A DNA stretch of 63,341 bases, filler included, from Reclinomonas americana ATCC 50394 (taxonomy: Eukaryota), in the NCBI GenBank assembly GCA_048213135.1. It is 6 parts of 5 records of this genome, joined end to end, with 100 filler letters (N's around TTAATTAATTAA, not from the genome) between each part and the next. Parts side by side here need not be neighbours in the genome. Positions count along the whole stretch, not along the records: positions 27,091 to 52,565 come from PS015465.1; 5 more parts are not named here. One strand, 5' to 3'. Under the pieces are notes generated by a model that was not told the DNA's origin, made no database searches, and worked only from the letters and a program-made list of their open reading frames with translations. Both the position numbers and the translations under genes were made by a program. Below are positions 1 through 63,341 of this stretch, in pieces. How positions within the stretch are numbered: the first letter of the stretch is position 1; each line of letters begins with the position of its first letter.

Positions 1-13380: not shown

Positions 13381-13617
13381 ATGTCGCTCCCTGCGCTGCG
13401 GCCACTGGGTGTGCTGCTGGGCTCCGCGAGCGTGTCATCGATGCCCGGTGTGCCAGCGGGCTTTGTGGCACTGCCCATGGATCGGACAGTGAGCGAGGAC
13501 GATGGCTTGCCGGCGCCTCCGCGTCCAGGCGCACTCATGCACGGCAGTGTGGAGCTGGTGCCACTACGTGGTGGTAAGAGAGAACGCGCGTGTGTGTGCA
13601 GAGAGTGAGAGCTGAGT

Positions 13618-13648
<31 letters not shown>

Positions 13649-14301
13649 CGGTGAATGTGGGTCCAGCGTCGGTGGATATCGCGGCAATGACGGCGGCGTT
13701 GATGCATGGTGGGGCGACGGTGAAGGCGACGGTGGTGGGGCATGTGGTGACGCGGGCACAGGCGAGAGCTGGCATGTCGGAACCGTTTGTGCATGCGGTG
13801 CCGGTGGTGCGAACGCGGGCGCAGCTGGCGCGACACTTGGCACTGCCGCATCCTGTGCTGCCACCGCCTCTGCCACCGCCTCCACCTCCACCGGTGGCCA
13901 TGGTGTCACCGACTGGTGGTGCACGGCGACGACTCGATGTGGATGACAGCGGGGCGGAGACACCGAGCAGCAAGCGGAGGCGCGTGGGTGATGTTGACTG
14001 TGGCGATGGACCTCCGTGGGTGTGTCGACATGGCGAGTGCGATGGGAGAGTGTTTGCGTCGCAGGCCAATCTGCGGCGCCATGTGCGCACGTGTCATGCG
14101 TTGGCGGATGCGGCCGAGGGCGAGGCGCGACCGCACGAGTGTCCGCAGTGTCAGCGCCGCTTTGTGCGCAACTCGGATCTCACCACGCACATGCGCATTC
14201 ACTCGGGCGATCGGCCGTATGTGTGCCCCGTGCCCGGCTGCTCCAAGACCTTCACCACCAGCTCCAACTTGCGACGACACCAGCGCAAACACGAATCATG
14301 A
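13381..14301 (+). CDS. C2H2 zinc-finger protein (3 fingers)
   Basis: CRHGEC..LRRHVRTCH; CPQCQRRF..LTTHMRIH; SGDRPY linker; CPVPGCSKTF..LRRHQRKH. One GT-AG intron at ~13574-13648. Confidence 0.85.
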
Positions 14302-14309
14302 TGATACAC

Positions 14310-17300
14310 TCAGGCGGCAAACAGGCTAATTATTATGGCGATCGCCACGGTGGTGAGCCACCTGGGGTCGAGCGCTCGTATCGACCAGCCAGCATCTGTG
14401 CGTACATGGGTGCGAGTGAGCTTCAAGTCGACGCGACACGGGCGGAGTGGAACGCAACTGCTGGTGGTGGCCACGCGCAGGTTCTGGCTCGGTATGCTCT
14501 GCCCGAAGCCATTGATAGCACGAACATTGACAATGTACGAACTGCCAGGCGCCTTGTCACTGTACCATGCAATGACAGTAAGCGACAACTTGACAATCGT
14601 CGGCAACACACACACAACCACAAAAGAGTACGCAACCCGACGGTGATTCTCTGCGCCGTCACGACTTCGTACGTGCGCGGCTCCTCGGTGCCATCCTCCC
14701 TCATCACCGTCACAATGTACTTGGTCACGCTGCCGAGACCGGTATATTGTGGTGGCGTCCACGACACCGTAAAGGTCGACGTGGTGGCACTCTCGGTCAC
14801 GAGCGAAGACGGAGCCGCCGGCTCCGCAGCTGCGCACACAGGTGCACTTGTCAGTGAATCGACACGCACATGCAATCTAAAAAAAAAACGCGTCAACTGT
14901 GCGCAACTCATGGTCGACTGTGTGATGGCCGTGCTGAGGATACTGTACGACGAACTCTTGACGGCGAGCACCTGCAGACACAAGCACGGTGAGCGCGCAC
15001 ATCAACGCACTACATATACAAAGGAGCGACGTCGACTCACTTGGAACGTGTATGTCGACTGCGGTTTGAGGTTCTTCACAATGCCACACGGGGAGATGCC
15101 ATTGGCCGTGGCCACACTGCCGAGTGGGCCCGCGTCCAGGAATGCCGTGTCGCCCGGTCGGTACACTTGCCGCATGTACTTGGCGTAGTACACAATGCGA
15201 TACGAGTCGACAGTGGCGGAATCGGGACCCGTCCAGCCAATGGCCACCACATCGCCACCGTAGCCCTTGATTCTCACACCTTGCACTTGTGCCGGCGCTG
15301 CGATGTGAATGCAAAGTGAGAAGACAGGGAGACACACAATAGCCGAAGCGAAACAAACGCACCGTCTTGCAGAGTTGTCGCCTGCTGGAAAAACGCCGAG
15401 CTTTCCTCGCCCCAGCCGACAATGTTGAAGGCGGCCACAGAGAATCGGTACACGGCACCCGGTCGCACCGACACGCTGGCGTTCAGTTGTGTTGCCGTGG
15501 TGCTGACCGGCTGTGGCGAATCGCCCTCAAAGACCTGCGTGCTGACGCGATAGGCCGTGATGCTGCTGGTCCCGATACTCGTCGGTGCCGACCATCGCAC
15601 CGCCAGGGTGGTCATTGTCGGCGCAAAATCTGCCTGCACGTTCACAGGCCGGCCAGGAACTTGCCCTGTTGTGTAACAAAAAAAAATGAGTGGATGAAAC
15701 ATAAATGCACCCCACGACATGCTCAGCGCTTGCACAACAAACCTGTGGTGACTGGATTGCCGTTCAGCGACGTTGAATCCAGTGCAAACTGCGACGGTCG
15801 CGGCGAGACACCGGCGTTGTTCGCCGCTCGAATCTGGAACGAGAAGAAGAATGAGCACGCACTCTCTCCCCTAAAAAGCTCCGCTCCTCCACGCCAACGC
15901 ACGTCAATGTAATACGCCGTCCTGGCTGACAGATCCGACAGCGTGATATTCGTGTACGAGGTGGTGATGGTGGTCGCATTCACCAATTGCTCCGCACGAT
16001 ACATGACGTTGTAGATGGTGATGGGGCCGCCGCCTCCTGTTTCCACCGGCGGATCCCACGTGAGTCGCAGCCTGTCAGCGGTCTTTGCAAAGAGCACTGA
16101 GCGCACGTTGCGCACGTTGCCGGGCACTGCGGCGGCGATGGTGGTGTGAATCTACAGACGTCCACAGACACACATACACACACACATGACGGCAGGGACA
16201 ACAGCTCTCACCAACAATCGGCGACGTGGTCGTCAACGTAATCACCGTGCCATCCCAACCCGTGGAGTACCCGTTGGTGGCTTGCACCTTGAACTGGTAC
16301 TTGGTGTTGCTAAACAAGTTGCTAAACGTCACCGTGCTCACCGACTCAAACTTGGTGGCCGGCGTCGACGACACCTCCAGCGTCTCCCAAATGGTCTCGT
16401 TCACCAGCCGACCGCGCACCACCTCGTACGCGTAGAAACCCGTGTCAAGTGGATACTGAGAGCCCGGCGACGCCGTCGACGACGACTGGATGTTGAACAC
16501 TGCGGTTCCGCTGGTGGTCGCCGCGCTGATTACCACGGGTGCCGGATATGGACCTGCAGCAACAACAGCATGTGAGTGAACAAGTTGGGGCACGCGGCGT
16601 GTGTACGTGGCGCACACTCACCGGCCACTGAATTGGTTGTGAATGTTGTGGCGAGCGACTGCGGGCTCGACTGCAAGCGATTGTTGACCAGGTTGGCCGC
16701 AATCAGCGACACCGAGTACCGGGTGTTCGGCACGAGGCCCGAAACAGTGCCAGAGCGATTCGTTGCGCCAGTGAAGACGGTGATCGAGTCACAGCCGTTT
16801 GAAGAGATAACAATGCGCCACTCTGTGATGAACGTGGCGTCGCCAACCAGTTGTGGATCCGTCCACGAGAGTGCCACCCACACATCCGACACACGGACCA
16901 CGGTTGGCGTTGGTGGCGCCGACGGAGCACTGCCGCTGCTGGCCGTTGTCACCGTTGTGATGCTGGTGGGAATGCTCTGCCCGATAGAGTTGATGGCAAA
17001 CACCCGGATAACATACAGCGTGTTGCTCTGCAGTGCCGTCACCGTGTACGTAGTGGGCGACAGGAATCCGCCCACCGGCGCCTGGAACGACGATCCACCC
17101 GTTGATGTTTCGACAACGAAGCCGGGGCTGAGCAGCGCGGTGCCACCGTACGTCACCGGTTCCTTCCACGACACGGTGAATGTCGTCGGTTGCACATTGT
17201 AAATGGTCACACCGAATGGGGAATCGGGGACGGCGCCTGTGAATGAGAGAGAGAGAGGAAAATGAGCGACATTGCAAGAAGATCACGCACACACGCGCAA

Positions 17301-19628
17301 AGTGGTGCCAACGAAACTCGGCGACGGCAACGTGATGCTGATGGATGAGCTGAATGAGCCGAACCCAAACTCGTTGACGGCGCGAATCTTGTACGAAGGA
17401 GAGTGAGCCAGCGTGGTCTCACGATCGGTGCACGCAACAAGTTCAGTTACCTTGACATCGACAGTGCGACCGCCGACCATATTTGTCACGTCCATGCGCA
17501 TGGGCAGGTCGTTTGTCAGGCCCGTGGACGCGTCAGTGGTAGACAGTGAGACCACCGACTGGCGAGTGAACTCGGCGAAATTGGCGGTGCCGGTGCGGTA
17601 CCAGAACGAGTAGGACGAGATGGTGCCGCCGCCCATGACCACTGGCCGATTGAACAGAACGGAGAACGTGGAGAACGACACGCGAGAAGCCACGAGGTCC
17701 GTGGGCGCATTCGGCAGCGAGGCTGTGGGCGAGTACAAATGAGCATGGACTGGTATGCACAGCGATGACACCATCACCACGAACCGTCCGTCGGCGTGGT
17801 GACAATCATGGTCTGGCGCGAGCCCACACCGAATGCCGTGATCGCAGACACCGCCAGTTCGTAGGCGGTGCCGGGAGCCAGATTGCTGACGAGCACCTGG
17901 CCGCCGGTCGCGGTGACAGTCGGAGCAATACTGACCTCCACTGATTCTGCGCCGCTGGTCACGAGCCGATACCACGCCGTGTAGCTGCTGACCGTCGGTG
18001 TGCCGAGTGTCACCGGCTCCGTCCACAAGAACAGGAGACTCTTGGTGGTGAGCTGCTGCACGTTCAGCGCGGTCGGAAAACCAGCCAGGGAGACTGTGCC
18101 GTGGGGGTGAGCGAGAAGCAAGCGGACGGCGGTCACGAAATACACACGACGCAAACCTGCAGGAACTGTCGCAATCACGAGGGGCGCACTGCCCGGTCCA
18201 AAGTTCGTCGGTTGTGCGTTTCTCGAGTACACCTGGCGAACGAGATCACAGTGAGCGAGTCATGGACAAACAAGAGATTCAAAGGCCAAACAAAAAGGGC
18301 AAGCAACGCACTCGAATGCTGTACGCGGTGTTTGCGCTCGGCAGCGTGATCACTGCCGTGTTCTCGTACGTGGTGGCATCGATGGTGCCGACAACGGTGA
18401 TGCTCGCCGCAATCTCGCGAGTGCCTGCCGTGCTCTGGTTCTGGAATCGCACCTCGTAGAACGGCGAGGTGAGGCCTCCTTGACCGACCAGCAGCGGAGC
18501 AGTCCACGTGAGCTCGATCGAGTTGGACGCGATGCGTCGACTGCTGGTAATTGATGCGGCGGCAGAAGGCACGCCACCAGCCGGCGTGGTCGAGAACGAG
18601 CCGACGTTGGCATCGACACCGGAGCCAGCACCCAGAGTTTGCGCGCGCGCCTGGCACGCAATACAGTTGGACCCACTGACGACTGACTTGGGAGGGCGAC
18701 AAAAAGAAAGACAACGCAACGACCACAGAAAACGACGAGTTCGCAGCGAATCGACACCCCGACACGCCAATGGCGTACCCGCCCGGCACAGTCGCGGTGC
18801 TCGTGACTGCGCAGTCGTCCATGTACCGCTCGCCGGCTCGACTGATCGAAATCGAGTATCGTGTACTGGTGAACGCCGACCCAATCACTACCGGGTCCTG
18901 AATAAACACGGTCACCGACACGTCGGTGATGAAGCGGAAGGAGATCTTTGGTGGCGATGAACGAGCTACAACAAAAAAACCGCAAACCACCACCCAATGT
19001 CAGATGCTGGCGAAGCACGCTCCTCAACACAACACACATACCGACGGCTGTGCGAATCGAGCTGATTACGGTGGACTGGCCGTTTGTGTTGCTGCCGCCG
19101 TCGACCACCTGGTAAATCTGCGAGTCGAGAGTACGCGTGAGCGCAAGGCGGTGATAAAGGAACCGCGCAGAGCACAGCTAGTCACCGTCACGTCGTACAG
19201 TGTGTCACTGAGGAGACCAACGAGTGCGAATCGAGGCTGGGCGCCAAATGGCTGAATGAGATTACCACTGGCGGTCGTGGGCGGATCCGTGCTTCCTGAT
19301 TCTCGATACAAAACCTGTGCGACGACGCACGGCAAAGCATGTGAGAGACGAGCGCGGAGAGGCACGAAAGAAGAGAGCGGAGACGGACCATGTAGTAGGG
19401 CGCCACAGGCTTGCCCCCACCGGTGGACGTCGGCAACTTCCACATCACAGTGAAGCCGCTGTCTGTCACGTCATATACCGACGGCGACGCCAGGACCAAT
19501 GCTGGCGGCTGCAAGGTGGTGAGCGGGATATTGGTCGGCGCAGTGCTGGCGCCCGTCGCCGCCGATGTGCCGGCGGTGTCTTGTGGGGTGACCTACGGCG
19601 ATGATGATGATGAGTGAGAAATCGGGAG

Positions 19629-19676
<48 letters not shown>

Positions 19677-21921
19677 CACTTGCACCACTGCAGAGCTGCC
19701 GGCGACAAATGTCGTGGACTTGATGCGCACGGTAAATGTCTGCGTGGTCAGAAAGGCGGGCTCGGTGGTGGTAAACGTGCCATCTTGCAGCAGGAACTCG
19801 ATGGTGGGCGCCACGGGCACCGACGTGCCGTACAGGTAAGCGTACGACTTGATGCCGTTGATACCGCACAGCACAGGCCGTGTCACGAACAACGTCACAA
19901 AGCCGACACCTTGCGAGACAATCACGGGCGCTACCGTGGAAGCCGACGGGCGAGTCTGCCGTGCAGTTTTCCGTGGTTAGGTGCGCTTCTCTGCTACGAC
20001 TGGAAAAAGATAAATAGAGTACGCACCTGGGCCACGGAAAAGTCCACAGCCACTGCGCCGCAGGTGACGCTGGTGGCCGACAAGCGTGTCGACGACACCT
20101 GGGCGCGCACCGTCGGTCTGCACGACGACGGTCCATTGAGGCCAGTGACAATGTTGGTGATGGTGACCTGGGTCACACTGGCGGTGCTGGCGTCGGAAGC
20201 AAACGAGATGGTCGGTGCTGTGCCTCCCAAGACAGTGCACGACGACAAGTCGATCTTGTAGGGCTCGGAGGTGGACAGCTGGGCACCAAGAATCGTGGGC
20301 CGCGTGATTCGCAGCACCATGGACGACGTCAGTCCGCCCGTCCACGTGCGCACATCCTCCATGGCGCACACAGGCACCGGCCCAGGCGCTGCGACGCAAG
20401 AGAGTGAGATACTATTAAAGGGAGAAGGAGGAGGGCGGGTGGTGTGTAACGAGACTCACCTTGCGAGGCTGTGGTGGTTGCCGCGGTGGCGGTCGACGGA
20501 TACAACACTGGCGATGTCGTCCACGGACCGGCGCCGACCTCGTTGATTGCACAGATGCGAAACAAGTAGGAGACGTCGGGATCCAAGTTCGAGGCCACCA
20601 CAGTGCCGCCCGTGACGAGACCCGTGACCGGGTCGGTGTACAAGGACGTGGCGGTACCAATGCCGCGGAACTGACCGATTTGCGTCGACGCCATCTCCAC
20701 TCCGTAGTACGGGCCAATCAGCGGTCGACCGATACGAATGGGAGCCGACCACGTCAAGCGCACCGACGTCGACGTGATATCAGAGAACACCACAGACGCG
20801 AGCGACGGCGGATCGGGTGTCATGCCTGGCAGAAGAAGAAGTACAAGTACAAGAATTAGACAAACGCACTCACATGTGCTGCGCTCTCCTCTCACGGCAC
20901 AAATGTGACGCACCCGAGCTGGCTGTGGTCACCTGAAGCGAGAAGCTCCACGTGCCATATCCCCACGAGTTGCGTGCACGCACGCGGAACTCGTAGCGCG
21001 TCGATGGCGTCAGATTGGCCACCGTGGCCTGCATGTCGCCCGCACCGCCGGTAAAGTTATCCGACGACAGCGTGCTCGACGACCACGAGTTGTCCTTGGT
21101 GGAGCGCTGCTGCATGACGTAGAACGGCGACACCAGCAGATTGTTGCCCGCGGTCGCCGCCGCTCCAAACAATTGCGGGGCGGTCCACGTGAGAACCACG
21201 CTGCGCGCCAGAATGTACTTGACTTGCAAGGCCGACGGTGCACCAGGTGTGGCTGCACGGCGAGGTGAGCGACGTGAAAGGAGGAAAGAAAGAGAGAGAG
21301 AGACAATGAGAAGAGCGACTCACCAGCAGTGGGATTCTGGACCTCGACAAACGGCGACAGCGGGCCTCGACCGTACAAGTTGACGGCATACACAGCAAAT
21401 CTGTACGTGACGCCCTGCACCAGCGAGTTGCTAAAGGCCGTCAGTGTAATGGCCGTCGTGCTGCTGCTGCCCAGCAGGGTGTCGGTCTTGCGCAGCACGC
21501 CATTCTCCGTAATCTGCACGCCATAGTCGGTGATGGCCGCGTTGCCCGAGTTGAGCGGACTGCTCCACAGTGCGTGTGAGATGAGAGAGTGTGTGTGTGC
21601 GTGGGCAGAGAGAGAGAGCGACGCAACGGGTCCCACACGAGCGCAATCTGATTGTCGGACTCGACTGAGAGGAACTGCGAGGCACCAATGGCCAGAGTCG
21701 CGCGCAAGTTGAGCGGTGCCGCGGGTGACCCATCAGCCACGCTATTGCTCGTCACCACAGTGGTCACAGTGGACGCGCCACTCACACACAGTGCACACAG
21801 CAACAACAGCAGCAGCACCGCAGCGAGAGGCCGCACTGTGTGAAAGAGAGAGAGTCAGACATGTGAAAGAGGAGAGCAAGAGAGAGAGAGACAGTCATCA
21901 CGCACCACGCGGTGTCCTCAT
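14310..21921 (-). CDS. Large secreted, probably GPI-anchored fibronectin type III repeat protein (~15 FN3 domains)
   Basis: Signal peptide MRTPR|VRPLAAVLLLLLLCALCVSG. Repeated PxxP..V.W..P....Y....L.P.T.Y.F.V.A.N..G motifs across many GT-AG-separated exons. C-terminus is TTSNAGWS...WLTTVAIAIIISLFAA-stop with no cytoplasmic tail. Confidence 0.85.
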
Positions 21922-22037
21922 TGCAGCGAGGAGAGAGTGCGTGAGGCGCACTGTGCGTCACGATGAAAGCAGTGAGTGTCTGAAGCAGACAGAATTTCAC
22001 GCGAGCGTGACCCTTGCGCAACAAACAAACGTCGATC

Positions 22038-24794
22038 ATGCAACGCGCGTCATCGCCGACACTTTCCACAGTGATCAGTCCACGCGCCGCCACTGATCCA
22101 GGTTACACTCTCTCTCTCTCTCTCACACACTCACTCTCTTCTTCACTGTCTCATCTCTGAGCGCCCACAGAGTTCGATGTGGCGCACGTGAGAAGCACCG
22201 TGCGCATGCTTGCGCAGCTCACCGACGACGACGATGATGATNNNNNNNNNNNNNNNNNNNNNNNNNNNNNNNNNNNNNNNNNNNNTTAATTAATTAANNN
22301 NNNNNNNNNNNNNNNNNNNNNNNNNNNNNNNNNNNNNNNNNAGCGTACTTGTACGTGTTTACGGCGTACGCGCATGATCCGACCAACCTCACGGGCCAGA
22401 GTCAGTGCATCGAACTGGGATTCATGCCGTCGGCGCTCGCCACAGACAGCGTGGCGGCTCCGAGCGCTGGTGCGCCGTCGACTGCGGCCAGTGATTTGGG
22501 AGGAGCGATGCCGGCCGAGGCCTATCGTGTGCAGGTACGAGTTTTTTTTTTGTTGTGTGTGTGTGTGTTGTTGTGTGGTGGCAAAGCTGGGATGCTGACC
22601 GTCCGGTGCAGATGTTTCTGCTGTTTGGCACCGATCGGCGAGCGCACACGTTTATCTTGGAGCGTCGGTCGCTGCGCTTTGTGGAGATTGAGCCGCGCGA
22701 GATCACGCCGTGGTTGGGAGACTTGCCAGCCACAGCCGTGTGTGCCGTGGTGACCACGCATTACCCGTGTGCGCATGACCACGAGCGTGGTGATGAGCAT
22801 GGCCACCACCGTCACCAGCATGCAGACAACGCACCGCCACCGCAAAAGGTGTATGCGATCGGTTGTCAGAACGGCCACGTGCGTGTTTGTGTCGTGTGCA
22901 CACGGACACTCAAGTGGAGCGCCGACTGGTTTGCCACCCCTGCATGCAGCGTACTCGTTCATATATTCTCTCACGCTGCTATTCGGCAGGCTTACGTGGG
23001 AGGGACCGGTTTCCACCTTGGAGGTTCTCAGCCCGCTGACCACCGAGTTTGGAGCGGAGCAGCAGACAGACGCCTCAGGCGCCGTCCTCACGCACCCGGC
23101 AGTGGAGGCACTGGCTGCGCAGCGGAAGCAGCAGCAGCAGCAGCAGAACGGTGGCAAGGCTCGTCACGGCGACTGTCCTCGTGCTGCGTTGCTCATCTGC
23201 AGTGCCATGGGCCACTGGCGTGTGCACCAGCTGGACGTAGAACGCGCAGTGCGCGCCACGGCTACCGCACACGCCTCGGCCAATTTGCCAGAGCGATGCG
23301 CGTTGCCGGCCACCTCTCTCTTTCCCGATGCAGGTGCGACGCGCGCATTTTCCCACAGCCCTGCATTGCGCTGCCTCACTTTCTCTGCAGATACGATATT
23401 GTCGCCGAGTGGTACCGAAAGGCACGCCCCGACCGTGGCGCAATTCACACTCGGCACCACTGTCGGCGACGAAGTCGAACACAGAATACGTGGCCTCATC
23501 GGCCGTGTCATTGGTTCGTCGGCATCCGGCGCTTCGCTGTGCATGCCGACACCGCCACCGCCACCACCGCGAACCAGCGACGGATCGCCTTCCGAGGCAC
23601 CATCACCAGTGGCCGCCGGACCGCAGTCGGTTGTCACAGGCGGTGCCTTGTCGCCGATTAGCGTGGGCGAAGGTACCAACTCCGACGACGACGATGACGA
23701 CGACGACGATGATGATCGGAAACGGATGATTGCACTCGGTGCGGACAGCAGCAGCGGTGGAGGTGGCGGCGGAGGCGGCAGTCGCGAGAGTAGCGGCCGA
23801 TTGGACTCAATCATGTGTTGCTGTCGCGTGGAATCACAGTTGCAGGTCTGTACAATACGTGTGTGTAATGTGCTCGTCAGTGTGCCGAGGAATTGAATCG
23901 TGTCGCAGCTGTCGCAGCGAGTGCTGGTCCCGCACGTGACTTCGGCGGTCGGCGATGACGCGGAAGAGGGTCCATTGTGTGCGGCCATTGGCACATACAC
24001 TGGATCGCTGCAACTCCTCTCCACGGTGCGCGTGCCGTGGGCACTGATTCAACGCAGCCGGCAGCACTTCAATTTTGCATTCGAGGTGAGCGTGCGCATG
24101 CGGAGGAGCCACACGCCTTCACCCCCGAATAACTGTGCTCTTGTAGGGTGCGCTGCAGCAGAGTGAAGACGAACTCGTCGGTGCGCTGCCGTGGCAACCC
24201 TCCTCAGTAGCTGTCGTGAATGCACGCTAATTTTTCTCCTGTTTCGCTACAGCGGACACTCCGGCCTTGCTGAGCGACTACCTGGCCGGTCCACTTCCAC
24301 CGCTGGTGGTTCACGTACGAGCACAACTGCAGTTGCCGAGACCAGTGTTTGGCGTGTATCAGATGTTCCCCCGGCGAGAGCAAGATGTGGCGTCGGCCGA
24401 GATGGTGGCCAACTCCAGCTTCGGCGCCCTCTCTGGTGCCTCCGGTGCGCCACTGATCGCCGCCACCCCCGTGCACCCGCGCACACCTGTGAGGCTGACA
24501 ATTGTGTGGCACTCGCAGATCGTGACTGGGACGACAGCGCACTGGCACGCGAGTTGACGTGCACCTTTGTCGTGGTGACCATGGGTTCGGTGCACTTTTT
24601 CAAGGTCTGTTCTCTCGCAAGGGGCGCTCAGAAGGCAAAAAAAGCTCACATGTTATTTGTCGCAGTGGGATCAAGACATGCTGGCGACGCTGTTCTGGGA
24701 GCGCGTCCGCGAGATCCTGGTGGCGAGCGGAGGCCGCGACGACCTGCTCCCGCGGTGCATCCGCGGCAGCATTAGCGGCGATTTCTGCAGCTGA
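22038..24794 (+). CDS. KPTN: Kaptin-like beta-propeller protein (KICSTOR subunit homolog), interrupted by a contig linker
   Basis: QCIELGFMP, MFLLFGTD, AIGCQNGHVRV, EGPVSTL, DSIMCC, IGTYTGSL and VVVTMGSVHFF are colinear with kaptin motifs as I recall them. Stop TGA at 24792-24794. The 5' exons (22038-22241) are tentative because they lie across a linker. Confidence 0.65.
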
Positions 24795-24799
24795 TCGTC

Positions 24800-24872
24800 G
24801 CCTCGTTAGCTCAATCGGTAGAGCATCAGACTTTTAATCTGAGGGTTGGGGGTTCGAGTCCCCCACGTGGCG
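24800..24872 (+). tRNA. tRNA-Lys(UUU)
   Basis: 73-nt cloverleaf GCCTCGT TA GCTC AATCGGTA GAGC A TCAGA CTTTTAA TCTGA GGGTT GGGGG TTCGAGT CCCCC ACGTGGC G. Anticodon TTT, intact A and B boxes, U4:U69 mismatch. Confidence 0.95.
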
Positions 24873-24877
24873 CACCC

Positions 24878-24903
24878 TTTTTGCTTCATTTTTTATTTTT
24901 TTT
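24878..24903 (+). terminator. Pol III oligo-T terminator of tRNA-Lys
   Basis: Three T runs (5 or more T each) immediately 3' of the tRNA. Confidence 0.7.
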
Positions 24904-24909
24904 CGTGTC

Positions 24910-26248
24910 ATGTACGCCAACACCGACGACGACGACGTTGGGGGAGGCAGTTCCAGTGCGCCCACAGCGAACGCCTTCAAGCAGGCAGAGAAGCGCTTTC
25001 GACGCCCACCACCACAAAAGCGAAGCAAGTCGACTTTGGTCGGCATTGACACGAGAAAGCACGAGGAAGATGTGATTGACACGCACCAGCCTCCCATCGA
25101 CAGCCCTCTTGTGGTGGTGAGAGCGTGTGCGACACACACTCCTTTCTTGTCGCAGGCCACTCACGCATTCAGCAGCATCTCTCTGAGATTGCATTCTCAC
25201 TTCGATCGCATCCCGGTCTGGTGGTTCTCCCGCGATTCTTCTCGCCCGTGCAACAGCAGTACTTGGTGTGGCGCTCGCTCTGTGAGCTGCCCAATGCGCC
25301 ACACTTGACCAACCTCACGCCCTTTGATGGACTCTTTGACGACTTTTGGCGCGTCTCTTCGACCAGTGAGGCCAAGCGGCGCGCATTGCGGTGGACCACG
25401 CTGGGTGAGGAGGCTGGGGGAAGAAGTTGCAGGTGATCGACTGGAGCTGATCTTCTTCGGCCTGCACAGGGTATCACTACAACTGGTCGGAGCGGACGTA
25501 CAGTCGCGATCGGCACTCGCCGTTCCCTGCCGATGTGGCGCGCCTGCTGGCGATGGCCTGCGATGCGGTCGGCGTTCGCATGGCTCCCGAGGCAGCGATT
25601 GTCAACTACTACCATCACGATTCGACGCTCAATGGGCACTTGGACGACGTGGAGGAGACCATGGAGGCGCCGGTGGTGTCCGTGAGGTGTGCGTGTTTGT
25701 AGTTTTGTGTGTGTATCGCTCCTCCTGTTGACTGCTGCGATGTGCAGTCTGGGGTGCGACTGCATTTTTCTGCTGGGGCATCGCACCAAGGAAGAGGCGC
25801 CAGTGCCGCTGCTGTTGCACTCGGGCGATGTGGTCATGTTGGGCGACTACGCTCGTGTGTGCTATCACGGTGCGTGTGTAGATGGATGTGTTTGTTTGCG
25901 TGTATGTGTGAAGCTCTTCCTGACCTTTGTTGTGCGCGACCAGGAGTGCCACGCATCTTTAGTGGAACGTCGCCTGCCCATTTTGCCGAGTGCCTGCTTT
26001 CGGCCGACGCGCTGGCAGTCGTGCGAGGTGACAACGACTCAGCGGCCGTGGAAGAGTTGCAGCCGCTTGCGGAACGTGTTCATCGCCAGTGGCCCGACAT
26101 TGCCGATTATATGGGTATGTGTGTGCATCAACGATCTATCCTTTCTCTCTGTATGGACTCAAATGGCGTGGGTGCTGCAGCGACCAGCCGTGTCAATCTC
26201 AACGTTCGACAAGTGTATGCGAGCATTAACGGCGCGGTAGAAGACTAA
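24910..26248 (+). CDS. ALKBH1: ALKBH1-like Fe(II)/2-oxoglutarate nucleic-acid dioxygenase
   Basis: NAFKQAEKRFR, HPGLVVLPRFF, LRWTTLGYHYNW, EAAIVNYY..TLNGHLDDVE (HxD), SLGCDCIFLLG, LHSGDVVMLG..RVCYHGVPRI, RVNLNVRQV. Stop TAA at 26246-26248. Confidence 0.92.
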
Positions 26249-26375
26249 TGATGGATGGTAGGTTAACAAGAGGGGAATCAGCCGTGTTTTTCATTGGCAA
26301 TCAGACTCCTCAAGATATCGAAACACGGCTACTTGAAGGAGGAGCACTGTGTCAGCAGTGGAATGTTGACGGGCC

Positions 26376-26990
26376 TCACTCGGAGTCGACGTCGCTTCCG
26401 GTGACGCTGTCGCTTCCGTCGTCGTCCTCAGTCTCCGACGAGTCCGCCAAGGCTGTGGAGGGAGAAACAAAAAAAGAATCAGGTACTGTTCTGTGTGTAT
26501 TGCTCTTCGCAGGATAATAATGCTTGCACTCACCACCTGCAACAGAGGCCAGGTTGATGGCGGAACTGCCGGGCATGACGATGCGGGCCTGCTGCTCGAC
26601 GAATGCACGAACAAGGTCGAACACTTGTCGAACGAGACGAATGGCCTCGGCGGCCTCGGCTGCCTGGAAACGGTCGGCAGGCGCGGCACCGGCCTCAACG
26701 CGACGGCGCGATGGGTAGCGCGTGGTCGAGTAGTAGCTCTTGACGATGCGGACGCACTCGAGCAACTCGGTGGCGTTCAGTCCGACCGGCGGCTCAATCG
26801 TGAGGCACTCGCGCGCCTGCGTCGTGATCGAGTGGGTGGCGTACACCGGCCGGCCGGCGGCAAACAGAGCCGCCTTCAGGCTCTTCTCGACCACTGTGTG
26901 GAGGAAACACGTGTGAGACGAAACAGCTTCAACATGCGCTACGCTACGTCGCCTACTGTACCTTGGTGGGCCTGGAAGCAGGCATGGGCG
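26376..26990 (-). CDS. HEPN-domain protein, sacsin C-terminal type (3' fragment)
   Basis: ACFQAHQ|.VEKSLKAAL..THSI..YYSTTRYP..AAEAIRLVRQV. Truncated 5' by a contig linker. Confidence 0.7.
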   Translation of the reverse strand, partial: RPCLLPGPPRYSRRRSVAHVEAVSSHTCFLHTVVEKSLKAALFAAGRPVYATHSITTQARECLTIEPPVGLNATELLECVRIVKSYYSTTRYPSRRRVEAGAAPADRFQAAEAAEAIRLVRQVFDLVRAFVEQQARIVMPGSSAINLASVAGGECKHYYPAKSNTHRTVPDSFFVSPSTALADSSETEDDDGSDSVTGSDVDSE

Positions 26991-27090
26991 NNNNNNNNNN
27001 NNNNNNNNNNNNNNNNNNNNNNNNNNNNNNNNNNTTAATTAATTAANNNNNNNNNNNNNNNNNNNNNNNNNNNNNNNNNNNNNNNNNNNN

Positions 27091-30000
27091 TAGTAGTTAG
27101 CAGTGCCAGTGGCCGGTGGCGGCGGCGCGTAGGTGACGGCCGGAGCAGTGTACGGCTGGTTCGGTGGCGGCGCAGTGGTGGCAGCCGGCGGGTTGAACGG
27201 TTGGTAAGTGTTGCGGCACGCGTCAGCCAGATCGAAGCACGGCTTCACTTGGTCCACGCACGTCTGGCAGCCATTGGCGTCAAACGGAGATGCCGGGCAC
27301 GTCGAAAGGACGCATTGAGCAGCTTGGTGACCGCAGTCAGCGTACTTGTCGAAGCACAGCTTGCACTGTTACATACCATGGTGAGATGCGGTCGGTGACA
27401 ACAAAGAAAAATCACACTCCACAAGGACCAACCTGGGGGAAGTTGCTGATGTTGCCGACGCAGATGTCGAGCTGCGGTCCACAGCCCACACACGGCCACT
27501 CGCCATTGCAGTTGTCTACCGCGCTGTGTTGGGAACAATGACAAGCGTCTTGTGAGAACTTGATGGCCAACGAATGTAGGGTGCGATTATTACGAACCAC
27601 TGGTGAGCGGCGACGGTGCACTGGCGGAGCTGGTCAACGCAGAAATTGCGGTCGCTAGAGAATCCTGCGACAGCCGGCGGCGGCGCAGTGTAGGGCTGGT
27701 TCGGCGGCGGTGCGGTGGTGGCAGCAGTCGGTGGGTAGTAGTTGGCAGTGCCAGTGGCCGGTGGCGGTGGCACGTAGGAGCCAGCAGCAGTGCCAGCCGG
27801 TGGGTAGTACGCGGCAGTGCCAGTCGGAGGAATGTACGTGGCAGTGTTCGGGTTGCACGGTCCACTGCTGCAGTTGTTGTTGCAAGCACCCGGATCGGCA
27901 GCGCCAGTGCAATTCTACACAACAGAATAAGCTCGGATGAGTGGCCGAATGACAAGGGACGTCGGGGAGCAAAACTACAAACCTGGCGGCAGAAATCGCA
28001 AGGAGATGCCACAGCAGTCGACGGTGGGTAATAGTTAGCAGTACCAGTGTACGGCTGGTTCGGCGGCGGCGCAGTGCCAGTAGCCGGAGGATAGTACGGC
28101 TGGTTCGGCGGCGGCGCAGTGCCAGTAGCCGGAGGATAGTACGGCTGGTTCGGCGGCGGCGCAGTGCCAGCAGTCGGAGGGTAGTACGGCTGGTTCGGCG
28201 GCGGCGCAGTGTACGGCTGGTTCGGCTGGTTGGCTTGGGTGCAAGCGTCGGCCTGGGCGAAGCACGGGCTCAACTGATCCTTGCACTGCTGGCACACGTC
28301 GGCCTCAGACAGCGACAACGGGCACACAGCAAGAACGCAGTCGACAGCCTGGTGGCCGCAACCGGCGTACTGGTTGAAGCACGGGCCCTGGCACTGCACA
28401 AACGCACGTCGTCAGAATCGAGAGACCAAAGGACAATTTAAATTTTCACACTGTGTTGGTTTGCTTGTGAACAAACCTGAGGGAACGAGCTGATGTTGTT
28501 GATGCAGGCATCAATCTGAGGGGTGCACACGGCGCACGGCCACTGACCGTTGCAGTTCTGGATCGAGCTGCAATACCAAGCACAAGTCAGTCAACGAAGC
28601 AACAAAAGAACCAAGTGACTACGACGACAGTCCACGCACCAGTCGCGACCCATGTTGCCGCACTGGTGAAGTTGCTCCATGCAGAAGTCGCGGTTGTTGT
28701 TGTTGTTGTTGTACGGCTGGTTCGGCGGTGGTGCAGTGCCAGTAGCCGGTGGGTAGTACGGCTGGTTCGGCGGCGGCGCAGTGCCAGTAGCCGGAGGGTA
28801 GTACGGCTGGTTCGGCGGCGGCGCAGTGCCAGTAGCCGGAGGATAGTACGGCTGATTCGGCGGCGGCGCAGTGCCAGTAGCCGGAGGATAGTACGGCTGG
28901 TTCGGCGGCGGCGCAGTGCCAGCAGTCGGAGGGTAGTACGGCTGGTTCGGCGGCGGCGCAGTGCCAGCAGTCGGAGGGTAGTACGGCTGGTTCGGCGGCG
29001 GCGCAGTGTACGGCTGGTTCGGCTGGTTGGCTTGGGTGCAAGCGTCGGCCTGGGCGAAGCACGGGCTCAACTGATCCTTGCACTGCTGGCACACGTCGGC
29101 CTCAGACAGCGACAACGGGCACACAGCAAGAACGCAGCCGACAGCCTGGTGGCCGCAACCGGCATACTGGTTGAAGCACGGGCCCTGGCACTGCACAAGC
29201 ATATGTCGTGAGAATCGAGACACAAACCCCTTGCGTGTGCTTCCGTGCAAACCTGAGGGAACGAGCCAATGTTGTTGATGCAGGCATCAATCTGAGGGGT
29301 GCACACGGCGCACGGCCACTGACCGTTGCAGTTCTGGATCGAGCTGCAATACCAAGCAAAAACAAGTCAGTCAACGAAGCAAAAAAAAAAAGAACCAAGT
29401 GACTACGACGACAGTCAACGCACCAGTCGCGACCCAAGTTACCGCACTGGTGGAGTTGCTCCATGCAGAAGTCGCCGTTGTTGTTGTTGTACGGCTGGTT
29501 CGGCGGCGGCGCAGTGCCAGTAGCCGGTGGGTAGTACGGCTGGTTCGGCGGCGGCGCAGTGCCAGTAGCCGGTGGGTAGTACGGCTGGTTCGGCGGCGGC
29601 GCAGTGCCAGTAGCCGGAGGATAGTACGGCTGGTTCGGCGGCGGCGCAGTGCCAGCAGTCGGAGGGTAGTACGGCTGGTTCGGCGGCGGCGCAGTGTACG
29701 GCTGGTTCGGCTGGTTGGCTTGGGTGCAAGCGTCGGCCTGGGCGAAGCACGGGCTCAACTGATCCTTGCACTGCTGGCACACATCGGCCTCAAACAGCGA
29801 CGACGGGCACACAGCAAGAACGCAGTCAACAGCCTGGTGGCCGCAACCGGCGTACTGGTTGAAGCACGGGCCCTGGCACTGCACGAGCGTATGTCGTGAG
29901 AATAGAGACACAAACCCCTTGCGTGTGCTTCCGTGCAAACCTGAGGGAACGAGCCAATGTTGTTGATGCAGGCATCAATCTGCGGGGTGCACACAGCGCA

Positions 30001-31731
30001 CGGCCACTGGCCGTTGCATTGCTGGATCGAGCTGCAATGAAGGGCAAGAAATTAGTCAGTTGATAAAAAATGGAAGACCACGACAATCCACGCACCAGTT
30101 GCGGGCCATGATGCCGCACTGGTGGAGCTGCTCCATGCAGAAGTCACGGTTGTTGTTGCCACCGCTGGTGTTCGGCGGCTGAGCGTTTCCGTTCCAGCAC
30201 GGGCCACCCGTCGCCTGGCATGCGGCGTTGCATGAAGCCGGGTTCGTGCTCTGGTTGCAGTTCTGTGAAGCACACACGACAGTCAGAGCCTGTAAAAGCA
30301 TTCACACCAACGGCTGCATGACGCACAATGTGGCACGCATCGCAAGGGTTCTGCGGCTGCGGCTGCGGCTGTTGGTAAGTGGTGTTCCAGCAAGGGCCAC
30401 CGGCGGCCTGGCAGGCGTTGTGGCACTCTGGCACGTTGGGTGCAAATGCGCACGAGTTGTGGCACGAATCGCAGGGGTTCTGCGACATCGGCGGCTGAGC
30501 AGTTCCGTTCCAGCACGGACCACCCGTCGCCTGGCATGCGGCGTTGCATGAAGCCGGGTTCGTGCTCTGGTTGCAGTTCTGTGAAGCACACACGACAGTC
30601 AGAGCCTGTAAAAACATTCACACCAACGGCTGCACGACGCACAATGTGGCACGCATCGCAAGGGTTCTGCGGCTGTGGCTGAGGCTGCGGGTTCGCGCTG
30701 TTCCAGCACGGGCCACCGGCAACCTGGCAGGCGTTGTGGCACGCGGAAGTGTTGTTCACGCCAACACACGAGTTGTGGCATGCATCGCACGGGTTCTGTG
30801 GCGGCGGTGGCTGCTGGTACGTGGTATTCCAGCACGGGCCACCAGTGGCCTGGCAGGCGTCGTGGCATGCGGTCGGGCTCGGGCTCTGGTTGCAGTTCTG
30901 CAACAAGCACACACACCGCGGTCAGAATGTGCAAACCAACACCTCACACTAACTGGCGGGCAACATGACGCACCATGTGGCAGGCATCGCATGGGTTCTG
31001 CGGCTGGGGCTGCGTCTGCACGGTCGAGCAGCCACTGTGGATGCAAGAAAAAAGGTTAGCACACAAAAGAGGACAAATGCTGCTGTAGAGACACACTNNN
31101 NNNNNNNNNNNNNNNNNGTTGCGGCAGGCGCAGTTGCTGGCGATGCATGCGTTGATGCAGATGGCGTCATTCGGCAAGCAAGCAGACGAGCAAGTGCCGA
31201 ACATGGAGCCACACTGCGGGTCGCAGGTGCCACATGACGACGGCACAGCGGGGAAGGCAGGCGGAGGCGGTGCTGTTGTGTGACAATGTTGAGAACACAG
31301 AAACAGAACACACAAACAAACCAGGCACGCGCGAGAGTGAGAAGAAAAAAAAGAGCGCGCGCGCGCGAAAAAAGAAAAAGCAAGATGACATGCCGCCATG
31401 TCGGTCCTCCGCCCTCTCCTCCTTCTGCAGCCCACCCCCCAACACCACGCAACACATACCAGTGGAGCAGTCTGTTGAGGCGCCGCACGAACAGAAAGAC
31501 GCAAGAAACACGCACGGAGGAGTGGTGAGAAAAAAGTGATTTCGCGCGCAAAAAATCTCGGAAATAGCAGATCAGCCACGCACCGCCCGTCACGCACAGA
31601 CCATCGAGGGCAAAGATGATGCTGTCGACGGCTGCATCCTGGTTGCCACGCAGGGAGGCCGAGGTGGCAAACGCAGCGGCCACCAGGGTGAGCAGCAGCG
31701 AGATCAGAAGCACGCTCTTGACGCGGCTCAT
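27091..31731 (-). CDS. Secreted Cys-rich and Pro/Tyr-rich modular repeat protein (3' truncated)
   Basis: Signal peptide MSRVKSVLLISLLLTLVAAAFATSAS. Modules NPCDACH.NC...C..ACQ..GGPCWN and DFCMEQLHQC..CQGPCFNQYAGCGHQAV.CVLAVCP..CQQCKDQLSPCFAQADAC. Arrays of TAPPPNQPYYPPATG. Confidence 0.75.
28050..30060. repeat. Tandem ~690-800 bp exon+intron cassettes containing 45-bp minisatellites (4, 6 and 3 units)
   Basis: ccctggcact anchor at 29871, 29183 and 28386. The 45-nt unit is gtacggctggttcggcggcggcgcagtgccagtagccggaggata. Confidence 0.9.
30190..31010. repeat. Tandem ~315 bp exon+intron cassettes (Cys-rich module)
   Basis: Near-identical blocks at ~30195-30360 and ~30510-30675, including the intron; a third copy is more diverged. 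Confidence 0.85.
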
Positions 31732-32036
31732 GAGGCGGGAAATAATCACGGAGATGTTACACGGAGAAAAGGAAGAAAGGTATCGCCTTCTTGCAGCTGC
31801 ACACACATGGGGGGGGGAGGAGGAGAGTGCAGTGAGCCACACAGACGCACGACGAGGGAGAGTGAAAATGACGAGTTGTCTTTGCTCACCACGCTAGAAG
31901 AAAAACGATGAGGTCGAATATGCAGTCGCGGAAATGAAGTTTTCGCGCGCAAACAAAACAATTGAAGTCCCGCGCATCTAATCGCAACGGCTCTTGCCCC
32001 AGTCATGTACCGCGCTTGCTGGTCGTGGGCGCAGTT

Positions 32037-32279
32037 TCATCGGAAGACTGCGACGCTACGCACATGCACACGGCACGCGCAGCGCTTGCAGCGACGGTGC
32101 TTGCATGTTTGAATGACTGGCAAGACCCACGCTNNNNNNNNNNNNNNNNNNNNTAAAGTACAGCAGCGTTTACCTTGATCGACAGCGCGCGAGGCCATCA
32201 CTGCGGGCGCGGTCAACGCCACCAACAACGACAGCAGCAGCAGTTCGAGCGATAGTGATATAAAGCCACGATGCCTCAT
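32037..32279 (-). CDS. Putative small secreted cationic Cys-containing peptide (~61 aa)
   Basis: MRHRGFISLSLELLLLSLLVALTAPAVMASRAVDQ g|gtaaac...gccag|tc VIQTCKHRRCKRCACRVHVRSVAVFR-stop. The intron contains a 20-N gap. Confidence 0.4.
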   Translation of the reverse strand: MRHRGFISLSLELLLLSLLVALTAPAVMASRAVDQGKRCCTLXXXXXXXAWVLPVIQTCKHRRCKRCACRVHVRSVAVFR

Positions 32280-32556
32280 GTTATATCGATGGAGGAGAAG
32301 AGGGAGGAGGAGGAGAGGGGAACGTCTGCAGAGGAGATCGGTGGGAGAGCGGGGGGCGCGCGCGAGAGGCGATCGATCGATTGAGGAAACGACTTCAACA
32401 GGACATCGACGTTCGTTGTGTTTGTCGCAAAAAGAAAACGCCCATGAAGCTGCCGATCGGTGCAGGCACGTGCGTACGTTTCCCACTGTTCGCCACCGCG
32501 TTGCATGAACACCAACATGTCAAGATTGCAGGACGGACGACGTCGTTGCGTTTCGT

Positions 32557-34339
32557 ATGTCGGCATTTGAGACAAGCGCGTGGTCGCTCATCTTCTGTGC
32601 GTGCGTCCTTTTTGTCACAAAGTAAGTGTTGCTCTCGTACCCACGGTCTCCTCTGATCGCCAGCGTTTCTCGAGTGCTCCGACTTTGTCGCACAATGGCG
32701 AGTCAGTCGCGAGTGGTGCTCGGCCTTTGGTGCGCCCTCCCTCCCTCCCTCCCTCCTTCTCTCTCACCACACAGCTGACTGGCACTTTCACGCAGAGGCG
32801 GCACTGAGCAATGTACAGGTGAGCACAGCGCGACATCGTGGCGAGTTGGGCCGTCTGTGTCAGCTCTTTCCGGGAGTGCGACTTGTCGACGCGCACTCGT
32901 CGCGGCTCTGTGATGCCGAGCTGGCGACACTGATGCAGACGCCGTGCGCTCTGTGTACACTGAATCTCGCCGACAATGCACTCACTGCCACTGGCGTGCA
33001 CCGGCTGGCCACGGCGTTGAAGGCGGAGCTGTCGGAGGTGACCAGTGTCGACGTGTCGCGCAATGCCATGGGTGCGGATGGACTGCGTTTCTTGGCGGCA
33101 GCGGTGCGGTCGGGCAAGAGTGCAGTGCGCGGGCTGAGTATGGCGGGTGCGGGGGTGCCACCGCGCGACACGTCGCGATTGTTGGGGGATGCGCTGCGCG
33201 ATGGGAACTGTCGACTGCGCTCGTTGGACATTGGCAAGAGTGCGCTGATGCAGCAGAATGGAGAGCACTTGAACACGTTGCTGCTGGAGGGAGTGCGGGC
33301 CAGTCGCTCGCTCGAGTCCCTCAATCTCAGTCAGAATGGACTGGGAGACGGTGGCTCGGCGATCGTGGCGCTGTGGTTGGTGCGTGAACAGGAGGATGTG
33401 GAGATGGTGAGTGACGATGTTGTTGGGGGTGACGGTGGCGGTGGCATTCGCATGCTGAGTTTGGCCGGCAACGAGATCGCCGACGCGGGCATGGAGGTGT
33501 TGGGCGCGGCGCTGTCGGTGAACAGCACGCTCACGTCGCTCAGCCTCAATTGTTTCGTGTGTGTGGCTGTGCCCTCTGCCGCGTCTCTCTGATCATGATC
33601 GCTCACTCCTCTGCCGCCCCCCCGCCAGTCAACGCCATTACCAGCACGGGTGCACGGGCGCTGTCCACCGTGCTTCTCGCGTCGACACCGCTGCGCTACC
33701 TCGACTGCGGTCGAAATCCGCTCGCCGACGACGGCGTCACGCTGCTGGCGGAAGCGCTGCGCCACAACCGCACGCTCGAGACGCTCGACTTGACATGTAC
33801 TTTTGTCTGCCTCGTGCTGTTCCTCGCCGACTCCGTTCCCTCACTCCCCTGTTATATATCCACAGTAACTCGCATGTCCACCAGATCGGCCGTCACGCTC
33901 TCCCACGCACTGGCCCACAACTCCACTCTCCACCGACTCAATCTCAGTCACAACGCCATTGGCGACGATGGTGTGCAGTCGATGGTCGAGGTGGCCGCAT
34001 CGCCAGCATGCGGCTTGCGCTCTCTCAGTGTCGCAGGTGAGCAGGGCGCGCGTGCGCTCTCGAAGACACTTCGAGAGAGAAAAGCTCACCCGATCGCCAC
34101 ACAGCCAACGGGATTGGCCGACCCGGCGCCCTCGGCTGCGCCAGCTTCCTCATGCAAGCCACCGATTCACTGCGCCACCTCGACATCAGTGGTTCGTACA
34201 CGTAGCACGCAAGCAAGCCATCTCTTCCTTCCACTCACCTTCGCGCGCACTTGCAGGCAACCCCGCGATCGGACCAGCCGCCAAGAAGATCTTTAGCGCC
34301 GTCCTCTACACCAATCGCACGATTGAGATTGTATTATGA
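32557..34339 (+). CDS. F-box + RNI-like leucine-rich repeat protein
   Basis: Spliced N-terminus MSAFETSAWSLIFSFLECSDFVAQWRVSREWCSAF is F-box-like. About 28-aa LRRs follow: LESLNLSQNGLGDGG, LSLAGNEIADAG, LHRLNLSHNAIGDDG. Stop TGA at 34337-34339. Confidence 0.75.
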
Positions 34340-34443
34340 ACGTATGCAGTGCTGCACACAAGCACCGCACAGTGTGAAGTTCCCCAGCGACGAGTTGTCT
34401 TCCGTCGTTGTCACGTGAAGTCAATCGTATTGAGATTTTCGAG

Positions 34444-37400
34444 ATGGAGGTGGACGCCGACCTCTTCTCCTATGATCGCCTGGGATCGGCCTCGAGCATG
34501 CGGCACTCCTCGGGCTCTCGCATCGGCACCTCCTCCTTGTCTTCCTCTTCCTCCTCCTCCACTGCGGCTGCTGCTGCTGCCTCCTCTTCATTAGCCTCCT
34601 CGTCAGCGCGCGATGCACGTGCAGTCACCGTGACACTCGACGGTCAAAAGGTGGACATCCACGCTGATGAGCTNNNNNNNNNNNNNNNNNNNNNNNNNNN
34701 NNNNNNNNNNNNNNNNNNNNNNNNNNNNNNNNNNNNNNNNNNNNNNNNNNNNNNNNNNNNNNNNNNNNNNNNNNNNNNNNNNNNNNNNNNNNNNNNNNNN
34801 NNNNNNNNNNNNNNNNNNNNNNNNNNNNNNNNNNNNNNNNNNNNNNNNNNNNNNNNNNNNNNNNNNNNNNNNNNNNNNNNNNNNNNNNNNNNNNNNNNNN
34901 NNNNNNNNNNNNNNNNNNNNNNNNNNNNNNNNNNNNNNNNNNNNNNNNNNNNNNNNNNNNNNNNNNNNNNNNNNNNNNNNNNNNNNNNNNNNNNNNNNNN
35001 NGGAAACATCGACAGCACCTGTCCCAAGCGAGCGGGAATGTACAGGTCGTCGCCCTGCTGTGCGCTGAGAAACTGCGACTTGGCACGCTTGTACTTTTCC
35101 TCCAAGTAGTACTCGAGACCTGGTCAGGTGAGGGTCAAAAAAACAAAACGATGATGGTGGTGGTAATGATGGGCGTGGCAACGCACCAAGACCGACCCAG
35201 TACATGGGCGGCAGCGAGTTCCTCGTCGGCAGCTGATTGTAGCAGTCGCGCGCCTTCTCCAAAAACGCATTGCGTTTCGTGTCGTCGGCTTCTGCGCCAG
35301 CCTGCTCGACGTAGAACGCCGCCAGCGTGTTGACAATGTTGAACTGATCGGCAGGCCGATCGAGATGATCGTCGGTGTTGAAGGTGGTCTTGCGCGCCGT
35401 CTCTAGAATCTCCACAAACTTGCTCGTGTCGCCGAGCGTGTAGTACGCCAGCGCGTAGTTGAGCCAGATGGGCAACGGAGCGAGGTTCTCCGTCAGCAGC
35501 ACAGTGACCTCGCGAGCGGTCTCCGGCAGCGACAACTGCAACTCCTGCGCAGCGTCAAACGCCGCTGCAATGATGCGGTTGCAGGCGTCATCTCGATTGC
35601 TGCGGTACAGCGTGCCCTACACACACACACACACACACACGCGAGACGAGGTGAGCGGGGGCAGAGGCAGAGAGAGGGAAGAGAGACAACAACTGAACTG
35701 CAAAGCGGATCCAAATGCGCGGTGGCAGCGGGTACCGATGCAACAGGTCGGTGAGCTGATCACACACACGATCGTTGGGGATGTCGCCTGGTGGTGGCAC
35801 GCGGTTGAGTCACTCACACACACACACTCTCTCTCACTGAGTCACACGCAACGAGTGCAATACGCGGCCGCCTTCTCAAGAATGATCTGCACGTTGCTCA
35901 GCGTGCCGTACTTGGGGTTGTTGCCATACATGCACTGCAGAAAGAACAACAACAACAACCACAGGAGAGTGTCACAGAGGTGCAAGTGCAGCCTCGACAT
36001 GGCGCGCACACACACACACACCGCCAGTGTGACAAAGGCCTCAAGTGGGCAGGCGTTTGCCGCAAACATATCCACCAGCTCGCCTGCGTCTTCCACCNNN
36101 NNNNNNNNNNNNNNNNNNNNNNNNNNNNNNNNNNNNNNNNNNNNNNNNNNNNNNNNNNNNNNNNNNNNNNNNNNNNNNNNNNNNNNNNNNNNNNNNNNNN
36201 NNNNNNNNNNNNNNNNNNNNNNNNNNNNNNNNNNNNNNNNNNNNNNNNNNNNNNNNNNNNNNNNNNNNNNNNNNNNNNNNNNNNNNNNNNNNNNNNNNNN
36301 NNNNNNNNNNNNNNNNNNNNNNNNNNNNNNNNNNNNNNNNNNNNNNNNNNNNNNNNNNNNNNNNNNNNNNNNNNNNNNNNNNNNNNNNNNNNNNNNNNNN
36401 NNNNNNNNNNNNNNNNNNNNNNNNNNNNNNNNNNNNNNNNNNNNNNNNNNNNNNNNNNNNNNNNNNNNNNNNNNNNNNNNNNNNNNNNNNNNNNNNNNNN
36501 NNNNNNNNNNNNNNNNNNNNNNNNNNNNNNNNTGCGCCTCTTCACATTGCGCATCCCCTCATCTTTCTCCTCCAGGCTCTCGTGCACTTTACCGAGGGCG
36601 AGTACGACAAGGCGTTTGAGATGTACAAGGAGGCGTTGCGGCTGAACCCGACGGTGCCCGCGAATGTTCGTCTCGGTCTCGGCTACTGCTACTTCCACCA
36701 GAAGCGTGTGGATCGAGCACGCGACTGCTTTGACCGAGTGCTCGCCCTCGACGAGCAGAGTGTGGAGGCGCGTGTGGGCCTGGCGGTGTGCGAGCTGCAG
36801 GACGACAAGCCAGATCGACTCGATCGCGCCCTGAACTTGATTCGCGAAGCGTACCAGCTGAATGGCGATCATTCTGTGGTGCTCAACTACGTGGCCGACC
36901 ACTTGTTCTTCCTCGGGCGTGTCGCAGAGGTTTTGCGTGGAGTGTGGTTCTTATTGCTGTTGCGACTGCGAGCTAAGTATGTGTGTTTGTGTGCAGGCGC
37001 GGCAACTCGCCGAAGTCGCCCTGCACAACACCCGAGTGGTGGAGGTGCAGGCCATGAGCCACTTCATTCTCGCCAAAGTGGCGCACTTGCACAGCGATTT
37101 CGACACTGCCTTTGTACACTATCGCCAGGCGGTCGACAAGTCCAACACGTTTTCACTGGCGCTCTTTGGCCTCGGTCAGATCTACCTGTACCGTGGTGAC
37201 GAAAACAAGGCGTTGGAGCAGTTTGAGAAGGTGCTCGATGCCTATCCCAACAACTACGAGACGCTGAAGGTCCGAACCGGAGACGGCGACAACGAGTGTG
37301 TGTGTGTGAATATGGGGGAAACTTATTACTTGTTGCAGATTCTCGGTTCGCTGTACATGAAGCTCGGACGTGAGGCGGAGGCGTTACAGGTGGTGCAGAA

Positions 37401-40400
37401 GCTCACCTCGGTGGTCACCGACGACCTCGACGGGTGGGTCATGCAGGGGCAACTGTTGGAGCGCGTGAAGCCGAAGACCGCACTGGCTGGTTTGTGTCGA
37501 TGATGCGTAATTCTGCGACCGATTGTGGTTGTGACTGTGACGCCTCCTCAGCATACGAACGCGCCGTGCGTATTGCACGAGACCGGAAATTGGGTTTGAC
37601 TCCCGAAGTGTGGAACAACATTGGCTGCCTGCAGCGCTCATTAGGTCTGATTGCGCTTCTCTTGATATGTGCGTTTGTGTCGCGGAGGGACTCACCTGCT
37701 GTCTTCCCTTTCCAGCGCTGCGCTCCGATTCGGACGCGCAGCACTTCCAGTTTGTGCACCACGATGTGGGCGATGTAGACGATGAGCACATCAACTCGAG
37801 CATGTCGCTGTTGGACCATGCAGAGCGCTCGCATCGTACGGCTCTCCAGTTGACCCTGCGTGCTGCTGATGAAGTGAAGCAGCTCATCGACACCGTCAAC
37901 GAGGCCAGTGACGCCGCTCTCGCTTCGCTGCCCGACATTAATGCTCTAGCGGCCACGCAGGATCGCCTCAAGGAGATGGAAGTTGTGTGTGTGGAGGAGC
38001 TCTCTGCGTTATTTGACGGAGCATGAGACTCATTTTGGCTCTCGCGCACCACAGATCACCATTCGCTACAATATGGCACGACTGATGGAGGACAAGCACC
38101 GCGCCGACGAGGCGCGCGAGATGTATCTGGAGCTGCTGAAGAGCCACCCGTGCTACCTGGACGGTGAGATGCGCGATGTGCTTTATCCGTAGCTAGTCGT
38201 TTCACTCTTTTTTCTCTGGCACAGCATACCTGCGGCTCGGCATCATGGCACGTGACACGGGCAATCACCGGATGGCTGGTCGGTGGTTCTCTGTAGCAGC
38301 ATGTGCGTCGTATTTCCTCCTCTGCAGCACGCGGTCGTTCCACTCACGACTTGCAATGATCCACAGCTATTGCCAAGGACAATCCCGATGTACGCTCCCT
38401 GCAGGGCCAGTTGCACATGATGCGCGAAGAGTGGAGCCTGGCGCAGGGTCACTTTGAGGACATTCTCAACGGCATGAACCAGCGCGACATGATGGCCCTG
38501 CTGTCGCTTGGCAAGATCTTTTACGAGAACTCGTGCATCGATGTGCTCAAGAAGAAGGTCTGTAACTGACAACAATCATCGGTTGCTGCGTGATGCGAGT
38601 GTGTTGCTCATCACTTGGTGGATGCGGTGCCGCAGCACGAGAAATACCGTGCACACGCCGTCAAGTTCTTTGATCGGGCGCTCCTTGTGGATCCCGACAA
38701 TGTGTACGCCGCCAATGCGCTCGGTGTGCTGTTGGCCGACGGTGGCTTCCTGGACGACGCACGTGAGATCTTCCAGAAGGTTTGCTGGAGAGTGTACTCC
38801 ATAGCGCTGTTTGTGTGTTGTTGTTTTGACACGAGACACGCACACAGGTGCGCGAGGGCGGCAAGATCATCCCCGAGGTGCTGCTGAATCTGGCGCACAT
38901 TGACGTGTCGTACAAGCGGTACGCCGACGCCATCAAGTTGGTACGCTACTGCTCTATTCCCCCTCCTTTCCTCGAATCCGGTTGCAACTTATCTGTTGTG
39001 GCAGTACGAGACATGCTTGAAGGTATCGCACAACTCGGACGTGGAAATCTTGAAGTACTTGGCCCGCGCCCACTACTGTGCCGGTCACCTGGAAACGGCG
39101 CTGTCGACGCTGCAAAAGGTCGCCCACCTGCGACCGGAGGACCTGCAGACGTGGTTCGACATTGCACTGATCCAGGAGCAAATGTGTGTGGACAAGGTGC
39201 GCTCGATCATCACCAGCGCCGCAACCGTCATCAAGATCCGCGACATTATGACCTCGGCACACCAGTTGCGTTTGGTTTTTCCCCTTTGCTCCGCGTCGCC
39301 AGCATCTCTGATAGGTGTGAATGGCCGTGGGGCGCAGCATCTTCCGCTTTGTGGAACGCAAGGCGGAGGAGTTGAAGGACAATCCGAGTCGCGACGCCGC
39401 GGTGGTGGGTGCGTACTGGACCGAACGTCACACGTCGTTGCATCAGCTGGCGAAGAACAAGTCGCACGAATGTGCCGAGTGGCGCGGCAAGTTGGAGAAA
39501 ATGGTGGACTCGGTGCGTCGACAGGAGGAGGAGGCCAAGGCGCAGCGAGACTCCAAGCGCGAGGAGCTGGAAGCGCGTCTGCAGCAGATGCGAGCCCGTG
39601 AGGTTTGTGCGTCTTTATTCACCTATTTTTGTGATTTGCACTCATCATTCGCTGCAGGAGGAGGAAAAGCAGCGGCAGATTGCCGCCGAAGAGGAGATGC
39701 GACGACGAGCTGAAGCCGATCGAGAGCGCTTCCGCCAGGTGCAGAGCACGTGGAAGTCGACCATCATCAAGGATGGTGAGTGGAGGGGGTCAGTGAGACG
39801 ATTGTGTGTGTGTGTGGGCGAGATAATGACACGCGTGTCTAATGTTGCTTGCCAACACAGACGACAGCGATGGCTCTGGCGGCGGCAAGAAGAAGAAGAA
39901 GAAGAGCAGTGCAGGTGGAGCTCCGCGAGCGCGAGGCTCGGCCGGTGGCGGTGGTGGTGGCAAGAAGGCGCCACGCAAGCGCAAGGTGGACGAAGAGGAG
40001 GAGGAAGAAGAGGAAGAGGAGGAAGACGACGGTCAGATTGACTGGCGACACGGCTCCAAGAAGGCCAAGGGCAAGAAGAAGAAGGCGGCCGCCAAGTCGG
40101 CCGACAAGAAAAAGAAGAAGAAGAAGAGCCGAGCGGCCAGGTGAGTGGATGGGAGGGTGGGATGGAGAGCGATTTCCCTGCATTCTCACCGTCAACGCAA
40201 CAGCGATGAGGAGGACGAGGAGGAGGAGGAAGGAGACGAGGACATGAGTGAGGAGGCCGAGGACTCGGGCGGCAGCGACTCGGACAGCCCGAAGAAGCGC
40301 AAGAACAAGGTTGGCAAGCGCAAGATTCGCGGCAAGCGACCACGCGACGAGGCCGACGAGGTCGAGACCGAGGACAGGCTGTCGGATGTGGGCGAGGAGG

Positions 40401-40665
40401 AATCCACACCGGCGGTGAAGCGACGCAAGGTGCTCGATGCCGAGGACGAAGACGACGATTTGTTTGGCTCTGGCGACGACGACGACGCATCCAAGCCGGC
40501 AGCAAGCACAACAGCAGCCTCAGCAGCAGCAGCAGCAGCCGACGACGATCTCTTTGGTGGCGGAAGCGAAGGTTTGCTGACGCCATCCCCGTGTCACCGC
40601 GCACTCCACCTCCTAACACGCTCCCTCGGTGTGCAGATGAAATGGCTGTCGACGCTGACGCATGA
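34444..40665 (+). CDS. CTR9: CTR9 (PAF1 complex TPR subunit); segment 35002-36097 is present in inverted orientation
   Basis: [86 protein letters not shown], then a Lys-rich/acidic tail. The N-terminal TPR exons read on the minus strand between two gaps. Confidence 0.9.
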
Positions 40666-40799
40666 GGGCGCCAAGGAAGATTGAGGAAAAGGAAAATGAT
40701 AAGCGATTGAATCTATGTTGGTATTCTCTCTCTTCACTGCACACAGACAGACACAGAGAAGAGAGGGGTGCGTGCGTGCGTACGTGCACCGCTGCGTTA

Positions 40800-41429
40800 T
40801 CAGAGATCCTTGGCCAACTTCACCATCGACTGCAGCACATCGGCCTGGAAGCCGACAAACTTGGAGACAACCTTGCCATTGTGCAGGAGGAACACGGCGG
40901 GGATGGAGCTGATGGAAAAGGGCGCACCGCACAGCGCCGGCGACTCGTCCACGTTGACCTTGACCAGCTTCACCGCGCCCTTGGTCGCACCCACGGCCTC
41001 CTCGAGCACCGGAGCTGCAAATGACGAAAAAATCGGAGTCAACAATCAACTCTCACCAGTGAGAGGATGGGAGGAGGAGGAGAAGGAGGAGAACCAATCA
41101 TGTGGCACGGTCTGCATCAGTGAGTGAGTGAGTGTGAACGCGCTGATTATCGGAGTGTGTGCACAGGAGTCAACGAACCGGCACCAGTCAGCGTAAAAGT
41201 CGACAATGACAGGCTTGGTGGATTTGATGACCTCGGCGTCCCAGTTGCGCTCGTTGACGGCGACGGAGACAGTGGGCGAGGCAGACGATGACAGTGATGC
41301 AATCCTGCAGCCTGTGTGTGACACAGAGAGTGAGTGAATGAGTGGGAGTCAGAGAGAATGAGCGATGGAGAGACCTGCACGCGGTGCGGCAGGCGAGCGC
41401 ACGAGAGAGAGGAGCTGTCGCACGAGCAT
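40800..41429 (-). CDS. TXN2: Mitochondrial-type thioredoxin (WCRPC active site)
   Basis: Arg/Ser-rich, acid-free presequence MLVRQLLSLVRSPAAPRAGCRIASLSS. VIKSTKPVIVDFYADWC-R|PCHMI|APVLEE, LVKVNVDE, SIPAV, NGKVVSKFVG. Confidence 0.8.
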
Positions 41430-41782
41430 TTCGTTTTTTCGGGTCGTTTTTTCAATGTCGAGAATGTCCTGCCAGCGATGTGCGACGTTTGCTACTGCTG
41501 TTGTGGATGATCCCAACGCTCCACAGGTCGGTGATGTACAAGGAGAGTACAGTGCATAGCAAGTGCGCGCAGAGAAACTTTGAGAACAACGTCGAGCTTT
41601 GATTGCGTGACGTCCTGCTTGCGTGCGCGTCTTTGCGGTCTCTCTCTCTCCGCGCGTGTGTGGACGCGTGTGCGTGTGTGTCTCTCTCTCTCGCTCTCAT
41701 TCTCGTGCAGCGAGCGACTGAGTTCGAAAAGAAGAGCAAGAGAGGCGCGCGTGCGTGTGTTTGGTGACAGAGGGGGAGAGAG

Positions 41783-44700
41783 ATGTTTAGCCCACGCCGC
41801 GCTGGTCGCAATGAGGGCGTGTTTGAGGAGTTTGAGCAGTTGCAAGTGGAGATTGGTAATGATGGCGGCCCGGCGCCTGCTGGAGGAAGCGCGCAAGCCG
41901 ACAGTGATGCAGTTGCGTTTGCGTTACAAAATGCGCGCGTTCGTGTGTGTGTCTCCCTCTCCGCTCACCACCGCGTGCGCAGGATGGAAGCCGTGAGAAG
42001 GACCACTGGACGTCCACCAAGAGCATTCGTGCCTCGTGGACTCCAGAGGAGAGGACAGTGCGTCATCACACAGACACTGTATGATGACGCCTCTGTATTG
42101 ATGCTGGCGATGTGATGCAGTTGTACGAGCAAGCGGGCACGTACTTGGGTGATGCGCGTGCGAGTCGCTCACCGTTCCATTTGACCACGCCCACAGCTCT
42201 CAAGTGCGTCTCTTCTTCTTTGTATGTATGCTTGCGTCAATTCAAACTCACTTGGCATGCCACTGGCAGATGGTACAAGTTCTATCACAAGAGTTGCGAG
42301 AGAACTGCGTGTGTGTATGTGCTGCTAAATGCTTCTGAACACGGGGAGGGTTTCGGATGGGTGTGCAGTTTGGGTACAGATTGTGTTCGCAGCCGATGTG
42401 GTCGCTCTTATGGTGCTCGGCGCCTTTGAGGCCCCCGCGCCTGCCGAGCTGCCAAATTGGGTTTGTGATGTTGGAGGATGTGCCGTGTTCCTCGTACATG
42501 GCTCATTCCCTCCGGTCGATGCAGCTGGCTGCACTTCTCAAGTTCTTTTTCCTGTCAGTTCTCCTGTGCCGTGTGGTGCTCGACTACGTAACACTTGGAC
42601 GCAAGGAGTTCTTGGGGTGCGCGCCTTTCACCACGACAAGACGTATTCTCCTCCTCTGATCGTCTGTGTGCCGGCTTTGCATGAGAACAGGAGACCATGG
42701 CTCGTGGTCATGGCGGTGGCGGTGCCGTTCAACATTATCGGCTTGTTGATCTCATGGGCCATTCTTGGCGAGGGTTGGCTCTGGCTGCGCCTCTTCCGGT
42801 GTCTGTATCTCATCGAGTCATCGCACGTCACGCGTGCCACATTCATGAACTTGCTGCGAACCATCCCCGACATTCTCGACGTGCTGTTTTGCGTCGGTCT
42901 CGTGCACCTCGTGCGTTGTGGCTGCACCACTCTGCTACACAACACGACTTCCCTTCTTATGTGTGCGCGCGCAGAGCTTTGTGCTGTTTTGCATGATCTT
43001 CTTCGAGGCCAGGTGAGAGCTCTCAACTCCCATCGACTGAGTTTGCAGTCGGCTGATCACTGTATTCTTGCACGATTAGCAATCAAGGATGTCTGATGTT
43101 TGCCGGCTTTTGGGACTCCTGGTTCAACATGCTGGTGACCCTCACCACAGCGAACTTTCCAGAATATCCTTGCTGTCACCCTTGTTGTTGTTGTTGTCGA
43201 TGTTCCTCTGTTGCTGTGGTTTCCTTGACTGACGCCTCGCCGCGCTGTGTACTATCATGATGCCAGCATACGACGACAAGTGCGTCACACATTTGTGTCT
43301 GTGCCTTGTTTTGTCGCCCTGTACCGACAGGCTTTTGTTCCCGCAGCCGATGGAATGTCTTGATCTTTATCGCCTTCCTCATCATCTGCTTGTACATGTT
43401 GATGGCCCTCGGTACGCGACGCTTCCGTCACGAGCTGTCACGCTCCTGATGATCTGTCCCTAAAACAGTGTGCTTCCTTGACAGTGCTTGCGTCTGTCTA
43501 CTCGCGCTACCGTGAGCATGCAGGACGTGCCGGATCCCGCATCATCTACTGGAAGACTGCTGCGCTGTCCATGGCCTTTGATCTGCTGTGCACGGTTCGC
43601 ACAATGCCCGTCACGTCGCCGGCAAATAGCGCAAGTGCCCGGCAACACGATCAACAGGGTCAACAAGATGGTATGTAGCTGAGTTCGATGATGCGCGTGG
43701 CATGCACTCATCTCTTGTATCGGCGTTGCCCAGGCACCGAGAATGACACCACATCGCCGGAAATGACACCGGCTGCCGGTAGCAGTGCTGCTGCGCTAGT
43801 TGGAGCTGGCACGGGCGCGTCGGGTTCGGGACTCATGTCACCACAGAGTGCTGCCTCGGCCGGCGACCTGGAAGACGCACAGTCCGTGGCGCCGGTGGAG
43901 GTCATCGACTATGTTACCTTCCGTAACGCGATGATTGTTGTCCGCTCGCACTACCCGCTGGAGAAGATCGACATCACATTTAGCGCGCTCAACCGCAGCG
44001 GCAACGGCTTTTTGAATATCCTTTGTGCGCAGTGCACTTCAGTGCAAGGCAGTGTGTGCGTGCATTCGTGACTTGTTGACTCCTTAACGTGATGGCCGTG
44101 TGTACCTCGCGAGGAGTTTGCCGAGTTCCTGGAGGTGTTGAGCTACAAGGTCAAGTCGGCGTGGGAGAGCCAGACGTTCTTCGAGTGGCTCTTCCGATGC
44201 ATCTACCACACCAAGGGAAATCAGGCATTCATCCGCTTCATCAAGTCGCAGTTGCGTGCATGCGGTCAAGTTGAGCGCTGGCCGATTAAGCAGGTGGTGT
44301 TCAACCAGCTTCCCACAGGTGGTTCGACGCCATTGTCGACGTGTTCCTGGTGGCCTACACCATCAATCTGATGGTCAGTGCTCACTACGCCACATCCAAC
44401 CTGGACTATCAGTGTGGTGTCACCACCAAGGAGCCCGAGGCCATTGTACTGCAGAACATTCTCGGTGGGACTCCCATTATCTGTGTTGCGCGTTCTTTGT
44501 NNNNNNNNNNNNNNNNNNNNNNNNNNNNNNNNNNNNNNNNNNNNNNNNNNNNNNNNNNNNNNNNNNNNNNNNNNNNNNNNNNNNNNNNNNNNNNNNNNNN
44601 NNNNNNNNNNNNNNNNNNNNNNNNNNNNNNNNNNNNNNNNNNNNNNNNNNNNNNNNNNNNNNNNNNNNNNNNNNNNNNNNNNNNNNNNNNNNNNNNNNNN

Positions 44701-46648
44701 NNNNNNNNNNNNNNNNNNNNNNNNNNNNNNNNNNNNNNNNNNNNNNNNNNNNNNNNNNNNNNNNNNNNNNNNNNCGACATGCTGACAGACGCGCGTGGTG
44801 CAGAGCACGCATTCACTGCCATTTACACGTTGGAACTGTTGTTACGTCTGTATGCCACGGGATTCCGCCGAGCGGTCCGCAACCTGTGGTTCTGGTTCGT
44901 CCACACTTTCCCTCGTATCATTGCACGCACGTCCGTTCTCAGATAGTTGTTGGTGTTGTCGGTGTACAGCTTTGATTTGTTCTTGCTGACGGCCATCTAC
45001 GCTGGTACGTTTTGTGGTGCTCTTTCCACTTGTCCTCTCGCGAGCTGCTGACTGATGGTGCGTGTTTGCTGGCAGGTATTTTCGCGTCCATTTTCACAAC
45101 CGGTGCGTCCCTCTCACTCCATCTCCTTGCTATTTTACCAAACGCTGATTGCATACTTGGTCGCGTAGGTGCTACCATTCGCCGCGCCATTCAGGCCCTC
45201 CGTGTCGTCCGTCTGTTCCGCTTGCTGGTCCACGTGCCGCGGTACGTACGTCGCTCACGCATGTGATGGAAAATGTGAGAGGTGTTGATTTTCGTGTTGG
45301 TGCGCAGCTTCTACCGCATCATCTCGTCCTTTGTCAGCATTCTCACCAACCTGGGNNNNNNNNNNNNNNNNNNNNACCGTATGGCGCCGTCGTGTTTGTT
45401 GCGTCGCCTCGCTCCGCATGTGGAAATGGTGGTTTCGCGCCTCATGTCTTGTCGCAGGGTGTATACTATGCCTACGCCATTATCGGCATTGGCAGTTACG
45501 CTCACATCGTTCTCCATGTTTCTCGTCCGCTGGCTTATTAGTTAACACGCTCTTCTTTTCTGCAGTCTTTGGTGGACTGATTTACGAAGTGTGTCGCCAC
45601 AGCCACCGTCGTCTCGCTTGCACCGTCTCACCGATAGTGATCGCAGGGCAATCCGGCCCTGACGCCCGACAACCCATTCGTGCAAGCCAAGTACTTCTCG
45701 AACAACATGAATGACTTGCCGTCTGCTCTTGGTGCGTCAGGCGTCTTGCCGTTGCGTTTGCTCTTCCTATTTTGCGCACTCACTGATTTGTTTGTGTGAT
45801 CAGTTGTTCTCTTCGAGCTCCAAGTCGTACGTTTACACGTCGAGAAGAAGACTTGCCAGCGTAGTGACGTCGCTCACATCCATCCGCGTATATATAGGTC
45901 AATAACTGGCAGGTCATTGTGGCCGGCTATGTGGCCGTGACGAACCGCGCTGCACGAATCTACTTTATCATCTGGTGGCTCATCATGGTGGTGGTATTCA
46001 TCAAGTTGCGTCTCCTGCCTGCGTTCACATTACTGTTGTCATCGTCACTCAACTCTTCTGTGCGCCCTCCAGTGTGCTGATTGCCTTCATTCTCGAGGTG
46101 AGTGCTGCTGGTGTCTTTCGAAGCCGGCGAGTTGCCGTCGTTTGACTCTATGTGTGTGCGCGTGTGCAGTCGTACGGAAGAGAATACGAGAAATACGTGA
46201 CGCGCGAACGAGCTCGACTGGAGGTCGATCCCACGCTGTCGAGTGCCTCTGCACAGGACTCAATCCTCGAGCGCATCCAGTCGTCATATGCAATGCTGGC
46301 GCTTGGGCACACAGAAGGAGTCACGGGTGTCGGTGGAGATGCCACGCCTAAACGCGTACGGTGCGTACACATGTGCTCTGCAAGTTCACACACCAGCACA
46401 GCGATGAGTGCTGACCACACGCGATGCTTGCCGGCAGTCGCTTCTCGATCACGCGCAAGGGCTCCAACTCGGCCGAGTTGCTGGAGTCCGTGTCTGACAT
46501 GAAAGTGCAGTTGCGTTCTCCAGCAGGCGTGCATGCAGCTCACCGATGCTTAATTTTGTGTACTTGGCACGTACGCAGGTGCGTACCACTGGACCAGCTG
46601 CCGTCTCTGGCGCCAAAGAAGAACAGCGATCGCTCCGACACCGATTGA
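41783..46648 (+). CDS. TPCN: Two-pore channel (TPC), with two U12-type AT-AC introns
   Basis: S4-I LRLFRCLYL. Filter I LTTANFPD|IMMPAY. EF-hand-like linker NRSGNGFLTREEF. S4-II LRVVRLFRLL. Filter II LFELQVVNNWQV. S6-II NVLIAFILE-like segment. Stop TGA at 46646-46648. Confidence 0.92.
43164..43252 (+). other. U12-type (minor spliceosome) AT-AC intron 1
   Basis: 5' site ATATCCTT, branch TTCCTTGAC (43221-43229), 3' end GTAC. Removal restores TANFPD-IMMPAY. Confidence 0.93.
44016..44105 (+). other. U12-type (minor spliceosome) AT-AC intron 2
   Basis: 5' site ATATCCTTT, branch TCCTTAAC (44081-44088), 3' end GTAC. Removal restores GNGFL-T-REEFAEFL. Confidence 0.93.
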
Positions 46649-47210
46649 TAGCACACGCAGACAGACGCACATCGAAGCTTGTGATCCAGGACTCCGAGCA
46701 CTTTTAAAAAAACACAAACACACACGCGCCTACACACACATGCACGCTGTATTCCTCTCTAGTGTAACGTGCGAGGCTGCGCCACTTTGGAAGGAACCTC
46801 ATTTTCGATTGGTCGGCGTGTCCGGAATTTAAGAGAAGCAGGCGAGAGGAGAAAGGTCGGACGTTGAATATCACTCTGGATTCACCCCCTCGTCGCGTGT
46901 GCGTGAGTGAGTGTACGAGTGTGCGTGGCTTCCCACCGGCGAGAGTGCAAGGGTACGATTGAGCGAGCAAACACAGGTGCGTGTCATCGAAACGACTTTG
47001 TACTGAGAAAATCACTGGGACGACGTCCCAAGTCCGATGCGTGTTGTCTCTCTCTGCCTCTGTCTCTGTGTGTGTGTGTCGTGTCGCCCATGTGCAGTCT
47101 TGTCTCTCTGAGTGAGAGCACGCGTGTACGCAAAAGAGAGAGAGTCGATTGTGACGCAGTTGAGAATGTGAGTGTGCGCCACCTCTGTTTCACACATGTG
47201 TCGCAGCAAA

Positions 47211-49812
47211 ATGGACTCGGCAGTGACACCTGCGCTCATTCTCAGCGCCCGAGGAGGTACGATCACTGAGCACATGAGAGACAGTGTGACACGTGTGCTG
47301 ACTGTCGACGCAGATCACTCGGAGCATGAGCATGAACTGGTGACTGGAGGTCCGCGCCTCGCCGACATGATTGGCGAAGGCTCTCTGGCACTGGTGTGCT
47401 CGTTCCTGCGAGTGCGTGACTTCAAGCGACTGTGGCGCACCTGTCGTGACCTGTGTGCGGCCTTTGAGCGTGGTCTCATTCATTTCGATGGCGATGCGCG
47501 CGAAGCTCAGACACCCTTCTACTGTGCCCACTTGCACTTCCCTGCCATCGAATCGTTGACTGTGCAGTGTTGCGTCTCTCTCTTTCTCTCTGCTGCCCTC
47601 GCTCTGTGTGTGCGTGTGTGTGTCTGACGCTCAGTGTACACGTGCAGTGTTTGAGCAGTCGCCGTCGCTCAACCAGGAGTTGCTGAACATGGTGGCACGC
47701 ACCAATGTTCGCTTCCCGTCGCGCCTTGCCGCCTTCCGTGTTCCACTGAAGGAGTTGCGCACTCGTCCCTGCGTGTGTGTCGCCCCCATGTCGCGTTGTG
47801 CTGACATTGTGCGTGTGCCAGTTGCTCCGGTGACGACACGACTTCTAGCGATTCGGGCGGCAGCAGCCCGCGGCGCATGTCGCATGTGCCAACGGCGTTC
47901 CACATTGCGGTGCGATCGGAGAGCTCGCACAAGCTGAGTGCGTTGCTGGACGAGGCGCGGTCGACGCCGATCGCCACCACCGGTGGTGGCGGCGCACTCG
48001 ACAATGGCCCGACTCCGATGACCAATGCGCCACCGGCGTCCATGGCTGCGAATCCACTGGCCGCCGCACCACCGACACCGTTCCGCTCGCTGTCGCAGTA
48101 CCATCGTCGCCGCTCCTCGTCCATCTCGTTCATGGACGAGATGATGCGCGAGATGCAGATCCCCGAGGTTTCCGTGGAGGAGGTGACGTGCCTGGAGCCG
48201 GCGACGCCGGCCGCCGGCACGCTGCAACCGCAGTCGTCGGCACCCAGCAGCTGCACCAACAGTGTACTCGACACCACGGCCGTGCTGCTGCCTCCACCAC
48301 TGGCGCTGCAGTACGCCTATGTGCCACTGCCGTCGGGTCTGCGCACGCTGACGATCCGCTCGTGGTCACGGCGACGACCTGTCGGCATCGACCCGTGCTT
48401 CCTGCTCGACGCCTCATGTGAGGCGCACACGCCGTTGAGCACACTGGCTCCGGCTCTCCGTGCCCTCGAGCTCACACAGTGCGACATTACACGGCTGACA
48501 CGGTCGCTGGTGCCGCCGAACCTGACACGAGTGGTGATTTCGCACAACCTGCTGACCGAGTTCGACTCGACAGCGCTGCCGATGCAGTCTGTCAAGCACC
48601 TCGACTTGTCGCACAACCAGCTTACGTTGCGTTTCTCCACAGTGCGTTTCTCGCTTGCTGATTTAGCACTCACTGATTGTTGTTGTCACACTGCTCAGAT
48701 CAATCGACTTGCGCGGTCTCCCCGCCCTCCAACACCTCGACCTGTCACACAACCACTTGGAGAACGTGAACCTGGAGCAGGTGGCTTCCTCACGGAACCT
48801 GCGCTCGCTCTCGCTCTACAACAACCGACTCGAGCGACTGGATATTCGGTCACTGGCCGAACTGCAGCGTCTGGAGGCATTCTTTGTCGGCTACAACGCG
48901 ATTGCGGAGTTGCGAGTGGAGTTCTTGCCGCAGAGCTTGCGGCTGCTCGATGTCCACCACAATTGCCTCGTCACCTTCGAGTCAGCGCGCCTGCCGTCGG
49001 AGCTGCGGTACCTCGACGTGAGCGAGAACCAGATGATTCGCGACTTTAGCCTGCGCCACTTGCCGCTCTCGTTGGTGACGCTGCGCATGGCCAAGTGTGG
49101 CCTCAGCGAGGCCTCGCTGCTCCACCTGTCGTCGATGCGCTCGCTGCGTCGGCTCGACTTGTCGTCGAATCGCATTCGATCCGCCGATTTGCGCTCCCTC
49201 CCCGAGTCGCTCGAGCAGTTGCACTTGTCGGCCAATGGCATTGCGGACTTGGTGCTGCCGTCGGAGTTGCCGTCGCGCATGCGGCATCTGGACTTGCGCA
49301 GCAACCGAATAGAGACGTTCACGCCATCGGCGCTGCCGGCGGCACTATTGTCGTTGTCGCTGGCCGACAATTCCCTCACCAAGTTCGACGCCGCTCAATT
49401 ACCGGCGACCAGCGAACTGCGCGTCCTCAACCTGTCGCACAACCAGCTGCGCACGTTTGACCTGCGTCGCCTGCCGACGCATTTGGAGCGACTGCTGCTC
49501 AGCCACAACACTCTCGAGTCGGTACAACTGCCTCAGTTGAAGAGCCAGTGGCCGGCGTTCTTGAACATGCTGCACATGGAGCAGAACGATGTGGACGTGG
49601 AGGCCAAGTTGCGCCACACACACCGCCTCTCTCTGCATGCATGCATGCATGCCACCGCACCTACTTACACTTCTCTTTCGCACAGACAATTCCCCGAGTC
49701 GATCCGCAAGCTTGCCATCGATCCGGTGCGACCGAGGACGCGTGGCTGCATGGGCAAGGCCAGCTGGTCCTGGGTGTGCATGCTGTGCTTTGCCGGCTGC
49801 GCCGCCCGGTAG
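47211..49812 (+). CDS. F-box + leucine-rich repeat protein (~22-aa LPxxLxxLDLSxN repeats)
   Basis: LALVCSFLRVRDFKRLWRTCRDL is F-box-like. Repeats include LPQSLRLLDVHHN, LPSELRYLDVSEN and LPESLEQLHLSAN. Stop TAG at 49810-49812. Confidence 0.75.

Positions 49813-63341: not shown

Follow-up and report, generated by a model that had tools for sequence, protein, structure and literature searches.

A probable U12-type AT-AC intron within the first selectivity filter of a two-pore channel gene

Here we describe, in a stretch of DNA of 63,341 bases that was analysed as a whole (the window), a segment at 43164-43252 on the plus strand that is very probably a genuine U12-type AT-AC intron in a two-pore channel (TPC) gene. 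The segment, hereafter intron 1, is 89 nt long, lies in phase 2 and breaks the Asp codon of selectivity filter I as GA|T. It is one of two such introns in the gene; the other, intron 2, occupies 44016-44105 on the same strand, is 90 nt long and lies in phase 1. The finding is sound yet not unprecedented, since minor introns are an already known class, and it rests on the splice signals, the reading frame and the protein that the spliced exons would encode.

Results

The signals of intron 1 follow the U12 consensus, which is given in PMC6259924 as ATATCCTTT for the donor, TTCCTTRAC for the branch site and YAS for the 3' end. Its 5' splice site, ATATCCTT at 43164-43171 (+), matches the consensus at eight of eight positions, and its branch-site motif, TTCCTTGAC at 43221-43229 (+), at nine of nine, with 43228 as the branch A. 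The intron closes with TAC at 43250-43252 (+), read directly, as the last three letters of a terminal GTGTAC hexamer (43247-52). A preliminary description of this DNA had proposed an AT-AC intron of this length, with these exon edges and a U12 signature; sequence and coordinates agree with it, as do the donor, the branch site and the AT-AC ends. It had also put the branch A about 24 nt from the 3' end and called that spacing longer than usual, which is borne out by a distance of 24 nt from 43228 to the last intron base, against an optimum of 11-13 nt given in the review PMC3584512. Apart from one AC only 5 nt away, no AC or AG comes between the branch A and this TAC end. There is no AG dinucleotide anywhere in the 89 nt, and translation carried in frame through the unspliced intron runs into a TGA stop. 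The 3' regions of both AT-AC introns are GC-rich and mixed, without a pyrimidine tract, and U12 introns are described as typically lacking such a tract before their 3' end (Turunen et al. 2013, PMC3584512). That the major (U2-type) spliceosome excises this AT-AC intron is extremely unlikely: U2-type AT-AC introns do exist, as the intron class table of PMC7367187 records, but the extended ATATCCTT donor and the TTCCTTGAC branch site are the signature of U12, not of U2.

What excision of intron 1 would do to the protein bears on the choice of boundaries. The exon that encodes the pore helix and filter I (43080-43163, +) reads ...NMLVTLTTANFP followed by GA; its translation is ...NQGCLMFAGFWDSWFNMLVTLTTANFP with GA as the final letters, and its nucleotides terminate ...ACC ACA GCG AAC TTT CCA GA (43163). 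Across the intron lies a micro-exon of 27 nt (43253-43279, +), which comprises T, IMMPAYDD and AA, opens at 43253 with T ATC ATG ATG CCA GCA TAC GAC GAC (IMMPAYDD) and has the U12 intron on one flank and a U2-type GT-AG intron (43280-43346, +; GTGCGT...CGCAG, 67 nt) on the other. With intron 1 excised, the junction becomes ...TTANFP-D|IMMPAY.... We enumerated every GT-AG, GC-AG and AT-AC boundary pair around the intron that keeps the frame open (n=15), and 43164/43252 alone among them yields ...NFPDIMMPAYDD (P-D-I-M-M-P-A-Y). Being the sole boundary pair that gives P-D-[IV]-M-x-P-A-Y, it upholds the earlier claim that excision restores the conserved TPC filter I. For the junction test, three exons were joined, 43080-43163, 43253-43279 (27 nt) and 43347-43411; the resulting N-F-P-D|I-M-M-P-A-Y-D-D-N|R-W-N-V-L-I-F-I-A-F aligns without gaps to residues 273-306 of human TPC2, with 16 of 34 positions identical by hand count.

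The same enumeration speaks to the alternative that what is removed here is a GT-AG (or GC-AG) intron such as 43175-43266, excised by the major spliceosome, and that the U12-like motifs are coincidental. Nine in-frame pairs of that kind exist around intron 1 and the U2-type donors of the TPC gene are degenerate, which give this alternative some footing. All nine of the 15 pairs, however, end at 43266, using a single AG at 43265-66, and all nine lose I-M-M-P from a motif that human TPC2 and plant TPC conserve. Their donors, GTCACC, GTTGTT, GTCGAT and GTTCCT, are unlike any used elsewhere in the gene, and one gene with two composite U12 signals, both perfect, has no counterpart among 548 random sequences (described below). 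We therefore consider excision of a GT-AG or GC-AG intron very unlikely and retain 43164-43252 as the intron.

The other introns resolved in the gene, all of them short and of the GT-AG type, provide the setting for this comparison. Five GT-AG introns lie around the two AT-AC introns; they measure 63-73 nt, have YAG acceptors and use the donors GTGCGT, GTGAGA, GTGCGT, GTACGC and GTATGT, the fifth of them beginning at 43671. A further U2-type intron (45827-45897, +; GTACGT...ATATAG, 71 nt) is positioned directly 5' of filter II, where it falls between Q-V and V-N-N-W. It lies about five codons upstream of the equivalent of U12 intron 1, and the intron position is therefore not common to the two repeats. 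GTTGCG, an unusual major-type donor, is the apparent 5' splice site at both 44251 and 46005 (+); at these two places no other donor preserves the frame into WFDAIV... and NVLIAFILE, respectively. Given that the U2-type donors are loose and that GTTGCG is used twice, weak GT donors are not to be dismissed on strength alone. The looseness of the major donors, set against AT-AC donors that are both perfect over eight bases, is the usual contrast between the two intron classes.

Intron 2 repeats the arrangement. Its donor is again ATATCCTT (44016-23, with eight consensus bases matched), its branch motif CTCCTTAAC (44080-88) matches eight of nine consensus positions with the branch A at 44087, and it too terminates in GTGTAC, 18 nt from the branch A to the end. 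In both introns, no AC or AG that is at least 8 nt past the branch A precedes the proposed end. Intron 2 is located in the linker that connects one channel repeat to the other, and its excision gives ...ALNRSGNGFL-T|REEFAEFLEVL, so that it breaks an EF-hand-like loop, NRSGNGFL-T|REEF. Measured against what we take to be the EF-hand loop pattern, the spliced product agrees at 12 of 13 positions, position 1 being N and not D. The in-frame GT-AG alternatives for intron 2 would each add 6 to 19 residues to this loop, and their acceptors fall in GAG-rich coding sequence.

How rarely such signals arise in DNA of this composition was assessed over the window. RTATCCTT occurs at two sites on both strands of the 63,341 bases, against 0.47 expected, and at least two copies were present in 9 of 100 shuffles; both sites are the donors of introns 1 and 2, in one gene and on its coding strand. 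TTCCTTRAC also has two sites in the window, against 0.31 expected, with at least two copies in 4 of 100 shuffles. When the signals were combined in a composite scan of both strands (donor RTATCCT, branch motif, and AC or AG at 8-35 nt), there were two matches, solely the introns that start at the 43164 and 44016 donors, while 548 first-order Markov random sequences with matching composition held not even one match. A branch-like motif within 170 nt accompanied none of the 15 other RTATCC sites. A relaxed scan of the window also returned weak candidates at 20957-21118, 50488-50543 and 53506-53680, which we rejected, their donors and branch motifs being degenerate. Another exact copy of TTCCTTGAC stands at 43474-43482 (+), 2 nt before the AG of a GT-AG intron (43412-43484, donor GTACGC); it is too near that AG to function as a U12 branch site and may be a matter of chance or a relic.

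The gene itself is, judging from its translated exons, a two-pore channel: it has two repeats, TPC filters and, in the query with the filter-II/S6 exon, TPC-only matches in the PDB. It spans approximately 42115-46350 (+), its start and end being tentative, and includes assembly gaps at 44501-44774 and 45356-45375. The exons of repeat I (42.3-43.5 kb) and repeat II (44.3-46.1 kb) lie on the same strand in consistent frames. Filter I reads LVTLTTANFPD|I and filter II ELQV|VNNWQVI, and the plant TPC sequences given in PMC9693241 are LLFTTSNNPDV for pore loop 1 and NLLVMGNWQVW for filter 2. The exon that carries filter II (VNNWQV) and IIS6 (45898-46004, +; VNNWQVIVAGY...) matches TPC structures only, all four of its PDB matches being TPCs (TPC3 6v1q, E 1.5e-4; TPC2 8ouo and 6nq0, 0.002; TPC1 6c96, 0.013). 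The open frame with the IIS2 exon (44776-44943, +) has a match to Ion_trans in Pfam (E 7e-6; 25.9 bits, with a cutoff of 25) and, in the PDB, to Nav, Cav and TPC3 structures. The S3-S5 exon falls among Ion_trans clusters of the ESM Atlas (score 0.92, 21 of 30 matches) and has weak BK-channel matches only in the PDB.

Most single-exon searches were without a match because the exons are short (27 to ~280 nt) and the protein divergent. The 27-aa filter-I exon alone had no PDB match at E up to 10, and a Pfam scan of 23 frames of the TPC gene found Ion_trans in one. Protein homologue searches returned 18 candidates for 42689-42910 and one for 43057-43176, none of them scored, and a metagenome search for related loci found no relative. 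Two kinds of match were set aside: the sole representative-protein match for a single-exon query was a repeat protein unrelated to channels, and the metagenome loci L001-L003, found with the junction pattern ACNGCNAAYTTYCCNGARTATCCTT, were coincidental matches in DNA that was not channel sequence and was partly AT-rich.

Could the gene be a pseudogene, or the segment be retained, leaving the channel truncated at filter I? Protein and metagenome searches did not find a close homologue for comparison, a point in its favour, but between roughly 42.1 and 46.3 kb every exon under examination remains open and the splice junctions are consistent; the S4-like segments, S6 and the two filters are all intact, and the AT-AC introns carry perfect signals. 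We hold this possibility to be highly unlikely. It is exceedingly improbable that the segment arose through misassembly or as foreign DNA inserted into the coding sequence: the contigs are joined by N44-TTAATTAATTAA-N44 linkers and there are many gaps, but the nearest linker or gap is more than 1.2 kb from intron 1, and the boundaries of the intron are exact to the base for both frame and motif.

On the reading that 43164-43252 is a U12-type intron, its removal would proceed as follows. The U11/U12 di-snRNP, which is described as recognising donor and branch site (PMC3584512), would bind first, U11 pairing with ATATCCTT and U12 with TTCCTTGAC, the branch A being bulged; the predicted pairing targets are UCCUUGAC for U12 and AUAUCCUU for U6atac/U11. 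The U4atac/U6atac.U5 particle would then displace U11 and catalyse both transesterifications. The cut would fall after the first usable AC past the branch, the 3' site being set by its distance from the branch without a pyrimidine tract, and splicing of intron 1 would unite GA|T as the Asp codon of T-T-A-N-F-P-D-I-M-M-P-A-Y.

From the sequence, we infer that the intron is actually spliced and that U11, U12, U4atac and U6atac snRNPs are present in the organism. With two textbook U12-type introns, the organism, a GC-rich eukaryote, very probably retains a minor spliceosome, and it is the second AT-AC intron in the TPC gene that strengthens the case for a working one. An Rfam scan of the 63-kb window found no snRNA genes at E up to 1, and genes for minor-specific proteins are likewise absent from it; the only match in the window to reach the gathering threshold is a tRNA gene (24800-24872, +; 72 bits).

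Several other features of the window were recorded. Its coding regions have a GC content of about 55-61%. It contains five identical linkers of the form given above (22242-22341, 26991-27090, 52566-52665, 56189-56288 and 60909-61008), which place stops in six frames, and because its parts are joined in this way, gene neighbourhood across the linkers is unreliable. Further runs of N measure 20-822 bases, and two of them are within the TPC gene. Pfam matches mark an RBM39-like splicing factor linker (9828-10856, +), a divergent N-myristoyltransferase (11548-13195, -), a HEPN domain (26379-26990, -), tetratricopeptide (TPR) repeats (36534-37500, +) and an NT-C2 domain with a long coiled-coil frame after it (51286-56187, +). 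The N-myristoyltransferase exon has distant PDB matches only, and a protein homologue search with that region gave 230 candidates, none of them scored. At 14400-21750 (-), ten open frames match fibronectin type III (PF00041), which suggests a gene for a giant fn3-repeat protein. Leucine-rich repeat (LRR) proteins are also encoded in the window.

Discussion

The practical consequence of these introns concerns annotation. It is plausible, as the preliminary description had it, that the organism is a protist and that predictors confined to GT-AG introns break the TPC gene, and an annotation built on such introns would truncate or mis-join it at the selectivity filter itself. Beyond this, the two AT-AC introns are strong indirect evidence of a minor spliceosome in a short-intron eukaryote. 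Should a branch spacing of 18-24 nt prove to hold genome-wide, it would mean that this lineage has relaxed a rule that is regarded as strict in animals. The finding would be of wider interest if the lineage were one thought to be without minor splicing, or if the intron position were common to the TPCs of distant eukaryotes.

Conserved exons of both the TPC and the N-myristoyltransferase are without a near homologue in the searches made, and for this reason the lineage may be one without an annotated close relative. A broader proposal joins this to minor introns that are biased towards AT-AC and long in their spacing, and to a filter-I intron that is ancient in TPCs; taken as a whole, we regard that proposal as rather unlikely. 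If the filter-I intron were indeed ancient, the association of the channel superfamily with minor introns would predate the duplication from two to four repeats. In the literature that was searched, no TPC gene, At4g03560 included, is described as having a minor intron. The supplementary text of three catalogues of minor introns (PMC6717393, PMC10639083 and PMC11347168) does not list TPCN1, TPCN2 or TPC1 either, but this text is possibly incomplete, so that the absence carries little weight.

Compared with the U12 AT-AC introns reviewed in PMC3584512, those described here are alike in having an extended donor, a TTCCTTRAC branch site and AT-AC ends, and in occurring among major introns. They differ in their spacing of 24 and 18 nt, and in that the gene holds two minor introns, both AT-AC. 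The longer spacing is the one departure from the U12 rule and is consistent between introns 1 and 2; both distances exceed the optimum of 11-13 nt, but they fall within the region from -55 to -5 that intronIC scans (PMC7367187).

Minor introns are already known in a range of microbial eukaryotes: Larue and Roy (2023, PMC10639083) list Physarum, Pelomyxa, Protostelium and Acanthamoeba, and Phytophthora, Saprolegnia, Blastocystis and Cyanophora as well. The situation here resembles theirs, as it is set out in that paper: the genome is of a short-intron, unicellular type, and its minor-intron signals are canonical. In Blastocystis, 77% of minor introns are AT-AC, as both introns are here, whereas its introns have a median of 39 bp, against about 90 nt for the two introns of the TPC gene (PMC10639083).

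As a channel, the predicted protein is very divergent overall from human TPC2, mouse TPC1 (6c96), zebrafish TPC3 (6v1q) and plant TPC1, while its most characteristic elements are shared with one or another of them. Filter II of human TPC2 (6nq0/8ouo), VNNWQV, is identical here, and the TTSNNPDV of plant TPC1 filter I has its counterpart in T-T-A-N-F-P-D-I-M-M-P-A-Y. Plant TPCs carry EF-hands in the linker between repeats (PMC9693241), where the EF-hand-like loop broken by intron 2 is also found.

A close parallel to the introns themselves comes from other voltage-gated channels. Minor introns are reported to be enriched in voltage-gated channel genes, with at least one in every human Nav and Cav alpha gene (PMC6865273), and an AT-AC U12 intron in S1 of domain I is described as conserved across animal Nav and Cav genes (PMC6259924). 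That intron, like the two in the TPC gene, is a minor AT-AC intron in a member of the voltage-gated cation channel superfamily. It differs from them in its location, which is S1 in Nav and Cav genes but filter I (the S5-S6 pore loop) and the inter-repeat linker here. Nav and Cav are, moreover, four-repeat channels, whereas the gene described here encodes a two-repeat TPC. The two AT-AC introns echo the way in which Nav and Cav genes are enriched in minor introns, and they offer a test case for the age of that association.

Follow-up and report, generated by a model that had tools for sequence, protein, structure and literature searches.

In a stretch of 63,341 nt from Reclinomonas americana ATCC 50394, referred to here as the window, we identified a U12-type AT-AC intron of 90 nt in phase 1 at positions 44016–44105 on the plus strand. 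The identification is based on its U12 splice signals and on the reading frame, which is open after removal of the intron. It lies in a two-pore channel (TPC) gene that contains a second intron of the same type, at 43164–43252. Splicing of 44016–44105 itself is nearly certain in our estimation. We also consider it probable that this is an ordinary U12-type AT-AC intron, that its pairing with the second one reflects the known clustering of minor introns, and that the two are old, independently placed introns with no special regulatory role. The old and neutral origin, which we infer, is the weaker step of this explanation.

The 5′ splice site ATATCCTTT (44016–44024, plus strand) agreed with the consensus at 9/9 positions; the U12 donor consensus used for scoring is printed in PMC6259924. 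Against RTATCCTTT, no mismatch was counted at this donor and one in the sibling intron, while the 24 U2 introns of the same gene showed 3–7. The branch site (44080–44088, plus strand) matched TTCCTTRAC at 8/9 positions, with its last A at 44087, 18 nt before the intron end, and the core motif TCCTTAAC spans 44081–44088. Its single mismatch, and the absence of any in the sibling, compare with 2–5 mismatches in the U2 introns (n = 24). U12 branch sites are expected at most 45 nt from the 3′ end (bioRxiv 10.1101/2020.10.12.336362), and those of both U12 introns of the TPC gene fall inside this limit. The 3′ splice site TAC (44103–44105, plus strand) is the first AC or AG past the branch site, and both U12 introns end at the first YAC located at least 8 nt past the branch A. 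The termini of 44016–44105 are AT and AC, and its last six bases are GTGTAC. A polypyrimidine tract was absent: of the 17 nt downstream of the branch motif, 8 were pyrimidines, with a longest run of 2. These coordinates, the length, the donor, the branch motif and the end were all as the first-pass annotation had given them.

The donor, the branch site, the compatible AT-AC ends and the missing pyrimidine tract are common to this intron and the U12-type AT-AC class as described in PMC3584512 (Turunen et al. 2013). The branch A is farther from the intron end (18 nt here and 24 nt in the sibling) than the optimum of 11–13 nt given there for U12 introns, which is not a hard limit. U12 introns are reported to be biased against phase 0 (PMC7367187), and phases 1 and 2 of the two introns agree with this bias. 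We rejected a U2-type AT-AC intron at 44016–44105, as both a U12 donor and a U12 branch site are present.

The intron splits the codon of position 9 of an EF-hand loop. The upstream exon (43734–44015, plus strand) contains a low-complexity insert, a helix and loop positions 1–8, with the loop starting at 43991. The downstream exon (44106–44250, plus strand) supplies the rest of position 9 and positions 10–13, including Glu 12 and Phe 13, followed by the linker that leads into domain II. The spliced loop, obtained in an open frame at the place and in the form that the first-pass annotation had proposed, fitted 10/11 constrained positions of the PROSITE EF-hand rule. The retained reading fitted 8/11 and had no fit at positions 12 and 13. 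The sole misfit of the spliced loop is position 1, where Asn replaces Asp, and the loop is thus not canonical. In the ESM Atlas, the last 40 codons of the upstream exon (43895–44014) resembled EF-hand clusters (0.93), which made up 10/10 of the best named hits; the shared features numbered 132–159, under the 170 typical of sure EF-hand members. Pfam detected no EF-hand in either flank of the intron or in the retained reading. Judged by its residues, the loop appears to be EF-hand-like and is a candidate calcium sensor. The corresponding motifs of mammalian TPCs are described in PMC6424560 as being without acidic calcium residues, whereas the loop here keeps Asn5, Thr9 and Glu12. When the upstream exon was folded as a single sequence, a hairpin (pLDDT 72, pTM 0.39) appeared in place of the expected helices; we disregarded this model, which is that of an unaligned fragment. 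About 80 low-complexity codons rich in Ser, Ala, Gly and Gln (43560–43880, plus strand) are inserted into the linker ahead of the EF-hand loop. If the intron were retained, an in-frame TGA (44069–44071, plus strand) would be reached 18 codons in, before the second six-transmembrane (6-TM) domain, and the predicted channel would be truncated ahead of that domain.

The TPC gene (41783–46648, plus strand) was modelled by hand from the sequence, with 26 introns placed and at least 870 codons. The number of introns is a minimum, as two N gaps conceal further ones. These gaps divide the model into three open segments, of 562, 100 and 210 codons, which contain no internal stops; the first donor of the model has a second candidate at 41939. 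Both channel halves were recognized, by an Ion_trans match at 44776–44898 and by ESM Atlas Ion_trans features at 42692–42910. The exon at 45898–46004 (plus strand), which carries the filter II asparagines, the pore helix and S6 of domain II, matched TPC structures in the PDB (TPC3, E = 4.8e-4; TPC2, E = 3.8e-3; TPC1, E = 0.15), with only 4 sequences at E ≤ 10. Filter I reads Thr-Ala-Asn (43136–43163) and filter II reads Val-Asn-Asn (45824–45906), both on the plus strand. Mammalian TPC filters are Thr-Ala in domain I and Val-Asn-Asn in domain II (PMC6424560, She et al. 2019), and this channel has both in common with them.

In animal and plant TPC1–3, an EF-hand linker connects two 6-TM domains (PMC6424560); the predicted product of this gene has the same layout, as judged from the gene model and from searches with parts of the protein. 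One domain II S2 exon matched sodium channels better than TPC3. Short pieces of the channel superfamily can score in this way, and the two-domain layout with its linker decides the identity in spite of this score. On the evidence of the domain II pore exon, of Ion_trans in both halves and of the filters, the gene as predicted from sequence is a two-pore channel, which upholds the earlier identification. Further homology searches, in which individual exons or read-through frames served as queries, gave no match, in the PDB as well, or matches that were weak or unrelated; thus, neither U12 junction could be spanned by an alignment with a TPC protein. The filters match the sodium-selective mammalian type and not the plant type, and the EF-hand loop keeps most calcium ligands. 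Among the U2 introns of this gene (41912–46578, plus strand), 5/24 start with GTTGCG, all five after an exon-final A.

The sibling intron (43164–43252, plus strand) is 89 nt long and in phase 2, and matches the consensus at 8/9 donor positions and 9/9 branch site positions. It splits an Asp codon three residues past the filter I Asn. Its GTGTAC end and its nearly equal length had been noted in the first-pass annotation, and they were found here as well. We then scanned both strands of the window for an exact donor, an exact TCCTTRAC and a matching YAC or YAG located 8–26 nt past the branch A, covering introns no longer than about 250 nt in the sequence between the N gaps. Two matches were obtained, 44016–44105 and 43164–43252, while 60/60 windows simulated with a third-order Markov model gave none. 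Within this scope, the two introns are the only clear U12 introns in the window, as had been claimed. When one mismatch per motif was allowed, a third match appeared at 37977 on the minus strand; it lies antisense to a tetratricopeptide repeat (TPR) gene read on the plus strand and is at chance level, as 32/60 simulations gave at least one such match. Seven relaxed RTATCYYY sites were present on both strands, and only two of them, both canonical, were accompanied by a U12 branch site. RTATCCTY occurred 3 times against 1.18 expected, with 13/100 shuffles reaching 3, and TCCTTAAC with one mismatch occurred 13 times against 15.2 expected. Thus, neither the donor nor the branch motif alone exceeds chance in 63 kb.

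At 89 and 90 nt, the U12 introns are longer than all others among the 26 modelled (58–77 nt, median 68.5 nt), which has a chance of 1 in 325. Their near-equal length is explained more simply as a trait of the class than as a link between the two. We rejected the copying of one from the other, since their bodies are unrelated and 1000/1000 shuffles aligned as well. An origin of both from the internal duplication of the channel was likewise rejected, as their places are not homologous; the domain II pore intron (45827–45897) is a U2 intron in phase 0 and lies some codons off. Bases −6 to −3, which are identical in the two GTGTAC ends, match in 6/276 pairs of U2 introns (about 2%). The common end is at best a weak, post-hoc signal in TG-rich introns, and it may reflect chance or a local preference in AT-AC ends. 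Folding of the two introns revealed no structure beyond that of shuffled sequences (z of 0.19 and 1.49), and a regulatory RNA structure was rejected on this basis.

Two minor introns in one gene are uncommon, as the first-pass annotation had remarked with reference to ion channels. In human, 50 genes with two minor introns and 3 with three are reported (PMC6717393, Olthof et al. 2019), so that 53 of about 714 minor-intron genes, or about 7%, have more than one. The minor-intron supplement of that paper gives two rows apiece for CACNA1A, B, C, D, E and S; like the gene described here, they are intron-rich members of the voltage-gated channel superfamily with two minor introns. The remark is borne out by these numbers and by the six CACNA1 genes. 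The CACNA1C pair reads AT-AG and GT-AG, whereas both introns here are AT-AC. Clustering of minor introns within shared genes holds for 21/21 genomes tested (PMC7367187), and genes with minor introns are intron-denser (PMC10639083). With 28 introns per gene and a U12 share of 0.36–1%, a second U12 intron is expected by chance in 5–13% of U12-bearing genes. Considering the known clustering, the intron density and this chance level, the doubling needs no special function. For a gene with at least 26 introns, the pair is most plainly accounted for by the tendency of minor introns to cluster where introns are dense, an account that the first-pass annotation leaves out.

We looked for counterparts of these introns in other lineages. 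The minor-intron sheets in the supplement of PMC6717393 (771 rows for human and 723 for mouse) contained 0 rows for TPC genes, while the controls CACNA1, SCN and CATSPER gave 33, 20 and 5 rows, respectively. TPC was likewise missing from a second table, which derives from the same database and is not independent. PMC6259924 describes a conserved U12 intron of Nav and Cav genes at the start of D1S1 and mentions TPC only in a reference. The shared Nav/Cav site thus differs in place from the two introns here, of which one follows filter I and the other falls within the EF-hand linker. The suggestion in the first-pass annotation that these are ancient conserved positions is unsupported by the mammalian sheets and by the Nav/Cav comparison: the two TPC introns are neither at the known ion-channel positions nor minor introns in mammals. 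When metagenomes were scanned for U12 donors at the codon position of the sibling, 0/12 matches lay in a TPC-like frame, a weak result in a mostly prokaryotic collection. No TPC entry was found in the other supplements searched, for which there was no working positive control and two of which lack such identifiers. The literature search, which reached few subscription papers and none of the large intron databases, returned no TPC gene with minor introns, no paper joining TPCN1 with the minor spliceosome and none joining Arabidopsis At4g03560/TPC1 with a U12-type AT-AC intron.

The U2 intron at 44251–44318 (plus strand) has a GTTGCG donor and is in phase 2; the Phe with which domain II S1 starts lies two residues downstream. 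Phase 2 is also that of the U12 intron at Nav/Cav D1S1 (SCN5A c.392), which, going by the CACNA1C junction bases and the sequences of those proteins, probably lies two residues before the S1 Phe. By this comparison of positions, 44251–44318 may be the same old Nav/Cav D1S1 position converted to U2, the probability of a chance coincidence being about 2%. Another U2 intron (43412–43484, plus strand) contains a perfect U12 branch motif, TCCTTGAC, at 43475–43482, directly before its final AG. This is too near the intron end for a U12 branch site and is attributable to chance or to a relic.

In minor introns, U11 and then U6atac pair with the U12-type donor, and U12 pairs with the branch site. According to this established biochemistry, U11 and then U6atac would pair with the donor at 44016 and U12 with the branch site, and the minor spliceosome would remove 44016–44105 and restore EF-hand loop positions 9, 12 and 13. 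Retained transcripts would presumably be lost or yield half a channel. We think it very improbable that the ends are wrong, with the major spliceosome using nearby GT-AG or GC-AG sites or with an error in the model itself. In-frame alternatives of this kind exist on paper, for example 44054–44125 (72 nt), but every one of them breaks the EF-hand loop, by deleting it or by leaving intron-derived residues. Most of them also end in purine-AG, while 24/24 modelled U2 introns end in YAG, and such a reading leaves the combination of U12 signals, absent from every simulated window, unexplained. A doubled slow step kept by selection to tune TPC output, which the first-pass annotation had raised, is in our judgement improbable, though less so than wrong ends. 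U12 splicing has been measured as two- to fivefold slower and proposed to be rate-limiting (PMC3584512), retention of either U12 intron gives a premature stop, and the long branch-to-end spacing might slow splicing further. However, according to PMC7367187 the difference in rate is too slight to influence expression, the TPCN genes of mammals do without minor introns, neither intron is structured beyond chance, and the sequence holds nothing that points to regulation.

The alternative with most in its favor, although still unlikely, is that both introns are real and were gained in this lineage in a modest, AT-AC-rich expansion of minor introns, comparable to that of Blastocystis and with Physarum as the extreme. 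It is consistent with the missing TPC rows in human and mouse and with the AT-AC ends of 2/2 U12 introns in the window. Among protists, 265 minor introns are reported in Protostelium aurantium, 90 in Pelomyxa schiedti and 253 in Blastocystis, of which 196 (77%) are AT-AC (PMC10639083); these, as here, are sets from intron-rich microbial eukaryotes. The doubtful scenario that follows is a lineage gaining AT-AC minor introns as a distinct size class, which exceeds its major introns by about 20 nt and has stretched branch-to-end spacing, and of which the TPC gene took two at new places. Physarum has over 20,000 minor introns (PMC10639083; bioRxiv 10.1101/2020.10.12.336362), with abundant U12 donors and a TTTGA branch site 10–12 nt from the end (bioRxiv 10.1101/2020.10.12.336362). 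No such mass expansion was seen in the window, where the signals are canonical. Gain is also opposed by the occurrence of only two such introns in 63 kb, both in one gene, by their canonical branch sites in place of the transformed TTTGA signal, by the lack of similarity between their bodies and by the rarity of de novo creation of minor introns, which has little support outside Physarum. Because such creation is rare, we prefer old introns that were lost or converted elsewhere; in mammalian TPCN genes, counterparts of both would be missing or would have ceased to be minor. Four points count against this preferred explanation. The human and mouse lists offer no conserved counterpart; the spacings of 18 and 24 nt exceed the optimum; both introns belong to the AT-AC subtype, a minority of about 22–26% of human minor introns; and the gene model is hand-built.

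The window contains several other features. An N-myristoyltransferase gene (11650–13300, minus strand; Pfam NMT and NMT_C) looks divergent in motifs that are usually conserved, and it is perhaps a second paralog. A long run of fibronectin type III repeats (14426–21732, minus strand) belongs to an intron-rich gene. The TPR gene (36534–40700, plus strand; Pfam TPR) presumably resembles the PAF1-complex subunit CTR9; a search with it for relatives gave 2 TPR matches among 6375 candidates, neither of them informative on the lineage. A tRNA gene (24800–24872, plus strand) was the sole Rfam match.

On present evidence, 44016–44105 and its sibling are a new example of the known two-minor-intron gene and not a new mechanism, and the general picture is unchanged. 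The minor spliceosome has very probably been kept in this eukaryote, and the TPC family joins those channel families in which minor introns are known. Annotation pipelines limited to GT-AG introns will disrupt the TPC gene at the pore and at the EF-hand. If the introns were gained here, Physarum and perhaps Blastocystis would be joined by a further example of minor-intron creation, from an organism with unusual major donors (the GTTGCG class), and this would be the first TPC gene found with minor introns. Positions shared with distant TPC genes would date the intron history of the channel superfamily, while new ones would be a rare case of minor-intron gain.
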